DNA from: Patescibacteria group bacterium
Lineage (GTDB): Bacteria > Patescibacteriota > Kazan-3B-28 > UBA10110
DNA: 64,000 nucleotides
NCBI GenBank assembly: GCA_016936175.1
Contig: JAFGPN010000016.1
Coordinates: 1,648-65,647 of the forward strand
Reading direction: 5' to 3'
Numbering within the stretch: position 1 is the stretch's first letter; every line of letters starts with the position of its first letter. The notes beneath the pieces were generated by a model that was not told the origin of the DNA, ran no database searches, and saw nothing but the letters and a program-made list of their open reading frames with translations. Of this stretch, positions 1-64,000 are shown piece by piece. The position numbers were made by a program, and so were the translations under genes.

Positions 1-46
1 CCGCGGGCAGGCAAAACCACCGATAGCCCCTCCACCCCCGCCATTT

Positions 47-817
47 ATGCCGCCAAAACCACCTGCTCCGCCAGTTAATACTGCCAAGCGAGTGCTGGAT
101 CTGGTCACCTTGGTGGTAATCGTAGGGTTGATCATCGGCATTATCGCTGTTGCGCGCGGCGGTAGCTCCAACACGCCCAGCCTCGTAAACCAACAAGGCC
201 TAACGGTTACTGGCGAGGGTATGGCCTATGTTACCCCAGATGTAGCTAAGATAGATTTTGGCATTAGCACCGAGGCTAAGAACTTGGCCGACTCGCAAAA
301 ACTAAACAGCGAGTCCATCGCCAGGATTAAAGACGCCCTGCAAACCTACAGCATCGAAGCGAAAGACATCAAAACCCTCTACTACACCATCAACCCAGAA
401 TATAACTACATCCTCAATGGCCGGTCCCCACAACTACGCGGTTACACCACCCGCCACACCGTCCGTATTACCGTACGCAAGTTAGAGGATGCCGATAGCG
501 TGGTTCAGACCTTAGGTAATTCTGGCGCCACCGAGATCAGCCAAGTCCAATTTACGGTGGATGATCCCTCGGACGTTCAAAAAGAAGCTCGCGAAAAAGC
601 TATCGATGCCGCTAAAGAAAAAGCCACCCAACTGGCTAAGCTCAGCGGAGCAAGCCTCGGCCGAATCATCTCAATTAATGAGAACACCCCCAATATCGAC
701 GGTGGTATTGTGCCGCGGTTCTCCGAAGGAATGGGTGGCGGCGGTATAATGCCCGGCTTAGAAGAAGGTAGTATGTCCATCACCTCTAACGTCACCATCA
801 CCTACTCCCTCAACTAA
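47..817 (+). CDS. SIMPL/DUF541-like secreted protein with N-terminal membrane anchor
   Basis: 256-aa ORF with a Pro-rich N-terminus followed by the hydrophobic helix LVTLVVIVGLIIGIIAV. The body resembles the 26-kDa periplasmic immunogenic protein (SIMPL) family by recall. The frame stays open back to nt 2, so the true start may lie outside the window. Confidence 0.5.
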   Translation: MPPKPPAPPVNTAKRVLDLVTLVVIVGLIIGIIAVARGGSSNTPSLVNQQGLTVTGEGMAYVTPDVAKIDFGISTEAKNLADSQKLNSESIARIKDALQTYSIEAKDIKTLYYTINPEYNYILNGRSPQLRGYTTRHTVRITVRKLEDADSVVQTLGNSGATEISQVQFTVDDPSDVQKEAREKAIDAAKEKATQLAKLSGASLGRIISINENTPNIDGGIVPRFSEGMGGGGIMPGLEEGSMSITSNVTITYSLN

Positions 818-822
818 CCCAC

Positions 823-854
823 GTCATCCTGGCTTGCCCAGGATCGTAGATGAC
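823..854. repeat. GTCATCC...GATGAC-bounded palindromic hairpin element (short copy)
   Basis: GTCATCCTGG-cttgc-CCAGGAT-cgta-GATGAC. Inner stem CCTGG/CCAGG and outer stem GTCATC/GATGAC can be read directly. Confidence 0.6.
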
Positions 855-860
855 TAATCC

Positions 861-891
861 CCCGCTCCGACTGCAGTCGGAGCGGGTTTAT
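861..891 (+). terminator. Rho-independent terminator after the SIMPL-like gene
   Basis: Perfect 11-bp stem CCCGCTCCGAC / GTCGGAGCGGG with loop TGCA, followed by TTTAT. Confidence 0.75.
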
Positions 892-960
892 AATCGACAA
901 CGTCGTCCTCGAGCCGGAGGCGGCAACCATCCGACATCGGGGAGTCAGACAAAAACAGAG
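892..960. repeat. About 68-bp intergenic hairpin repeat, copy 1 of 2 (GTCGTCC..CGAGCCGGA...TCCGACATCGGGGA..CAGAC)
   Basis: Aligns by eye along its whole length with 49401-49468. Shared blocks are AATCGAC, GTCGTCC, CGAGCCGGA, TCCGACATCGGGGA, CAGAC and AAACAGA. Confidence 0.7.
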
Positions 961-977
961 CTGTATAATTAAACTAT

Positions 978-3176
978 ATGGCTACCAGGCGCAAAAAATT
1001 AGTGCTGATAGACGGGAACTCCCTTGTCCATAGGGGTTTTCATGCCTTTTCGCGGCTTAACCTCACCTCCCCCACTGGCGAACACACTGGGGCCACCTAC
1101 GGTTTTGCCTTTATTTTGCTAAATATCCTGAATAAACTAAAACCAGATTATATCGCGGTCACCTTTGATACCCAGACCCCCACCTTCCGCCACGAGGAAT
1201 ACAAAGAGTACAAAGCCACCCGTATCAAGGCGCCACAGGAGCTCTACGATCAGATACCTCGCATCCAGGAACTGGTCGAAACCTTTAATATTCCGATGTT
1301 TCTAAAAGATGGGTTCGAGGCCGACGATATTATCGGCACCCTCTCTGCCCAAGCGCCAAAAGACATAGACACCTATATTGCCACCGGCGATATGGATACC
1401 CTCCAGCTGGTAGATAACAACACCTTTGTTTATGCCCCCCGCAAAGGCTTTTCGGATATGCTCATCTTCGATGCCGATACGGTTAAACACCTAAAAGGTC
1501 TCGCTCCCTCCCAGATGATAGATTACAAGGGTTTACGGGGCGACCCTTCGGATAATATTCCGGGTGTGCCCGGCATCGGCGAAAAAGGCGCCCTGCAACT
1601 TTTACAAGAGTTTGGTTCTATCGAGAATCTCTACAAGAATTTAGATAAGGTGCCAAACCGCTATCACAAACTATTAGAGGCCAACCGCGAGATAGCCGAA
1701 CAAAGCAAAAAATTGGCCACCATTATCCGTGATGTTCCAATTAAATTAGATCTTAAGCTGGCGGTGCTAAAAGAATATGACGAGAAAAAAGTGCGCGACC
1801 TCTTTTACAAGCTTGGATTTAATAGTTTAATGAACAAACTGCCAAAATCCACCGCCGAGCAATCTCTGCCCATTAAAGAAACCCCCTCTTCTCCCCCCCT
1901 TGATAAGGGGGGGATGGGGGGGGTTGTTAAAAAAACCATCAAAAATCAGGCGGATAAAATAGATGCGGAGCTCGAGCCAGTGCTTAAACGGATAGAGAGC
2001 GCTGGCGTGTTATTAGATACCAAATGGATAACTAACCTTAATAAAGAAGTTAGCGCTAAGTTGCTAGAGCTTAGTGGCCAGATCTATAAGCATTCGCACC
2101 AGGACTTTAATATCAACTCCCCCAGCCAGTTGGCGACGGTGCTGTTCGAAAAACTGCATCTCCCAACCGAAGGCATCTCCAAAACTAAAACCGGGTATTC
2201 TACTGCCGCCTCGGAGCTAAATAAGCTTAAAGACGCCCACCCCATTATCGAGCCCATCTTGGAATACCGCGAATTAGAAAAACTGCGAAACACCTATTTA
2301 GAAACTCTTCCGGGGTTAGTGGATAAAGACAGCCGGCTACATACCCACTTTGCCCAGAACACCTCGACCGGAAGATTAAGCTCATCCGAACCCAACCTCC
2401 AAAATATTCCCATCAGAACCGAACTGGGCGCCGAAATCCGCAAAGCCTTTATCGCTCCCAAGGGCTATCAACTTATCTCTGCCGATTACTCGCAGGTAGA
2501 GTTGCGGGTGGTCGCCCATATATCGCAGGATAAACGGTTGCTCGAGACCTTCCTCAAAAACGAAGATGTTCACACTGCTACCGCCGCCGAGATAGAAGGC
2601 GTATCGATGGACGAAGTAACCAGCGCTCAGCGGCGTAAGGCCAAGGCAGTTAACTTCGGTTTAATATACGGGATTAGCGCTCACGGATTAGCCGAGGGCA
2701 CCGGGATGAGCTATGGCGAGGCCAAAGATTATATCGAAAAATACTTTGCCCTCCACCCGAGTGTTAAAAAATATATCAAAGATACTATTCTGTTTGCCCA
2801 GCAAAAGGGATTTGTCCAAACCCTACTGGGCCGAAAACGCGAACTGCCAGAAGTTAATTCTAATATCGTTAATGTCCGCTTGGCGGCAGAGCGGATGGCG
2901 ATTAACGCTCCCATCCAAGGCACCGCCGCCGATATTATTAAGCTGGCGATGATAGAGATAGACAAAAACCTTAGCAAAATATCACCCAAGTCTAAGATGG
3001 TCCTGCAGATTCACGACGAACTGCTGTTCGAAGTGCCTGAGGGTGAGATCTCAAAAGCGGCAGACTTCGTAAAAGAGACTATGGAAAACATCTACCCACT
3101 TGATGTACCATTAACTGTTAATATCGAATCCGGCCCAAATTGGGGGGATACGAGGGAACTGTCATTCCGTAGCTAA
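978..3176 (+). CDS. polA: DNA polymerase I: 5'-nuclease plus family-A polymerase, with no 3'-5' exonuclease-like domain
   Basis: 5'-nuclease motifs LVLIDGNSLVHRGFHA and GDPSDNIPGVPGIGEKGA. Polymerase motifs DYSQVELRV (A), RRKAKAVNFGLIYG (B) and QIHDELLFE (C). Only about 40 aa of low-complexity linker lies between the two halves (732 aa total). Confidence 0.9.
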   Translation: MATRRKKLVLIDGNSLVHRGFHAFSRLNLTSPTGEHTGATYGFAFILLNILNKLKPDYIAVTFDTQTPTFRHEEYKEYKATRIKAPQELYDQIPRIQELVETFNIPMFLKDGFEADDIIGTLSAQAPKDIDTYIATGDMDTLQLVDNNTFVYAPRKGFSDMLIFDADTVKHLKGLAPSQMIDYKGLRGDPSDNIPGVPGIGEKGALQLLQEFGSIENLYKNLDKVPNRYHKLLEANREIAEQSKKLATIIRDVPIKLDLKLAVLKEYDEKKVRDLFYKLGFNSLMNKLPKSTAEQSLPIKETPSSPPLDKGGMGGVVKKTIKNQADKIDAELEPVLKRIESAGVLLDTKWITNLNKEVSAKLLELSGQIYKHSHQDFNINSPSQLATVLFEKLHLPTEGISKTKTGYSTAASELNKLKDAHPIIEPILEYRELEKLRNTYLETLPGLVDKDSRLHTHFAQNTSTGRLSSSEPNLQNIPIRTELGAEIRKAFIAPKGYQLISADYSQVELRVVAHISQDKRLLETFLKNEDVHTATAAEIEGVSMDEVTSAQRRKAKAVNFGLIYGISAHGLAEGTGMSYGEAKDYIEKYFALHPSVKKYIKDTILFAQQKGFVQTLLGRKRELPEVNSNIVNVRLAAERMAINAPIQGTAADIIKLAMIEIDKNLSKISPKSKMVLQIHDELLFEVPEGEISKAADFVKETMENIYPLDVPLTVNIESGPNWGDTRELSFRS

Positions 3177-3220
3177 ACTATTCTGAAGCTTTAGCGGAAG
3201 ATGGTAAAGCGTAGGATGAC
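3161..3220. repeat. GTCATTCC...GGATGAC-bounded element overlapping the polA stop codon
   Basis: GTCATTCCGTAGCTAAACT...GCGTAGGATGAC, with termini GTCAT / ATGAC inverted. The polA stop TAA (3174-3176) lies inside it. Confidence 0.45.
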
Positions 3221-3303
3221 CCCTCCTGGGGCACCACCAAAAATATTCAATACCCAAAGTAGAAACAGTTATGCGAGGGCTGAGCACGTCAAGGAGGCTG
3301 GTT

Positions 3304-4359
3304 TTACTCTCGATTGTTAAATATCCCTATCTCTTGTTCATAGATTACTTCGATGCCCTGGGCAACAACATCAGAACCAACGAACTGGCTGAAATCGTTT
3401 TTATCCACCCTCATATTGCCCCCTTTTGATAGCGCAATAACGCCGATATAAAACGGGTTGTTGGGACTACTGTTAATGTTCCGCCTCCCATCAAATCCCA
3501 AAGTGGAAAAGATATTGTCCTCCACTAACACCCTACCGCCCCCAGAGGTTCCGGTGACTCTCACACCCATAACCCTTACCCCGTGACGAGAAATGGGCGG
3601 ATATGTATTACTGGATTCCGTCGGAAAAACAAATTCATTTTTAAAGATATGAATTAACCCACTATCCTGTGCAGTAGTACTAATTGCTACGTTGGCATGT
3701 TGGTTTTCGGCCCAGAGTCTCGATATCACAAAAGTATTTTTTTCAAAGGACACCTGAGAACCTATATCCGAAGTCGCTCCAAAACTCAAAACGTTACCGT
3801 CAGATGGATAATTGTTAACAAAATGATTCCCAGTTGCTTGTATGGACGCACCCTGCCTGGCATCAAGTACAAATTGCACATTCTGGAAATCAAACCCACT
3901 AACCAGGATAGATGCACTCTGTCTCCCGCCAAAAGTCAACGACGTCTGGGGATGGGCATCGGGGGGGAGAATAGTAGTTAGGCCAGGTAGATTGCCCCTG
4001 CCCACCACAACCCTTTCTCCATCATAAAATCCCAACATTCGGGTGCTGTTTATATCGACATCGGTAAGATGGTACTCCTCGCCGTCAACAATAACCTGAG
4101 CAGGCTCAGCTTCTGGGCTGTAGAATTCACTCACCAAGGCAAAGGCTCTACTAAAACTGCGCACTGGTGAATCATGAGAACCATCATTCTGATCGTCGCC
4201 CTGGTCAGATAAAAATACGGTTTGCGAAGTATCCACCTGCGGCAACGTAAACGCTGAGCTACCTGGTATGTCCTGTGATACGTACCAGGCAATACCACCC
4301 AGCACAATCAAAACTGCTACAATGGCTGCGACTTTTTCAAATGTATTCCAGTTTTTCAT
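3304..4359 (-). CDS. Hypothetical membrane-anchored or secreted protein, possibly a right-handed beta-helix
   Basis: N-terminal hydrophobic helix VAAIVAVLIVLGGIAWYV. The segment DQGDDQNDGSHDSPVRSFSRAFALV resembles the start of pectate-lyase-like beta-helix proteins, and short N/G-rich strands repeat through the body. Recall-based call. Confidence 0.4.
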   Translation of the reverse strand: MKNWNTFEKVAAIVAVLIVLGGIAWYVSQDIPGSSAFTLPQVDTSQTVFLSDQGDDQNDGSHDSPVRSFSRAFALVSEFYSPEAEPAQVIVDGEEYHLTDVDINSTRMLGFYDGERVVVGRGNLPGLTTILPPDAHPQTSLTFGGRQSASILVSGFDFQNVQFVLDARQGASIQATGNHFVNNYPSDGNVLSFGATSDIGSQVSFEKNTFVISRLWAENQHANVAISTTAQDSGLIHIFKNEFVFPTESSNTYPPISRHGVRVMGVRVTGTSGGGRVLVEDNIFSTLGFDGRRNINSSPNNPFYIGVIALSKGGNMRVDKNDFSQFVGSDVVAQGIEVIYEQEIGIFNNRE

Positions 4360-4405
4360 GATAAATTAGATTAGGACTATACCAAACATCTACAGTATAA
4401 CGCAT

Positions 4406-5389
4406 ATGCCTGAACTCCCCGAAGTAGAAACAGTTGTAAGAGGTCTCTCCCGACACATCGTCGGGCAGAGAGTTAAGCATATCCACATTCCAGCCAAAAA
4501 TAGTTTTAAAGGCACAGCCAAAAAGGCAGAGGGTCTTTCGATAAAAAAGATAACCCGCCGAGGCAAGGGCATTATTATTGAGCTTGCGAAACCCGGCGTA
4601 GCTCGAAAGAGCGAAGACGGATCGAATTCCTTGTCTCTACTCATCCATCTAAAGATGACTGGGCAATTGATATATGTTCCCGCCTCTCGTCATGCTGAAT
4701 TTAGTTCAGCATCTAAAAGCAAGATCCTGAAACGAGTTCAGGATGACGGTAGATTGAACTTTGGCCACCCCACCGATGATTTTACTAACACCATGCCATC
4801 CAAGCACACCCGAGTCATTTTTGAACTAACCCCTACCCGCTTACCCGCTCACTCGCTTACCCGCTCTTCTAACTTTTTGTATTTTAATGACCAGCGCCGG
4901 TTCGGTTGGGTAAAGCTGACCCCAACCAAAGATGTGCCAAAAGATAAGTTCTTCGCAGGATTGGGGCTAGAGCCTCTCGATAAAAAATTCACTCCCACCT
5001 TTTTATACGATGCCATCAAGCGTCGGCCCAAAAGCAACATCAAAGCCATCATCTTAGACCAAACATTGATTACCGGTTTGGGCAATATCTATTCCAACGA
5101 GGCATTATTCTATGCCCGCATCCTTCCTACTCGCCTGGGCAAAACTATCAAAAAGCCGGAGGCCACCAAGCTCCACTCCGCCATCCAAAAGGTGCTACGC
5201 CTCGGCATCAAACACTCCGGCACCAGCATCGCTAACTATCGTAGCGCCGAGGGGGCGCTGGGCAATATGCAGAAATACTTAACTGTGTACGGTCGCAAAG
5301 GCCTCCCCTGCCACGGGTGTAAAGGCACTGTTAAAGCCATCCACCTCAACGGCCGAAGCGCTTACTTCTGCCCCTCCTGTCAAAAATAA
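4406..5389 (+). CDS. mutM: Formamidopyrimidine-DNA glycosylase (Fpg/Nei family) with internal insertions
   Basis: Starts MPELPEVE (catalytic Pro2/Glu3), has H2TH segment GLGNIYSNEALF and C-terminal zinc finger CHGCKGTV...CPSCQK. It is 327 aa against about 270 aa for typical Fpg. Confidence 0.85.
   Translation: MPELPEVETVVRGLSRHIVGQRVKHIHIPAKNSFKGTAKKAEGLSIKKITRRGKGIIIELAKPGVARKSEDGSNSLSLLIHLKMTGQLIYVPASRHAEFSSASKSKILKRVQDDGRLNFGHPTDDFTNTMPSKHTRVIFELTPTRLPAHSLTRSSNFLYFNDQRRFGWVKLTPTKDVPKDKFFAGLGLEPLDKKFTPTFLYDAIKRRPKSNIKAIILDQTLITGLGNIYSNEALFYARILPTRLGKTIKKPEATKLHSAIQKVLRLGIKHSGTSIANYRSAEGALGNMQKYLTVYGRKGLPCHGCKGTVKAIHLNGRSAYFCPSCQK
4689..4747. repeat. GTCAT...ATGAC-bounded double-hairpin element inside the fpg coding sequence
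   Basis: Hairpins ATGCTGAA-tttag-TTCAGCAT (4692-4712) and ATCCTGAA-acgag-TTCAGGAT (4724-4744), bracketed by GTCAT/ATGAC. It translates as ...HAEFSSASKSKILKRVQDDG... Confidence 0.55.
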
Positions 5390-5408
5390 TTCCGAGCTTG
5401 TCGAGGGA

Positions 5409-6191
5409 CTAAAATGATTCGCTTTCGCAGGCTCTCTGCTGAGCCTGTTCTTGGGATATTTTGCTGGCAGGTGGCTGCCATTTAGATAGACCCGCTGGCG
5501 AAGAAATATTTAATGAGTAGAACCCATCGTTGTTGAGCCACCAGTTAAAGCACGGTCCGGGAGAATTTTCCGGGTAATCTTTGTGGAGAATCAACTTATC
5601 GCCATAAGTAGCGATGATCTCATAGAAAGCAGCTGGGTAAAAACCGCCCGTAGATGCTTTTGATGATGTGTTTTTGTTTTCAAACAGCTTGCTTAGAACA
5701 CGACTACTGCTATCAAAAGCATAGATTCTGCTCGTAATCGGCCCTTCTGCCTCTATGGCGCTCCCGTACCCTTCGACACTCGTAAATAAGAGCACACCAC
5801 CATCTAGGGGGCTCTTCGCGATTACATCATCCCAAATGGCTTCCTGATCCATTTGCGGCTCGTAGGAGGTCGCCCCACTTTCCGCCCGTCGAAGCTCGCG
5901 ATCAAGTTGCAACGACTGAGCTCGTGTCATAGGCAACCCCAATCTCTTATCTGCACTATCCTTAAAATAGCTAACCCTCTCTCCCTCGTAAGTCATTTGG
6001 GCAATGTTTATATCCATAGTGTCATTGCCCCAAAGATCCACCAACGTAGCGGGTTGTGGTGCGGCAGTCGTAGCGTCGTCCGATTCTTTCTCGAAAGACA
6101 GAGAGGGCGCAGCCGAGCGACCCAGATAATAACTACCAAAACCAATCCCACCCAACACCACCAAACCTATCAACCAATAAAGATACTTCAT
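5409..6191 (-). CDS. Hypothetical membrane-anchored or secreted protein
   Basis: 260-aa ORF with N-terminal helix YLYWLIGLVVLGGIGFGSYYL. No motif recognised. Confidence 0.5.
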   Translation of the reverse strand: MKYLYWLIGLVVLGGIGFGSYYLGRSAAPSLSFEKESDDATTAAPQPATLVDLWGNDTMDINIAQMTYEGERVSYFKDSADKRLGLPMTRAQSLQLDRELRRAESGATSYEPQMDQEAIWDDVIAKSPLDGGVLLFTSVEGYGSAIEAEGPITSRIYAFDSSSRVLSKLFENKNTSSKASTGGFYPAAFYEIIATYGDKLILHKDYPENSPGPCFNWWLNNDGFYSLNISSPAGLSKWQPPASKISQEQAQQRACESESF

Positions 6192-6218
6192 AATTAAAAA
6201 TTACGGATAACTACCCAT

Positions 6219-6224
6219 ATTATA
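6219..6224 (-). promoter_or_regulatory. Candidate -10 box (TATAAT on minus strand) upstream of 5409..6191
   Basis: Plus-strand ATTATA at 6219-6224 is a perfect TATAAT on the minus strand, about 28 nt upstream of the ATG. No convincing -35. Confidence 0.35.
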
Positions 6225-6250
6225 CTCCCCCCTAAATTGACTCCTACAAA

Positions 6251-6285
6251 TAAAAAACCGCCAACCCCCTTAGAGGTCAGCGGTG
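6251..6285 (-). terminator. Rho-independent terminator of the GC-rich orphan gene
   Basis: Minus strand reads ACCGCTGACCTC-taa-GGGGTTGGCGGT followed by TTTTTTA. Confidence 0.6.
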
Positions 6286-6306
6286 TGAGACCAGAGCATG
6301 CTCCAG

Positions 6307-6837
6307 CTACATGTCGGTAAAAGCCAGCCAGGAGATCTCCTGGCCATCCCCGCCGCGGAGACGATAGTGATCCGGAATCCCCTCGACCCCACAGGGATTG
6401 TCATCGTGAACCGCAGTCACACCCATGCCCCATGCCAGATTTTGGTCCAGGATGGGGGCAAAAGTAACGTCTTGCGACACGATCAGGATAGGGGTTTCTG
6501 GTAACCGCGAGACGCAGTTGGCCAGCGAGCACGTCTCCGGCAAAGCGCAGAGGCGGAGACCCATCGCTTGGGCATATCCCGCGGCTGCCCGCACCAGATC
6601 ACCGACCCGAACGTCTCCGGGCGCCTTGACGAGGGTCACGGTGATACTTCGAGGCGAAGATGACACTTCGCCCTCGCCTTTTGTTGACAGCTGGTCTTGG
6701 TCTTGAGGTTGGAACGGCAATGGAAACGGGCGCACTCCCGCCTCATAAGCCTGTTGCAAACTCTCAAAAACCTCAACCCCTTCAATGTGGCACGATCTCT
6801 GCCCCTGTAAGACATCAGTTTTTACTGGATCGCTCAT
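6307..6837 (-). CDS. Hypothetical protein; visibly GC-richer orphan
   Basis: 176-aa ORF preceded by AGGAG about 9 nt upstream of the ATG and followed by its own terminator. No recognisable motif. Overlapping alternative-frame ORFs are typical of GC-rich coding DNA. Confidence 0.55.
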   Translation of the reverse strand: MSDPVKTDVLQGQRSCHIEGVEVFESLQQAYEAGVRPFPLPFQPQDQDQLSTKGEGEVSSSPRSITVTLVKAPGDVRVGDLVRAAAGYAQAMGLRLCALPETCSLANCVSRLPETPILIVSQDVTFAPILDQNLAWGMGVTAVHDDNPCGVEGIPDHYRLRGGDGQEISWLAFTDM

Positions 6838-7055
6838 AACACAGACTCCTGTGAAAACAGTAGGGCAACCCGATCACTGTTAGTGACTCGGGGTGGCAGG
6901 CAGGGCCGATCCGCTAATTGGACCAAAAAAATCTCCATCTGCCAAATATGTCAAAGCTGTTCTTGCTGTTATTAAGAGGCACTGATTGCCCGGCCCCACC
7001 CTACCACGATCCAATGGAACCGTCAAGAGAAAACCCGCTCTGGGAGCACAGAACA

Positions 7056-7352
7056 TCAGACTATGTAGCGGACGGACTTAACCAAATCTTCACCTAATGC
7101 CTGGTTAATCAAGCGAGTGATTTTTCGTTGCCGGGAACGGATGTCGGTTAGGTAAGTCGTATCCGACACCGAGATGGTTAGCACTCCATCCCGGAAGTTT
7201 ATCGGCTCGTGCGCCTGCATCGCCCTGCTTAATAAAAACTTGGCAGCATACTCTTGCCATAATTTACACACCTGCCCGCTATCGACCGCGGCAGTTTGCG
7301 AGATGTTTTTGGCGTCCCGCGGGATGCTATCGGCTATCTTTTGCCAGTTCAT
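7056..7352 (-). CDS. dciA: DUF721 / DciA-like protein (putative replicative helicase operator)
   Basis: 98 aa, directly downstream of dnaA-dnaN-recF. The pattern W...F.DGVLTISVSDTTYLTDIR.....I...IN fits DUF721 by recall. Confidence 0.6.
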   Translation of the reverse strand: MNWQKIADSIPRDAKNISQTAAVDSGQVCKLWQEYAAKFLLSRAMQAHEPINFRDGVLTISVSDTTYLTDIRSRQRKITRLINQALGEDLVKSVRYIV

Positions 7353-7436
7353 AACAATAAGAGAAAATGTCTAATTACTAATGACTAATGTCTAACTAAG
7401 TCCCAATAACCAAAATTTGATATTATGGCTTGGTAA

Positions 7437-8555
7437 TTATTTAGAAATTAGAAATTCGTCATTAGAAATTGCCCCCGATATAACGCCGGCCTCAACGTTT
7501 AGCACATTAGCGTCTTTGGATATCTTGTGGCGATCGGTAGTAGTAATTATTATCTGGGCATCTTCTAAAAAATTGATCACCCGCTTACTATTGCCTTCGT
7601 CTAATTCCGAGAAGATATCGTCTAATAGATATATCGGCGACTCTTGGAGTTGTTTTTTAATATACTCTCCTTCTGCCAACCTAAGAGCCACCATTATTAA
7701 TCTAAACTCGCCTTGTGAGGCAACCTGCCGCGCGTCTAGGTCGTTTAACAAAAACACTAGATCATCTCGATGCGGCCCAAAGGTGGTATGGCCGTATCGG
7801 ATATCCTCATCTCGGTTCTTTATCAATCGGCTAATATATTGTTCTGGCCCAATTACTCCAGCATCGGTTTGGTAAACCACCCGAAGGCGCGCATCAACCT
7901 GGCCAGTAATCTGGGAATAAATTGGACCCACCCAAACCCCAAGCGCATCTATTAGCGCCTGTCGTTTTTTAATTATTTGAGAGCCCAATACCGACATCCG
8001 ATCATCCCAGGGGCTTAGCTCTTTTACATCGGCCTGATGACGCCTGACCAAAGTCAATAACTGGTTGCGTTGTTTTAATGCTTTGGCGTAAGCCATCAAA
8101 TCGTCGTAGTAGGTGGGGTCTACTTTAGCGATAAGGTGGTTCATAAATGCCCGACGAGTCACTGGTTGCAATCGCATTAGGCTAACGTTATCGGGCGCGA
8201 ACAACACCATTAAAAAACTACCCAAAAAATCCGCTTTACTGACCTTAGCGTTATCTAACCTAAAGTTTTTGGTAACCCCCACCTCGTCGCGTTCTAATAC
8301 AACATTGGCCACCCGAGGATTGCCGTTATCTAATTCGAAGCTGGCCTCAATACGAGCAAACAGTTCGCCAGTTTTGATCGCCCAGGCTTCCTTAGAACTG
8401 CGAAAAGAATCCCCAGCCGAGAGATAGTAGAGTGCCTCTAACACATTGGTCTTGCCTTGCCCGTTATCTCCCACCAAAAAATTATTTTTACCAAAACTAA
8501 TCTCAGCATTAGAGATGTTGCGAAAGTTAATCAGTGTTAGAGAGGTGCACTTCAT
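7437..8555 (-). CDS. recF: DNA replication and repair protein RecF
   Basis: Walker A GDNGQGKTNVLEA, C-terminal LLDDIFSELD, and position after dnaN. Confidence 0.9.
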   Translation of the reverse strand: MKCTSLTLINFRNISNAEISFGKNNFLVGDNGQGKTNVLEALYYLSAGDSFRSSKEAWAIKTGELFARIEASFELDNGNPRVANVVLERDEVGVTKNFRLDNAKVSKADFLGSFLMVLFAPDNVSLMRLQPVTRRAFMNHLIAKVDPTYYDDLMAYAKALKQRNQLLTLVRRHQADVKELSPWDDRMSVLGSQIIKKRQALIDALGVWVGPIYSQITGQVDARLRVVYQTDAGVIGPEQYISRLIKNRDEDIRYGHTTFGPHRDDLVFLLNDLDARQVASQGEFRLIMVALRLAEGEYIKKQLQESPIYLLDDIFSELDEGNSKRVINFLEDAQIIITTTDRHKISKDANVLNVEAGVISGAISNDEFLISK

Positions 8556-9646
8556 TAACTCCGAAGCGGCATAATGATGTAGGTTAGACCAGATTTCTCA
8601 TCAGCCGGCCGAATCAGACCAGGGTTAAGCTTGCCTACCATCTCTATTGCCACGCTCTCTCCCCCCGCGCCGTTAAGCGCATCTAACACATACCGCGCGT
8701 TAAAGCCGATATCGTTGTCCTCTCCGGTTACCTCGGCTGTTACCGACGATTTAAAATTGCCCAGCTGAGACGAGCTCGCCTCTATGTTTACCCCACCCTT
8801 GTTAAAGGTGAGTTTTACATTATTGGCGCTCTCTCTGGCAAAAAAGCTGGCGGTTTTAATTACCCCCAACAGATCATGAGCAGAGACTACCGCCTTAGTC
8901 TTAAAGTTTTTGGGGATTACCTGGGTGTAATCTGGATATTCGCCCTCAATCACCCGAGAAACCATATCCATATCGGGGAAACTAAACATAATCTGGTTTT
9001 CCGATACGGTTATCTTTATCTTCTCTCCCCCACTAATCACTCGATAGATCTCCTGAATAGTCTTAATTGGAACAATAAACTTAGCCTCTTCCTTGGTTGG
9101 AACAGCCAATACCTTTTCGGCTAATCGGTAACTATCGGTGGCGGCCAACTTTAAAGTATTGTTGCCAACCACAAAATAGACTCCTGTAAGAATGGGCCGA
9201 GATTCGTCAAATGAGGCCGCAAATCCCACCTGATTAATCGCTGATTTTAGGAGATTGCCATCAATCTCTAATACCTCTTTTCCTTTCACCTCTGGGATGC
9301 TGGGGAACTCATCGGCTGGCATACCGTTTAGGTTTGCCTCGCTTTTATCCGTTTTGGCGTAAAGGATGCTCTCCCTATCCTCCAACTCGATTTTATCCTC
9401 GGTCAAACTACCCACAAAACTACTCAACACTCTGCCAGGAACGGTAATAGAACCTGGTTGCTCGATCTTCCCTCCCAAATAGTAACTGATGCCCATTTCT
9501 AAGTCGGTGGCCGAAAGTACAACCTGATTCTCGTCCACTTTTATCAGCACATTATTAAGAATCGGCAAGGTGCTTTTACTAGCAACAATCTTATCTAAGA
9601 CCAACAATCCCCTTTTCAGTTTTTCTAATGAGACAGATATCTTCAT
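8555..9646 (-). CDS. dnaN: DNA polymerase III beta sliding clamp
   Basis: 363 aa, located between dnaA and recF. The start MKISVSLEKLKRGL...LPILNNVLIK and end YIIMPLRS are typical of beta clamps. Confidence 0.9.
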   Translation of the reverse strand: MKISVSLEKLKRGLLVLDKIVASKSTLPILNNVLIKVDENQVVLSATDLEMGISYYLGGKIEQPGSITVPGRVLSSFVGSLTEDKIELEDRESILYAKTDKSEANLNGMPADEFPSIPEVKGKEVLEIDGNLLKSAINQVGFAASFDESRPILTGVYFVVGNNTLKLAATDSYRLAEKVLAVPTKEEAKFIVPIKTIQEIYRVISGGEKIKITVSENQIMFSFPDMDMVSRVIEGEYPDYTQVIPKNFKTKAVVSAHDLLGVIKTASFFARESANNVKLTFNKGGVNIEASSSQLGNFKSSVTAEVTGEDNDIGFNARYVLDALNGAGGESVAIEMVGKLNPGLIRPADEKSGLTYIIMPLRS

Positions 9647-9834
9647 TTCCTTAGCCTCTTATTAATAAACTATTTCTTTAATTAATTAATCTAGTAGTAA
9701 TAGAGAGTGTGGATTAGGGTATAAGTATTTTTTTGATTGATAGGCTTAATAAATATTGGTTTTAGTCTGGTGATGAATGGTGGATGGATTGTTGATAAGT
9801 TTTTGCTTAAATGCTTTCCCCAATTTAATCCACA
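9647..9834. promoter_or_regulatory. Candidate oriC segment in the dnaA-dnaN intergenic region
   Basis: AT-rich run at 9661-9703. Near-consensus DnaA boxes TGTGGATTA (9708-9716) and TAATCCACA (9826-9834), each one mismatch from TTATCCACA. Confidence 0.45.
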
Positions 9835-11219
9835 GCATAAAGTTTATCCTTGATAGTTTTTATCTCCCCCTCCAAGTCGTTATTTTCCAACAATAGGTTT
9901 TTGATCTTGTTGTAATCATGAATAATTGTGGTGTGATCTCTGCCCCCCATCTCTCGACCCACGCTCTTGTAGGGCAGGTCTAGCTCCTCGCGCAGTAAAA
10001 AGATTAGTACCTGACGGGGAAAGACTATCTCCTTGTTGCGTTTTTTGCCCAGCAACTCGTCCTTTTTAATGTCGTAATGTTTGCAGACAGCTTTTGTCAC
10101 GTCCCCCACTTTGACTATCCGTTTGCCGGGGCTGAACAGAATGCCGCCCAATAGATTCTCTACCTCGTCATTGGTTGGGATGGTGTTATTAAGCTGGCCG
10201 AACGCCACTACTCGAGTTAAGGCTCCCTCTAGCTCGCGGATGTTGTTTTGAATCTTTCCGGCGATTGCCTCTAATATGTAGTCGGGTAGCTGAAAATCTA
10301 AATTAGCCGCTTTTGAGCGTAACACTGCCAGGCGCATCTCGTAGTTAGGGGCGGAGATATCAGCAATCATCCCCCATTCAAACCGAGAGCGCAGTCGCGA
10401 TTCCAAGGTGGGGATAGCTTTTGGCGGTCGATCGGAGGCCAAAACGATCTGTTTGTTACTTTCGTATAATGCGTTAAAGGTGTTAAAGAACTCCTCTTGG
10501 GTAGCTTCGCGGCCAGCCAAGAATTGAATATCGTCGATAATTAAACAATCTACTTTACGATATTTTTCTCTGAACTCCTTGGTAGTTTTTTTATGAATTG
10601 CATCTACCAGCTCGTTAGTGAATCTTTCTGAGGTAACATAAACCACCTTTTTTTTGGGGTAGAGCGTCAGGATCTCATTACCAGCCGCCTGCAATAGATG
10701 AGTTTTGCCCAATCCAACCCCGCCGTAGATAAATAGTGGGTTGTAAGTAATGCCCGGGGCTTTGGCCACGGCTGTGGTAGCGGCGTTAGCTAGTTTATTG
10801 CTTTCTCCCACCACAAAGGTTTCGAAAGTATAACGAGGATTTAATCTGTCCACCGCATCGCGGGTGGTCGAGGGCTTTGAGGCTGCGTTGGTGCGAGTAG
10901 CGGCGGTAGCAACCGATGCGGGTGCGGAGAATAAAGTTGTCTGTTCTTGTCTGGGTGAGCTTCCTACTATGTATTTGATATTAGTGAGGTTAGGCAAACT
11001 CTTTGCCAGACAACGGCGTAACTCTTTCTCGTATTTCTTTTGTAGCCACTCTAAAGTAAACACGTTTGGAACGCGAAGTAACACCTCGGTATCGGTGATA
11101 TCTATAATCTCTGTATTTTTTAGCCAGGTGTTGAAGTTGGCTTTACTCAAAGACACCTCGGCTTCGCCCAAAACGTTTTGCCACAACCGCTGTTTATCCA
11201 CTACCCTCGGATCGCTCAC
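9825..11219 (-). CDS. dnaA: Chromosomal replication initiator DnaA
   Basis: AAA+ Walker A GGVGLGKTHLLQA, Walker B LIIDDIQF, and C-terminal DNA-binding signature GGRDHTTIIHDYNKI. Confidence 0.95.
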   Translation of the reverse strand: MSDPRVVDKQRLWQNVLGEAEVSLSKANFNTWLKNTEIIDITDTEVLLRVPNVFTLEWLQKKYEKELRRCLAKSLPNLTNIKYIVGSSPRQEQTTLFSAPASVATAATRTNAASKPSTTRDAVDRLNPRYTFETFVVGESNKLANAATTAVAKAPGITYNPLFIYGGVGLGKTHLLQAAGNEILTLYPKKKVVYVTSERFTNELVDAIHKKTTKEFREKYRKVDCLIIDDIQFLAGREATQEEFFNTFNALYESNKQIVLASDRPPKAIPTLESRLRSRFEWGMIADISAPNYEMRLAVLRSKAANLDFQLPDYILEAIAGKIQNNIRELEGALTRVVAFGQLNNTIPTNDEVENLLGGILFSPGKRIVKVGDVTKAVCKHYDIKKDELLGKKRNKEIVFPRQVLIFLLREELDLPYKSVGREMGGRDHTTIIHDYNKIKNLLLENNDLEGEIKTIKDKLYAVD

Positions 11220-11327
11220 AAGGTAATTTTATTACAGTTATCCCCAAACAACAATTGATATCAACGCCTCATTATACGCTAAATTGATGGAGGGCCAATT
11301 AAATTGACCAATCAAAAGCTTTACAGC
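11220..11327. promoter_or_regulatory. dnaA upstream region / second candidate oriC segment
   Basis: Divergent dnaA/rpmH intergenic region. DnaA-box-like TTATCCCCA at 11238-11246. Confidence 0.35.
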
Positions 11328-11450
11328 TATACCCCGTTAGAAGTCCGACCCGTCTTCTGCCTAATTAACCCTGATTTACTCCCGCGGGAAACGTTTTACC
11401 CACCAATTTGGTAGTTTGAGATTTGTCCGGTAAACTTCTAACGGGGTATA
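11328..11450. repeat. Long-range inverted-repeat (LIR) element, copy 1
   Basis: Perfect 17-bp arms TATACCCCGTTAGAAGT (11328-11344) and ACTTCTAACGGGGTATA (11434-11450) enclosing 89 nt. It lies 30 nt upstream of rpmH. Confidence 0.8.
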
Positions 11451-11480
11451 CTAAACAGGTAACATCCCTTAATTAACCTT

Positions 11481-11615
11481 ATGAAACGGACATATCAGCC
11501 TAAAAAACGCAAACGCCTACGCAAATTTGGTTACCGTGCCCGAATGGCGACCAAGGGTGGACGTAAGGTGGTAGCCAGACGAAGAGCTAAGGGCCGTAAA
11601 AAGCTTTCGGAGTAA
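11481..11615 (+). CDS. rpmH: 50S ribosomal protein L34
   Basis: 44-aa ORF not in the supplied track: [44 protein letters not shown]. Canonical position before rnpA. Confidence 0.9.
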
Positions 11616-11640
11616 TCCTTAACCCCAACAGAGGAACCCC

Positions 11641-11913
11641 ATGGAAAGAGGATACCGAGGATACGCCGATAGCCCAGCCTTTACTTTAAAATATCCCCCT
11701 AGCTCCGACCGGGCTAAGCGAATTAGGGTGGTGGTAAGTGCCAAGGTGGCCAAGAAGGCCGTCATGCGGAATCTAATCAAGCGGCGCCTTCGGGATATTT
11801 GGAGGCTGATCGGTAGTGGCCCGTTGCCCCACATCTACGTTAAGAAAGCGGCTCTAACGATGTCATTTGCTCAGTTGAAAGCCGAGTTAGATAGATTAAT
11901 AAAGAAACGATGA
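11641..11913 (+). CDS. rnpA: Ribonuclease P protein component
   Basis: Contains AKKAVMRNLIKRRLRD (RNR-type motif) and sits between rpmH and yidD. The start codon is uncertain. Confidence 0.75.
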   Translation: MERGYRGYADSPAFTLKYPPSSDRAKRIRVVVSAKVAKKAVMRNLIKRRLRDIWRLIGSGPLPHIYVKKAALTMSFAQLKAELDRLIKKR

Positions 11914-12143
11914 AACAGTTTGCATTAGCACTAATTCGCCTCTACCAACTTACCCTGTCGCCTGATCACGGCTGGTTTAAAGCGGCGTATCCTTACGGGC
12001 ATTGCCGATTCTCCCCCAGTTGTTCCGAGTATGCTAGGCAGGCAGTTGAACAAAAAGGAGCAGCCAAGGGCTTGAGCCTGGCAATCTGGCGAGTGCTACG
12101 ATGCAATCCGTGGAATCGGGGTGGCATCGACCCAGTAAAATAA
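11910..12143 (+). CDS. yidD: Membrane protein insertion efficiency factor YidD
   Basis: Motifs CRFSPSCSEYA and RCNPW..GGIDPV. Confidence 0.85.
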   Translation: MKQFALALIRLYQLTLSPDHGWFKAAYPYGHCRFSPSCSEYARQAVEQKGAAKGLSLAIWRVLRCNPWNRGGIDPVK

Positions 12144-12146
12144 ACC

Positions 12147-12914
12147 ATGAATAACCTCATCCCCAAATACACCTTTAACGAAAATGCCTGGATTACCAAG
12201 TTGCTGTATAAGCCGCTGTTAAACGTGTTGATGTTACTCTACGTTTACATCCCGGGCCACGATTTTGGTGTGGCCATTATTGTATTGACCTTAATCATTC
12301 GTGCCATCCTCTTCCCATCCTACCTGGGCACACTCAGGTCGCAGTGGGCGCTAAAAAAGATTCAGCCCAAGCTAGATGAAATTAAAAAACTTCATCAAGA
12401 TGACAAAACCAAGCAATCCCAGGAAATGATGAAGATATACAAAGATCACAAAGTCAACCCGCTGGGTAGCTGTTTGCCACTAATAATCCAAATTCCCATT
12501 TTGTTTGCCTTGTACCGGGTATTCTCGATCGGGCTAACCACCGACAGCCTTACTCATCTCTACGACTGGTTTCCCCGGGTACCCGAAGCCATTAACACCA
12601 CCTTCCTGGCCTTTACCCATATACCCCAGTTGCAGGTAAATTTGGCCAATCCTAATATGTATCTAGCGATTACTGCCGCCGCCTGTCAGTTACTGCAGAG
12701 CTGGTTAACCACTAAGTTTCAGCCGGTTCAGGGCGAAGGGATGGCTAAGATGATTAATATGCAGATGTTATATTTGTTTCCCATAATGACCGGGTTTATC
12801 GCCTGGAGCTTACCGGCCGCATTAGCGTTATACTGGATCGCTACGACCGTGTTCACCATTTTGCAACAACTATTTGTTATTACCCCAGCAGGTCGAAGAT
12901 TAGTCGAAAAATAA
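12147..12914 (+). CDS. yidC: YidC/Oxa1-family membrane protein insertase (short form)
   Basis: Multi-TM protein with KVNPLGSCLPLIIQIPILFALY, in the conserved rnpA-yidD-yidC-jag order. Confidence 0.85.
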   Translation: MNNLIPKYTFNENAWITKLLYKPLLNVLMLLYVYIPGHDFGVAIIVLTLIIRAILFPSYLGTLRSQWALKKIQPKLDEIKKLHQDDKTKQSQEMMKIYKDHKVNPLGSCLPLIIQIPILFALYRVFSIGLTTDSLTHLYDWFPRVPEAINTTFLAFTHIPQLQVNLANPNMYLAITAAACQLLQSWLTTKFQPVQGEGMAKMINMQMLYLFPIMTGFIAWSLPAALALYWIATTVFTILQQLFVITPAGRRLVEK

Positions 12915-13382
12915 TTGGAAAATAATATGGAAGAGATTGTCGATTACATTAAGCAAGTAATAGCGGGGATGTTTGCCAAGTGGCCAATTAAGGTCGAGGT
13001 AGAGGCTTCACCGGAGGATGACTTTGTGATGGTCGATCTTAAGACCAACAACGACGCATTATTTATCCAGCCCAAGGCCGACCCACTCCTGGCACTTCAA
13101 CATCTAGTTCGTCTGATGGTGCGGCAAAAATTTCCGGAGACGTCCGTTCACCTGACAGTTAATATTGGTGATTTTCATCAACGTCAGCGTGATGCTCTAA
13201 CCAAAGTGGCTGAAGACGCGATCAAGCAGGCTAAACAAAGTGGCGCTCCTATATACCTTTCGCCGATGTCTTCTTTTGAGCGGCGAATCGTTCATATGGT
13301 AGTCGCGGCAGACGCCGACGTTAGCTCGGAGAGCTCGGGGGTAGGAGCTGGTCGCCGGGTGGTAGTCAAACCTGCCGCTTAA
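12915..13382 (+). CDS. jag: Jag/KhpB-like RNA-binding protein (KH plus R3H)
   Basis: C-terminal R3H-type segment LSPMSSFERRIVHMVV, and position after yidC. Confidence 0.7.
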   Translation: MENNMEEIVDYIKQVIAGMFAKWPIKVEVEASPEDDFVMVDLKTNNDALFIQPKADPLLALQHLVRLMVRQKFPETSVHLTVNIGDFHQRQRDALTKVAEDAIKQAKQSGAPIYLSPMSSFERRIVHMVVAADADVSSESSGVGAGRRVVVKPAA

Positions 13383-13399
13383 GGGAGGTTTTAGGCTCG

Positions 13400-13478
13400 T
13401 CCCGTTTAAAATCACTTATCGGGACAATCTACATTCAGTTTTGGCCGAGTAATTACGCTAAGTCGATTTCTAACGGGA
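13400..13478. repeat. LIR element, degenerate short copy 2
   Basis: Arms TCCCGTTTAAAATC (13400-13413) and GATTTCTAACGGGA (13465-13478) pair at 12 of 14 positions. The last A is the A of the flippase ATG. Confidence 0.45.
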
Positions 13479-14905
13479 TGAATGTTTCGCGGCGAATCGC
13501 TGGCAACACCATAATCCAGATATTTAGCAAGGCGGTTACCGCCGCTACTTCCGCATTGGTGCTAGCCTACCTGGCTCGCTATTTAGGCGTCAGTGGCTAC
13601 GGCGACTACGTTACAGTCTTTGCCTATTTGGGCATCTTCGGTGTGCTGGTGGATTTAGGTATCTTTGTTACTAGCGTGCGGGAGATTGCTAAAAGCCCCG
13701 AGGCCGAGCGCCAGATTGTGGGCAATGTGTTGGGGCTACGGTTAGTAGTTGGGGTGATAATATTTGCTATCGCCTCTGCCTTGGCTTTTATTATCCCCTA
13801 CTCTCCGCTAGTGCGCCTGGGTATTTTATTAGGATCGGTCTCCCAATTGTTTTTAGTGGTCAATCAGGCGCCGGTCAGTTTGTTTCAGGCCAGGCTAATT
13901 ATGCACCGAGCCGCTATCGCCGATATCGTGGGACGGTTGGTGTTGCTGGCGTTAGTCTGGTGGTTTATTAAATTACAGTTGGGTTTTCTGCCGATGATTG
14001 GGGCAGTGGCGATTAGCACCTTCGTTACCTTTGTTGTTAGCATGATGCTGGCGATTAAGGTTAGTGCCATCTGGCCACGTTGTGATTGGGCAATTTGGCG
14101 GCGGATTTTAATCCTGGCCTTGCCGATGGGGGCAGTGATGATTCTAAGCACCGTCTACTTTCGGGTCGACACAGTGTTGTTATCACTGATGAAGGATAGT
14201 TTTGACGTGGGGGTTTATGGAGCTCCCTACAAGATATTAGAAGTGCTATTGGCTATCCCCACCATCTTTATGAGCTCGGTATTGCCAGTGATGACGCGGG
14301 CGTTAGACGAGCACAACAAAAACCATGCCCTAGGGATATTTAGAAGGTCGTTTGATTTTATGAGTATCGCTTCGCTACCTTTGGTGGTGGGGACGATTCT
14401 ATTAGCTACCCCGATCATGGTATTAATTGCTGGCCCAGACTTTGCCATCTCCGGACCGGTATTAGCAATTATCATATTAAAATTAGCCGGATCTGCACTC
14501 AACAGTGTGATGATCTACACCATTATTGCGGCTGGCGCACAACGTCGCTTGCTACTGCCCTATGCTATTGCGGTAGTATTTAACGTTAGTGCTAACCTGG
14601 TGCTAATCCCTACCTATAGTTATATGGGGGCCTCCGTAGTCACCGTTTTGACCGAGGCATGGGTGTTGATAGCGGCCGGTTATTTGGTTGGTAAATATCT
14701 GCGGCTAACTCCAAGCTGGGGGGTGTTGCTTAAATGTTTAGTGGCGAGCGGGGTGATGGGTGTTGTGGTTTGGTGGTCAGGCGACATTGGTCTTTGGTTA
14801 AAGATTGGGATAGGCGTTGTCGTCTATGTAGCTGGGATATTTTTGCTTAGAGCTATTCGACTTAAAGATATTCACGAGCTACTGCCTAAATTCAATCGCG
14901 TATGA
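13478..14905 (+). CDS. Polysaccharide/oligosaccharide flippase (MOP/Wzx-like)
   Basis: 475 aa, highly hydrophobic with many predicted helices and a typical Wzx-like N-terminus. It leads a glycosyltransferase cluster. Confidence 0.7.
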   Translation: MNVSRRIAGNTIIQIFSKAVTAATSALVLAYLARYLGVSGYGDYVTVFAYLGIFGVLVDLGIFVTSVREIAKSPEAERQIVGNVLGLRLVVGVIIFAIASALAFIIPYSPLVRLGILLGSVSQLFLVVNQAPVSLFQARLIMHRAAIADIVGRLVLLALVWWFIKLQLGFLPMIGAVAISTFVTFVVSMMLAIKVSAIWPRCDWAIWRRILILALPMGAVMILSTVYFRVDTVLLSLMKDSFDVGVYGAPYKILEVLLAIPTIFMSSVLPVMTRALDEHNKNHALGIFRRSFDFMSIASLPLVVGTILLATPIMVLIAGPDFAISGPVLAIIILKLAGSALNSVMIYTIIAAGAQRRLLLPYAIAVVFNVSANLVLIPTYSYMGASVVTVLTEAWVLIAAGYLVGKYLRLTPSWGVLLKCLVASGVMGVVVWWSGDIGLWLKIGIGVVVYVAGIFLLRAIRLKDIHELLPKFNRV

Positions 14906-15978
14906 TTATCGGTATAGATGTTAGAGAGGGCGTAAGGCCAAACCGAGCTGGCAAGGGCGAGTATGTGTATCAATTGGTGACTCACCTGATTAAGCATGCC
15001 GAACATAGATTTATATTGTTTAGTGATGCCGAACTGCCAACCGAATGGCAGTTGCCTAATGTTCAAAAAAGGGTGTGGCGAGTAGGAAGCTGGTTATGGC
15101 AAGGGCTAATGGTTGTCTATCTTAATCTCTGGCGGCCGGTCGATGTCTATCTCTCTACCACCAGTGTGATATTGCCAGCTTTAACTTGGCGGCTACCAAT
15201 GGTTACGGTGTTGTTCGATTTTGTTAGTTTTCTATTTGCCGATCAGCACAAATCTAAGGCAGTGCTGTTCGAAAAAATTTGGATGCGACCGGCCATCAAT
15301 CGCTCCAAGGCCTTATTATCTATCTCCCAGTCGACCAAAAATGATGCAGTAAAGTTGTTTGGAGTTAACCCAGACAAAATCACTGTTAGCTACCTTGGGC
15401 CGGCTATTGCCGAAGAGTCCTCTCCAGTTGCCTTGCCGGCCACCTCCACTATTTTATTTGTCGGGACATTAGAGCCGCGAAAAAACGTGGTAGTTTTAAC
15501 AGAAGCGTTTAACCAGTTGCGCCTTCAGGGCGTTGCCTGCAGTTTGGTTTTGGTCGGTGGTTGGGGGTGGCAGAGCGAAGAGATTAAAGCCGCCATTGCC
15601 AATAGTCCCTTCACCTCCGATATCAAGGTGCTGGGCTATGTTTCCGAGCCTCAAAAAACTTTTCTCTATCAACACGCTACTGTTTTAGCTTTTCCTTCAC
15701 ATTACGAAGGATTTGGCATGCCACCATTGGAAGCCATGAGCTTGGGTCTGCCGGTCATAACCACCACAGCTTCATCGTTGCCCGAGGTGGTTGGCGACGC
15801 GGCCATCTTGGTTTCTCCCGATTCAGTAAACGAGCTAACCCAAGCCCTTCGCCGAGTTTTAACCGATGAGCCCCTGCGTCAACGCTTAGCTCAAGCTGGT
15901 TTAGCACAGAGCCAGAAATTTAATTGGCAAAATACCGCAGATGTTACACTGGGAGTGTTAATCAACGCTCGTGCCTAA
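14902..15978 (+). CDS. Glycosyltransferase, GT4 (GT-B) family
   Basis: C-terminal E-x7-E region PSHYEGFGMPPLEAMSLGLPVITT. Start overlaps the flippase stop (ATGA). Confidence 0.8.
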   Translation: MIIGIDVREGVRPNRAGKGEYVYQLVTHLIKHAEHRFILFSDAELPTEWQLPNVQKRVWRVGSWLWQGLMVVYLNLWRPVDVYLSTTSVILPALTWRLPMVTVLFDFVSFLFADQHKSKAVLFEKIWMRPAINRSKALLSISQSTKNDAVKLFGVNPDKITVSYLGPAIAEESSPVALPATSTILFVGTLEPRKNVVVLTEAFNQLRLQGVACSLVLVGGWGWQSEEIKAAIANSPFTSDIKVLGYVSEPQKTFLYQHATVLAFPSHYEGFGMPPLEAMSLGLPVITTTASSLPEVVGDAAILVSPDSVNELTQALRRVLTDEPLRQRLAQAGLAQSQKFNWQNTADVTLGVLINARA

Positions 15979-17149
15979 ATCAATTTATTTTGTCGGTTTT
16001 GTTATCGTTAGCTTAGCCCTGATCGGTGGTCAACTACTGCGGATTTCATTTGGAGGTATAGCCATTACCGCCTTGGATGCGGTGGTATTGGGCTGGGCGG
16101 TTTTTTGGTTGTGGGACCTGCTAACTAAATTACACCGCTATCCCATCCCCCAATTTTTATGGTGGGGCATGGCTTTCTTCGGCGTGGCTCTAATCTCGTT
16201 GATCGGAGCCTTGCGTTTTATCAGCACACCCGAGTTGGCGGTGGCTTTTAGTTATCTTATCCGCTGGGGCGCTTACACCACCTTAGTCTACTTGGGCTAT
16301 GCCCTGGCAAAATCATCCCGATTGATTCCGGCGTTAGGGTTAGTTTTTGGGCTAGTCGCGGTTTTGGGTATTGGTCAGTGGCTGGTTGCTCCCGATATCA
16401 GCTTTTTGGAGCGTTTTGGTTGGGACCCGCATCAAGGTCGATTAGTGTCCACTTTTTTAGACCCTAATTTTGTGGGTGGATTTTTAGTAATTGGCCTATC
16501 TCTTGCCCTGCCGCAGTTGTTTACTAAGCAACACCAAAACTGGCGTTGGTACTGGGCCGTCATTGGGGGCTTAACGCTGGTCGGTATCTATCTAACCTTC
16601 TCTCGTAGCGCTCTGCTGGCTCTATTAATAGCAGTCCTAATCATCGGCACGCTTAAATATCGTCAGGTTGCCGCAGTTCTGCTTGTGGTTATGGTTTTGG
16701 TCTATATCATTTCGCCCAAACTCCAAGATAGAGTTAAGGGGGCTTTGGTTATTGATCAGACTGCTCGTTATCGGATCGAATCATGGAGTGAAGGGCTAAA
16801 TATTATGCGAGCCGAACCTTTACTGGGCGTTGGTTTCAATACCCTGTTGTATACCCGGGATCGTTACGGTTATTGGCCCGGTGGTCATGCCAGTAGCGGA
16901 TTTGATAGTAGTTTACTTACGGTCGGTGCCACTACCGGCGGGTTAGGGCTGCTGGCCTACTTGGGGTTACTGGTAAGCGCCCTGCTCTTAGCTTGGCGAA
17001 AGTGGCGAAGTTCCTCAGCCCCAATCGCGCTTAGCTTCTTGGCTGCCACCGGTGCCCTGCTGGTTCACTCCCTATTTGTTAACAGCTTGCTTTATCCCTC
17101 GGTTTTAGTGGTCTGGTGGATTATATTAGGTTTAGTATGGGCGATCTAA
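15971..17149 (+). CDS. O-antigen ligase/polymerase-like (Wzy_C) membrane protein, paralog 1
   Basis: About 10 TM helices with the segment TFSRSALLALLIAV and a large loop before the last helices. Recall of the Wzy_C/O-antigen ligase architecture. Confidence 0.6.
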   Translation: MPKSIYFVGFVIVSLALIGGQLLRISFGGIAITALDAVVLGWAVFWLWDLLTKLHRYPIPQFLWWGMAFFGVALISLIGALRFISTPELAVAFSYLIRWGAYTTLVYLGYALAKSSRLIPALGLVFGLVAVLGIGQWLVAPDISFLERFGWDPHQGRLVSTFLDPNFVGGFLVIGLSLALPQLFTKQHQNWRWYWAVIGGLTLVGIYLTFSRSALLALLIAVLIIGTLKYRQVAAVLLVVMVLVYIISPKLQDRVKGALVIDQTARYRIESWSEGLNIMRAEPLLGVGFNTLLYTRDRYGYWPGGHASSGFDSSLLTVGATTGGLGLLAYLGLLVSALLLAWRKWRSSSAPIALSFLAATGALLVHSLFVNSLLYPSVLVVWWIILGLVWAI

Positions 17150-18405
17150 TCATTTATCTTGTAGTCTTTTTGTTGGTTGTGGCTTTGGTAAGCTGGCGCA
17201 ATCTTCGGGTTGGAGCTTATCTAATTTTGATTATCCTGCCGCTGTATTTGATCAAATTTAAATTTGGCCCTATCCCCACTACCCTGCTCGAGCTGACAAT
17301 CTATGTCGTTGCATTAGTTTGGCTGATTAAGGTTTGGTTGGGGCAAGCGCGGATTAACTGGCCGGCCCTCCGAGTTTATCGCTATCCTCTGCTGCTTATT
17401 TTGGTCGGTCTAATTTTGGGCACATACGTTTCGACGGACCGCTCAATCTCGCTTGGGATTATTAAAGGTTGGTTTATCGACCCCATAATATTATTCGGGC
17501 TTATGGTCAGCGTGCTTGATCGTCAAGTTCACATTAAAAAAGCTATCGCCGCTCTTATGCTACCAGCCGTTGTTTTGTCTTGTATTGCCCTTTATCAAGT
17601 TATAACCGATCAGTTTATTACTGTGGATGGTCGCGCCTCGGCTGTGTTTAGCTCGGCCAACTACCTCTCATTATTTATTGTGCCAGTAATAGTGTTAGGT
17701 TTTGGTTTACTCGGGTCGATTGCTAAGCGGTGGCGCTGGTGGGTAGTTGTCTCGCTTTTGTTAATGTTAGGAGCCGTATACTTTACCTTTTCCTATTCTG
17801 GCTGGCTGGGGTTAATAGTGGGCATAGCCATGTTGGTGTTGTGCCTAAGACGCTTTTGGGTGGCCGCTCTTAGTGGAGTAGGTGTGGCGCTAATCGCTGT
17901 TCTATCTCAGTGGCAACACCCTAAATTTCAACAGATGCTCGATCTGGTTGGCCGATCTTCTTCTCACGTTAGAATTCAGGTTTGGCAGACTGCGATGTTG
18001 ATGATTAAGGAAAATCCACTTACCGGTATCGGGTTAGGTTTATTTGAAAAAAGGTATTTAGAGTTTGCCAGCCGATTATTTAGCCCACCGATCGAGCTTC
18101 GAATGTTGCATTCGCACAATATTGTTTTGCAGTTTTTGGTCAGCACAGGGTTGCTCGGAGCAGTTGGATTTGTTTGGCTAGTAGTTAATTTTGCTCGCCA
18201 AATCTGGCAAGCCGCTATTTATAATCGGGGCATTTTGGCCATCACGACACTGGCGGGGATGACGGCATTGCTTACCCATGGGATGCTTGACCAGGCCTAC
18301 TGGAAAAACGACCTCTCGGCTTTGTTCTGGGTCATAATAGCTTTTGGTATAATACTGAGTCCTAACCCTATCTATGCAGGATACGCTTCACACCATCGGA
18401 ATTGA
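17116..18405 (+). CDS. O-antigen ligase/polymerase-like (Wzy_C) membrane protein, paralog 2
   Basis: Same architecture (FTFSYSGWLGLIVGIAML; loop with HSHN). Overlaps the preceding paralog by 34 nt. Confidence 0.6.
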   Translation: MDYIRFSMGDLIIYLVVFLLVVALVSWRNLRVGAYLILIILPLYLIKFKFGPIPTTLLELTIYVVALVWLIKVWLGQARINWPALRVYRYPLLLILVGLILGTYVSTDRSISLGIIKGWFIDPIILFGLMVSVLDRQVHIKKAIAALMLPAVVLSCIALYQVITDQFITVDGRASAVFSSANYLSLFIVPVIVLGFGLLGSIAKRWRWWVVVSLLLMLGAVYFTFSYSGWLGLIVGIAMLVLCLRRFWVAALSGVGVALIAVLSQWQHPKFQQMLDLVGRSSSHVRIQVWQTAMLMIKENPLTGIGLGLFEKRYLEFASRLFSPPIELRMLHSHNIVLQFLVSTGLLGAVGFVWLVVNFARQIWQAAIYNRGILAITTLAGMTALLTHGMLDQAYWKNDLSALFWVIIAFGIILSPNPIYAGYASHHRN

Positions 18406-19513
18406 CGCGCGAATGTTTGGCACCGCTCAGGCGGCCGGTATTGGCCAGTATGCCGAGGAGTTAGTGCGTCATTTGGTTAAGCGCGATACCACTAATCAGT
18501 ATCGTGTTTTTGTCACTGGCGAAGCGGGCAATAATTTTCCTATCTACGCCTCCAATCTAACCAAATCTGTTGTTCCCTTTAAACACTACACCTATAGCGA
18601 GCAGTTTTTGTATCCCAACATACTCAAACAGGCTAATCTTAACCTAATTCATTACACTAACTTTAACTCGCCGATCTTTTTTAAAAAGACCAAAAGCATT
18701 GTTACTATTCACGATCTAACGCTTTGGTTTTTCCCGGGGCGGAAACAGAAAGGGGCAATTAAACAGTTGCTCTATCGGGTGGTAATTCGCCAAGCTTGTC
18801 GCAACGCCCATCACATTATTGCTATTACTGAGGCGACCAAACGGGATATCGTTAAATTACTTAAAATTGATCCGGCTAAGATTACAGTAGTACACGAGGC
18901 CGCTTCGGAGCGGTATCATCCCTTAATTCAGCCAGCCAACTTAGAACAGATTAAGCGCAAATTTAATATTACTAAGCCCTATTTTCTATATATCGGTCAG
19001 TGGCGGGCACATAAAAATGTAGTGCGATTGATTCGGGCGTTTGCCCTACTTCGCCGTCGGTATCAATTAGATTATCAATTAGTGCTGGGGAGTAAGATAG
19101 ATTCTGCGTACCCCGAGATACCAGCTACCATTAAGGAGCTGGGCTTACAAGAAGATGTAGTGTTGACCGGCTACGTTGCTGACGACGAATTGCCTTATCT
19201 TTATAACGGGGCGGAATGCTTTGTATTTCCCTCACTCTATGAAGGATTTGGTCTGCCACCGTTAGAAGCGATGGCCTGTGGCACCCCGGTAGTTTCTTCT
19301 AACGTGTCTTGTATGCCAGAGGTATTGGGCGAGGCGGCCATTTATTTTGATCCCCTAAACGTCGAAGAGATGGCTAAAGCAATGGCTGAAGTGGGTAAAA
19401 ACTACTCGCTCAAGCGAGAGCTTAAAGCTAAGGGGCTTGCCCAGGCCAAGCTCTACTCGTTTGATCGCATGGCCGAAGAGACCCTGGCAGTTTATTGCCA
19501 GGTATTGGGTTAG
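18374..19513 (+). CDS. Glycosyltransferase, GT4 (GT-B) family
   Basis: [24 protein letters not shown] (E-x7-E). Confidence 0.8.
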
Positions 19514-19583
19514 ATTTAAGTTTGGGCATTGCTAAACACGCATATTATAATGAAGCGTAGTCATATTAGTTAAATTTATCAGC

Positions 19584-21590
19584 ATGGAACTTACCAATAC
19601 CGCGCTATTGATTGCTCTCGGCGCAGCCGTCCTGGCCCTGTTATACGCCATTAGCTTAGTTATCTGGCTATTAAAACTACCAACCGGTAATGCCAAGATG
19701 CAGGAGATTGCTCAGGCCATTCAACAGGGGGCTAGAGCCTATCTTACTCGTCAGTACACCACTATCGCGATAGTAGCGATACTGCTCGCCATAACGTTGT
19801 ATTTAGTTATTGGCCTTAATACAGCTTTGGGGTTTTTGGTTGGGGCGGTACTGTCTGGCCTAGCCGGGATAATTGGAATGAGTGTATCGGTACAAGCCAA
19901 CGTTAGGACTACCGAGGCGGCTAATCACGGAACAGCTCGGGCGCTTAATGTTGCGTTTAAGGGTGGCTCGATTACCGGCTTATTTGTGGTCGGCCTGGCC
20001 TTACTTGCAGTTACCGGTTTTTACTACATATTTAGAGATATCGCGGCCTTAGTCGGTTTAGGTTTTGGTGGTAGCTTAATATCTATCTTTGCCAGGTTGG
20101 GGGGTGGTATTTACACCAAGGCCGCTGACGTTGGCGCCGATCTGGTTGGCAAGGTCGAAGCTGGTATCCCCGAAGATGATCCCAGAAATCCAGCGGTAAT
20201 TGCCGACAACGTAGGTGACAATGTTGGTGACTGTGCCGGAATGGCCGCAGATCTGTTCGAAACGTATGCAGTTACTGCAGTAGCTACCATCGTACTGGGC
20301 AACTTAGTTCTAAACGGCGCTCCGGCCGCACTAACTTATCCGCTTCTGTTAGGAGCTGTTTCTGTAGTAGCCTCCATTGTTGGGATGCTGTTTGTCAGAT
20401 TGGGCAAGAGCAAAAATATTATGGGCGCTCTCTACATTGGTTTAGCAATCAGCGGCCTACTATCCGCAGTCGGTTTCTACTATGTCTCTATCACTACTCT
20501 CCAAGGGTTGGCCTTATCACCGATTAACCTGTTTTATACATCGCTGATTGGATTAGGGGTGACCGGATTGATAATCTTAATTACCGAATACTATACCTCT
20601 ACCCGCTACGCACCGGTTAAGGGCATAGCTGGCGCTTCCGAAACCGGTCATGGCACCAATGTCATTCAAGGTTTAGCCGTTGGGATGAAATCCACTGCTT
20701 TGCCAGTGATAGTTATTATTGCCGCTATTTGGGGAGCATATGCCTTAGCTGGTCTTTATGGTGTAGCTATCGCCGCTATGTCGATGTTGTCGATGACCGG
20801 TATTATTGTGGCTATCGACGCCTACGGACCGATTACTGATAACGCCGGTGGCATTGCCGAGATGGCAAATCTGCCTAAAGAAATTAGGGATGTAACAGAT
20901 CCGTTAGATGCAGTTGGTAACACCACTAAAGCGGTAACCAAGGGTTACGCAATCGGTTCGGCCGCCCTGGCTGCTATTGTTCTATTTGCGGCCTATGCCC
21001 AAGATCTTCAGCACTTAGCTGGGAAAGCTTACGACTTTATGTTGGGCGACCCTAAAGTTTTAATTGGCTTATTTATTGGTGGATTGCTCCCCTATCTGTT
21101 TGCGGCCATATCGATGGAAGCCGTTGGTAAGGCGGCTGGCAGTGTTGTTAAAGAGGTGCGGCGGCAGTTTAAGGCCATCCCTGGAATTATGGAGGGAACT
21201 GCCAAGCCAGATTATGCCCGAGCGGTGGATATTGTAACTAAGGCCGCCATCGTGGAGATGATTGTTCCGGCATTAATTCCTGTGGTATCTCCTATCGTGG
21301 TTGGCTGGTTGCTGGGCCCAGTAGCTTTGGGCGGGATGCTAGTTGGCAGTATTGTTACGGGCATCTTTGTGGCGATTTCGATGACCACTGGAGGTGCGGC
21401 GTGGGACAACGCCAAAAAATACATCGAAACTGGCCATCTGGGGGGTAAGGGCTCCGATGCGCACAAGGCGGCGGTAACTGGCGATACCGTTGGTGACCCA
21501 TACAAAGACACAGCTGGTCCGGCTATTAACCCGATGATTAAGGTTATTAATATCGTTGCTCTGCTTATCGTCAGCTTTTTGATCAAGTAA
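19584..21590 (+). CDS. hppA: Membrane-bound proton-translocating pyrophosphatase
   Basis: Motifs [41 protein letters not shown] and [18 protein letters not shown]. The [10 protein letters not shown] motif carries the Lys variant. Confidence 0.95.
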
Positions 21591-21593
21591 ATA

Positions 21594-21821
21594 GTGGAAA
21601 CTGCCAAATTGGTTGACCATCAAATTCGGGTTGAAGTAACCCAGGCTGAAGGGGCGATTGTAATTAAATTTCCCGAGGGGCCATGCATAATCTGGCCTGT
21701 TAAAGATAGCTCTGTTGCTACCGGTGTGATGTATCTTACCCTGTCGCCCCAACCCACCTTACCAGACAAAGCAGAACTGGCGCGGCAGGTTTTAAAAGAG
21801 ATTCTTCAGATTAACCAATGA
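21594..21821 (+). CDS. Hypothetical small protein
   Basis: 75-aa ORF with a GTG start 3 nt after the hppA stop. Its end overlaps the VanW start (ATGA). No motif recognised. Confidence 0.35.
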   Translation: METAKLVDHQIRVEVTQAEGAIVIKFPEGPCIIWPVKDSSVATGVMYLTLSPQPTLPDKAELARQVLKEILQINQ

Positions 21822-23662
21822 GCAAAGTTATTCAACGCCGTCCATTCTGGCTAATCTCACTTACTTTAGGGGTGTTACTTTTAATAGTTGCTAGTTGGTA
21901 TGTATCTTTTGATATAGTCTATGCTGGTCGGGTTATGCCGGGTGCCACTTTAAGTAACCGAAATATCGGCGGACTATCATGGGCAGAGGCGGACACAGTA
22001 GTTACCAACCTAATAACTACAGCCGAGCAAACAAAATTAAACTTAGTGTATCAATCTGATCGATATACTTATACTATTGATCAGCTGGGGGTAGAGCTGG
22101 ATCGGCCCGCCACCCTCGATCGAATATACGGTTTTGGTCGAACTACCAGTTTAACTACTAATCTGCGCGAACGGTTTGGTGGAATTGCTAAACTTGTCTC
22201 ACCAAGGGCGGTCTATAAATTTACGCCCGGTTTTAATACTGTCACCAATAATCTGGCAAAAAAATATAATCAGCCAGCAGTTGAGGCCAGAGTGGTGGTA
22301 GAAAAACAACACGCCGGTACCCTTCCTGCACAACCCGGTCTTGAGCTATCCGTCGAAACCTTAAAACAACTCCTGGGCGAACAGTTTGGTCAGCTTAAAT
22401 TTGAGGATATCGCCCTCCCGATCATTGATGGTTCGCCTACTATCTCAACCGAAGTAGCTACCGCCACCGCCAATCATATTAATCAGGGGCTAAACCAAGA
22501 ATTGATTCTCACTGCCCGAGGGCAAGACTCTTTTGCCCTCTCCCCAGAACAGATGTGGCAGTGGTTAGAGGTGTTTCCAAAAGAGTCGGTTTTAGTGGCT
22601 CGGCTGAAATCGTCCGAGCTAGAGAAATTTGTTAAAAGCTTGGAGTCCAAAGTAAATCAGCCGATGCAGAATGCGATATTTAAAACGAGCGGCAAAAAAC
22701 TAATCGCCTTCCAGCCCGATCGGCCTGGTCGAGTATTGCGCACAGCCGATGCAGTAATGATGATCCAACAAAACTTCTTAGGCGATCAGCGCGAAATTGA
22801 ATTAGCGGTTAACTACCTTGAGCCCAAAACCAAACTGACCGACCTTAACGATTTAGGGATTAACGAGCTGGTGGCTTCTGGTGTATCTAATTTTGCTGGT
22901 AGCCCGGCCAATCGCCGCCACAATATTAAAACCGGCGCATCGAAATTTAATAATGTAATAGTCACCCCAACCGAAATGTTTTCTTTTAATAAAATTTTAG
23001 GCACTGTTGACCAAACTACTGGTTATCTGCCGGAGTTGGTGATTAAGGGCGACGAAACTATCCCCGAATTTGGTGGGGGTCTCTGCCAGGTATCGACTAC
23101 TGCTTTTAGGGCCATTTTAAATGGCGGCTATCCAGTAATGGAGCGCCATAATCATTCGTATCGGGTGGTTTACTATGAGCCAGCTGGTACCGATGCGACC
23201 ATCTATCCCCCATCACCAGATCTAAAATTTATTAACGATAGCCCGGGTTACATTGTGATACAAACCTACATCGAAGGTAATAATCTCTACTTTGATTTTT
23301 ATGGGACCAGGATGGATCGCAGAGTGGTGTTGGAAGGCCCTAAGATTTTTAATATCACCCAGCCGCCCGAACCGGTGTATATTGAAACGTCAACTATTCC
23401 TGAGGGAGAAACCAAACAGATCGATACTGCTCACCGAGGAGCCGATACCATCCTCTATCGCTTGATCTATGATGCCGATGGCAAAGAGATTCGCAAGGAA
23501 GAATTTAAAAGTCATTATGTCCCCTGGCCAGCCAAGTTCTTGGTGGGGGTAAAGGCGGCTCCGCCAGTATCAACCGATCTTAAAAACGTGCCACCAGAAT
23601 CAAGCGGTTCAGAGCAAGCCCCAATAGATATCACTCCCCCTCTCGAGCCAGAGACCTCTTAG
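21818..23662 (+). CDS. VanW-family protein with N-terminal anchor and G5-like C-terminal module
   Basis: VanW core GGGLCQVSTTAFRAILNGGYPVMERHNHSY and N-terminal TM FWLISLTLGVLLLIVASWYV. Confidence 0.8.
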   Translation: MSKVIQRRPFWLISLTLGVLLLIVASWYVSFDIVYAGRVMPGATLSNRNIGGLSWAEADTVVTNLITTAEQTKLNLVYQSDRYTYTIDQLGVELDRPATLDRIYGFGRTTSLTTNLRERFGGIAKLVSPRAVYKFTPGFNTVTNNLAKKYNQPAVEARVVVEKQHAGTLPAQPGLELSVETLKQLLGEQFGQLKFEDIALPIIDGSPTISTEVATATANHINQGLNQELILTARGQDSFALSPEQMWQWLEVFPKESVLVARLKSSELEKFVKSLESKVNQPMQNAIFKTSGKKLIAFQPDRPGRVLRTADAVMMIQQNFLGDQREIELAVNYLEPKTKLTDLNDLGINELVASGVSNFAGSPANRRHNIKTGASKFNNVIVTPTEMFSFNKILGTVDQTTGYLPELVIKGDETIPEFGGGLCQVSTTAFRAILNGGYPVMERHNHSYRVVYYEPAGTDATIYPPSPDLKFINDSPGYIVIQTYIEGNNLYFDFYGTRMDRRVVLEGPKIFNITQPPEPVYIETSTIPEGETKQIDTAHRGADTILYRLIYDADGKEIRKEEFKSHYVPWPAKFLVGVKAAPPVSTDLKNVPPESSGSEQAPIDITPPLEPETS

Positions 23663-23701
23663 GGTTGGTGGGTACCAGTTAACCCGTAACCGGTTAGCAC
23701 T

Positions 23702-24643
23702 ATGATTTATTTTTTATACGGTGAAGACGATTTTCGGATCAAGCGACGCTTAATAGAGTTACGTACGGGGCTATTTAAGACAGACGCTAATTTAGATTTT
23801 CAGATCAAAGAGGCCGCCAATCTAACCGCGGCCGATCTAAACAGTTTAGTAATGACTCAATCTTTATTGTCGGCCAGCAAGTTGATTGTGGTTAGTCAGC
23901 CAATCAAGGATAGCTCGGAAGATCTTCGGAAAGGGTTAACGGAGCTATTGGCCCGCCCTGTCCCGGATGGCGTGGTGTTGGTGTTTATCGAAACCCAGCC
24001 CGACCAACGAACTAAGCTGTTTAAACTGCTCAATAAATTTGTTGCCGAATCGTATCCCCTACTTAGAGTGCCGGAAGCAAAGCGGTGGCTACAAGAGCAG
24101 GCGCAGAAGAGGGGCGTTAAAATTGATATTACTGCGGTGAGTATGTTGGCCGAAGATTTTAGCGATGATCTCTGGCGAATGAGCAGTGAGCTAGATAAGC
24201 TGGCCACTTTTACAGGCAACAAATTAATTACCAGTGATAGTATCGAACAGCTGACCCCTCGGCCTTTAACTGATAATATCTTTTTAACAATTGAGGCATT
24301 AGCAAAAAAGAACTTTGCTTTGGCCAATAAATTAATTAACCGTCAGCTACTTTTAGGAATGGCAGAGCAACAACTAATTGCTATGATCGCCTACCAGTTT
24401 CGCAATATTGTTTTGATTCGCGCCTGGCTTGATCAGGGGGTCAAGCCGTCGGAGTTGCCAACAAAAACCCAGTTACATCCCTACGTGGTTCAAAAAACCA
24501 CCGAGTTATCCAGGCAGTTTTCTATATCGGACCTGTCTAAGATCTTCTATCTATTACAACGAGTGGATGCGGCAATTAAAAAAGGAATCACCCCACCACG
24601 AGTGGGGCTGGACATTCTGACGGCTCAGTTGGTTAACGCCTAG
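23702..24643 (+). CDS. holA: DNA polymerase III delta subunit
   Basis: Starts MIYFLYGEDDFRIKRRL; length and helical C-terminus are typical of HolA. Confidence 0.75.
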   Translation: MIYFLYGEDDFRIKRRLIELRTGLFKTDANLDFQIKEAANLTAADLNSLVMTQSLLSASKLIVVSQPIKDSSEDLRKGLTELLARPVPDGVVLVFIETQPDQRTKLFKLLNKFVAESYPLLRVPEAKRWLQEQAQKRGVKIDITAVSMLAEDFSDDLWRMSSELDKLATFTGNKLITSDSIEQLTPRPLTDNIFLTIEALAKKNFALANKLINRQLLLGMAEQQLIAMIAYQFRNIVLIRAWLDQGVKPSELPTKTQLHPYVVQKTTELSRQFSISDLSKIFYLLQRVDAAIKKGITPPRVGLDILTAQLVNA

Positions 24644-24881
24644 CGTTCTTACGAGCTGCCTTAACCAACCGCGACTTTAGTCGGGCGGCCTTGTTTTTGT
24701 GAACCAAGTTGGTTTTGGCCGCCTTATCCAAGGCTTTCTGGGCAGTCAACAATGTGGCATCGGTTGGTTTCTGGTGGGCAGTTTTAATCGCCTTTTTAAG
24801 CCCCGCCTTAATCTTTAAATTGGCCGACCTTCTGCGGACGTCCCGTCGCATCTTCTTGATCGCTGATTTGATGATTGGCAT
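24633..24881 (-). CDS. rpsT: 30S ribosomal protein S20
   Basis: MPIIKSAIKKMRRDVRRRSANLKIKAGLKKAIK..., basic, 82 aa. Confidence 0.9.
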   Translation of the reverse strand: MPIIKSAIKKMRRDVRRRSANLKIKAGLKKAIKTAHQKPTDATLLTAQKALDKAAKTNLVHKNKAARLKSRLVKAARKNARR

Positions 24882-24930
24882 AGGATAAAATTTACCCTGC
24901 CATTCTATGGCAGATCCATTTTCTTGTAAA

Positions 24931-25060
24931 CCCCGGTGGGAATTCGAGCAGGTGGCTGGGCCTAGTTTGCCGACCTTCGTGCTGAGGATTGGGTCCGTAA
25001 TTTCTAGTGGGCAAAATCACGCCTACCCAGCCTGGCTAAGGGGTGGGCCGATTCCCGGGG
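24931..25060. other. About 130-nt imperfect long hairpin in the rpsT / DHH-gene divergent intergenic region (unclassified structured element)
   Basis: Nested complementary segments: CCCC..GGGAAT / ATTCCCGGGG, GGCTGGG / CCCAGCC, TTTGCC / GGCAAA, GACC / GGTC. Confidence 0.35.
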
Positions 25061-25111
25061 TTGACATGGGGTAATTGATAGCGTATCGTTTACTATTCAA
25101 AGCAATAACAT

Positions 25112-26326
25112 ATGGAACTTACTCCCAAGCAACAAGCCCTCGAGTTAATTAGCAAATCCAAGCACATTCTAATCGCACCGGGTCGGGCCGATGGCGATTC
25201 GATTGGCAGTGGATTAGCACTGCATTTAGTGCTGTCTCGATTAGGCAAACAGAGCAGTTTAGTAGTGCTCGATCCTCTACCAGATAAGTTCAACTTTTTG
25301 CCTCAACTAGAGGAGGTGCAACAACAGTTCAACGGTTTGCGCGATTTTGTAATTAGCTTAAATTGTACGTCGGCCTCTGCCGATAAATTGGCCTACAACT
25401 TTCAAGATGACAAATTAAACATAGTTATCACGCCCAAGCTCGGCGCCTTTAAATCCACAGACGTCAGTTTTGCCGAGGGTAATTTCCAGTATGATTGTTT
25501 AATTACTTTGGATGCGGCGGACTTAGAACAGGTAGGGCCGTTGTATACCAATAATCCCAAGCTGTTTCAAAATGTGCCGATTATTAACATCGATCACCAC
25601 GCCAGTAACGATTACTACGGCGCGGTCAACTTGGTTGATCTGACCGCTACGTCTACCGCCGAAATTTTGGTTGGCCTAATCGAGGCTCTGGGCCCCTCTC
25701 TAATTGATGCTAATGTAGCCACCGCTTTGCTGACTGGTATCATTAACGATACCGGTAGCTTCCAGCACAGTAATACCACCCCTAAGTCCCTCACCATCGC
25801 CGCCCAAATGGTCGGTTTTGGAGCGCGCCACCAAGAGATTATTCAGCATCTGTTCAAGACTAAAGCCTTCTCTACGCTCAAGCTGTGGGGGCGGATCTTA
25901 ACCAACGTCCGACATGAGCCAGAGAGCCGATTGGTCTGGAGCTCAACCTCCCTGTCCGACCTCAGTGAGACCGAGGCGACCGGTGACCAGATCAGCGGGA
26001 TAATCGACGAACTGATGACGAGTGTCCCAGAAGCTGATATAGTAGTTCTGTTGTCCGAGCGTGATTCCAAGGTGATTTCGGGTAGTATTCGGACCAAACG
26101 AGGCATTGACGCAGCTGATATAGCCAAAATGTTTGGCGGTGGCGGTCACCACGGAGCCGCCGGCTTTAAGCTGTTAGATAGTGGTATCCCAGAGGCAGAG
26201 ACGACCGTGGTAACCAAAATTAGAGAGTATCAAGCCAAACGATCATCCGGGGTAGCTCAGCTATCGGCCGAACCCGAAAATAACAGCCCGGAAGCTCCGA
26301 TTTCCAGCCTTGCCAAAAGCGAATAA
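25112..26326 (+). CDS. DHH/DHHA1 phosphoesterase (NrnA-like oligoribonuclease/pAp phosphatase)
   Basis: Motifs GRADGDSIGSG, LDAAD, INIDHHASN, NDTGSF and DHHA1 GGGGHHGAAGF. Confidence 0.85.
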   Translation: MELTPKQQALELISKSKHILIAPGRADGDSIGSGLALHLVLSRLGKQSSLVVLDPLPDKFNFLPQLEEVQQQFNGLRDFVISLNCTSASADKLAYNFQDDKLNIVITPKLGAFKSTDVSFAEGNFQYDCLITLDAADLEQVGPLYTNNPKLFQNVPIINIDHHASNDYYGAVNLVDLTATSTAEILVGLIEALGPSLIDANVATALLTGIINDTGSFQHSNTTPKSLTIAAQMVGFGARHQEIIQHLFKTKAFSTLKLWGRILTNVRHEPESRLVWSSTSLSDLSETEATGDQISGIIDELMTSVPEADIVVLLSERDSKVISGSIRTKRGIDAADIAKMFGGGGHHGAAGFKLLDSGIPEAETTVVTKIREYQAKRSSGVAQLSAEPENNSPEAPISSLAKSE

Positions 26327-26349
26327 AAGTGATATAATAAGGTAAAGAG

Positions 26350-26619
26350 ATGACACTGGCGATTACAAAAAAGAAGAAGATTATCGGCACCTATCAGGCG
26401 CATGCTAAAGATACTGGTTCGGCCGAAGTCCAGGTGGCTTTGCTGACCGAGAAGGTCAAGGAGCTGACCCGTCACCTTAAGGTTCACCAAAAAGATTTTC
26501 ATTCTCGCCATGGTCTGTTTAAGATAGTGGGCAATCGGAGAAGGTTGCTTAACTATATTAAGACCAAGCACCCTAAAAAATATTCAGCTTTAATTGATAA
26601 GTTAAAAATCCGAAAGTAA
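26350..26619 (+). CDS. rpsO: 30S ribosomal protein S15
   Basis: 89 aa with DTGSAEVQVALLTEKVKELTRHLKVHQKDFHSRHGL, upstream of pnp. Confidence 0.92.
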   Translation: MTLAITKKKKIIGTYQAHAKDTGSAEVQVALLTEKVKELTRHLKVHQKDFHSRHGLFKIVGNRRRLLNYIKTKHPKKYSALIDKLKIRK

Positions 26620-26758
26620 GAGAAGGTTAAAAGTGCAAGAGTCAGCATAGAGCCTAGAGCTCAGCGAATCTTCAGTAAGCAGGTTCGTTTAGTCCTACGC
26701 TTTATGTGCTATCTTACGCTTCTCCCCTGCTCTGCTGTTACGGATAGAAAGGAATGTT

Positions 26759-28864
26759 ATGGAAAAATTTGAGACGATGCTTGGAGATTCCAAGCTAATG
26801 ATAGAAACCGGCAAACTTGCTCGGTTGGCTGCTGGTTCGGTTACTGTTCGCTTGGGCGATACGGTGGTTTTGGCTACCGCTACGATCGCTGATAAGCCAC
26901 GAGAAGGGATTGATTTCTTTCCGCTATTGATAGATTTTGAGGAGAAGATGTACGCCTCGGGCAAGATTTCTGGCAGTCGGTTTATAAAACGCGAAGGTCG
27001 GGCCTCAGAGAACGCCATCTTAACCTCGCGGTTAACCGATCGTCCCCTGCGTCCACTCTTCCCCAAAGGGTTTTACAACGATGTGCAGGTAGTCATTACC
27101 GTACTATCGGCGGATTTAGTGCATGACCCCGATGTGCTTTCGATTATTGCCGCCTCAGCCGCATTAATGCTTTCGGGCGCCCCATTCGACGGCCCGGTAG
27201 GAGCCGTGCGGGTAGGGTTAATTGATGGTGAATTAGTAGTTAACCCATCTTATGAGCAGTTAGCAAATAACAGCCAGCTTGATTTAGTGGTAGCTGGTAC
27301 CAAAGAGCGGGTGATGATGATCGAGGCCGGCGCCAAAGAGATAGATGAGGCCACAATGCTTAGGGCAATCAAATTTGCGCACGAAGCCATGCAACCCAGC
27401 ATCGAGTTGCAACATCAACTAATTAATGGCACAACCACTACCGAAAAAAGAAACTATCCTCTGCGTCAACCTAACGAAACGTTGCTCTCCAAAATGGTTA
27501 AATTTGTGGGCGATAAGGCCAGTAAAGCTATCTATCACCCAGAAAAAACAGAGCGCAATGCCAAGCTTGAAGAGCTAAAGTCTCAGGTCTGGGAGACCTT
27601 TGCCAACGAGGAAACGCCCGAAACGGAGGTAGCCGAGATATTTGCTAAGATTATTACCCAAGAGTTTCGGGCCAATCTGCTTAAAAATGATAAACGGCCA
27701 GACGGTCGCAAGTTAGAGGAGATTCGACCGATTACTTGCGAAGTGGGGCTGCTCCCCCGTCCGCACGGCTCGGCTTTGTTTACTCGTGGTGAAACCCAAG
27801 CCCTGACTACTGTCACTTTGGGTTCGGCTGGCGATGAACAGATGATCGATACGATGGATAGTGATACCACTAAGCGCTACATGCATCACTACAACTTCCC
27901 GCCGTATGCCGTTGGTGAGATTAAACCAATGCGTGGGCCTGGTCGACGTGATATCGGCCACGGTGCGCTGGCGGAACGAGCGTTAATCTCAATGATTCCG
28001 CCTAAAGATAGTTTTCCTTATACCATCCGGGTAGTGTCCGAGATTCTCTCTAGCAATGGTAGTAGCTCTATGGCTTCGGTCTGTGGTAGCACATTGTCTC
28101 TAATGGATGCTGGTGTCCCGATCAAAAAACCGGTGGCTGGTATAGCCATGGGTGTAGTAACAGATGAAGCTGGCAAATTTAAGATTCTAACCGATATCGC
28201 TGGTGTCGAAGATTTTAACGGTGATATGGATTTTAAAGTTGCGGGCACCAAAGACGGTATCACCGCTATGCAATTAGACATGAAGGTCCAGGGGTTGGGC
28301 TTTGAAGTTTTTGAGCAGGCCTTTGCCCAGGCCCACACAGGTCGCCTGCACATCTTAGAAACTATGCGGCAGTGTTTAGCCGAACCCAGGCCAGATCTCT
28401 CGATGTATGCTCCCAGAGTAACGGTGGTTAAGATTCATCCCGATCAGATTCGCGAAGTTATTGGTCCGGGAGGTAAAGTCATTAACGAGATAATTGCTAG
28501 GGCTGGCGGTAAGGGGGTTACCGAGATTAACATCGATGACGATGGTACGGTCTACGTCTCTTCCACTAACGCCAAGTATGCGGCTCAAGCTGTTGACGAA
28601 GTAAAAAATATTACCCGCGAGGTGCAGGTGGGAGAAAAATTTGTGGGTAAGGTTACCCGAATCATGGATTTTGGCGCTTTTGTCGAGCTCTTTCCAGGCA
28701 CTGAAGGCTTGGTTCACATCTCGCAACTCGCCAATCACCGGGTAGACAAAGTAACTGATATAGTAAAAGTAGGTGATACGTTGCCAGTAGTGGTGGTGGA
28801 GATCGACTCTGTTGGAAGGCTTAACCTGTCTCATAAAGCCACTCTGCCCAAAGATGCCAAATAA
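26759..28864 (+). CDS. pnp: Polyribonucleotide nucleotidyltransferase (PNPase)
   Basis: Two RNase PH-like halves (RPDGRKLEEIRP; FNGDMDFKVAGT) followed by KH and S1 modules (GKVTRIMDFGAFVEL). Confidence 0.95.
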   Translation: MEKFETMLGDSKLMIETGKLARLAAGSVTVRLGDTVVLATATIADKPREGIDFFPLLIDFEEKMYASGKISGSRFIKREGRASENAILTSRLTDRPLRPLFPKGFYNDVQVVITVLSADLVHDPDVLSIIAASAALMLSGAPFDGPVGAVRVGLIDGELVVNPSYEQLANNSQLDLVVAGTKERVMMIEAGAKEIDEATMLRAIKFAHEAMQPSIELQHQLINGTTTTEKRNYPLRQPNETLLSKMVKFVGDKASKAIYHPEKTERNAKLEELKSQVWETFANEETPETEVAEIFAKIITQEFRANLLKNDKRPDGRKLEEIRPITCEVGLLPRPHGSALFTRGETQALTTVTLGSAGDEQMIDTMDSDTTKRYMHHYNFPPYAVGEIKPMRGPGRRDIGHGALAERALISMIPPKDSFPYTIRVVSEILSSNGSSSMASVCGSTLSLMDAGVPIKKPVAGIAMGVVTDEAGKFKILTDIAGVEDFNGDMDFKVAGTKDGITAMQLDMKVQGLGFEVFEQAFAQAHTGRLHILETMRQCLAEPRPDLSMYAPRVTVVKIHPDQIREVIGPGGKVINEIIARAGGKGVTEINIDDDGTVYVSSTNAKYAAQAVDEVKNITREVQVGEKFVGKVTRIMDFGAFVELFPGTEGLVHISQLANHRVDKVTDIVKVGDTLPVVVVEIDSVGRLNLSHKATLPKDAK

Positions 28865-28887
28865 ACCGATAAGTACCCTCTATTACA

Positions 28888-29220
28888 ATGAAGTGTGCCG
28901 AATGTGGTCACCGGAATTGCGTGGAAGATAATTTTTGTATGATCTGCGCTAGCCCGCTGACTCCGACCCCGCCCTCAAAAAATCGGGTGGCTCTCCCCCC
29001 GCAGAATATTTTAGACGGCCTCGAAGACCGGGCGGTATTACGAGTAGCCAAACCGAATCCAGCTTATCCCCTATGGGCCTGGTGGACCACCGCCTTAGTA
29101 GCGGTAGCAATTGTGGTGGCCGTCTATCTGCTTTATTTCGTGGATACTTACCAGGTTGAGGCGATTAACTATGCTATCCCTACATATGACCAAACAGGAA
29201 GCAATAGCTCAGATCTCTAA
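28888..29220 (+). CDS. Zinc-ribbon protein with C-terminal TM helix (hypothetical)
   Basis: CAECGHRNCVEDNFCMIC at the N-terminus and hydrophobic WWTTALVAVAIVVAVYLLYF. Confidence 0.5.
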   Translation: MKCAECGHRNCVEDNFCMICASPLTPTPPSKNRVALPPQNILDGLEDRAVLRVAKPNPAYPLWAWWTTALVAVAIVVAVYLLYFVDTYQVEAINYAIPTYDQTGSNSSDL

Positions 29221-29809
29221 AGATATCAGAGAGCACACTTGTTCTCTGCGCGCGGGATGTATTCAGGCCGTACCGGGTGACGGTAGCCCAGATAGTGAAA
29301 TTGTTTTTATTGGCGAGGGCCCCGGCAAGGTAGAAGATGAGCAAGGTCGTCCGTTTGTTGGTCCGGCCGGTAAGGTGTTAGACAAACTGCTTTTAAGCAT
29401 TGGGATGCAACGCTCGGATGTCTACATCACTAACGTAGTTAAATGTCGCCCACCCGAGAACCGCGACCCCAGCCCTTCCGAAGTAGCCGAACATGCCGAG
29501 TTTTTAGCGCATGAACTTGAACTAATTAAACCCAAGCTCATTGTGTTACTTGGCCGTCATGCCCTCCATTGGTTTTTGCCCAACGAGCAGATTGGTAAGG
29601 TACGAGGCAGAGCCAAGCGGCAGGGCGATAAAATCTTTTTCCCGGTTTATCATCCAGCGGCGGTGCTACACAACCCGCCATTAATGAAAGATCTTCAAGA
29701 AGATTTTAACAAAATTCCCGTGCTACTTAAGAAGATCGATGAGTTACCACCAGTAGCGGCCAACGTCGAATCCGACGTAGCCCAATCAACTTTATTCGAA
29801 ATCAAATAG
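29171..29809 (+). CDS. Uracil-DNA glycosylase, family 4-like
   Basis: Motifs GEGPGKVEDEQGRPFVGPAGKVLD and VYHPAAVL. The track ORF starts at 29111, but the ATGs at 29171 or 29186 (MTKQEA...) are more plausible starts. Confidence 0.75.
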   Translation: MLSLHMTKQEAIAQISKDIREHTCSLRAGCIQAVPGDGSPDSEIVFIGEGPGKVEDEQGRPFVGPAGKVLDKLLLSIGMQRSDVYITNVVKCRPPENRDPSPSEVAEHAEFLAHELELIKPKLIVLLGRHALHWFLPNEQIGKVRGRAKRQGDKIFFPVYHPAAVLHNPPLMKDLQEDFNKIPVLLKKIDELPPVAANVESDVAQSTLFEIK

Positions 29810-29832
29810 TTTTAATTAGGTAAACAAAAAAT

Positions 29833-31608
29833 ATGAAAAAAATTCGCGAACAAAAAAGTCAACGTAGCGGCAAGGGTCGTAACCGCCCTCCCCAGCGTCA
29901 CAAAAAATATACCCCCCCACGGCGCGGAGTCAGCCCAGGGCCAGCCGCTAAGCTGGCGTTAAAGGTAATGCCTTTGGGCGGATTTGGCGAGATCGGTAAA
30001 AATATGACCCTGCTCGAATACGGCGATGATCTCATCGCCATCGATTGCGGCATGATGTTTCCCGATGAGACGATGCTTGGTATCGATTACGTTATCCCCG
30101 ATGCCACTTATCTACGCAAGAACAAGTCTAAGTTTAGAGGCATTATCATTACTCATGGGCACGAAGACCACATCGGGGCTATCCCTCACATCGTGCCGGA
30201 GTTAAGCGTGCCGGTGTACGCCAGCCCATTAGCCAAGGCCCTAATCGAGGCCCGATTGGGTGAGTACAAAGGCACCAAGCACGTTAAGATTAATGCCTAC
30301 CAGCCAGACGACGAGATTCGTTTAGGCGTGTTTAAAATTAAGTTCTTTAGGGTAAACCACAGCATACCCGATAGTTTCGGCATCATCATCGATACTCCCG
30401 AAGGAGTGGTGGTGCATACCGGTGACTTCAAGATCGATCTTACATCGCCAGATGGTTTCGTTACCGATCTGCCGAAATTGGCCGAGATTGGCCGCCGTAA
30501 ACCCCTGCTATTATTATCCGAAAGCACCAACGCCGAAACCCCCGGATACACCATCTCGGAGAAAGCCATCGGTGCCAGCTTTGACGAACTATTCGCCAAG
30601 GCCCCCGGCCGTATCATCATCGCCTCGTTTGCTTCCCGTATTGATCGGATGCAACACGCTTTCAATTCGGCGATTAAATTTGGGCGCAAAGTGGCCATCT
30701 CTGGTCGTTCGATGCAGCAATATTTTGAGGCCGCCTCAAAGTTGGGCTACATTAAATATCCCAGAGAGATTTTAGTGCCCCTTAATACTATTAGCAAAGT
30801 CCCCGATTCTAAGTTGGTAGTTTTAAGCACTGGTAGCCAGGGTCAGCAAGGTTCGTCGTTGGCTCGGATGGCTTTTAGGGAGCATACCCAGGTTAAGATC
30901 AAGCCGGGCGATACCGTGGTGCTCTCGTCCTCTCCTATCCCTGGCAACGAGCGGTCTATCTCTGCCATTATTAATAACCTGTGTCGCGAGGGTGCGGAGG
31001 TTATTCACAACAAGAATATGCAGATACACGTTACTGGCCACGCTTTTCAAGAAGAGCTTAAGACCATCTTAAGTTTGGTAAAGCCCCGCTACTTTATCCC
31101 AATCCACGGTGAGTACCATATGCGGGTAGCTCATAAAAAATTAGCCCGCGGTGTAGGTATCCCCGAACCCGATATCTTTTTGCTGGAGAACGGTGACATC
31201 GTAGAGTTTAACGAAGGCAAGGCTCGTAAACTTAAGGATACAGTTCCGGCCGGTATTGTGATGGTTGATGGCTTAGGTGTGGGTGATGTCGGTGAGATTG
31301 TGCTACGCGATAGACAGGCGATGGCCAAGGAAGGGATGTTCGTTATTATTGCCACCATCGAACGCAAGAGCGGCAAGCTCGTCAACAATCCCGACTTAAT
31401 CTCGCGAGGTTTTGTCTATATGCGCGAGCAAGAAGAACTGGTCAACCGGACCCGGATGGAGGTTAAACAGATTATTGGCCGACACAGCGGCAAAGCACCA
31501 GAGGATTGGAGTAATATTCGCCAGCAGATTCGAGAAGAGATTGGCAACTTCTTATACAGGGAGACCCAAAGGAGACCCCTGATCATCCCCGTCATCATCG
31601 AAGTCTAA
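29833..31608 (+). CDS. rnj: Ribonuclease J (metallo-beta-lactamase/beta-CASP)
   Basis: ITHGHEDHIGAIPH, beta-CASP region and C-terminal domain. It also has a basic about 45-aa N-terminal extension. Confidence 0.9.
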   Translation: MKKIREQKSQRSGKGRNRPPQRHKKYTPPRRGVSPGPAAKLALKVMPLGGFGEIGKNMTLLEYGDDLIAIDCGMMFPDETMLGIDYVIPDATYLRKNKSKFRGIIITHGHEDHIGAIPHIVPELSVPVYASPLAKALIEARLGEYKGTKHVKINAYQPDDEIRLGVFKIKFFRVNHSIPDSFGIIIDTPEGVVVHTGDFKIDLTSPDGFVTDLPKLAEIGRRKPLLLLSESTNAETPGYTISEKAIGASFDELFAKAPGRIIIASFASRIDRMQHAFNSAIKFGRKVAISGRSMQQYFEAASKLGYIKYPREILVPLNTISKVPDSKLVVLSTGSQGQQGSSLARMAFREHTQVKIKPGDTVVLSSSPIPGNERSISAIINNLCREGAEVIHNKNMQIHVTGHAFQEELKTILSLVKPRYFIPIHGEYHMRVAHKKLARGVGIPEPDIFLLENGDIVEFNEGKARKLKDTVPAGIVMVDGLGVGDVGEIVLRDRQAMAKEGMFVIIATIERKSGKLVNNPDLISRGFVYMREQEELVNRTRMEVKQIIGRHSGKAPEDWSNIRQQIREEIGNFLYRETQRRPLIIPVIIEV

Positions 31609-31660
31609 ATAAAAGTCCCAGCCAAACAGGTCAGCACGGGGGGCCAGAACTGTGATCTAA

Positions 31661-31685
31661 TAAAAAGGCGGACTTTCGTCCACCC
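31661..31685 (-). terminator. Rho-independent terminator of the 35826..31715 operon
   Basis: Minus strand reads GGTGGAC-gaaa-GTCCGCC followed by TTTTTA, 30 nt after the stop codon. Confidence 0.6.
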
Positions 31686-31714
31686 GTTGCTACCAACCAG
31701 CACTTTTTAATTAA

Positions 31715-33850
31715 TCAAGATTCCAGGAAAGCACCTAGTTCTGCCATCTGTAGGGCTGTTTCATGCCTCAGTTCAAAAACTTTTTCTTGCAGGTCAAAGA
31801 AATCTTTAATCCTCTTTATATTCTCCACATCCCCTACATTGTCAGGGTTGGTAATCTCGGATGCCAGTTGCTCCAGCTTTTTGCCGATTTCGCCATATGC
31901 ATGCGACATATTGTCGAGTTCTTCATAGGCGTCCATTGCCGAAGGGGGTATCTCGGCACCGGATTGGGCTATCTCCCCCATTTTTTGGTTAACAGCATGT
32001 TTTAATGTGCCTTCGGGTGGGGTTGCTCCGTCTGGCCACTGTCTTTGTAGCATAGCTGTCTGAATCTTGATTACATTTTGTTCAATGTCCACATCCTCTA
32101 CCTCAACCGCACCACCGCTAAGGTAGTATTCCAGCTTTAGCGCCTTAAGGTCTTTCCAAACCCCAATCTTATTATGTGTTAGCTCCTCTTCTTGATACGG
32201 GTGAGCATCTGCCAAATCTATCCCATGCGGCCGTTCATACATTCTGGCGATCTTGGCGAGCCCTTTGGCCCACCAATAAAGCGACCATGCTCGCTGTATT
32301 TTCCCCTCTCTGTTCATTAGAACATCAACAGGTATTTTCCCGACGTTTTCCACCTGTCTCTCAATCCGATCACGGTCTTCCTTTGGTTTTTTGTCCACAG
32401 CATGCTGTGCAATTTCTTTGAATATACCTACATCTTCAAGTCGAATTGGCTGGAATACCCAATCCATCAACATTGGAGATTTTTTGTCTCGTAGTACCGA
32501 CAATGCCATCGCCCCCGCCCTTCGGGAAGTTGCTCGTAATGATTCAGCGTAGGCTACATCGTTAGACCTGATTTCTGTAAAGGTTTTGGATAGGTACATC
32601 GCTTCGTCCATGTAGCGCCGCTCCAACCTATCCAACTTGGCGTGAGCGGTTGCCATGTTTTTAGCTAACGTTACTTTGGATTGGTATTTTAGCTCACCCT
32701 CGGGAGTTCCCTGCTTCTTCAACTCGGCTGTTATTTTATTTAAATCTGTTTCAATGCCTCCCAGAATCCCTCCATACTTCCCATCGGGGCTACCATTAAG
32801 CTCCGTCTGGTACATCAGCTCCCATGCCTTGTTGTAATGTTTGGTTAATTTGCGGTTAGCAAAATTAGCTTGTGGCCTAAATGTTTTTAAGATTATTCGC
32901 AATCGCTCAGCCGGCTCTAGGCGATATTTAGCCTCCATCCTTTCTTCGGGGGACAGCTCGGCCAATTTCTTTCTGAGAGTTTCTACCTCGGCCTCGACTT
33001 GGTCTTCTCGGCGTTGGTGCTGTTCGCTGGTCTCCTGCGATAGGTCCGGTTTGTATCCCTGTGGGCCGATGACGAGGGTGTTAGTTATTTTAAACCAGCT
33101 CTCCTCAGTTCCATTCAGATAGCCTATTAATTCGTCTCGGGAGATCTCTCTAAGTCCCGGGTGTTTATCGGTTGGTTGCATGTGAGTGTCGCGTACCAGA
33201 ATCTTTTTTTCTCCAGTGTCGGGGTCGGTAGCGGCATGGATTAATAATGCGTGTCTAATCACTTTGCCAGTGGTTTTTTGTTTAAAACTTATGGATACTA
33301 TTAGGCCAAATCCGCGATCAAGAAAATCTAACGCCTCTTCGGTGCTCTCGGTCTGTTTAGCAAAGTGGCGATTATCCTCTAATAACTGTTGCGCTCCCCG
33401 AGGGTTGATGCCCTTACTCTCGTCAAAGCCATGACGTGTCGCCATGTCTCTCAATGTTTCCTCAACTAACTTCACCCCATCATCTGTGTCCAAGCCCTTA
33501 ACCCCAAAGATATATTTCTTGGCATTAAGCAGACAAGCGATGACGCAACTATTCGGATGGCGCTGTTTTTCGGTAGCGCCAAAACGTTCCTCTAATGTAC
33601 GTTCTGGATTTGGTTTGACCTCTGGGGTAGCTGCTCTCTGAGCTGGTCTGGGTGGGGCTGGCTGTGGGTTTCTGGCGGCTTCGTCCACCGAACGCAGACC
33701 CAATTCGTTTAAAACCTCGTCTCGGGTTAGACCTAGGATAGGCGGCTCAGGCTGAGTTGGTTTTTTGGAGGTAGGTGTCGTTGGTTCTCCAAACACTGGC
33801 TGGAGGCCCAGCTCGCTTAAAACATCATTGGGGTCTAATGATTCGTTCAT
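31715..33850 (-). CDS. Large hypothetical protein: duplicated N-terminal (D/E)VL(S/N)ELGL motif, C39/papain-like Cys-His module, long helical C-terminal region
   Basis: 711 aa with no signal peptide or TM. Q96-x5-C102 (EKQRHPNSCVIACLL) and H200 (KVIRHALLIHAATDPD...ILVRD) match the order and spacing of C39-like cysteine peptidases by recall. The remaining about 450 aa are charged and helical. Confidence 0.5.
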   Translation of the reverse strand: MNESLDPNDVLSELGLQPVFGEPTTPTSKKPTQPEPPILGLTRDEVLNELGLRSVDEAARNPQPAPPRPAQRAATPEVKPNPERTLEERFGATEKQRHPNSCVIACLLNAKKYIFGVKGLDTDDGVKLVEETLRDMATRHGFDESKGINPRGAQQLLEDNRHFAKQTESTEEALDFLDRGFGLIVSISFKQKTTGKVIRHALLIHAATDPDTGEKKILVRDTHMQPTDKHPGLREISRDELIGYLNGTEESWFKITNTLVIGPQGYKPDLSQETSEQHQRREDQVEAEVETLRKKLAELSPEERMEAKYRLEPAERLRIILKTFRPQANFANRKLTKHYNKAWELMYQTELNGSPDGKYGGILGGIETDLNKITAELKKQGTPEGELKYQSKVTLAKNMATAHAKLDRLERRYMDEAMYLSKTFTEIRSNDVAYAESLRATSRRAGAMALSVLRDKKSPMLMDWVFQPIRLEDVGIFKEIAQHAVDKKPKEDRDRIERQVENVGKIPVDVLMNREGKIQRAWSLYWWAKGLAKIARMYERPHGIDLADAHPYQEEELTHNKIGVWKDLKALKLEYYLSGGAVEVEDVDIEQNVIKIQTAMLQRQWPDGATPPEGTLKHAVNQKMGEIAQSGAEIPPSAMDAYEELDNMSHAYGEIGKKLEQLASEITNPDNVGDVENIKRIKDFFDLQEKVFELRHETALQMAELGAFLES

Positions 33851-35826
33851 TCTGAGGTTTTCTTATCAGCTTTATATATATAAATGCTGTTGCGGGCTAT
33901 TTGCCCTCCCTTAGTTTTTTGCCATTGTCGGAACTTTTCCATCATGCCAGCATCATGATAAGCAAAAGCTGTGATCGTTTGCACTCTGCCGGTCTCATCC
34001 AACCCCATTATCATCCTGCTTCTTATTCCTTCACTCATCAACATATCGGTCGGGTCGACCCCTCGCCGTTCTAGCTGGCCAATGATCGGTCTGCCATTAA
34101 CTGTTTTACGCTCATCAATAAAGATTTCACTTCCGCCTTCGGTAGGCTGAATGAAACCGGATTGCCTAAGATCTTTAATAACAGCGCGACACTTAGCTAT
34201 ATCATTCCGTAGGCGTTTTACGACTACTTCGGGTTTGTTAATTCCAATAACATCTCTGAGTTGTTCCATAGTAAATTGTCTGTCATGCTTTTTGCCGGTC
34301 AGCATCATTAGGCGCCTGAAGGGCTCGTTATATCCCTGTCCTGGCTCGTATCTCCCCCACCAATCAGTATCTCGAATGTTACCATCTTTATCGGTGGTCC
34401 GGGCCTGCATCAAACCGAAGGCGTTAGTCACGGTTTGTTCGATATCGAATTGGTTTGGGCTATCCGGACCCGGGTAATAGTTTTTATTATCCTGAGCGTC
34501 CACAAAGTCCACGAGGTGTTTTAGTCGTACACCCTCATTATTTTCTATTGCTTTGATGTAATCGGCTGGGGCTAGTTTATCTAACTCAGCCTCAGTTAGC
34601 TCGGGTCGTGGCAATGCGCCTATGGTAACCAGCCACTCATAAACCTTAGAGGTACCACATCCAGAATTGGGATTAGAGCCCTCGCCGTGGTGCTCAAAAT
34701 AAATTCTCCCGTAGTTGGTAATTTTTTCACCTGTATCGTGCCTGGATATTCTCGATATTAGGCTATCCCGATGTGGCTGACCGGATTCTATCAAGGCAGG
34801 ATTTTTCGACTCCTCGGAAATGTCGATTACTATCCCAATCCGATCGTTCTCTTCTAAAAATTTGTATACGTCATCGTGGCCCACGTGATGCACTGGGGTA
34901 TCATCACCGATAATATTAGCTCGTTCTAATAGATGGAGTGCCATGTTACCATCTAAATCCGAATACTCTCCAATCAACTTTTTGGTTTTTGGATCCCTAC
35001 GTTCCCCTACCTTTTGAACCACTACTCCCCGTTCAGCCATTTGCTTAAGCTTTTCTAAAGCCAAGGCACGAGTTGCCTCCCATGGAATAGGAGTTGGCTC
35101 CCTCGAAGTGTCGGGGTCTCTTAAAGGAGTAACCACATGGCTATAAAAGAAATCACGCAGAGCCTCACCCTCGGGCTTTTGGGATACATATTCTTCGATT
35201 AAGCTAACCTGTTGGGTTAGCTTCTTCTCTTCCCCGTTGTCCTGCCTTAAATTAGCGCTAAACCAGCTCAAGATCTGGCGCTCTTCTTTGGACAACTCCT
35301 CTAGTGTGGAGATGGGCTTTCCCGATAGCTCGCCGGTTTTGCCTCGGCTATCTATCCTTTTTAGTTTAATAATTTGGTCGTACGCCAACTTGGCTAACTT
35401 TTCATCGGAGAGAGGTTGTTCGGCGGCAGTCTTATCGTTGCCTTGTTCTCTACTCTGTCGGATATCGACAAGTGGTATCAAAATATTATTGTTAAAGAAA
35501 TCTGCTAACTCCTTGCCGCCCCCTATTCCCTCGATTCTCATGTAGGCGTCCACTTTTGTCGCCCTGTCGCTCAGCTTTTCTCCTTCACCCAGTTGACCAT
35601 CAAACCAACCGAGTATCTCATCTTTCTCGGCATTGATGGCCTGTTGGGCCTCCGGTGTCATTGTGTTGCGGACTTGTGGTGGAGTTTCATATATCTGTTT
35701 TAATCTAGCGGCTTTCTCATTGGCCAATTCAATTAATTGGCCAACAGGTAACTCACCTTCTAGGGAAGATGGCGGGATTCCGGGGGTGGTTTCCGGCGGT
35801 AAATTGGTCGGATTTTCTAACGTCAT
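33847..35826 (-). CDS. Large hypothetical protein: duplicated about 55-aa N-terminal module plus divergent DHH/RecJ-like phosphoesterase motifs
   Basis: 659 aa with no signal peptide or TM. YSDLDGNMALHLL, IGIVIDIS and IYFEHHG parallel motifs I-III of the bona fide DHH protein at 25112..26326 (ADGDSIGSGLALHLVL / ITLDAAD / NIDHH). Its stop overlaps the start of the next gene (ATGA). Confidence 0.45.
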   Translation of the reverse strand: MTLENPTNLPPETTPGIPPSSLEGELPVGQLIELANEKAARLKQIYETPPQVRNTMTPEAQQAINAEKDEILGWFDGQLGEGEKLSDRATKVDAYMRIEGIGGGKELADFFNNNILIPLVDIRQSREQGNDKTAAEQPLSDEKLAKLAYDQIIKLKRIDSRGKTGELSGKPISTLEELSKEERQILSWFSANLRQDNGEEKKLTQQVSLIEEYVSQKPEGEALRDFFYSHVVTPLRDPDTSREPTPIPWEATRALALEKLKQMAERGVVVQKVGERRDPKTKKLIGEYSDLDGNMALHLLERANIIGDDTPVHHVGHDDVYKFLEENDRIGIVIDISEESKNPALIESGQPHRDSLISRISRHDTGEKITNYGRIYFEHHGEGSNPNSGCGTSKVYEWLVTIGALPRPELTEAELDKLAPADYIKAIENNEGVRLKHLVDFVDAQDNKNYYPGPDSPNQFDIEQTVTNAFGLMQARTTDKDGNIRDTDWWGRYEPGQGYNEPFRRLMMLTGKKHDRQFTMEQLRDVIGINKPEVVVKRLRNDIAKCRAVIKDLRQSGFIQPTEGGSEIFIDERKTVNGRPIIGQLERRGVDPTDMLMSEGIRSRMIMGLDETGRVQTITAFAYHDAGMMEKFRQWQKTKGGQIARNSIYIYKADKKTSE

Positions 35827-35925
35827 AAGGCAATTTTAGCTTCTTTTCATTATACCATAACCAATCAATTTAGTCAATACCAGAGCGGATTTTTGCCATT
35901 TTACAGGGGGAAATGCCCCCCGTGA

Positions 35926-35931
35926 TATAAT
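35926..35931 (+). promoter_or_regulatory. Candidate extended -10 (TGaTATAAT) upstream of ftsK
   Basis: cgTGATATAAT, 34 nt upstream of the ftsK ATG. Preceded by hairpin GGGGG-aaatg-CCCCC. Confidence 0.4.
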
Positions 35932-35964
35932 TAACCTGTTGCATAATAGATTTTTACCGATTAA

Positions 35965-38154
35965 ATGGCCAGAAAAAAACGGAGGCGTCAGTATAAATAC
36001 CGCTCCTATCAAACATCTAAGTGGGTCGAGGGCTTAAACCTTGATTTAGAATTGGAGCCGCATATTGTCAGAGAAATAGTAGCGATATTATTGTTTGCTT
36101 TAGGTATCTTTGTATTGCTATCGATCTTGGGCGCTGCTGGTGGAGTAGGGAGTGTATTTTATGGCGGTCTGCGGATGGGGTTGGGCTGGACCAGCTTTGT
36201 TTTACCGGCTCTGTTAGTTGGTTCCGGCGTTGCTCTGTTTTACCCGGTTAAATATAAATTTACGGCCACCAATATAGTTGGCCTTGTTTTATTAGTTCTA
36301 TCTATCTCGACTCTGCTTCATTTATTTATCTCTCCAGATGTCGGAGTGGAGGCCGCTTACCAAGGCGCTGGCGGTGGCTACATCGGCCTGGTTGTCGCTT
36401 TGGCCTTAGTGGGGATGGTAGATCTTTGGGCGTCACTGCTAATTGTTAGCGTGGCGTTGATTATCTCGTTGCTGTTTGTGTTTGGACAGCCGTTGCGAGA
36501 GCTTTACTACAAGATGAAGTTTCGTTTGCCCTCTATGCCAAAGCTTCCGCAAGTGGTGATTAATGATGCCAACGGTAACGGCTACGAAGAAGATGAAGAT
36601 GAGGATGAGGTAGAATCAGACAAGCGCAGGGGCAAGGCATCAGCTGACGAAGAAGATGAGGACGACTCCGAAGCTAAGCCAAAAAAGAAAGCCACCCGTG
36701 ATGTTGAGTTTGTTCCGCGTGAGATTGCGCCCTCTGGCGATTACTCCGCTCCCCCACTCGATTTGCTGAGTGATGTGGTAACCAAAGTAGATAGCGGCAA
36801 CATTCGTCAAAACATTACTACCATTCAGGAGACCTTGGAGGATTTTGGGGTCGAGGTGGAGATGTCCGAGGTTAACGTTGGCCCAACGGTAACGCAATAC
36901 ACTCTCAAGCCAGCGGCTGGCGTACGGCTATCTCGGATTAGCAATCTCTCTAATGATTTGTCGTTGGCGTTGGCGGCCCATCCAATTAGAATCGAAGCGC
37001 CAATCCCAGGAAGATCGCTGGTGGGCGTCGAAGTGCCCAATCGCAAAACTTCACTAGTGCGTCTCAGGGAGATTATGGAATCGGATGCATTTAAAGCCAT
37101 CAACTCCCAGCTTCGGATGCCGCTTGGTCGTGATGTGGCAGGCAACCCTATCGCCGCCGATCTTGTTCGGATGCCTCATCTACTTATCGCCGGTGCCACC
37201 GGGATGGGTAAAAGTGTTTTTCTAAACGGTTTGTTAATCAGTTTGATTTATCAGAACTCGCCCAGTGACCTAAGGTTGATATTAGTCGACCCCAAACGAG
37301 TGGAGTTTACCGCCTATAACGATATTCCTCACCTATTAGCACCGGTAATTGTTGATCCGTATAAAACTATTAATGCGCTTAAGTGGATGGTAGCCGAGAT
37401 GGAGCGTCGATATCGATTATTTGCTGATCACAAGGTGCGGTTTATTGATGCATTCAACAAAGCCAACCCCGATTCGAAGATGGCTAATATTGTATTAGTA
37501 ATCGACGAGTTAGCCGATTTGATGGCCGTCTCAGCTCGCGAAGTAGAAGCCTACATCTGCCGCTTGGCGCAGATGGCCCGTGCTGTCGGAATTCATTTGG
37601 TTTTGGCTACCCAGCGCCCTTCGGTGGATGTCATCACCGGATTAATTAAAGCTAACTTCCCTTCACGACTGGCTTTTGCTGTAACCTCCGGCACCGATTC
37701 GCGCACTATTTTAGATACGGTTGGTGCTGATAAGTTGTTAGGCAATGGGGATATGCTGTTCTTACCTTCGGACGCCAGCAAACCTCGACGCATCCAGGGC
37801 GTTTATGTTGGTGACAAAGAGATTAAAACTATCACCGATTTTGTTAAAACCCAATCCCCTGTCTACGTCGAAGAGTTAATCGCTGAAACTAAGGATACGG
37901 GTGGCGCCAGCGTTGAGGGGGGCGACGATTTATTGAAAGAAGCGACCGATTTAGTAGTACGCACTGGCAAGGCCTCGGCTTCATACCTGCAACGCCGCTT
38001 TAGAATCGGTTATGCCAGAGCCGCCCGATTGCTCGATCTATTAGAGGCGGGCGGAGTAGTCGGTCCTGGCGAGGGAGCCAAGCCCCGTGAGATCTTAATG
38101 AGTAAATCGGATTTGCCAGGTGGCGCTGACGAGGATTTTGAAGACGAGGATTAG
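35965..38154 (+). CDS. ftsK: DNA translocase FtsK/SpoIIIE
   Basis: N-terminal TM helices, an acidic linker, Walker A GATGMGKSVFLN, Walker B VIDELADLM and a C-terminal gamma-like winged helix (SYLQRRFRIGYARAARLLD). Confidence 0.92.
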   Translation: MARKKRRRQYKYRSYQTSKWVEGLNLDLELEPHIVREIVAILLFALGIFVLLSILGAAGGVGSVFYGGLRMGLGWTSFVLPALLVGSGVALFYPVKYKFTATNIVGLVLLVLSISTLLHLFISPDVGVEAAYQGAGGGYIGLVVALALVGMVDLWASLLIVSVALIISLLFVFGQPLRELYYKMKFRLPSMPKLPQVVINDANGNGYEEDEDEDEVESDKRRGKASADEEDEDDSEAKPKKKATRDVEFVPREIAPSGDYSAPPLDLLSDVVTKVDSGNIRQNITTIQETLEDFGVEVEMSEVNVGPTVTQYTLKPAAGVRLSRISNLSNDLSLALAAHPIRIEAPIPGRSLVGVEVPNRKTSLVRLREIMESDAFKAINSQLRMPLGRDVAGNPIAADLVRMPHLLIAGATGMGKSVFLNGLLISLIYQNSPSDLRLILVDPKRVEFTAYNDIPHLLAPVIVDPYKTINALKWMVAEMERRYRLFADHKVRFIDAFNKANPDSKMANIVLVIDELADLMAVSAREVEAYICRLAQMARAVGIHLVLATQRPSVDVITGLIKANFPSRLAFAVTSGTDSRTILDTVGADKLLGNGDMLFLPSDASKPRRIQGVYVGDKEIKTITDFVKTQSPVYVEELIAETKDTGGASVEGGDDLLKEATDLVVRTGKASASYLQRRFRIGYARAARLLDLLEAGGVVGPGEGAKPREILMSKSDLPGGADEDFEDED

Positions 38155-38156
38155 TT

Positions 38157-38651
38157 ATGGCTGGCGAATATTCTTTTGATGTGGTTTCTAAGATTGACCA
38201 GCAAGAGCTGGCCAATGCTTTGGATCAGGCCAAGAGAGAGATAGTAGCCCGCTATGATTTTAAAAATGTACTAGCCGATATTAAAGTAGCCGAGGGGGTT
38301 CTAACCATTCATACTACCGACGAGTACAAACTTACAGCCATCTTAGACATTATCAAATCTAAGTTAGTGCGCCGGGGAGTTGATCTTAAGATTTTAGGCG
38401 AAGAAAAACGCGAGGACGCCAGTGGAGCAACCTTACGAGTAACGATTAAATTAATTGAAGGCATCTCTGCTGATTACGCCAAAACTATTAATAAATTAAT
38501 TCGCGATAAATTTCCTAAAATCAAATCTTCGATTCAAGGTGATGAACTGAGAGTAAGCAGTAAAAGCAAAGACGACCTCCAGGATGTAATGCAACTGCTC
38601 AAGAGCAGTCCGGAGGTAAAACTTCCTCTCCAATTTACCAACTATCGCTAA
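38157..38651 (+). CDS. yajQ: YajQ-family nucleotide-binding protein (UPF0234)
   Basis: SFDVVSKIDQQELANALDQAKREIVARYDFKN, 164 aa. Confidence 0.85.
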   Translation: MAGEYSFDVVSKIDQQELANALDQAKREIVARYDFKNVLADIKVAEGVLTIHTTDEYKLTAILDIIKSKLVRRGVDLKILGEEKREDASGATLRVTIKLIEGISADYAKTINKLIRDKFPKIKSSIQGDELRVSSKSKDDLQDVMQLLKSSPEVKLPLQFTNYR

Positions 38652-38663
38652 CCCTCCACATCC

Positions 38664-38739
38664 GTCATCCCAGACCGGATTGTTCTGCTGGATAGCGGAA
38701 CAGATCAGGCTCCGGGATCCAGAAAGAAAAACAAAACAG
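38664..38739. repeat. GTCATCC...GGGATCCAGA hairpin element (variant copy)
   Basis: GTCATCCCAGACCGGA ... TCCGGGATCCAGAAAG with inner hairpin TGTTCTGCT-ggat-AGCGGAACA. Same style as 823-854 and 49401-49468. Confidence 0.5.
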
Positions 38740-38798
38740 CGTTCAGAAATTTCTATACAAAAAACGAGCGCCTCCGCATATGTTAAAATATACTTATT

Positions 38799-39794
38799 AT
38801 GACTACTAAAGCTCCGGTTAAATCCCCTACCAGTCCACTTGCCGATACTTTAAGTGAATTAGAAAAACGTTACGGCAAGGGTGCAATTATGCGGTTGGGC
38901 GATGCTCAACACGTTGAGGTGGAGTCTGTTCCAACTGGTTCGCTGACTTTGGATATGGCGTTGGGCGTCGGTGGGGTGCCAAAGGGAAGGGTGGTCGAGA
39001 TCTTCGGCCCAGAATCATCCGGCAAAACCACTCTGGCGTTACATATTATCGCGGAGGCGCAGAAACGAGGCGAAGCGGCCGCTTTTATTGATGCCGAACA
39101 TGCCTTGGATCCGGACTATGCCAAAAGAATTGGGGTTGATACTAAAAACCTACTTATCTCCCAGCCCGATACCGGTGAGCAAGCGCTTGAGATTGTCGAG
39201 GCCTTGGTCCGCTCTAACTCGGTTGGAGTGGTGGTAATAGATTCGGTGGCGGCGTTAGTCCCCCGGGCTGAGTTAGAAGGCGAGATGGGAGATTCTCATA
39301 TGGGCCTGCAGGCGCGATTGATGAGCCAGGCTATGCGCAAGATTACCGCTTATGTTAGCCGTTCGCGGACTACCGTTATTTTTATTAACCAGTTGCGGAT
39401 GAAGATTGGCGTGATGTTTGGCAATCCAGAAACCACCACTGGTGGTAACGCCCTAAAGTATTATGCCTCGGTTCGGTTAGATATCCGGAGGATCGAAGCC
39501 ATTAAAGATGGCGAAAATAACATCGGCAATAAAGTTCGAGTAAAGGTAGTTAAAAACAAGGTAGCTCCTCCCTTCCGCCAAGCCGAGTTTGACCTGATGT
39601 TTAACGAAGGCATTTCTCACACTGGCGAGCTGGTAGATTTGGGTGTTCAGCGCGGCGTGGTCAATAAGTCGGGGGCTTGGTACGAATACGATGGCGAAAA
39701 AATTGCCCAAGGCCGCGAAGCTGCCAAGGAGTATCTAAAAAACAACCCAAAGGTCGCTGACCGAATCGAAAAGGCCATTCGAGCGATTGGCTAA
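38799..39794 (+). CDS. recA: Recombinase RecA
   Basis: Walker [13 protein letters not shown], and [21 protein letters not shown]. Confidence 0.97.
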
Positions 39795-39795
39795 A

Positions 39796-40752
39796 TTAAC
39801 CCACTTGAACCACGGTACCGTTCTCGGCCCAGTCGTATAATATGGGGGCCTCTTTAATGCCAACACGAATACAACCGTGTGACATCTTTTTGCCTAAGTG
39901 GGCGGCGTCTTCGTATAGCCAGCCATCCTCATAGTAGCGGCTACCAATATACTGGCCGTTCATGTTTTTATACTTAGCTGGATTAACCTTCCAGGCTGGA
40001 AGTTGATGAACGCCGTAACCCCTTATTTTATTACCGTTAGGCCCAGCCAAAGCCATCCAGTTTCCCATATATAGCTTGTACTCAGCCGAATATGCCCTGG
40101 CGGCATGATTAGCGATGGTGTAGGTTCCTTCGGGGGTATCATAGCCGGCCTTACCGGTTGATACGGGCATGCTCATCACAACAACATGATCTTCTATTGC
40201 CCAAAGATGTTGTTTGTCCAAAGAAACTCTAATCCGCTTCCCTTCTGCCCCAGCAGTCTGGGCAGACAGGTCTTCCCCTACTTGAATCAGCCAACTAATC
40301 GGTTTTCCTTCGGCCCAATTACCATCAATTGCCGGGCGAAAGGCTTCTTTAAATTTCGCTATCTCATTAATGCCCTGAACGGGAATCTTAAAAGTCACCT
40401 TTTCTAGGGGCTCAATAACAGACCTTTCGGTAGCTGGTTTGACTAACGATCCATTCTCCCATTCCGAAGTAGAAAATTCGCTTACCCGGCTGGCCGTACT
40501 ATCAAGATACACGGCGCCCAATCGAAGCTGAGATACCTCCCAACTCTCCTGTCCGATATTCCGCAGAGTTACCCTTAGCCAACCTGGCGCGCCAAAATCC
40601 AACCTAAGATTATCGCTCTGACCGAGTACTTGGTAAGCATAGGGAGCATCAACCTGCTCGATTGGCTCAAGAGCCAAGGCGTCATATACAAATAACCCGG
40701 CCACTAAACTGAAGCCGAGCCAAGTTACTCCAAGGGTTTTTAAAATTTTCAT
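39796..40752 (-). CDS. L,D-transpeptidase (YkuD domain) with N-terminal anchor
   Basis: Catalytic motif SHGCIRV near the C-terminus; N-terminal hydrophobic GVTWLGFSLVAGLFV. Confidence 0.8.
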   Translation of the reverse strand: MKILKTLGVTWLGFSLVAGLFVYDALALEPIEQVDAPYAYQVLGQSDNLRLDFGAPGWLRVTLRNIGQESWEVSQLRLGAVYLDSTASRVSEFSTSEWENGSLVKPATERSVIEPLEKVTFKIPVQGINEIAKFKEAFRPAIDGNWAEGKPISWLIQVGEDLSAQTAGAEGKRIRVSLDKQHLWAIEDHVVVMSMPVSTGKAGYDTPEGTYTIANHAARAYSAEYKLYMGNWMALAGPNGNKIRGYGVHQLPAWKVNPAKYKNMNGQYIGSRYYEDGWLYEDAAHLGKKMSHGCIRVGIKEAPILYDWAENGTVVQVG

Positions 40753-40924
40753 ATTGGTTTTTATGTTTTTGGTGTTTTTTCATTATATCAAAAAAACAGC
40801 TTCCAGTCAAGAAAAATCTCTTGACCATATCTGGATACTGTGATAATCTACAATAAATTAGGGGGGTTCTTTGAAATATTCTGCTCATCACCTGGCAACT
40901 AGCCAAACAGGGAGGTGATGATGA

Positions 40925-41602
40925 GTGAGAGAGAAAAAGCCAAAACTGCTTTACCTGTACCGAGTAAAGATGGCTACTCGATTTCGGACCAGAATTGACT
41001 CCGGCTGGAGTCGCAAAGACATTACGGTTCGGGCGGAATCCCGCGGCGATGCGGTACGGCAGGCTATCAGACAACTAGGGTATGAGTATCTCCCCCCAGC
41101 TATGGGCACCAGCATCACCAAGAAAGACAAGCGTGCCGGAGAGGGCCGCTATTTCTTGGTTGGTTGCCGCGGAAGCGGCTATGTCTGTCAGGCCAAAGAT
41201 GCTCGCCAGGCCCGCGCCTACGTGATTAACGTATTAACCGAGCGTCATCGCAAGTCCGGTGACCTCGGCGATCCCCCAAGGCCAATCTGGCAGGTCTGGC
41301 CTGTTACGGCGGTGCGACAGCGCCCCAATGAGCAGCGCCGTGAGGTGGGTCTGCCACAAGTTAAGTTAACCCTGCCACCATCCCCATGGGTCTGTGCGTT
41401 TTGTGCGTTCCAAGACGACTTACGCAGATCAAGCAACGCCAAAGACCCATGTTACAACTGTGGTAAGACACCGCTCACCGAAGATGAGGAGCTGGAGGCG
41501 TGCGTTGCAGCTCGGCCGGCCGAGACCCCGCCACTCGGCGCGGCGGCCCAATCAGTCGGCGCTACTGCTGGTCTGTTTGATGCCGATTCCGCGCCACCCT
41601 AA
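40925..41602 (+). CDS. Hypothetical protein; visibly GC-richer orphan with CxxC...CxxC zinc-ribbon-like element
   Basis: GGAGGTG sits 9 nt upstream of GTG 40925; an alternative ATG is at 40970. Arg-rich, with CAFCAF...CYNC. Followed by a terminator. No family recognised. Confidence 0.5.
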   Translation: MREKKPKLLYLYRVKMATRFRTRIDSGWSRKDITVRAESRGDAVRQAIRQLGYEYLPPAMGTSITKKDKRAGEGRYFLVGCRGSGYVCQAKDARQARAYVINVLTERHRKSGDLGDPPRPIWQVWPVTAVRQRPNEQRREVGLPQVKLTLPPSPWVCAFCAFQDDLRRSSNAKDPCYNCGKTPLTEDEELEACVAARPAETPPLGAAAQSVGATAGLFDADSAPP

Positions 41603-41616
41603 AATTCTCACTCCAA

Positions 41617-41672
41617 ACCGCCCCAAGTTTGAGGTATCCCACCTCGGACCCAATGGGCGGTTATTTTTATTT
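41617..41672 (+). terminator. Terminator-like structure after the GC-rich orphan
   Basis: ACCGCCC ... GGGCGGT enclosing inner hairpin GAGGT-atccc-ACCTC, followed by TTATTTTTATTT. Confidence 0.5.
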
Positions 41673-41885
41673 GTATGAGAGGTACGACATTAAAGCAGAA
41701 GATTCGCCCCAACTGTTCCACGTCCAGCTGACCAAGAAAATAAAGATTAGGATTAGTAGCAACCAGAATAACCAATGAGGCGACTCGTCGCGTTCTTCTG
41801 GAATCAGAATAATAAAAGACCGCTTATGCTGACGCATCATTGATTTTAATTTACCCAATTTAGAGGTCTTGGTTTTTGTGGCCAC
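41667..41885 (-). CDS. Hypothetical small membrane protein
   Basis: 72 aa, with a basic N-terminus then the hydrophobic helix WLFWLLLILIFIFLVSW. Lies downstream of rsmI. Confidence 0.4.
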   Translation of the reverse strand: MATKTKTSKLGKLKSMMRQHKRSFIILIPEERDESPHWLFWLLLILIFIFLVSWTWNSWGESSALMSYLSYK

Positions 41886-41902
41886 TGTCTACTCCGCTTC
41901 CA

Positions 41903-42574
41903 TTATATGGTCGGCATAATGATCAAGACAAATTCACCTTTGGGTTTCTGCTTGCCAAATCTATCAATTAACTCCATTACACCCCCCTTTCTGATCTCCT
42001 CGAACTTCTTAGTTAGCTCTCTTGCCACCACTATTTGACGATTGCCCAGATACTGCTCGATGTCTTTTAGGGTTTTTATTACTCGCATCGGCGACTCGTA
42101 GATTACCATTGGTATATCTAGCCCAGCCATCTCCGAGAATAGGGTTTGTCGACCCTGTTTTTTGGGTAGAAACCCCAAAAAATAAAATGCATCGGCATTA
42201 ATTCCAGCAGCCGATAGCGCAGTGGTTAAGGCGGAGACGCCTGGAATTGGCACTACCGTAGCTCCAGCTTCGATTGCCTCGTGAACCAGCTTGCCTCCGG
42301 GATCCTGAATTCCCGGGGTGCCGGCATCGGTTACCAGGGCGATATCCTCGCCGTGCTTTAATCGTTTTAGTATCTCACCACTTGGGCTGTGCTGGTGGTA
42401 GGTAATCACCGGAGTTTTTACCTCGTATTTATTTAACAGAGTACGGGTTACCCGCGAGTCCTCACAGGCGATAGCGCTGACCTCTTTAAGCATGCGAACT
42501 GCTCGCAGGGTAATATCCTCTAAATTGCCGATGGGGGTGGCCACCACATATAGTGTGCCCATTAGGTTAACCAT
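41903..42574 (-). CDS. rsmI: 16S rRNA (cytidine1402-2'-O)-methyltransferase
   Basis: LYVVATPIGNLEDITLRAVRMLKEVSAIACEDSRVT. Confidence 0.88.
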   Translation of the reverse strand: MVNLMGTLYVVATPIGNLEDITLRAVRMLKEVSAIACEDSRVTRTLLNKYEVKTPVITYHQHSPSGEILKRLKHGEDIALVTDAGTPGIQDPGGKLVHEAIEAGATVVPIPGVSALTTALSAAGINADAFYFLGFLPKKQGRQTLFSEMAGLDIPMVIYESPMRVIKTLKDIEQYLGNRQIVVARELTKKFEEIRKGGVMELIDRFGKQKPKGEFVLIIMPTI

Positions 42575-43875
42575 TTAATTAGAAGCAAAATATCTAACCC
42601 CAGCATTAACACTATGCTGGCAATTCCTAGCAGATTAGCCGACCAGCTATTAGTATGCCCCCGCATAATCTTTTTATTATTGGCTACCAGCAAGAGAATA
42701 ACTAATAAAATGGGAGTAACTATGCCGTTGAGCACCTGGGTATATAACAGCATAATCATCGGCGGGATATGGGTTAATACCAACAAAGCGCTAATTACAA
42801 TACTGCCAACCAGGATGCTATAAAATCCGCGAGCTTGTTTTATAGATTTGCTTAAACTTGCAGGCAGGCTAAGCGCTTCGGCCGCCGTATAGGCGGTGGA
42901 GGCAGCCAAAACCGGGATGCCAATTAGTCCGGAGAAGATAATGCCGACCGAAAAAAGAATAAATGCCCAATGGCCGGCTAATGGCTTTAGCATTAGGGCG
43001 GCCTGAGTAGCGCTCTCAATTAGTCGATCACCCTTAAATACGGTAGCGGCGATCAATATAATTACCAAAGCAATTAGGTTGGCGTAAATAAAGCCGATAG
43101 TTACCCCAGATCTCTCCCGTCGTAGATCCTTAATTGTGGTTTTATCCTCTGCTTCTTCGGTGGTCTGCCAAAAAATCAAATATGGGCTAATAATTGTGCC
43201 CAATAGAGCTACAGCCGCCACTAACAGCATCAATGACCCGTCCCATCGAATCGGCCACAACTGATTGATTAGCTCGGCGGTATCGATTCGAATCGTAAAA
43301 ACTGCCGCTACATATACCAACAGGGCCAGGGTTACCACCAATAGGTAACGACTAATCGCCGCGTAGCTACCGATAGTTAACAGCGCGGCCAAGATCAGGG
43401 CCAGGGGTAGCACCAATATCTCCCAGCTAACGTTGGTAAACACCCCAACAATCTCTGCCATCGCCGCAATATCTGCCCCGATTGTAGCCACATTACAGAT
43501 CAATACAATCAAGCCAGCCACTATCGCCCAGCGCACTCCGTAGTGGGTTTTAATTACCCGATTTAGTCCCTGTTTAGTTACCACCCCGATTCGGGCGCTC
43601 ATCTCTTCGATAGCTACCACTAAAGGGGTAATCAGGGCTAGTAGCCAAATCAAACTAAACCCAGTAGTAGCGCCTACTTGAGCAAAGGTAGCAATGCCCG
43701 AAGGGTCGTTATCGGCGGCTCCGGTTATTACCCCCTCGCGATACAGCGAAAAATACTGCCAGATACCTCGGCGTCGTTTAATTGGGACGGCTAATTTTGA
43801 GCGATGGCGTGATATAGTTTTAGCCATTCGGGAATCGTTAAGGTTTGGGCGCGGCGGGTGCTTTGGATACCGCAA
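42562..43875 (-). CDS. NRAMP-family divalent metal cation transporter
   Basis: About 11 TM helices with the N-terminal motif ITGAADNDPSGIATFAQVG. The start is uncertain because the first Met overlaps rsmA by 85 nt. Confidence 0.75.
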   Translation of the reverse strand: MRYPKHPPRPNLNDSRMAKTISRHRSKLAVPIKRRRGIWQYFSLYREGVITGAADNDPSGIATFAQVGATTGFSLIWLLALITPLVVAIEEMSARIGVVTKQGLNRVIKTHYGVRWAIVAGLIVLICNVATIGADIAAMAEIVGVFTNVSWEILVLPLALILAALLTIGSYAAISRYLLVVTLALLVYVAAVFTIRIDTAELINQLWPIRWDGSLMLLVAAVALLGTIISPYLIFWQTTEEAEDKTTIKDLRRERSGVTIGFIYANLIALVIILIAATVFKGDRLIESATQAALMLKPLAGHWAFILFSVGIIFSGLIGIPVLAASTAYTAAEALSLPASLSKSIKQARGFYSILVGSIVISALLVLTHIPPMIMLLYTQVLNGIVTPILLVILLLVANNKKIMRGHTNSWSANLLGIASIVLMLGLDILLLIKWLT

Positions 43876-44636
43876 TCTTCTAAGATCTGCTTAGTTTTGG
43901 GCAGGGGCAGATGTAACCCGTCAGCCAAAGAATTGTGTAACTGCTTTCGTCTCTCGCCGAATCCGGCCTTAACTATCCGAAAGAAAGCAGTATCATCGTC
44001 AACCTGGTATTTATTGGTTTTGTAAGGTGTGATTTGGAGAATAGCCGAATCAACCTTTGGGGCTGGCCAGAACGAAAATCTGGAAACATCGGCAACTATC
44101 TTTGGTTGACCGTAGGTCTGAACCGCGACTGATAGCAAGTTAGCATTGGGCGGAAGAGCAGCGATTCTTTCTGCTACCTCCTTCTGCACCATCACCACTA
44201 TCATAGCAGGGCAAATCTTGCTTTGTAAGAAAAATCGCAGGATAGCCGAAGTAAGATAGTAGGGCAGGTTGGCTATTAATTTGTAACTCTTGCCGAAATG
44301 TTGCCGAAAAAAGCTGGGGGCGAGAGTTAGCGCATTAGCCTCGACAATCTTTATGTTATTTATGTCACGATTAATCTCCCGAAAGATTTTAATCATCTGG
44401 TAATCTTTTTCTACCGCTACTATCCGCTTAACCTTCGGGGCTAGCGCCCTGGTTAATGTGCCTAAACCCGGTCCAATCTCTAATACGCTATCAGTCGATT
44501 TAAGATGGGCTGCGGCTACTATCTCTTTTAAAGCGGCTTTATCCACTAAAAAATGTTGCCCCAACTTTTTTTGGGCAAAAACTTGATACTCTCTAAGGAT
44601 TCGCCGAATCAGATCGGTATCGGTCAGATCGATCAT
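43791..44636 (-). CDS. rsmA: 16S rRNA (adenine1518/1519-N6)-dimethyltransferase
   Basis: KLGQHFLVD and the SAM motif VLEIGPGLGTLT. Confidence 0.9.
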   Translation of the reverse strand: MIDLTDTDLIRRILREYQVFAQKKLGQHFLVDKAALKEIVAAAHLKSTDSVLEIGPGLGTLTRALAPKVKRIVAVEKDYQMIKIFREINRDINNIKIVEANALTLAPSFFRQHFGKSYKLIANLPYYLTSAILRFFLQSKICPAMIVVMVQKEVAERIAALPPNANLLSVAVQTYGQPKIVADVSRFSFWPAPKVDSAILQITPYKTNKYQVDDDTAFFRIVKAGFGERRKQLHNSLADGLHLPLPKTKQILEDCGIQSTRRAQTLTIPEWLKLYHAIAQN

Positions 44637-45304
44637 TAAATTACGAAATAGTGGATGTTAATTCGACCGGCGCCCAAGGGGGCGAGCTTTGTAAAAGCCA
44701 CGCTGTTAAGATCTAAGCTAACGCCAGTCTCTGCAGTGGGACCATAGTCGTTAATCTCCACATCAACATATTTGCCCGTAGCATCGGCTGTCACTCTTAA
44801 TCGAGTACCTTTAGGGAACTGAGTGCTCGCGGCAGTTAATTTATTGCCAAATCGGTACCAGGTGGCCGTGCCGCTATAAGTTGGTGATTTAGGCTCAACT
44901 ATTTTGGGTGTCTTTGGAGTAGTAGCCACAACGATTGGCTCGGCTTGGGGGGGCCGGATAGCCTCTAAATTATCCGCTACAGTGCGATTGACCTTGGCTG
45001 GGTCAACTTTTACCTCGATATTTAAATTAGGGGTAATCTCGGTTGAGCGACCCGGCGATAAATCAATAATCTGGTTACCATCTGGGTATAGCGAATCAAT
45101 TAACTCCCCCACCGTCCGGTAAGCCATGCTCTGGGTAGTGGCCAATCCGTTTATCTTCACCTCCACCGTAGTAGTCTCGGCTTCGGCCGATTGGAGAGCA
45201 AAGAACATATATACAAATATCGCCAGCAAAAAAACAAACAGGGCGCTGACCCTCGGGTTTACAATTCTGTCCGAAGTTGTTTCAGAGTAGTCGAATTCAC
45301 CCAC
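44636..45304 (-). CDS. RlpA-like double-psi beta-barrel protein with N-terminal anchor
   Basis: C-terminal GTATWYRFGNKLTAAS...RLRVTADATGKYVDVEINDYGP is DPBB-like. N-terminal TM ALFVFLLAIFVYMFFAL. Confidence 0.65.
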   Translation of the reverse strand: MGEFDYSETTSDRIVNPRVSALFVFLLAIFVYMFFALQSAEAETTTVEVKINGLATTQSMAYRTVGELIDSLYPDGNQIIDLSPGRSTEITPNLNIEVKVDPAKVNRTVADNLEAIRPPQAEPIVVATTPKTPKIVEPKSPTYSGTATWYRFGNKLTAASTQFPKGTRLRVTADATGKYVDVEINDYGPTAETGVSLDLNSVAFTKLAPLGAGRINIHYFVI

Positions 45305-45362
45305 GAGCTTTCTCCTAAGTACTTGCCAACTACATAATTATACCTCACGAAAGGACGACTAA

Positions 45363-47495
45363 CTAATGCTTTGAGGCGGCCAGCTTTTTTATTGGGGCGA
45401 GCCCCTTGGCTAATCGTTTGACCCCCAGTTTCCCAAACAGCACCACTATCTCATCACTGCTTGTTCGGATAACCGAGCCGACCCCAAAGTGGACGTGTTC
45501 CACCATGTCCCCAGTTTTAACTCGGATATTTTGGGCAGGCTTTTCGGTTGCTGTAGTTATCGCCTCGGTTGTTTCGACACCAGTGGTGGTTAGTTCAACC
45601 GGGATATCGTCCAAAAAACGAGAGGGTGTGCCCGTGTATTGTTTGCCGTAGATTAGGCGCTGAGTGGCGTGCAATAGATAGATTTTTCGTTTGGCCCGAG
45701 TGATACCGACATAACACAAACGCCTCTCCTCTTCCAATTCCTCTCTATCTAATAAACTGCGAGAATGCGGAAACAGATTTTCCTCCATCCCAGCGATAAA
45801 CACCGAATCAAATTCCAGCCCCTTAGCCGAATGTAGCGTCATCAAGGTTACCGCTTCATTGTTCTCGTTATAACTATCGATATCTTGGATTAAGCTGACC
45901 TCTTCTAAAAAGGTTTGAAGCGCCAGGTTACTCTCGAGGTAATCGTATTTTTCAACTACGCTCTTTAGTTCTTTAACATTTTCTATTCGGGTTTCACCCT
46001 CGATAGTTTTGTCGTTTAAAAAGGTGAGGTAGTTAGTCTTGTTAACCACTAAATCAAATAAGCCACTTAAATTCTTTTTCCAGCTTCTGGCCTGCTTGAT
46101 GGTCTTGGCCAATTCGGTCAGAGCAATTTTGGCCCTGCCACCGACTGGGACAATATCTAACACCTCGCTTAAATTTTTTTGTTCTTCGGCGGCAAATTTG
46201 CATAAACCCTCCCAACCTTTTTCTCCAATACCTCGAGTCGGCACATTAATAATTCGTTGCAGACTAATTTCGTCTTGGGGGTTAGCAATTACCCTTAAGT
46301 AAGCCAACACATCTTTGATCTCTTTTCTGTCATAGAATCTTACCCCACCCACTACTCGATAGGGTGTACTACGCTTTATAAATGCTTCTTCTAACGACCT
46401 CGATTGGGCGTTGGTGCGATACAGCACCACAAAATCATTAAGGGTGAGTTCGGGGTGGAGTTGCTGCTGTCGCGCTATCTCCTCAATAATAAAAGCGCCC
46501 TCATACTGTTCGGTGGGTACATTAATAATAGCGATCGGTTCTCCTGGCCCCCGGCCAGTCCACAATTTTTTTTGGCTGCGATTTTGATTTAGAGCGATTA
46601 CCGCACCAGCGGCGTCTAGAATATTCTGGGTCGAGCGATAGTTCTCTTCCAATTTAATTACCTTAGCGGCTGGATAATCCCGATTGAAATTTAGAATATT
46701 ACGATAGTTGGCCCCTCGCCAAGAATAGATCGATTGCCAATCATCCCCTACTACAAACAGGTTGTGGTGTTTGTCGGATAGCAGTTTAGTCAGCTGATAC
46801 TGAGCGGCATTTGTATCTTGATATTCATCCACCATCACATATTTAAAGAGCTTTTGGTATTTTTCTAATACCTTTGGTTCTTGTTTAAATAGCTTAACCG
46901 TTAATAACAACAGATCATCAAAATCAACACTGTTGTTTTTGTGTAATAACTCTTGATATCGAGGATAGATTTTAGCCACCGATTGCTGAAAATGGCCTTG
47001 GGCTAGCTTGCTGTACTCTTCAGGCCCGACCATCTCGTTTTTGGCGCCCGAGATATAGCTGAGAATAGCACCTGGCGCATATTTGGAAGAATCGACATTC
47101 AGCTCACGCATGGCTTGCTTAACGGCAGTCAGTTGCTCGTCAGTATCCAAAATAGTAAAGCTGGTGGGTCGGTTTAGATGGGCTATCTCTCGCCGCAGGA
47201 TTCTAACACACAGTGAATGAAAGGTGCTGATCGATAACTGTTTATCCGATTTGATTCCCAGTAATTTTTTAACCCGTTCCTTCATCTCGCCGGCCGCTTT
47301 GTTGGTAAAGGTAACTGCCAAAATCTCGTCCGCCCGAGCCTTCTTCTGCTGGATAATATGGGCGATCCGGGTAGTGAGCGTTTTGGTTTTGCCAGAGCCA
47401 GCCCCGGCCAGTATTAGTACCGGTCCTCGAAGTGCCTGAACAGCTTCCTGTTGGGCCGGATTTAAGTTTTTGAGCAGGTCTTTCATAAACAACAC
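45363..47495 (-). CDS. pcrA: ATP-dependent DNA helicase PcrA/UvrD (SF1)
   Basis: Walker A AGAGSGKTKTL, and DEYQDTN, YRS, TLHSAKGLEF, VGITRA. Confidence 0.92.
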   Translation of the reverse strand: MLFMKDLLKNLNPAQQEAVQALRGPVLILAGAGSGKTKTLTTRIAHIIQQKKARADEILAVTFTNKAAGEMKERVKKLLGIKSDKQLSISTFHSLCVRILRREIAHLNRPTSFTILDTDEQLTAVKQAMRELNVDSSKYAPGAILSYISGAKNEMVGPEEYSKLAQGHFQQSVAKIYPRYQELLHKNNSVDFDDLLLLTVKLFKQEPKVLEKYQKLFKYVMVDEYQDTNAAQYQLTKLLSDKHHNLFVVGDDWQSIYSWRGANYRNILNFNRDYPAAKVIKLEENYRSTQNILDAAGAVIALNQNRSQKKLWTGRGPGEPIAIINVPTEQYEGAFIIEEIARQQQLHPELTLNDFVVLYRTNAQSRSLEEAFIKRSTPYRVVGGVRFYDRKEIKDVLAYLRVIANPQDEISLQRIINVPTRGIGEKGWEGLCKFAAEEQKNLSEVLDIVPVGGRAKIALTELAKTIKQARSWKKNLSGLFDLVVNKTNYLTFLNDKTIEGETRIENVKELKSVVEKYDYLESNLALQTFLEEVSLIQDIDSYNENNEAVTLMTLHSAKGLEFDSVFIAGMEENLFPHSRSLLDREELEEERRLCYVGITRAKRKIYLLHATQRLIYGKQYTGTPSRFLDDIPVELTTTGVETTEAITTATEKPAQNIRVKTGDMVEHVHFGVGSVIRTSSDEIVVLFGKLGVKRLAKGLAPIKKLAASKH

Positions 47496-47569
47496 CCAGT
47501 ATATTACATTAGATACGGATAGGTAGTAACCCCCTCTGCTATACTTAAGTCTGGGACTAAACTATTTAT

Positions 47570-48328
47570 ATGTCGGGACATTCCAAGTGGTCGACCATCA
47601 AACGGAAAAAGGGGGCGGCGGACGTTAAACGTAGCGCCTTGTTTACAAAATTAGCCAAGGGAATCGAAGTAGCCGCTCGAGGGAGTGGGGGCAATCCCGA
47701 CCTTAATTTTCGATTAAAGCTGGCTATCCAAAAAGCCAAGGGCTCCAATATGCCGACCAGCAGCATTGATAAGGCGATTAAAAAAGGAACCGGCGAGGAC
47801 AAGGCCGCGGCCCTGATCGAAGAGGCTACTTACGAAGGCCTGGGAGCTGGTAATGTGGCGGTGGTAGTTTCTGCCATGACCGATAATAAAAATCGAACAG
47901 TAGCCGAACTGCGCAATATCTTTAATAAAGCTGGGGCCACTTTTGGCACACCAGTAGCTTGGCAGTTTGATAATCGAGGCATCCTAAGAGTCAAAAAGTC
48001 GGGCGACCTCGAGGCTTTAGAGTTAGCGGCTATCGAAGCAGGGGCTCTTGAGATTGACGACACTGGCGACGAGTTAGAGATTACCACTTTGCCCAAAGAG
48101 CTAGATAAAATTAAGACGGCTTTAGAGTCGGCTGGCTATAAGGTGGCTGAGGCGGAGTTGGGGTTAGTACCAAAACAAAGAGTAACTATTACCGACCCTG
48201 TCTCGGCTCAAAAAATATTGAATTTTCTGGATGCTCTGGAGGACCACGAGGATGTTGGTCAGGTTTTTAGTACTCTCGATGTGCCGGATGAAGTATTAGA
48301 AAAATTAAGAATGAATAATGAAGAATGA
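47570..48328 (+). CDS. yebC: YebC/PmpR-family transcriptional regulator
   Basis: MSGHSKWSTIKRKKGAADVKRSALFTKL. Confidence 0.92.
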   Translation: MSGHSKWSTIKRKKGAADVKRSALFTKLAKGIEVAARGSGGNPDLNFRLKLAIQKAKGSNMPTSSIDKAIKKGTGEDKAAALIEEATYEGLGAGNVAVVVSAMTDNKNRTVAELRNIFNKAGATFGTPVAWQFDNRGILRVKKSGDLEALELAAIEAGALEIDDTGDELEITTLPKELDKIKTALESAGYKVAEAELGLVPKQRVTITDPVSAQKILNFLDALEDHEDVGQVFSTLDVPDEVLEKLRMNNEE

Positions 48329-48833
48329 AGAACCAACGCATCCAACTAGTAGAATTATTCTGGGATTAGACCCCGGCACGGCTACTACCGGTTTTGGTGT
48401 AGTTAAAAAAGAACAGGGCGATATCTCGCTGGTCGATTGCGGTTATATTACCACCCCATCAACCGATTCGGCCTCAGACCGATTATTAGTAATTGGGCGA
48501 GCGATTGAGAAACTAATTAAAACTCACCGACCCGATGTGGTGGCAGTAGAAAAATTATTCTTTGCCAAGAACCAAACTACCGCTATGTCGGTGTCTCAAT
48601 CTCGAGGCGTGATATTGGCCAGTATCGCTCGTCAGAAGTTACCGTTATTGGAGTATACTCCACTGCAGGTTAAACAAACGATTACTGGCTATGGTCGGGC
48701 TGATAAGCAACAGATTCAAAGAATGGTTAAGGCGTTGCTTAAACTGGAACAAGTGCCAAAGCCGGACGATGTCGCCGATGCTTTGGCGGTGGCCATCTGT
48801 GGGGCTTACGAAAAAGCCCCGGTGCTACAATAG
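48318..48833 (+). CDS. ruvC: Crossover junction endodeoxyribonuclease RuvC
   Basis: ILGLDPGTATTGFGVV, plus VAVEKLFF and the C-terminal DDVADALAVAIC. Confidence 0.9.
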   Translation: MKNEEPTHPTSRIILGLDPGTATTGFGVVKKEQGDISLVDCGYITTPSTDSASDRLLVIGRAIEKLIKTHRPDVVAVEKLFFAKNQTTAMSVSQSRGVILASIARQKLPLLEYTPLQVKQTITGYGRADKQQIQRMVKALLKLEQVPKPDDVADALAVAICGAYEKAPVLQ

Positions 48834-48837
48834 ATAT

Positions 48838-49395
48838 ATGATAGCTTCTGTTAGTGGCCAGGTTATTAGCAAAGGATTAGATCATCTCGTAGTCGAGGTT
48901 GGTGGCATTGGTTATCTAATCTTTACGACTACAGATGTGTTAACCACCTCCTCAATCGGAGATGAGATTCGTCTGCTTACCCATATGGTGGTTCGTGAGG
49001 ATGCTCAAGCTCTTTATGGATTTATTAATCCGGCCCAGCTACGATTATTTTCGATGTTGATTGGTGTTTCGGGAGTAGGTCCGCGCATCGCCTTAGCTGT
49101 TTTAAGTTCTGGCAAGGTGGAAGAGCTTCGTTCTGCCATCGGTCGGGGTGATAGCGATATCTTTACTGCCATCTCGGGTATCGGTAAAAAGACCGGTGAG
49201 CGGATTGTCTTAGAACTAAAAACCAAGATTACCGATATCACCGAAGTTGGCACGGGCGGTAGTTCGGCTGATATTATTAATGCACTGTCCGGTTTAGGTT
49301 ATAATATGTATGAAATCAGAGAGGTTTTGGGTAAGCTCTCCCCTACCGCCCCGGTAGAAGAGAAATTAAAAGAAGCGCTCAAACTCCTCAGTTGA
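48838..49395 (+). CDS. ruvA: Holliday junction DNA helicase subunit RuvA
   Basis: MIASVSGQVISKG..VVEVGGIGY, and the HhH segments GVSGVGPRIALAVL and ISGIGKKTGERIVLEL. The ATG at 48838 is preferred over the track start 48691, which runs inside ruvC. Confidence 0.88.
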   Translation: MIASVSGQVISKGLDHLVVEVGGIGYLIFTTTDVLTTSSIGDEIRLLTHMVVREDAQALYGFINPAQLRLFSMLIGVSGVGPRIALAVLSSGKVEELRSAIGRGDSDIFTAISGIGKKTGERIVLELKTKITDITEVGTGGSSADIINALSGLGYNMYEIREVLGKLSPTAPVEEKLKEALKLLS

Positions 49396-49400
49396 TCAAT

Positions 49401-49468
49401 AATCGACTTGTCGTCCCCGAGCCGGAAACGAAGTGCTCCGACATCGGGGATCCAGACCGAAACAGAAA
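49401..49468. repeat. About 68-bp intergenic hairpin repeat, copy 2 of 2
   Basis: AATCGACTTGTCGTCCCCGAGCCGGAAACGAAGTGCTCCGACATCGGGGATCCAGACCGAAACAGAAAA. Stem CCCCGA/TCGGGG plus CCGGA/TCCG. Matches 892-960. Confidence 0.7.
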
Positions 49469-49515
49469 AAACTAAATTTTATTGAATTTATTTTTTAATT
49501 ATTAAAAGGGAGGGT

Positions 49516-49713
49516 TTGTTGATGGCTAAGAAAAATAGTAATACTGGCGGTTGTGGTTGGTTTATGGATGACTGGTTCTACGCGCTGATAGCTATCTTAA
49601 TTGGTTTTGCCTTGTTGGGCGTTAACCTAGGCTGGCTGGAGCCAAGCTGGATAGATTATTGGCCGGTCCTGCTGATTGTGATCGGGGGTAAGGAGCTATT
49701 AGAAAGAAACTAA
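49516..49713 (+). CDS. Hypothetical small two-helix membrane protein
   Basis: 65 aa with helices WFYALIAILIGFALLGV and YWPVLLIVIGG. GGAGGG lies upstream. Confidence 0.45.
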   Translation: MLMAKKNSNTGGCGWFMDDWFYALIAILIGFALLGVNLGWLEPSWIDYWPVLLIVIGGKELLERN

Positions 49714-49779
49714 AGGGTCGGCGTAGTTGGTCGATTTACGAGCCCGGCTTGAACAGTCGGGCTTGTTCATTAGCGGCCT

Positions 49780-50790
49780 ATGATAGAGTTGAGATATATG
49801 AAGAGGAGCTATTGGTTAACGATTGTTTGTCTTGGTGGGGTAATGGTTGCTATTATTGTCACCCTGACTATCTTGTGGGCGCCGATTGCCCCCGGTAGCC
49901 GCGGAGGCGGACCCAGAATGATTACCGTAAAATCTGGCGAGAGCATTAGTGCCATCGCCCAAGATCTTAAGCGCCAACGGCTTATTCGGTCAGTTTGGGG
50001 CTTTAAGCTCTATCTCAAGCTCACCGGGCGAGTGATTGTCCAGCCCGGGACATACGGTCCGCTATATGGCAACGATTCGTTGCCCAGGATAGCCAATATG
50101 ATAGCCAGTGGTTCAACTGCTAACGTTACCGTAACTATCCCCGAAGGCTACACCCTAGCGCAGATCACTGACACCCTGTCAGCTAAAGGGGTGGCCAGTG
50201 CCGAAGAGTTTACCGCCGCTCTAAGCGCCTTTGCACCGGACTATGAATTTTTTAAATCCAAGCCTGCCAAGCGTTCGCTGGAAGGTTTTTTGTTTCCCGA
50301 CACATACCGCTTAATCAAGGGTGAACCAGCCGAAGCGATTCGGATGATGCTAGATAACTTTGGGGTGAAATATCGTGACGAGATTAAACCCGAGCTGGAC
50401 GATAAAAGTTTGTACGAAATAATGATTATCGCCTCGTTGGTCGAGAAGGAAGCCAAAACCCAAACCGATCGCAAACAGATTGCCGCCGTGCTCTATAATC
50501 GGCTGGATGCAAAGATGCGATTGGATGTTGATGCAACGGTTCGTTATGCGATTAACGATTGGAAGAAGGCGTTAACTAAAGAAGATCTCTCGGTTGACTC
50601 TCCGTATAATACTCGTCGTTATGGCGGCCTCCCCCCTACCCCCATCTGCAACCCAGGGCTGGCTTCCATTAAAGCGGCGCTTAGTCCGCCCGACAGTGAC
50701 TACTATTACTATCTGACCGATTACCAAGGCGTGACTCACTATGCTAAAACCCTGAAGGAGCACGCCGACAACAAACTAAAATATCTGTAG
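49780..50790 (+). CDS. mltG: Endolytic murein transglycosylase MltG (YceG-like)
   Basis: N-terminal TM, then EGFLFPDTY, ASLVEKEA and SPYNTRRYGGLPPTPICNPG. Confidence 0.88.
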   Translation: MIELRYMKRSYWLTIVCLGGVMVAIIVTLTILWAPIAPGSRGGGPRMITVKSGESISAIAQDLKRQRLIRSVWGFKLYLKLTGRVIVQPGTYGPLYGNDSLPRIANMIASGSTANVTVTIPEGYTLAQITDTLSAKGVASAEEFTAALSAFAPDYEFFKSKPAKRSLEGFLFPDTYRLIKGEPAEAIRMMLDNFGVKYRDEIKPELDDKSLYEIMIIASLVEKEAKTQTDRKQIAAVLYNRLDAKMRLDVDATVRYAINDWKKALTKEDLSVDSPYNTRRYGGLPPTPICNPGLASIKAALSPPDSDYYYYLTDYQGVTHYAKTLKEHADNKLKYL

Positions 50791-50797
50791 GAGTGAA

Positions 50798-50926
50798 CCC
50801 CATTACAAACTCGTAGTAAAAATAATTCATAGAATTATTTTTACAAATCACTAGCCAATCAGTAACCATATGCGCATCTCTTTATCACTAAATTACCAAA
50901 AGCTGTTTCGTAAGTTTGTAACGGGG
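50798..50926. repeat. LIR element, copy 3 (variant arms)
   Basis: Arms CCCCATTACAAACT (50798-50811) and AGTTTGTAACGGGG (50913-50926) pair at 13 of 14 positions. A perfect 13-bp inner hairpin GTAAAAATAATTC-ata-GAATTATTTTTAC lies inside. The last G is the first base of the comEC GTG. Confidence 0.7.
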
Positions 50927-52413
50927 TGAAACGGGGGCTAACCATTTTGTTATTAGTCAGTTTCATTCTGGGGGTGGCTTCCGGCCCTGTTTTTAGTTGG
51001 CAGAACAGTTTGGTCGCCATCTGGTTAATTGGCGGCCTTGTCTTATTGGCGGCTTTATATCGGCGACGTTACCTTTGGTTTGCGTGGGGATTATTATCAA
51101 TAGCTGTCCTAGTCATCGGTAATCTACGTTTTGGTTTGAGTAATTCCATTAAAGCCGATGATGTTAGTAGTTTGGGTGGCCAAACCGTTGAACTAACTGG
51201 TGTTGTGTCAACAGATCCTCAACCAGGCGCCACAACGACCAAGCTAACTGTTAGTCTGCTAACCGATGCCAATCAGCCTGCTGTTACTGGAAGAATATTA
51301 GTTACCGTTCCTACCCGACCCGATTACGAATATGGCAATCTTGTGCAAATATCCGGTCAAGTTAGTCGACCCATTAATCGAGACGGATTTGATTATGCCG
51401 GTTATCTTGCTCGATTTGGCATCCATGCCACGATGGACTATCCCGTAATTGAGGTCACCGAACCATTTGTAGGCAGTCTATTGCTTCGCGATTTGTATAT
51501 AGTTAAGCATCGCCTGATTAAGGCAGGGCAGAGCGCTTTACCCGAACCCGCCGCTGGGCTACTCTCCGGTTTATTATTTGGGGTAAAAAGCGATCTACCC
51601 GCTTCACTATCGGATAACTTTAACCGAGTCGGGCTAACTCACATCATCGCTCTATCCGGTTTTAACATTACCATCATCGCTACTAGCTTGCTTTGGCTGT
51701 TGCGATTTTTGCCGTTGCGCTGGCGGTTTGGTTTAGCCATGGCTGTAATTCTTTTATTTGTGCTGATGACCGGCGCTTCTCCTTCTGTTACCCGGGCCGC
51801 CATAATGGGCATCTTGGTATTATTAGCTGGCCTGACCGGTCGGTTAGCCGATAGCGGTATCGCCTTATTATTAGCCGCTGTCGCCATGCTACTGGGCAAT
51901 CCTTTAGTGCTGTACTACGATGTCGGTTTTCAATTATCGTTTGTTGCAACGCTCGGCATCATCTATCTTAGCCCCGTGTTCGAGGATATTTTTAAAAAGA
52001 CCCCTCATTGGCTACGTGGCTATCTCTCTCCCACCTTGGCGGCGTTAGTTTTTTCGACCCCGCTGTTGGTTTACCAATTTGAGCGACTATCACTGATCGC
52101 CCCATTGTCTAATTTATTGGCGCTACCGGTGATAGCATTAGCCATGGGGTTGGGTTTTGCCGCCATAGCGGGAAGTTTAATTTACCCACCGATCGGCCTG
52201 GTTATTGGCCTACTGGCCGTCTGGCCTCTTAATTACATTATCGGTGTGGCTAATGTATTGGCCAGCTTGCCAGTAGCATCGATCGCGGTTAAAGTTTCAT
52301 CTGCTTGGTGGGTAGTAATCGCCTATGCCATATTGGGAGTGAGTTTAGCCTTTAGACAAAGTCGTGCGCCAAAAACTGATCTGGAGTTGCATCCTCTTAC
52401 TACTGCTAGCTAA
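50926..52413 (+). CDS. comEC: ComEC/Rec2 DNA internalisation channel, N-terminal plus membrane part
   Basis: DUF4131-like N-terminus and the competence-domain segment GLTHIIALSGFNITII, with many TM helices. It lacks the usual C-terminal MBL domain, which is encoded by the next ORF. Confidence 0.8.
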   Translation: MKRGLTILLLVSFILGVASGPVFSWQNSLVAIWLIGGLVLLAALYRRRYLWFAWGLLSIAVLVIGNLRFGLSNSIKADDVSSLGGQTVELTGVVSTDPQPGATTTKLTVSLLTDANQPAVTGRILVTVPTRPDYEYGNLVQISGQVSRPINRDGFDYAGYLARFGIHATMDYPVIEVTEPFVGSLLLRDLYIVKHRLIKAGQSALPEPAAGLLSGLLFGVKSDLPASLSDNFNRVGLTHIIALSGFNITIIATSLLWLLRFLPLRWRFGLAMAVILLFVLMTGASPSVTRAAIMGILVLLAGLTGRLADSGIALLLAAVAMLLGNPLVLYYDVGFQLSFVATLGIIYLSPVFEDIFKKTPHWLRGYLSPTLAALVFSTPLLVYQFERLSLIAPLSNLLALPVIALAMGLGFAAIAGSLIYPPIGLVIGLLAVWPLNYIIGVANVLASLPVASIAVKVSSAWWVVIAYAILGVSLAFRQSRAPKTDLELHPLTTAS

Positions 52414-53176
52414 TGTTTATATTTGGCAGGGCGTGGCAGTTTGGGTCGACAGCCGTCCTGAGATTTATTTTCTTAATATCGGTCAAGGCGACTCAACTTT
52501 AATTGTGTCTGGCAATCATCAAGTCTTGGTTGATGGTGGACCGGACAAAAGTGTGATGGCAGAGTTGGGTAAAATCATGCCGATGTGGGATCGAACTATT
52601 GATCTGGTGGTGCTAACACATCCCCAGTCCGATCACTTAACCGGGCTATTTGCAGTTTTGGAGCGTTATCAGGTGGAAGAGATTTTAGCCACATTTGCTG
52701 AGTATGATAGCTCGCTCAATCGCGAATGGCTGAATGAAGTGCAGAAAAGTGGAGCCAAGCTAAACTATGCTGATCCGGCTGATGACTATCATTTTGGTGA
52801 CTTATATATTGATACGCTATTGCCCCTTGATTCGTCTGTTCAATCCGCAGATATTAATGAAGATTCAGTCATTCTGCGAGTCAGCGGAGATAATCTCAGC
52901 GTGCTATTAATGGGCGATGCTGGATTTGCCACCGAAGATAGTTTGTTAAATATCTATCCAGGCATTTCGGCTGATATTCTAAGAGTTGGACATCACGGCA
53001 GTAAATATAGCTCATCAATTAAATTTTTAGAACGGACAGAGTTTGATTCTGCAGTTATCTCGGTCGGTAAAAATTCGTACGGCCATCCATCACCAGAAAC
53101 AGTAGATCGCCTAAATAAAGTGAATGCCAAAATCTACCGCACCGATCAAGCCGGCACCATTCGGTTTGACTTATAA
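52364..53176 (+). CDS. ComEC-type metallo-beta-lactamase domain protein (separate or frameshifted ORF)
   Basis: FLNIGQGDSTLI, LTHPQSDHLTG, MGDAG and VGHHGS. One N-terminal TM helix. Overlaps the previous ORF by 50 nt in a different frame. Confidence 0.75.
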   Translation: MRQKLIWSCILLLLLANVYIWQGVAVWVDSRPEIYFLNIGQGDSTLIVSGNHQVLVDGGPDKSVMAELGKIMPMWDRTIDLVVLTHPQSDHLTGLFAVLERYQVEEILATFAEYDSSLNREWLNEVQKSGAKLNYADPADDYHFGDLYIDTLLPLDSSVQSADINEDSVILRVSGDNLSVLLMGDAGFATEDSLLNIYPGISADILRVGHHGSKYSSSIKFLERTEFDSAVISVGKNSYGHPSPETVDRLNKVNAKIYRTDQAGTIRFDL

Positions 53177-53184
53177 TAGGTCTG

Positions 53185-53496
53185 ATGGACGAACAGAAGA
53201 ATTTTATCCGATGCACCGAAGATTTCACCTGCGAGAACTGTGGGGCTAAGGTGGCAGGCTCCGGCTACACTAACCACTGCCCGAAGTGTTTATATAGTAA
53301 GCATGTCGATAACGTGCCCGGTGACCGAGCCAACCCCTGTGGCGGTCTAATGCCCCCGATCGGTGTTGAGTTGGAGCACGGTGAGTATGTGTTAACCCAC
53401 AAATGTCTCAAGTGTGGGACAGAAAAGCGCAATAAAACCACCGATAACGATAACTTCGATGAGATAGTTAGACTTAATCAAGATTTTCGTGTCTAA
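53185..53496 (+). CDS. RNHCP-domain zinc-ribbon protein
   Basis: CENCGAKV...YTNHCPKCLYSKH...CGG...CLKCG. Confidence 0.7.
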   Translation: MDEQKNFIRCTEDFTCENCGAKVAGSGYTNHCPKCLYSKHVDNVPGDRANPCGGLMPPIGVELEHGEYVLTHKCLKCGTEKRNKTTDNDNFDEIVRLNQDFRV

Positions 53497-54523
53497 TCTG
53501 ATTCCAATTAGTTGGCCTACCTATCTATGGCCATTTAGTGTCGCCCTGATTCTGGGCTATCTCTTAACCTTGGCCATAAAGCTATACGCCGAAAAGCGCA
53601 ATTGGTTTGCCTACTACACCTCGCACCAGACTCACCGGCGCAAGATGGTGCGCCTAGGCGGTGTTGCCATCTATTTAGCCTTTATTATCCCTCTTCTGAT
53701 ATTTATGGATTTAACTCCCCAGTTGACTGGTCTGCTAATCTCGGTTTCTTTAATGTTTTTGATGGGGTTGCTCGACGACATCTACAATTTAAAAGCCTGG
53801 CTTAAAATACTAATCCAGTTATTGGCTATCGGTACGGCTTTAGCATTCGGAATTCGAATTGACCAGATTACTAATCCGTTTGGCGGAGTGATTATCCTAT
53901 CTCCGATCTGGAACTTAGGGTTAACCGCCGTATGGTTGTGGCTAGTTACCAACGCGGTTAATTTGTTAGACGGCTTAGACGGATTAGCGGCCGGGGCTAC
54001 CTCCATCGCGGCAGGCGCCTTGTTTTACTTAAGCCTGTTTGCTTTTGTTAATCAGCCGCAGACCGCCGTATTAGCCATTATCTTATTGGGGACTTCTCTG
54101 GGATTCCTGCGATGGAACTGGTTTCCGGCCAAGATCTTTATGGGCGATTCTGGCAGTTATACGCTTGGTTTCTTGGTGGGGGCCTTAGCTATCATCGGCG
54201 GCGCCAAGTTAGCCACGGCTTCTCTGGTGTTGGGCTTTCCCCTATTAGATGCGGTCTATGCTATTATTCGGCGCCTGCTTCACGGCAAAAATCCATTCTC
54301 AGCCGATCGAGACCACCTTCACCACCGACTTCTGGCCGTGGGCGTCCCCCATATGGGGGTTACGCTGATTATTCTAGGCATCTCAGCGGTTTTTGGAATC
54401 GTTTCGCTGTTGTCTGGAACTTGGGCCAAGTTAATCGCCTTGGCTGTAACCTTGGTAGTAATGATTTTGCTTATCAGGACTATCTTTTTGGTCCAAAGGA
54501 GAAAAGGGAGCTTGCCCCGTTAG
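53489..54523 (+). CDS. Polyprenyl-phosphate N-acetylhexosamine-1-phosphate transferase (MraY/WecA/TagO family)
   Basis: About 10 TM helices, with NAVNLLDGLDGLAAG, FMGDSGS and DRDHLHHRLL. Confidence 0.85.
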   Translation: MSNLIPISWPTYLWPFSVALILGYLLTLAIKLYAEKRNWFAYYTSHQTHRRKMVRLGGVAIYLAFIIPLLIFMDLTPQLTGLLISVSLMFLMGLLDDIYNLKAWLKILIQLLAIGTALAFGIRIDQITNPFGGVIILSPIWNLGLTAVWLWLVTNAVNLLDGLDGLAAGATSIAAGALFYLSLFAFVNQPQTAVLAIILLGTSLGFLRWNWFPAKIFMGDSGSYTLGFLVGALAIIGGAKLATASLVLGFPLLDAVYAIIRRLLHGKNPFSADRDHLHHRLLAVGVPHMGVTLIILGISAVFGIVSLLSGTWAKLIALAVTLVVMILLIRTIFLVQRRKGSLPR

Positions 54524-54624
54524 AAATTCGACAGAGGGTTCGGGGCATGTCAGTTGTTGCCGTGCGGTAGCGCGTTGCTTACAGATATCAATTTTTCTGC
54601 TCTAGCCCTAAATTTCTAATGGGG
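54515..54624. repeat. LIR element, copy 4
   Basis: Arms CCCCGTTAGAAATT (54515-54528) and AATTTCTAATGGGG (54611-54624) pair at 14 of 14 positions, counting one G-T pair. The upstream gene's TAG stop is the TAG of the left arm. Core GCGGTAGCGCGTTGCT lies at 54564-54579. Confidence 0.8.
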
Positions 54625-54634
54625 TCCACAGACT

Positions 54635-55072
54635 ATGATTGACATAATTGTCAATATAGGGTATGATGAGAAAACGAGTCAGCAACCAAAAATAAAACAA
54701 AAAACCATGAATGATCGCCAGTTCGAGAAGCTCGTCCAGAACCTACAGGATGTGATGCGCTGTCCCAACTGCTCGTCCCCCTACTTCTTGGACGATATTC
54801 ATTATCTGGGGCAGATGGATACGATGACCTTTCTGCACCTGCGTTGCCACAAGTGCAGTACCCCGGTATTCGCCAGTGTGGCGGTAGCAGATCAAGAAGG
54901 TGGTTTACTCGAGGCAGAGATCGTTGATGAACAGATTATCAAGCGCCGGAAGCTAGTGGCTGCAGACTCCCCTCTGTTTCGACCAGTAACCCACGACGAT
55001 GTGCTGGACATTCACGATGCCCTATTCAAATCTGGGGATAGTCTGGATCTCTTCTTAAGCCCTGGTCGTTAA
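54635..55072 (+). CDS. Hypothetical zinc-ribbon protein
   Basis: CPNCSSPY...CHKCSTPV. The start could instead be the internal Met at MNDRQFEKL. Confidence 0.5.
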   Translation: MIDIIVNIGYDEKTSQQPKIKQKTMNDRQFEKLVQNLQDVMRCPNCSSPYFLDDIHYLGQMDTMTFLHLRCHKCSTPVFASVAVADQEGGLLEAEIVDEQIIKRRKLVAADSPLFRPVTHDDVLDIHDALFKSGDSLDLFLSPGR

Positions 55073-55095
55073 GGCCCTCGAATCACCCCAACGAA

Positions 55096-55119
55096 AGCCT
55101 TGCTCCTGCAGGGCTTTTT
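55096..55119 (+). terminator. Rho-independent terminator
   Basis: AGCCTTGC-tcct-GCAGGGCT followed by TTTT. Confidence 0.7.
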
Positions 55120-55160
55120 CAGTATAGTAACGAAGTTAGATCAGTTAAACTTTATCTCCA

Positions 55161-55841
55161 ATGGCTAAAACCGACGTGTCTAGCCTTAAGGCTACTAAAC
55201 GCGATCTATCCATCCCCCCCAGTAGATTGCGCCGAGAGGGCGTTCTCCCGGGGGTATTGTATGGTCGGGAGACAGAGCCCGTCCCCCTTTCGATTCCTTT
55301 CGATGCTTTTGAGCGGCTGTATCGCGAGGCCGGCGAGACCACTATTATCGGTTTACAGATCGAAGGCGAGGCGACACCGCGCCAGATTTTGGTAAAAGAT
55401 ACTCAGTTCGATCCGGTAGAGGGTAATCACATTCACGTCGATCTTTATCAAATTAAGGCTGACGAAGAGCTTAAGGCAACTGTGCCACTTAAGTTTATTA
55501 ACGAAGCCCCAGCGGTTAAAGAATTTGGTGGCATTCTAATTACTAATAAAGATGAGATTGAGGTAGAGTGTTTGCCAAAAGATTTACCGCGCGACATCGA
55601 AGTAAACTTAGCCGTGTTAACCACCATCGATAGCTCCATCACGGTTAAAGATTTAGTAATTCCTAATGGTGTCAAGACTTTATCCGAACCGGACGAGTCG
55701 ATTGTGGTAGTTACACCGCCGGCCGCCGAAGAAGTGGAGCCAGAAGTTAAGACCGAAGCCGAGGCAGTAGCCGAAGTAGAGGCCACCGAAGAAAAACCTG
55801 CTACCGAAGAAGAAAATCCAGAAGAGGACAAAAAAGAATAA
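55161..55841 (+). CDS. rplY: 50S ribosomal protein L25 / general stress protein Ctc
   Basis: LRREGVLPGVLYG...H.DLYQI, with an acidic C-terminal tail. Confidence 0.88.
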   Translation: MAKTDVSSLKATKRDLSIPPSRLRREGVLPGVLYGRETEPVPLSIPFDAFERLYREAGETTIIGLQIEGEATPRQILVKDTQFDPVEGNHIHVDLYQIKADEELKATVPLKFINEAPAVKEFGGILITNKDEIEVECLPKDLPRDIEVNLAVLTTIDSSITVKDLVIPNGVKTLSEPDESIVVVTPPAAEEVEPEVKTEAEAVAEVEATEEKPATEEENPEEDKKE

Positions 55842-55866
55842 TTCCTGCTAACTAATTTAATAAACA

Positions 55867-55903
55867 ACCTTCGCCGCAAAAATTTGCGGCGAAGGTTTTA
55901 TTT
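55867..55903 (+). terminator. Rho-independent terminator after rplY
   Basis: ACCTTCGCCGC-aaaaattt-GCGGCGAAGGT followed by TTTATTT. Confidence 0.8.
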
Positions 55904-56027
55904 AGCTAATAATTCAACGATTTGTGTTGCGTGGCTTGACAAGAATAGTTACAATTTAGTTACGGGGGTGTTACAATAACAAAGTTAATAGGAAAATTTT
56001 ATTAGTTAATTTCGAGGAGGGTAGGAC

Positions 56028-56213
56028 ATGGCTGTCAGAAGACGCCGTAAGGCTGCCGCCAAGAAGACCACCACAAAAAAAAGGAGAGTGGTCCGTCGCC
56101 GCAAGGCGAAGAAGGCCGCACCTAAAAAGAGAGTGGTCCGTCGCCGCAAGGCGAAGAAGGCCGCGCCTAAGAAGAAAGTTGTCCGCCGTCGCCGCAGAAA
56201 GGCGCGCAAGTAG
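56028..56213 (+). CDS. Tiny, extremely basic tandem-repeat protein (histone H1-like / AKKA-repeat)
   Basis: 61 aa, more than half Arg/Lys. GAGGAGGG lies 7 nt upstream of the ATG and a terminator follows directly. A 45-bp unit repeats at 56085-56129 and 56130-56174, encoding RVVRRRKAKKAAPKK. Confidence 0.65.
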   Translation: MAVRRRRKAAAKKTTTKKRRVVRRRKAKKAAPKKRVVRRRKAKKAAPKKKVVRRRRRKARK

Positions 56214-56238
56214 GCGGATAACAGATTTTGCAATCAAA

Positions 56239-56267
56239 GAGCTCACAGCCAATGCGGTGAGCTTTTT
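56239..56267 (+). terminator. Rho-independent terminator
   Basis: AGAGCTCAC-agccaatgcg-GTGAGCT followed by TTTT. Confidence 0.7.
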
Positions 56268-56296
56268 GGTTAAAGAAAGTTGACTGAGAGCTAATT

Positions 56297-56325
56297 ATCC
56301 TCTATGGTGGGGCTGTTTTAATCTT
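56297..56325 (+). promoter_or_regulatory. Candidate sigma-70-type promoter for 56352..56750
   Basis: TTGACT, a 17-nt spacer, then TATGGT. AAAGGAGGTGA follows, 6 nt before the ATG. Confidence 0.5.
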
Positions 56326-56351
56326 GCTTGGGCAAAGGAGGTGAATAACCA

Positions 56352-56750
56352 ATGCCCTCAACCGAGCCTTTGACATGTGAGTCTCAGTTCCAAAGCTCCG
56401 ATTCTTTTACCAACCGGTTGTTGGTCGCAGCAGTGGAGGTGTTGTTGTCCGCTATCATCAACCCAGCCACGCCCCCATCCCCCATTTCGTATCTGCCCCG
56501 CTACTCATATCAGGTTCTCGATGAACACTTGCGTCGAACCTATCTTCCCCAACAACTTTCAGAATCCGCGCTAGAGATAGTTAGCATGTTCCTGCCCATC
56601 GATGGGAATTGGAACACTTTATTGGATCTAGCGTCAATGCTAACCAACAAAAGGGACCAGGTAATTCTAATCGGAGCAGTTGCTTATATCGAAGCGTGGA
56701 GCAGGTTTAACCCTCTTCCAACCTCAAGTGGCAATACGCCTCGCGGTTAA
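56352..56750 (+). CDS. Hypothetical protein
   Basis: 132-aa ORF with a strong SD and candidate promoter. No motif recognised. Confidence 0.55.
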   Translation: MPSTEPLTCESQFQSSDSFTNRLLVAAVEVLLSAIINPATPPSPISYLPRYSYQVLDEHLRRTYLPQQLSESALEIVSMFLPIDGNWNTLLDLASMLTNKRDQVILIGAVAYIEAWSRFNPLPTSSGNTPRG

Positions 56751-56811
56751 CTATAAAGATACAGCTGGCATTGCTACCAGCCGCCCTCTTTAAACATTAG
56801 CCGCTTTTTTA

Positions 56812-57336
56812 TTAAGCCGCTTTTTCTAATTCTTTTTCGTAACGGTTTAGATCGGTTACGTTGTAAAGACGGTGACCCCCGACTTCCGGGCGATTAGATA
56901 CTTGTAATTTAGAGCGGGCGATAAGTCCTCGCACTCGGCTATCAGCCATTCTCTTACTGTCTTTGCCGTATTTCTTTTTCCAGTCTGGATTGGTGGTTAA
57001 TCCCTCTGCCATTAGGTAAAACAGCTCGCTAGCCCGGTCAGCCTCCAATAAATCTTCTTTGGCTAATTCTTCTATTGCTACCAAGATGCGCGCGGGCTCG
57101 TCATTATGAAAATCACGCACGTGTGGCGTAACCATCTCGCGAATCTCTTGAGCGACATCTTCCCCGGCCCGAGCCTCGATTAGAGGCATCAGCTCCCCGG
57201 TGATTAGGTCCATCCCTGCCTTAACTGCTGCATCGATAGGGGGCAACTTGTCGGCGGGTAAATTAAAAGTCCAGGTTTCACCATCCCCGTAAACGGGGAC
57301 ATCGGGAATACGTTCACCTTGTTGATCTCTGCTCAT
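56812..57336 (-). CDS. Hypothetical protein, possible C-terminal HTH
   Basis: 174 aa. The C-terminal SKRMADSRVRGLIARSKLQV...GGHRLYNVTDLNRY loosely resembles excisionase/MerR-type HTH. Weak call. Confidence 0.4.
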   Translation of the reverse strand: MSRDQQGERIPDVPVYGDGETWTFNLPADKLPPIDAAVKAGMDLITGELMPLIEARAGEDVAQEIREMVTPHVRDFHNDEPARILVAIEELAKEDLLEADRASELFYLMAEGLTTNPDWKKKYGKDSKRMADSRVRGLIARSKLQVSNRPEVGGHRLYNVTDLNRYEKELEKAA

Positions 57337-57456
57337 AGCTGTTTAAGTTACTTTTCTAATAAATGATTGTTTTATTAGTATATCACAAAAAGCCGCTCCT
57401 GTAAAGCATTTTTTCACACCTACCCCATATGATTTCTAAAATATCAGGTCAGAGCC

Positions 57457-57575
57457 TATACCCCGTTAGAAATTCGGCGATGCTGCTTATCCCACCACTA
57501 AGATTGTCGCGCGGTAGCGCGTTGCTCACTAATGTCTACTTTTCAGCTTTGGTGGTCAATTTCTAACGGGGTATA
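57457..57575. repeat. LIR element, copy 5
   Basis: Perfect 18-bp arms TATACCCCGTTAGAAATT (57457-57474) and AATTTCTAACGGGGTATA (57558-57575). Core GCGGTAGCGCGTTGCT at 57511-57526. It lies 9 nt upstream of the alaS ATG. Confidence 0.85.
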
Positions 57576-57584
57576 CTATAAAAG

Positions 57585-59333
57585 ATGGACTATCGAGAGC
57601 TAAGGCAAAAATTTATTAGTTTTTGGCAGGAGCAGGGTCACGCCCTGGTCCCGTCATCTTCTCTAATCCCCCAACACGACGCCTCGGTGTTGTTGACTAC
57701 CGCCGGGATGCAACAGTTCAAACCTTATTTTACTGGGACGCCTAGCCCGTATGGCGCCAGCGTGGTCAGCATTCAAAAATGTTTTCGGACTGCCGACATC
57801 GACGAGATTGGAGACGATACTCACCTCACCTTCTTTGAAATGCTAGGGCACTTCTCTTTTGGTGATTATTTTAAAGATAAGGCGCTAAAATTAGCCTGGC
57901 AATTTATTACCAGCCCCGATTACCTGGGCATCGACCCAAAGCGAATCTATGCTTCCTATTACAATGGCGACAGACCAAATACAACGGCGGATGATGTCTC
58001 AAAACAGATCTTGGAGTCGTTACCAGGGCTAACTAAGGTAGTCGCTCGAGGCGCGGTGGATAATTTTTGGGGCCCAACCGGAGATGAAGGTCCCTGCGGG
58101 CCAAACGTCGAGTTCTATGTTGATGATGTCGAAATCTGGAACGAGGTATTTAACGAATTTTATTGCCAAGTCGATGGCGCACTAACCCCCCTATCTACGC
58201 CTGGTGTTGATATGGGCGGCGGATTGGAGCGCATCTTAACTGCAGTAACGCCAGAAGCCACCAGTCTTTATGACACAGATGCCTTTGCCCCCATCATTGA
58301 GGCGATTAAGCAACACGCTCCCGGTGTGGGAGAGAACGAGCGATCCCTTAGAATAATATCCGACCATCTGCGCGGTAGCGTATTTTTACTGGGCGACCAT
58401 ATTCAGCCGAGCAACAAAGAACAGGGCTATATTTTGCGTCGTTTGCTTAGGCGAGCCATCTTGCATTTAGATAAATTAGGCGCTGTCGCTGGTTTCGAAG
58501 AAATTATCACTACGATTATTAACCAGTATGGCGAATTTTATCCCGAGTTGCTTAAGGAACAAAAGATGATTTTGCAGTTAGCCGCTCTTGAGCGAGACAA
58601 GTTTCTTAAGACTATTGCCGATGGCCAGAAAGAACTGGCCAAGATATTAAACAAGGTCGGGTCGGTGGTAGACGGCGAAGTAGCATTTAGTTTATTCTCC
58701 ACTTATGGCTTGCCTCTCGATTTTGTTAAAGAAGAAGCCCAGCGGTTAAATAAATCGATCGACCTACCGGCTTACGATCAGGCGTTTGCCAAACATCAAG
58801 AGGTTTCTCGGGCGGGGGTAGAGAGCAAATTCGGTGGACACGGCCTAGCCTCCGGCGCGGTTGTTAGCGAAGCCGATAAACAGATAATTACCCGAATGCA
58901 TACCGCTACTCATCTGTTGCATGCGGCTTTAATAAAGTTTTTGGGGCCCGAAGTTAAGCAGGGCGGATCGGATTTAACCACGGAACGAATCCGTTTTGAT
59001 TTTACCTTTTCGCGTGGGATGACGACCGAAGAAAAACAGCAGGTAGAAGATTGGGTTAACGCCCGAATCAAGCAAAACCTAAAAGTTTTGCGCGAGGAGA
59101 AGCCGATTAAAGATGCCTTAGCCGAAGGGGCGCTATCTTTCTTTAAAGAAAAATATCCAGATATCGTTAGCGTCTACACTATATATAATGAAAGTACTGG
59201 CGAGGTGGTCAGCAAGGAACTCTGCGGCGGCCCGCACATAGAGCATACGGGAGAGATTGGAGCATTTCACATTACCAAAGAACAGAGTAGCTCCGCTGGG
59301 GTTCGTCGAATTCGTGCAACAATCGGGAAATAA
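57585..59333 (+). CDS. alaS: Alanine--tRNA ligase, compact form lacking the C-Ala domain
   Basis: Catalytic N-terminus FISFWQEQGHALVPSSSLIP..D.S.LLTTAGMQQFKPYF, plus FFEMLGHFSFGDYFK. Editing-core motifs HTATHLLHAAL and CGGPH. Ends just after GVRRIRATIGK at 582 aa. Confidence 0.88.
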   Translation: MDYRELRQKFISFWQEQGHALVPSSSLIPQHDASVLLTTAGMQQFKPYFTGTPSPYGASVVSIQKCFRTADIDEIGDDTHLTFFEMLGHFSFGDYFKDKALKLAWQFITSPDYLGIDPKRIYASYYNGDRPNTTADDVSKQILESLPGLTKVVARGAVDNFWGPTGDEGPCGPNVEFYVDDVEIWNEVFNEFYCQVDGALTPLSTPGVDMGGGLERILTAVTPEATSLYDTDAFAPIIEAIKQHAPGVGENERSLRIISDHLRGSVFLLGDHIQPSNKEQGYILRRLLRRAILHLDKLGAVAGFEEIITTIINQYGEFYPELLKEQKMILQLAALERDKFLKTIADGQKELAKILNKVGSVVDGEVAFSLFSTYGLPLDFVKEEAQRLNKSIDLPAYDQAFAKHQEVSRAGVESKFGGHGLASGAVVSEADKQIITRMHTATHLLHAALIKFLGPEVKQGGSDLTTERIRFDFTFSRGMTTEEKQQVEDWVNARIKQNLKVLREEKPIKDALAEGALSFFKEKYPDIVSVYTIYNESTGEVVSKELCGGPHIEHTGEIGAFHITKEQSSSAGVRRIRATIGK

Positions 59334-59339
59334 CTATCA

Positions 59340-60596
59340 ATGGCATTGTTTGGCCAAAAAGGAGGGCGTAAGAAATCCACAGATTATTTTGTGGCGGTTG
59401 ATGCTGGCACGGACCTGGTTAAATGCTTGGTTTTTTCCAAAACCGATGGTGTTGGAGCCACAATCTTGGGTGGTAGCACGGTACCCCACGTCGATGGCAG
59501 TATGCGGGGCGGCATGGTGATCAATATCCCCGAGGCGGCCGTCACCTTTAAAAAGGCCGTAGAGACAGCTGCGCACCAAGCTAACGTCAGACCTACTAAT
59601 TTAATAATGAGTATGCCCGGAGATCTGACCAAAAGTTTGGTTACCACGGTGCACTATCACCGGGCTCAGCCCGAGGCGCACATCGATTCCGGGGAACTAA
59701 AAAATATTATCTACAAGGTCCAGCTAAAAGCTTATGAGCAGATGCGACAACTAATGGTGAAAGAACAGGAGGAGGGCTCGCTGGATGTTAAGCTAATCAA
59801 TACTACGGTCGTGGACATGCGAGTGGATGGCTATAAAATTGCTAATCCCCTGGGTTTTCAGGGTGGTACAGTTACGTTAAGCATTTTTAATGTATTTGCT
59901 CCGCTGGTCCATTTGGGCGCCTTGCAAGCGATTGCTGACGAATTAGAGTTAGACCTAATTAGCGTGGCCGCCGGTCCTTACGCTTTAACTCGATGTCTAA
60001 CTGCTCACGATGAGAATCTTAGTGGTATATTTATCGATGTTGGGGCGCAGACCACCGATTTGGTGGTGGTAAGCGAAGGCGGTATCGCCGGTATTCAAAA
60101 CTTTGCGCTGGGCGGTAATGCCTTTAGCCGAGTTTTGGCTTCGGAGTTAAAGCTCTCGGAGGATAAGGCCGAGCAGACCAAGGTCGATTACGGCGAAGAT
60201 CTATTAGATAAAAAATCTAAGGGCAAGCTTCAGCCCATACTGCAATCTGTGGCGTTAATGTGGGCCCGCGGGGTTACCCAAGGGTTAGGCGAATTCACTC
60301 ATTTAGATGTGTTGCCTAATCGTATTTTTATTGGCGGTGGTGGAGCCGCACTTCCCGAGATTAAAAACGCCTTAATGACCAAAGCCTTTGCCGAGGGATT
60401 GCCGTTTACCAAAAAACCCTATCCGGCCGTAATCGAATCAACCGAATTAAACGATATCGCTTTGGCCGAAGGAGTAAACTTAAATCGAACCGACTTGGTG
60501 GCAGCTGGCCTAGTTTATCTGACGCTAGCTACCGAAACTCCAGAGGATGTAGTTGGAACGATTCTTAGACGTATAGCCTTAAGCATGCAAGTGTAG
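59340..60596 (+). CDS. ftsA: Actin-like ATPase, FtsA-like cell division protein
   Basis: VAVDAGTDLVKCLVF (phosphate 1), FIDVGAQTTDLVV (phosphate 2) and IGGGGAALPEI (adenosine). Confidence 0.6.
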   Translation: MALFGQKGGRKKSTDYFVAVDAGTDLVKCLVFSKTDGVGATILGGSTVPHVDGSMRGGMVINIPEAAVTFKKAVETAAHQANVRPTNLIMSMPGDLTKSLVTTVHYHRAQPEAHIDSGELKNIIYKVQLKAYEQMRQLMVKEQEEGSLDVKLINTTVVDMRVDGYKIANPLGFQGGTVTLSIFNVFAPLVHLGALQAIADELELDLISVAAGPYALTRCLTAHDENLSGIFIDVGAQTTDLVVVSEGGIAGIQNFALGGNAFSRVLASELKLSEDKAEQTKVDYGEDLLDKKSKGKLQPILQSVALMWARGVTQGLGEFTHLDVLPNRIFIGGGGAALPEIKNALMTKAFAEGLPFTKKPYPAVIESTELNDIALAEGVNLNRTDLVAAGLVYLTLATETPEDVVGTILRRIALSMQV

Positions 60597-60601
60597 ACCT
60601 G

Positions 60602-60731
60602 CCCCGTTAGAAGCCTGCTATTAGCTCAATGCAATATTTAACTAAAAATACTAACCATGTTTAAATCTCATATACTACTAACTGCGTGCAAAAAGGCTAA
60701 AGTATTTTTGCGCCGAGGGCTTCTAACAGGG
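60602..60731. repeat. LIR element, copy 6
   Basis: Arms CCCCGTTAGAAGCC (60602-60615) and GGCTTCTAACAGGG (60718-60731) pair at 13 of 14 positions. AT-rich interior with hairpin GCAAAAA...TTTTTGC. The last G is the first base of the downstream GTG. Confidence 0.75.
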
Positions 60732-62398
60732 TGAAAAAACGCAAAGCCATTTATTTAGATGCTAACGCCGATATTGCTTCGACTTTAAGCAAACTCTCTC
60801 GTTTAGATGCCGAAGAGATAATTTTGGCGGTGCCAAAAGGATCCGTGCTGTTTCATAGCTTGGTTAACTTAAAGATTATCAAAGCGGAGGTCGATGGATT
60901 GGGCAAACGGTTGATTTTAGTGACCACGGATGTGCGTGGTCGAGTGATGGCGGAGCGGGCTGATATCTCCACTTCCAGCGATTTGGAACTACCCGAAGAG
61001 GACGAGGGTGCCACGGCGGTTGCGGTTTCAACGAAGCCCGCCGCATCCCCTATCGCGCGGCCTGGTGGATTTAAAAACGAAGCCAAACTAACGTACAAAA
61101 AACGCAAGTTACCAGCAACGCCAGCCTTTAAGCTGACCACTGCGCGGCCAGATACCCCCACCGCAAAACCGCCCAGTACAACGACTCGTTCCAAAGGTAA
61201 CTGGGGCAGGGGCAGTATAGTAGTCGGCTTTGTGGTCTTAGCCCTATTAGTAATGGGGGCTTTGGCCTATTTTGTATTACCCCACGCTACCGTTAATTTG
61301 GATATTAGCGCCGAACCGTTTAACCACAAGTTTAAATTAGTAGTAGCTGACCAGGATGACAAAAGCGCCGCCGGTCAGAACTTGTTTAAAGGTCGATTTG
61401 TGGAGGTGACCAAAGAAGTGGTTCAAACCTTTGAGGCCACAGGTGGGAAAAATAGAGGCAATGCCGCCGGTGGAACGATTACCGTCTATAACTACACTTC
61501 TTCGCTTAAAGGCTTAATTCCAGAAACACGCTTTGTAGCTCCTTCGGGGTTGGTGTTTAGAATTAAAGCGGATGTCTTAGTGGCGCCAGCCAAGAGAGGT
61601 GCCGACGGTTCTCTAATTCCCGGTCGAACCAACGCCAAGGTTGTGGCTGACAGCGGCGGAACCATTGGCAATCTACCAACTGGAACTAAGTTAACTATTC
61701 CTGGGCTGGGGGCGGCCGGTATCGATCAGGTTTATGGTAAAAGCGATGAGCCGTTTGTTGGCGGAACAGATAGTGAGATAAAGATAGTGGTCGAATCGGA
61801 CATCGAATCGGCCAAAGAGTCTATTAGCAAAAATGTTTTTCTGAATATCGAAGAAGAGCTACGGGCCAAAGTTAGTCGGGGGGAAGAGTTAGTGCCTCAG
61901 CTGATCCAAAACGATGTAATCGATAGTGTTCCTTCGGTAGCGGCCGGGGCAGAACGAGAGAGTTTTGATTTAAAGGTTCAGGTTAGAAGCTGGACACTGT
62001 TACCCGACAAAGACCGACTAGCTGGCATTATTAACAACACGGTCCAATCAATCGTCCCTCGTGACCAAGTGCTCACTCCGCAAACCATCAGCAGTGCGCG
62101 AGTGGTGCTAGATAACGCAGATTTTCTTATGCATACCATCGATTTTACGGTAGAACTGGATGGCCTAATTGCGCCTAAATTAGATCTTGGAGAACTAGCT
62201 GGGAGCATCTCTAATCGCTCGGTAGTAGAAGCTGGAAAATTATTTGATAGCTTGCCCAAGGTTATTTCTCACAAAATAAAGTTGTGGCCATTTTGGACCG
62301 AACGACTTCCAATTTTAGAGAGTAACATTCGGATTAATCTGGCTTATATCAACCAAGCGGCGGGGGCGGCGGATGCAGAAAGTGCAAGTACCCCATGA
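60731..62398 (+). CDS. Hypothetical bitopic membrane protein (cytoplasmic N-domain, one TM, large external domain)
   Basis: 555 aa with TM IVVGFVVLALLVMGALAYFVL near residue 175. No motif recognised. The gene is translationally linked to ruvX (ATGA overlap). Confidence 0.55.
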   Translation: MKKRKAIYLDANADIASTLSKLSRLDAEEIILAVPKGSVLFHSLVNLKIIKAEVDGLGKRLILVTTDVRGRVMAERADISTSSDLELPEEDEGATAVAVSTKPAASPIARPGGFKNEAKLTYKKRKLPATPAFKLTTARPDTPTAKPPSTTTRSKGNWGRGSIVVGFVVLALLVMGALAYFVLPHATVNLDISAEPFNHKFKLVVADQDDKSAAGQNLFKGRFVEVTKEVVQTFEATGGKNRGNAAGGTITVYNYTSSLKGLIPETRFVAPSGLVFRIKADVLVAPAKRGADGSLIPGRTNAKVVADSGGTIGNLPTGTKLTIPGLGAAGIDQVYGKSDEPFVGGTDSEIKIVVESDIESAKESISKNVFLNIEEELRAKVSRGEELVPQLIQNDVIDSVPSVAAGAERESFDLKVQVRSWTLLPDKDRLAGIINNTVQSIVPRDQVLTPQTISSARVVLDNADFLMHTIDFTVELDGLIAPKLDLGELAGSISNRSVVEAGKLFDSLPKVISHKIKLWPFWTERLPILESNIRINLAYINQAAGAADAESASTP

Positions 62399-62793
62399 GA
62401 ATTCTCGGTATCGATCTAGGTAAGAAGCGGATTGGCTTAGCTCTGGGTGATACTGAGAGCCGGATTGCAATTGGATTACCCACTATTCAGAATAATCGTC
62501 AAGTAGTGGAAAATATAAAAGCGGTTATTGAGGGCGAGCGAATCCAACGGTTGATAATTGGCCTTCCCAAAACCATGAGTGGGGGCACCGGAGAACAGGC
62601 CGGGTACACTCAAAAATGGGCCGCCAAGATTAAGGAACTTCTCGGGATAGAAGTGGTCTATGAAGACGAACGGCTGAGCAGCAAGATGGCTCGTGATGGC
62701 CTACTGGCTCTCGGTCATAAGCTTAAAAAAGAGGATATCGATCAGGCTGCCGCGGTGTTGATACTGCAGAGCTATCTTGACCGACTCGGTTAG
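62395..62793 (+). CDS. ruvX: Putative pre-16S rRNA nuclease / Holliday junction resolvase-like YqgF
   Basis: MRILGIDLGKKRIGLALGD, 132 aa. Confidence 0.88.
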   Translation: MRILGIDLGKKRIGLALGDTESRIAIGLPTIQNNRQVVENIKAVIEGERIQRLIIGLPKTMSGGTGEQAGYTQKWAAKIKELLGIEVVYEDERLSSKMARDGLLALGHKLKKEDIDQAAAVLILQSYLDRLG

Positions 62794-62858
62794 ATCGATT
62801 TGACAGCGGAGAGCAGGTATTTTACAATGTGGGAGATGTTATTTAAGGGAGGTGATCA

Positions 62859-63131
62859 ATGAACAAGTCCGAAATCATTGAGCTCATTGCGCGTAAAGCG
62901 AATGTGTCCAAGAAGACTGCCACTCAGTCGATGGATATTTTTGTTAATGCGGTCAAAAGTAATTTGGCTGCTGGCAAAAATGTTACCATTACCGGGTTTG
63001 GCACCTTCACCCTCAGCACTCGCGCCGCTCGTAACGGTGTGAATCCGCAGACGGGTAAGTCCATTCGTATCCCGGCCACCAAAGTTCCTCGGTTCAAGGC
63101 CGGCAAGACGCTGCGCAGTCTCATTCACTAA
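62859..63131 (+). CDS. hup: HU-family DNA-binding protein
   Basis: MNKSEIIELIA...GFGTF....RAARNGVNPQTG..I.IPA..VP.FKAGK. Confidence 0.93.
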   Translation: MNKSEIIELIARKANVSKKTATQSMDIFVNAVKSNLAAGKNVTITGFGTFTLSTRAARNGVNPQTGKSIRIPATKVPRFKAGKTLRSLIH

Positions 63132-63150
63132 TTGTTTTCAACTATTAATT

Positions 63151-63186
63151 CTCCCTCCCCCTTTATTTGGGGTAGGGAGTTTTATT
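63151..63186 (+). terminator. Rho-independent terminator after hup
   Basis: CTCCCTCCCCC-tttattt-GGGGTAGGGAG (one mismatch) followed by TTTTATT. Confidence 0.7.
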
Positions 63187-63220
63187 AGGTCGGGCTTACC
63201 TCTATAATTAAATCTGACTA

Positions 63221-63295
63221 GCGGGTATCGTATAGTGGCTATTATGTCACCCTTCCAAGGTGAAGATGGGGGTTCGACTCCCCCTACCCGCTCCA
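63221..63295 (+). tRNA. tRNA-Gly (anticodon UCC), CCA encoded
   Basis: Acceptor GCGGGTA/TACCCGC, anticodon stem TCACC/GGTGA with loop CTTCCAA, T-arm GGGGG-TTCGACT-CCCCC, discriminator T then CCA. Confidence 0.9.
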
Positions 63296-63459
63296 GTCTT
63301 CGCTACCTAAGGGTAGCTATGCCTGGCTTCGCCAGCGTTTTAATAAAAAGCGAGGACTGCCCTGCGTAGTCCGTCAGCCGACGGACGAAGCATGGGCCAA
63401 CCGGATAATTCAACAATTTGGCAATTGAGCAATAAAAAAGCTCGGGGATGGTACCATGC

Positions 63460-63465
63460 TATAAT
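63460..63465 (+). promoter_or_regulatory. Candidate extended -10 (TGcTATAAT) for the SOD-like gene
   Basis: Perfect TATAAT preceded by TGc. AGGAGG lies at 63489-63494 before the ATG at 63498. Confidence 0.45.
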
Positions 63466-63497
63466 TCCTATGCGTTAATTTTTTAATAGGAGGATAG

Positions 63498-64000
63498 ATG
63501 TATCAAGCACAGAATTTTGAACAGTTACTGGGGCTACCTGGATTTAGTGATAATTCACTAATCACGCATTTTGCTTTATATCAGGGTTACGTTAATAACG
63601 TTAATAAACTGTCGGATTCTCTGGCCGTGATGCTAAAGGAGGGTAAAACTGCCTCGCCCGAATATGCCGAGCTTAAGCGGCGATTTGGTTGGGAGTTTAA
63701 TGGGATGCGACTCCACGAATATTACTTCGGGGCGATGACAAAGACGGCGACCTCCCTTCCCCCAGATTCCCCGCTATATCAGCAGATCGTTAAAGACTTT
63801 GGTTCATTTGAAGCCTGGCGGCAGGATTTTATAGCTACTGCCACCCTGCGTGGCATCGGCTGGGCTGTTCTTTGCTACGATGCCTTGTTCGACAGGCTCT
63901 TCAATGTTTGGGTAAACGAGCACGATCTAGGGCATCTATCGGGGGGCACGCCCCTGCTTAATCTCGATGTATTTGAACACGCTTATATGCTGGATTACGG
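63498..64000 (+). CDS. Fe/Mn superoxide dismutase-like protein (3' end outside window)
   Basis: The ORF runs to the window edge and is not in the track. The C-terminal visible segment LNLDVFEHAYMLDY matches the SOD D-x-W/F-E-H-A-Y motif, and HFALYQGYV resembles the N-terminal helical hairpin. Confidence 0.65.
   Translation, partial: MYQAQNFEQLLGLPGFSDNSLITHFALYQGYVNNVNKLSDSLAVMLKEGKTASPEYAELKRRFGWEFNGMRLHEYYFGAMTKTATSLPPDSPLYQQIVKDFGSFEAWRQDFIATATLRGIGWAVLCYDALFDRLFNVWVNEHDLGHLSGGTPLLNLDVFEHAYMLDY

Follow-up and report, generated by a model that had tools for sequence, protein, structure and literature searches.

Here we report that the segments at 54515-54624 and 57457-57575 of a 64,000-nucleotide stretch of DNA from a Patescibacteria group bacterium (contig JAFGPN010000016.1; hereafter the window) probably both belong to one sub-family of a non-autonomous, MITE-type mobile DNA element and do not constitute a small-RNA gene. 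We put the probability of this reading at roughly 0.7; it is drawn from sequence comparison, and takes longer relatives that carry a nuclease gene to be the likely autonomous form. A preliminary description of the same DNA had interpreted the two segments as a transcribed RNA structure, and had overlooked the signs of mobility, namely target-site duplications and empty sites in relatives.

Anatomy of the two copies

The two copies lie at the 3' end of a glycosyltransferase gene (site A) and upstream of the gene for alanine-tRNA ligase (site B). These features, together with the other members of the same family in the window, are as follows.

11332-11446, no strand assigned: member of another sub-family, 5' of an L34-like gene, with the target duplication TATA (11328-11331 and 11447-11450)
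50798-50926, no strand assigned: family member between YceG and ComEC, with the target duplication TGAA (50794-50797 and 50927-50930)
53489-54523, plus strand: glycosyltransferase family 4 gene (Glycos_transf_4), the last three codons and stop of which (TTG CCC CGT TAG) are made of flank and left arm
54515-54624, plus strand: site A element, core sub-family, at the 3' end of the glycosyltransferase gene; no clean target duplication, flanks CTTG and TCCA
54515-54528, plus strand: left terminal inverted repeat of site A, CCCCGTTAGAAATT, complementary to the right arm at 13 of 14 positions
54561-54579, plus strand: core of site A, the hairpin CGTGC-GGTA-GCGCG (54561-54574) followed by TTGCT
54611-54624, plus strand: right terminal inverted repeat of site A, AATTTCTAATGGGG, with one C-to-T change from the family consensus
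54639-54667, plus strand: promoter-like site of the next gene, TTGACA-17-TATGAT, 15 nt past the site A element
57457-57460, no strand assigned: left copy of the site B target-site duplication, TATA, as compared with the empty sites in L147 and L149
57461-57571, plus strand: site B element, core sub-family, within the TATA of a TATACT box, 7 nt 5' of the AlaRS start codon
57508-57526, plus strand: core of site B, the hairpin CGCGC-GGTA-GCGCG (57508-57521) followed by TTGCT
57572-57575, no strand assigned: right copy of the site B duplication, TATA, which with the next two bases, CT, reads TATACT
57585-59333, plus strand: alanine-tRNA ligase (AlaRS) gene, downstream of the site B element
60602-60731, no strand assigned: family member that separates FtsA from the next gene; the GTG start at 60731 consists of the final G of its right arm and a TG

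The anatomy given in the preliminary description holds, apart from one boundary. The arms (CCCCGTTAGAAATTCG/AATTTCTAAYGGGG) and an exact 16-nt core are common to both copies, and TTCG directly follows the left arm in each. The core 16-mer, GCGGTAGCGCGTTGCT, has exactly two exact matches in the window (54564-54579 and 57511-57526), both on the plus strand; with up to three mismatches allowed, shuffled sequence gives a mean of 0.5 matches. Around the loop GGTA it forms a 5-bp hairpin, CGTGC/GCGCG at site A and CGCGC/GCGCG at site B, and the additional helix proposed for the 57457 copy (CCACCACUAAG/CUUUGGUGG) is present in its minimum-free-energy fold. The open reading frame at 53489-54523 does end on the TAG of the left arm (54521-54523). 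The boundaries of the 57457 copy need revision: its arms stand, as part of an 18-nt perfect inverted repeat (TATACCCCGTTAGAAATT/AATTTCTAACGGGGTATA), but the outer TATA that had been counted into them is on each side a 4-bp target-site duplication. Both copies are short (110-119 nt) and without an open reading frame of their own. Because four further copies in three other genomes repeat the same arms, core and geometry, the pattern shared by sites A and B is beyond chance.

A family of elements inserted at gene boundaries

The ends of the family are terminal inverted repeats of 11-14 bp, CCCCGTTAGAA... and ...TTCTAACGGGG, and five copies in the window possess them. When 596 Gb of genomes were scanned for CCCCGTTAGAA-N82-112-TTCTAACGGGG, matches were obtained at no fewer than 119 genome loci, as compared with an estimated chance expectation of about one match (596 Gb x 31 gap lengths / 4^22), and the hosts include CPR/Patescibacteria, Omnitrophota, Desulfobacterota, Planctomycetota and others. 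Elements measure from 26 to about 135 nt including the arms, with an arbitrary interior that ranges from a few nucleotides to about 110 nt. The four bases flanking the element on either side are identical in 90 of 147 copies, whereas the four bases beyond them agree in 3 of 147; in the flank, T stands at position -4 in 118 and A at position -1 in 124 of the 147 copies, and the target duplication has the form T-N-N-A. Minimal units of 26-34 nt likewise bear target duplications, whereas two of the five window copies, that at 54515 included, are without a clean one.

The host is a bacterium of a Kazan-like lineage of the Patescibacteria; a cyanobacterial origin was considered and rejected, as HIP1 sites are absent. 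Sites without an element are preserved in relatives of the host, of which L147-L154 stem from a groundwater series. Syntenic relatives with 81-83% AlaRS identity lack all four of the comparable window elements, and the empty sites carry a single copy of the duplicated sequence, both at site B, where L147 and L149 read AAC-TATA-CTATAAAAGATG and the window reads TATA-element-TATA, and between YceG and ComEC, where the site of the 50798-50926 element is empty in L149 and L151 and reads CTGTAG-TGAA-AAGG. The empty-site junctions fit a 4-bp duplication at three elements (TATA, TGAA, and A/TGAA becoming G/TGAA). Site A is empty in L147, L149 and L155 and occupied by a same-site copy in L151 (6974-7083), while the 60602-60731 site is empty in L147, L149, L151 and L154 and occupied in L153 (5887-6017). 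L149 and L151 encode neighbouring proteins that are about 95% identical, and yet both core copies are present in one and absent from the other; AlaRS of L151 shares 76% identity with that of L149, as against 94-95% for the genes nearby. L153 has a different element at the TATA of site B and another inside the AlaRS start codon. On the tree, this pattern of presence and absence requires either repeated precise loss, repeated insertion at the same site, or recombination between lineages.

The sites hit by insertions are stop codons, start codons and -10 boxes. In the window the neighbours are YceG, ComEC, the glycosyltransferase, L25, AlaRS and FtsA, which lie 3-4 kb apart and in an order that is syntenic in the relatives; across the family, the genes that recur next to elements are housekeeping genes only. 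A cluster of UvrA genes that had appeared enriched beside elements turned out to consist of generic ABC ATPases. At gene boundaries insertions can persist since the element has ends that leave gene signals intact. The left arm supplies an in-frame TAG (CCC CGT TAG), the right arm supplies TAA or TGA in two frames, and a GTG start codon is restored where the last G of the right arm meets a duplicated TGAA or TGGA, as at ComEC, where the start at 50926 is the last G of the 50798-50926 element plus TG. On 13 element sides the stop codon of the upstream gene is a TGA or TAA of the flank and on 15 sides, in other loci, it is the TAG of the arm; in genomes with an empty site A, the TGA stop of the glycosyltransferase falls within the TTGACA of the promoter-like site beyond. 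Open reading frames of at least 100 codons start at the rebuilt GTG on 22 of 49 TGAA-flanked sides, with 0 and 2 in the other two frames, and ATGAA is kept upstream of the element in most of 32 cases of a rebuilt GTG. If our reading is right, the ends have been shaped to keep stop codons, start codons and operon junctions usable, which would explain how a parasite persists inside essential housekeeping operons.

These properties invite comparison with the Correia elements of Neisseria and the ERIC and YPAL elements of Enterobacteria. Like the present family, these MITEs are short, non-coding, multi-copy and able to fold back, have terminal inverted repeats and a short target duplication, lie at gene boundaries and are co-transcribed with neighbouring genes. 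However, the duplication in the present family is one of 4 bp (T-N-N-A) and not TA, its 11-nt ends span many phyla and not one genus or family, its interiors are unrelated between sub-families, whole elements shrink to 26-34 nt, its ends systematically rebuild stop and start codons, and its apparent autonomous partner encodes a GIY-YIG nuclease and not a DDE transposase. The palindromic elements of Rickettsia (RPEs) are alike in being palindromic mini-elements that are tolerated in or near essential genes and have a sequence that keeps reading frames usable. They differ in lying in frame within coding sequence and in one genus, whereas the elements described here occupy start and stop codons, for which they provide replacements, and combine a clear target duplication with a candidate nuclease.

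The core hairpin

The hairpin CGCGC-GNNA-GCGCG-TTGCT marks a rare sub-family and is under purifying selection. It is found in six copies in four genomes, always between arms, and these six represent only about three independent insertion sites. The sub-family with conserved modules that had been proposed is borne out, the modules being the arms, the central hairpin with TTGCT, and a right-hand block TTTTC.GCT.T.G. Nor does the core occur as a common repeat independent of the arms: within 1.34 Mb of sequence, all matches that keep the 5' stem lie between arms. No match to a 22-mer of the core was found in the 596 Gb of genomes, and 16 matches to the core 16-mer in viral contigs were attributed to chance, as they lie inside genes and without arms. 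An arm-anchored core pattern matched only the Kazan copy in JGI metagenomes; this pattern misses the L151 copy because its loop and arm differ. Among the six copies the loop varies (GGTA in four, GGAA and GATA in one each) and the stem is kept apart from one-sided wobble changes. In same-site copies the left linker is randomised while core and arms are unchanged, and conservation is far stronger in the right half than in the left. The survival of core and arms beside a left linker that can no longer be recognised is explained by a host function, that of an RNA or of a DNA site, no less well than by a need in mobility.

What, then, does the core do? Our best guess is a cis-acting site of the element, structural or bound by a protein, at the tip of the fold-back, and not a free-standing RNA. 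Alternatively, the core and right half may form a DNA regulatory module that the host requires, for instance an outward promoter with an upstream factor-binding palindrome CGCGC-N4-GCGCG, comparable to the promoters and the IHF site of Correia elements; we regard this as unlikely, although it fares best among the alternatives. A regulatory role would suit the position of the site B element, which separates the -10 box of AlaRS from its upstream region, and the occurrence of TTGGTG or CTGGTG exactly 17 nt 5' of the rebuilt TATACT in three same-site copies. The strong conservation of the right half, the combination of fixed half-sites with a variable loop or spacer, which would suit a dimeric DNA-binding protein, and the promoter TTGTCC-18-TATACT predicted at the right end of the 11332-11446 copy point in the same direction. 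MITEs are documented as carriers of promoters, of factor-binding sites, those for IHF among them, and of RNase sites (PMC10969869). However, TTGGTG-17-TATACT falls below the threshold of the promoter scan, no candidate binding protein is known, and the site A and Kazan copies need no promoter from the element, because they have strong predicted promoters of their own downstream of it. The function of the core can be tested, as filled and empty alleles are known for the same sites.

The RNA reading holds that the sub-family encodes a structured RNA on the plus strand, be it a small RNA or a leader or trailer that regulates in cis, in which the arms are the closing stem and the core is an internal hairpin with a GNNA-type loop. 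We consider it somewhat less probable still. Transcription of the plus strand at site A must extend at least into the left arm, where the glycosyltransferase has its stop codon, and a promoter-like site (57413-57442) lies just 5' of the site B copy. All six core copies are oriented toward the downstream gene, the plus-strand fold is no less stable than the minus-strand fold in each of the six, core changes are limited to the loop or to one wobble pair, and all three stem substitutions are C-to-T on the plus strand and give G.U pairs there. It was from such a change, between sites A and B, that a transcribed, plus-strand-specific structure had originally been argued. That claim is unsupported by the wider comparison, because the loop varies, the stem shows no compensatory change, and wobble pairs across the family show no bias for the transcribed strand. 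None of 19 pairs in the six-copy alignment is compensatory, in a comparison of low power, and the only stem changes are the three one-sided C-to-T substitutions, which on the coding strand are also the expected direction of mutational skew. Among 161 family members, transition mismatches in the terminal stem number 12 G.U against 17 A.C on the sense strand, a negative outcome for wobble across the family. Composition-controlled folding z-scores favour the plus strand in only two of the six copies, interior folds are inconsistent from copy to copy, the Kazan copy sits between two predicted divergent promoters, and the small number of independent insertion sites also weighs against an RNA. A search of Rfam 15 at gathering score returned only tRNAs in the window and 19 loci, with nothing overlapping the elements even at E values up to 5. 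A helix between TTGCT and GCAA was considered as the reason for the invariance of TTGCT and rejected; it forms only in site B copies and therefore leaves that invariance unexplained.

Long forms with a GIY-YIG nuclease gene

Some members are longer, at about 280 bp. Their arms and their duplication are the same, and they contain a single gene, which encodes a GIY-YIG (UPF0213-like) nuclease of 86-93 aa. In L041 (6221-6502), L022 (6919-7199), L160 and L174 the arms enclose this gene exactly, and the elements sit at ATGA overlaps of genes, with TGAA duplicated. Both ends of the gene are encoded by the arms: the first codons read N-P-V-R-S/N and the stop is that of TTC TAA, while the ATG is taken from the host gene that the element interrupts. 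The nuclease has 956 homologous clusters, and among the best 120 of these the arm-coded N-terminus is found in 74 and the arm-coded C-terminus in 90. The family matches PF01541 and the UPF0213 structure PDB 1ZG2 (profile match E = 5.5e-7) and, weakly, the group I intron endonuclease family, and the residues that are invariant in its alignment are typical of the GIY-YIG fold. The gene is absent from the window and from about 200 kb of relatives' loci, and a DNA pattern search of viral contigs found no further nuclease-bearing elements. It is patchy among close relatives and has been reported as horizontally transferred from Patescibacteria (PMC12455944). A literature search, with most subscription journals outside its coverage, found no description of either the arms or an inverted-repeat GIY-YIG element.

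From this association we infer that the long members may be the autonomous form, with a nuclease that acts in trans on copies without the gene. More tentatively, and at somewhat less than even odds, the arms would be the ends of a previously undescribed class of ultra-small (about 280 bp) autonomous elements, the sole gene of which is the 86-93 aa nuclease. According to this model, the element would insert with a 4-bp duplication into T-N-N-A, chiefly the TGAA of ATGA or ATGAA gene junctions. To be expressed, the nuclease gene would use the ribosome-binding site as well as the ATG of the host gene into which the element has inserted, and the host gene would in turn receive the rebuilt GTG, or an in-frame ATG in the right end of the element, beside the nuclease stop codon. 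Derivatives without the gene, both core copies of the window included, would be mobilised in trans and so have spread over many uncultivated phyla, with the CGCGC-GNNA-GCGCG hairpin serving as a cis site specific to its sub-family. Few self-contained mobile elements would be smaller than such an autonomous form, which would rely on a bare GIY-YIG nuclease, and one mini-transposon family would be shared by the small, streamlined genomes of the CPR and several other uncultivated phyla. To our knowledge, GIY-YIG enzymes act as nucleases and not as strand transferases, homing endonucleases do not leave a 4-bp duplication, and no inverted-repeat elements with target duplications are attributed to this enzyme class.

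The encoded PF01541 domain is what the long form shares with genes for homing endonucleases of the I-TevI type and with stand-alone UPF0213/YhbQ-like proteins (PDB 1ZG2). Homing endonuclease genes, however, are without terminal inverted repeats or target duplication and encode a separate DNA-binding domain, whereas here a bare catalytic domain of about 90 aa is bracketed by inverted repeats and accompanied by derivatives without the gene. The two window copies are themselves not genes of this kind, as they have no open reading frame and the domain is found only in their long relatives in other genomes. Whether the core or the right block might be a relic of the nuclease gene was also considered. 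TTTTTCGGCTCTGG agrees at 11 of 14 positions with TTTTTCGCCCATGG, the 3' end of that gene, but the register is shifted, and no nuclease-bearing element in the 1.34 Mb of sequence contains the core; such a descent is unproven.

A different enzyme would be at work if the elements were ordinary MITEs moved by a DDE transposase of the IS1380/piggyBac kind, with the GIY-YIG gene a mere passenger or frequent resident between the arms, and to this we assign a lower probability than to either the DNA module or the RNA. The ISfinder signature of IS1380 is ends that begin with CC and a duplication of 4-5 bp. The present family has both, ends beginning CC and a 4-bp duplication, along with a similar terminal flavour (CC..TAGA), and the ends of piggyBac, CCCTAGAAAG, together with its 4-bp duplication of TTAA, are similar to CCCCGTTAGAAAG and T-N-N-A. 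Among prokaryotes, piggyBac has its relative in IS1380 (PMC10813416). That the arms can also enclose other cargo, in the form of tRNA genes in L039 and L116, is consistent with a passenger gene. Nonetheless, searches of about 0.9-1.1 Mb of element-bearing loci, by phmmer with ISEcp1 and with a four-member HMM (ISEcp1, IS1247, IS1678 and ISPme1), brought up no IS1380-like protein, the only match being an AAA ATPase that is a false positive. Arm pairs 150-4000 bp apart with a matching duplication enclosed no transposase and yielded only neighbouring elements and the 282-nt element of L041; the sampled IS1380 ends (CCTAGATTCTACG, CCTGAATAATTCATAC and CCCACATTTCCCAAG) are not close to the arms. 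Finally, the start and stop of the nuclease reading frame are built into the arms across dozens of divergent homologues, and the nuclease is therefore unlike a passenger gene. An HTH protein encoded in L151 was considered as a transposase and found not to be one.

That the hairpins are non-mobile inverted repeats, such as integron attC sites, REP/REPIN elements or intrinsic terminators, has next to no probability: GTTAGAA and TTCTAAC do fit six of seven positions of the attC core sites GTTRRRY and RYYYAAC, the size of 26-135 nt and the variable interior of these imperfect palindromes, conserved only at their ends, are attC-like, and like REPs and terminators the elements are intergenic hairpins, but the order of the motifs is inverted (5'-GTTAGAA ... 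TTCTAAC-3' as against 5'-RYYYAAC...GTTRRRY-3' in attC), there are no cassette arrays and no integrase context but housekeeping neighbours in both orientations, 4-bp duplications and empty sites are properties of neither attC nor REP elements, no run of T follows the hairpins 3' and a terminator scan calls neither the core nor the whole element, and gene contexts are more often divergent (22) than convergent (11). REP and REPIN elements, moreover, are species-specific hairpins without target duplication that are associated with a Y1 RAYT gene, whereas the ends described here have a 4-bp duplication and cross phyla.

Recognition of the elements would correct many annotations and assembly breaks, since gene callers already take arm-coded residues into proteins, as M-N-P-V-R-S N-termini, an L-P-R-stop C-terminus and M-T-S-N-G-V extensions.

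Insertions of a small mobile element family

Site A, at the 3' end of a glycosyltransferase gene, and site B, upstream of AlaRS, are two of five elements in the window that share the same terminal inverted repeats (arms):

11332-11446, element with an unrelated interior
50798-50926, element with an unrelated interior
54515-54624, site A, bounded by CCCCGTTAGAAATT and AATTTCTAATGGGG
57457-57575, site B, bounded by a perfect inverted repeat of 18 nt
60602-60731, element with an unrelated interior

The structural details in the preliminary description were borne out. In both copies TTCG directly follows the left arm, and the 16-mer GCGGTAGCGCGTTGCT, found at just two places in the window, each on the plus strand, lies within a 5-bp hairpin with loop GGTA (stem CGTGC/GCGCG at site A and CGCGC/GCGCG at site B). 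The TAG of the left arm at site A is the stop codon of the ORF at 53489-54523, which encodes a family-4 glycosyltransferase. Degenerate arm-like sequences are also present, as a 51-nt pair with two mismatches per arm (19257-19307), an 82-nt pair with three mismatches per arm (24931-25012) and one solitary arm (13465-13478); these are possibly decayed or truncated family members.

Close homologues of the window's AlaRS occur in other metagenomes, on contigs that keep the gene order of the window, and the empty-site junctions found there identify the elements as insertions.

Table. Empty sites on relatives' contigs and the corresponding sites of the window
AlaRS upstream: empty in L147 and L149, GACGAAC-TATA-CTATAAAAGATGG; window, TATA-element-TATACTATAAAAGATGG
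YceG/ComEC: empty in L149 and L151, CTGTAG-TGAA-AAGG; window, TGAA-element-TGAAACGG
FtsA/next gene: empty in L147, L149 and L151, GTGTAA(A)TGAA; window, element-TGAAAAAACGC
Glycosyltransferase 3' end: empty in L147, L149 and L155, stop TGA inside the -35 box TTGACA of the next promoter; window, as L151, protein ends L-P-R-stop via the arm

Elements are distributed patchily over the tree. Neighbouring proteins of L149 and L151 share about 95% identity, yet of these two only L151 has both copies with the central hairpin (core) typical of sites A and B; the core copies of the window are likewise absent from its relative L147. L153 has a different element at the same TATA as site B and another inside the AlaRS start codon, where A|TGGA has become ...GGGG|TGGA and the start is now GTG. 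This close relative of the window organism has three family elements within 500 bp upstream of AlaRS (2385-2870), namely one with a TTTA duplication, one of another sub-family at the site B TATA and the one in the start codon.

Scanned over one genome per species, the pattern CCCCGTTAGAA-N82-112-TTCTAACGGGG returned at least 119 loci, against an estimated chance expectation of about one match (596 Gb x 31 gap lengths / 4^22); this and the other counts from genome and metagenome scans are lower bounds. The matches listed include Patescibacteria/CPR lineages, Omnitrophota, Syntrophaceae and other 'Deltaproteobacteria', Planctomycetota, Nitrospirae, Bdellovibrionales and others, with all taxonomic labels coming from metagenome-assembled genomes. 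Interiors are extremely diverse, and the shortest elements measure 26-34 nt. Identical 4-bp flanks were found in 90 of 147 copies, compared with 3 of 147 for the four bases lying beyond them, and these flanks have the form T-N-N-A (TAAA/TTTA, n=28; TGAA/TTCA, n=28; TCAA/TTGA, n=9), which together mark the 4 bp as a target-site duplication.

Several individual loci depart from the simple arrangement. Two identical 130-nt copies in L025 (543-672 and 1247-1376), 574 nt apart and each flanked by TAAA, may have arisen by local duplication or may form a composite arrangement. In L039 (tRNA-Ala(CGC), 5074-5147, within 5057-5166) and L116 (tRNA-Ser(CGA), 1624-1711, within 1610-1723, its acceptor stem abutted by the arms) an arm pair encloses a complete tRNA gene, which may be cargo, reflect two arms paired by chance or point to a processing role. 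A large CPR sub-family (L005, L021, L041 5618-5748, L049, L063, L083 and others) has an internal A/T-rich hairpin adjoining the left arm, the sides of which, judged by eye, covary between copies (CAGAAAAA/TTTTTCTG, CATAAAA/TTTTATG, CAAAAGATTTTA/TAAAATCTTTTG).

The copies at sites A and B fit the structural definition of a MITE, and they failed the tests for an attC site, a REP element, a terminator and an Rfam family, no Rfam family matching the elements. Rickettsia palindromic elements are one analogue. Nearest in function are the Correia and ERIC elements, known to carry promoters, factor sites and, in mRNAs, RNase-sensitive hairpins (PMC10969869). Unlike known MITEs, the present family has ends that are identical across phyla and that preserve stop and start codons, a 4-bp T-N-N-A duplication, and a candidate autonomous partner encoding only a bare GIY-YIG domain. 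We found no description of such an element in the literature, of which our coverage is incomplete, and an earlier description is possible.

Codons supplied by the arms and a nuclease-bearing long form

For long ORFs running into elements, the stop codon lies in the flank (TGA or TAA) on 13 sides and in the arm (TAG, read as CCC CGT TAG) on 15. Where the outward flank is TGAA, an ORF of at least 100 codons starts at a rebuilt GTG, made of the arm's terminal G and the flank's TG, on 22 of 49 sides (0 and 2 in the other two frames), and in most of 32 rebuilt-GTG cases the original start codon is retained on the far side as ATGAA. The right arm offers TAA in one frame and, together with the duplication, TGA in another, both adjoining the rebuilt GTG. 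From these sequence features we infer that T-N-N-A insertions survive mainly where such codons leave both neighbouring genes intact, and that translation of the downstream gene would be coupled to whatever reads into the element.

Two gene starts in the window merit mention. TATACT is followed after 7 nt by the AlaRS ATG with no visible Shine-Dalgarno sequence (57572-57587), an arrangement kept in L147, L149, L151 and L154 that suggests a leaderless mRNA. The ORF listed as 54635-55072 begins within a promoter-like site (54639-54667); its true start is probably the ATG at 54708 (ATGAATGATCGCCAG...), aligned with syntenic gene starts in relatives.

A 282-nt element in L041, with arms CCCCGTTAGAAGTC / GACTTCTAACGGGG and a TGAA duplication, is filled by a single ORF for a 93-aa GIY-YIG protein. 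The flank contributes the ATG of this ORF (ATGAA), the left arm residues 2-6 (N-P-V-R-S) and the right arm the final codon with the stop (TTC TAA); the layout is the same in L022 (Omnitrophota), where the protein is divergent. The protein has 956 homologous clusters with PF01541, and among the best 120 of these the arm-coded N-terminal motif is present in 74 and the arm-coded C-terminus in 90, while 33 start at an internal Met. Two more nuclease-bearing elements, both with TGAA duplications, lie at ATGA overlaps (antitoxin/RelE-like toxin and hisF/hisH). In both, the nuclease uses the host ATG, and the new start of the host gene is either the rebuilt GTG or an ATG lying in frame in the right end of the element. 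Searches with the nuclease profile hit the solved UPF0213 protein 1ZG2 and gave a weak match to the group I intron endonuclease family. No IS1380-like protein was found in the element loci and no conventional transposase between long arm pairs, and the recurrent neighbouring genes are all housekeeping. The nuclease-bearing forms of about 280 bp may be the autonomous members of the family. GIY-YIG proteins are listed among genes transferred out of Patescibacteria (PMC12455944).

Related GIY-YIG genes in L110 (7125-7448) and L173 (562-792) lack the CCCCGTTAGAA arms and are flanked by direct repeats resembling tRNA gene fragments, with tRNA-Met at L110 7068-7139, suggesting that the same nuclease family has a second insertion mode. 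A nuclease-bearing element on the viral contig L170 (about 1450-1765) has the variant arms CCCCGTAGGATTT / AAATCCAACGGGG, and the range of end sequences is therefore broader than the search pattern.

The core sub-family and its likely role

The core sub-family is known from six distinct copies at about three independent sites.

Table. Copies of the core sub-family
Window site A: 3' end of glycosyltransferase gene; loop GGTA
Window site B: upstream of AlaRS; loop GGTA
L151 site A: same site as window A; loop GGAA
L151 site B: same site as window B; loop GGTA
L154 site B: same site as window B; loop GATA
Kazan MAG copy (L016, same DNA as L137): between rpsT and a DHH-family gene; loop GGTA

All six share the arms and CG(C/T)GCG..AGCGCGTTGCT. 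Linkers of 33-35 nt on the left and 36-38 nt on the right, near-equal within each copy, separate the core from the arms; the left linker is unrelated even among copies at the same site, and a right-hand block TTTTC.GCT.T.G is common to the five non-Kazan copies. The modular conservation proposed for this sub-family is real, and the core is not separate from the arms, every match that keeps the 5' stem falling between arms in the 1.34 Mb searched. The window and the Kazan lineage share only 54% identity in AlaRS, so that the core has persisted, or was transferred, across a large evolutionary distance.

This modular conservation implies constraint. Recombination between elements might also produce it, as might lateral spread with flanking DNA, which fits the state of AlaRS in L151 (10001-11752): it is only 76% identical to that of its sister L149 (10001-11755), compared with 94-95% for neighbouring proteins. 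The divergent AlaRS begins right after the site B element, which is present in L151 and not in L149, and looks like a recombination or co-conversion tract.

Within the core only the central two bases of the loop and a single wobble pair vary, the stem and TTGCT are invariant, and the hairpin is positioned midway between the arms, a combination that fits an apical hairpin or a cis-acting palindromic protein-binding site. Such a site could serve the element's own propagation or help the host to express the adjoining gene. The site B element parts the -10 box TATACT from its former upstream region and provides TTGGTG or CTGGTG at 17-nt spacing in all three same-site copies. Our ranking, of modest confidence throughout, puts a cis-acting element site ahead of a host regulatory module and places an RNA last.

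The evidence does not support a plus-strand-specific structured RNA, the reading of the two copies in the preliminary description, though such an RNA is possible. Transcription must extend at least into the left arm of the site A copy, a promoter-like site lies upstream of the site B copy and all six copies are oriented toward the downstream gene, although the Kazan copy is flanked by two predicted divergent promoters (promoter and terminator calls being consensus matches only). The three stem substitutions are all C-to-T on the plus strand, but this is also the direction expected from mutational skew on the coding strand. By raw folding energy the plus strand is preferred or at least not at a disadvantage, whereas z-scores against composition-preserving shuffles favour it in only two of six copies. 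Interiors fold differently from copy to copy, none of 19 pairs has a compensatory change, and terminal-stem transition mismatches on the sense strand (161 family members, co-directional genes) show no bias toward G.U, with 12 G.U against 17 A.C.

Two other repeats were noted in the window. Just past the L25 gene, a perfect 15-bp palindrome AACCTTCGCCGCAAA/TTTGCGGCGAAGGTT (55866-55897) has a T-rich tail on each strand and gives a terminator call in both directions. At 1883-1923 a 3-nt spacer separates the halves of a homopyrimidine/homopurine inverted repeat, CCCCTCTTCTCCCCCCCTT / AAGGGGGGGATGGGGGGGG.
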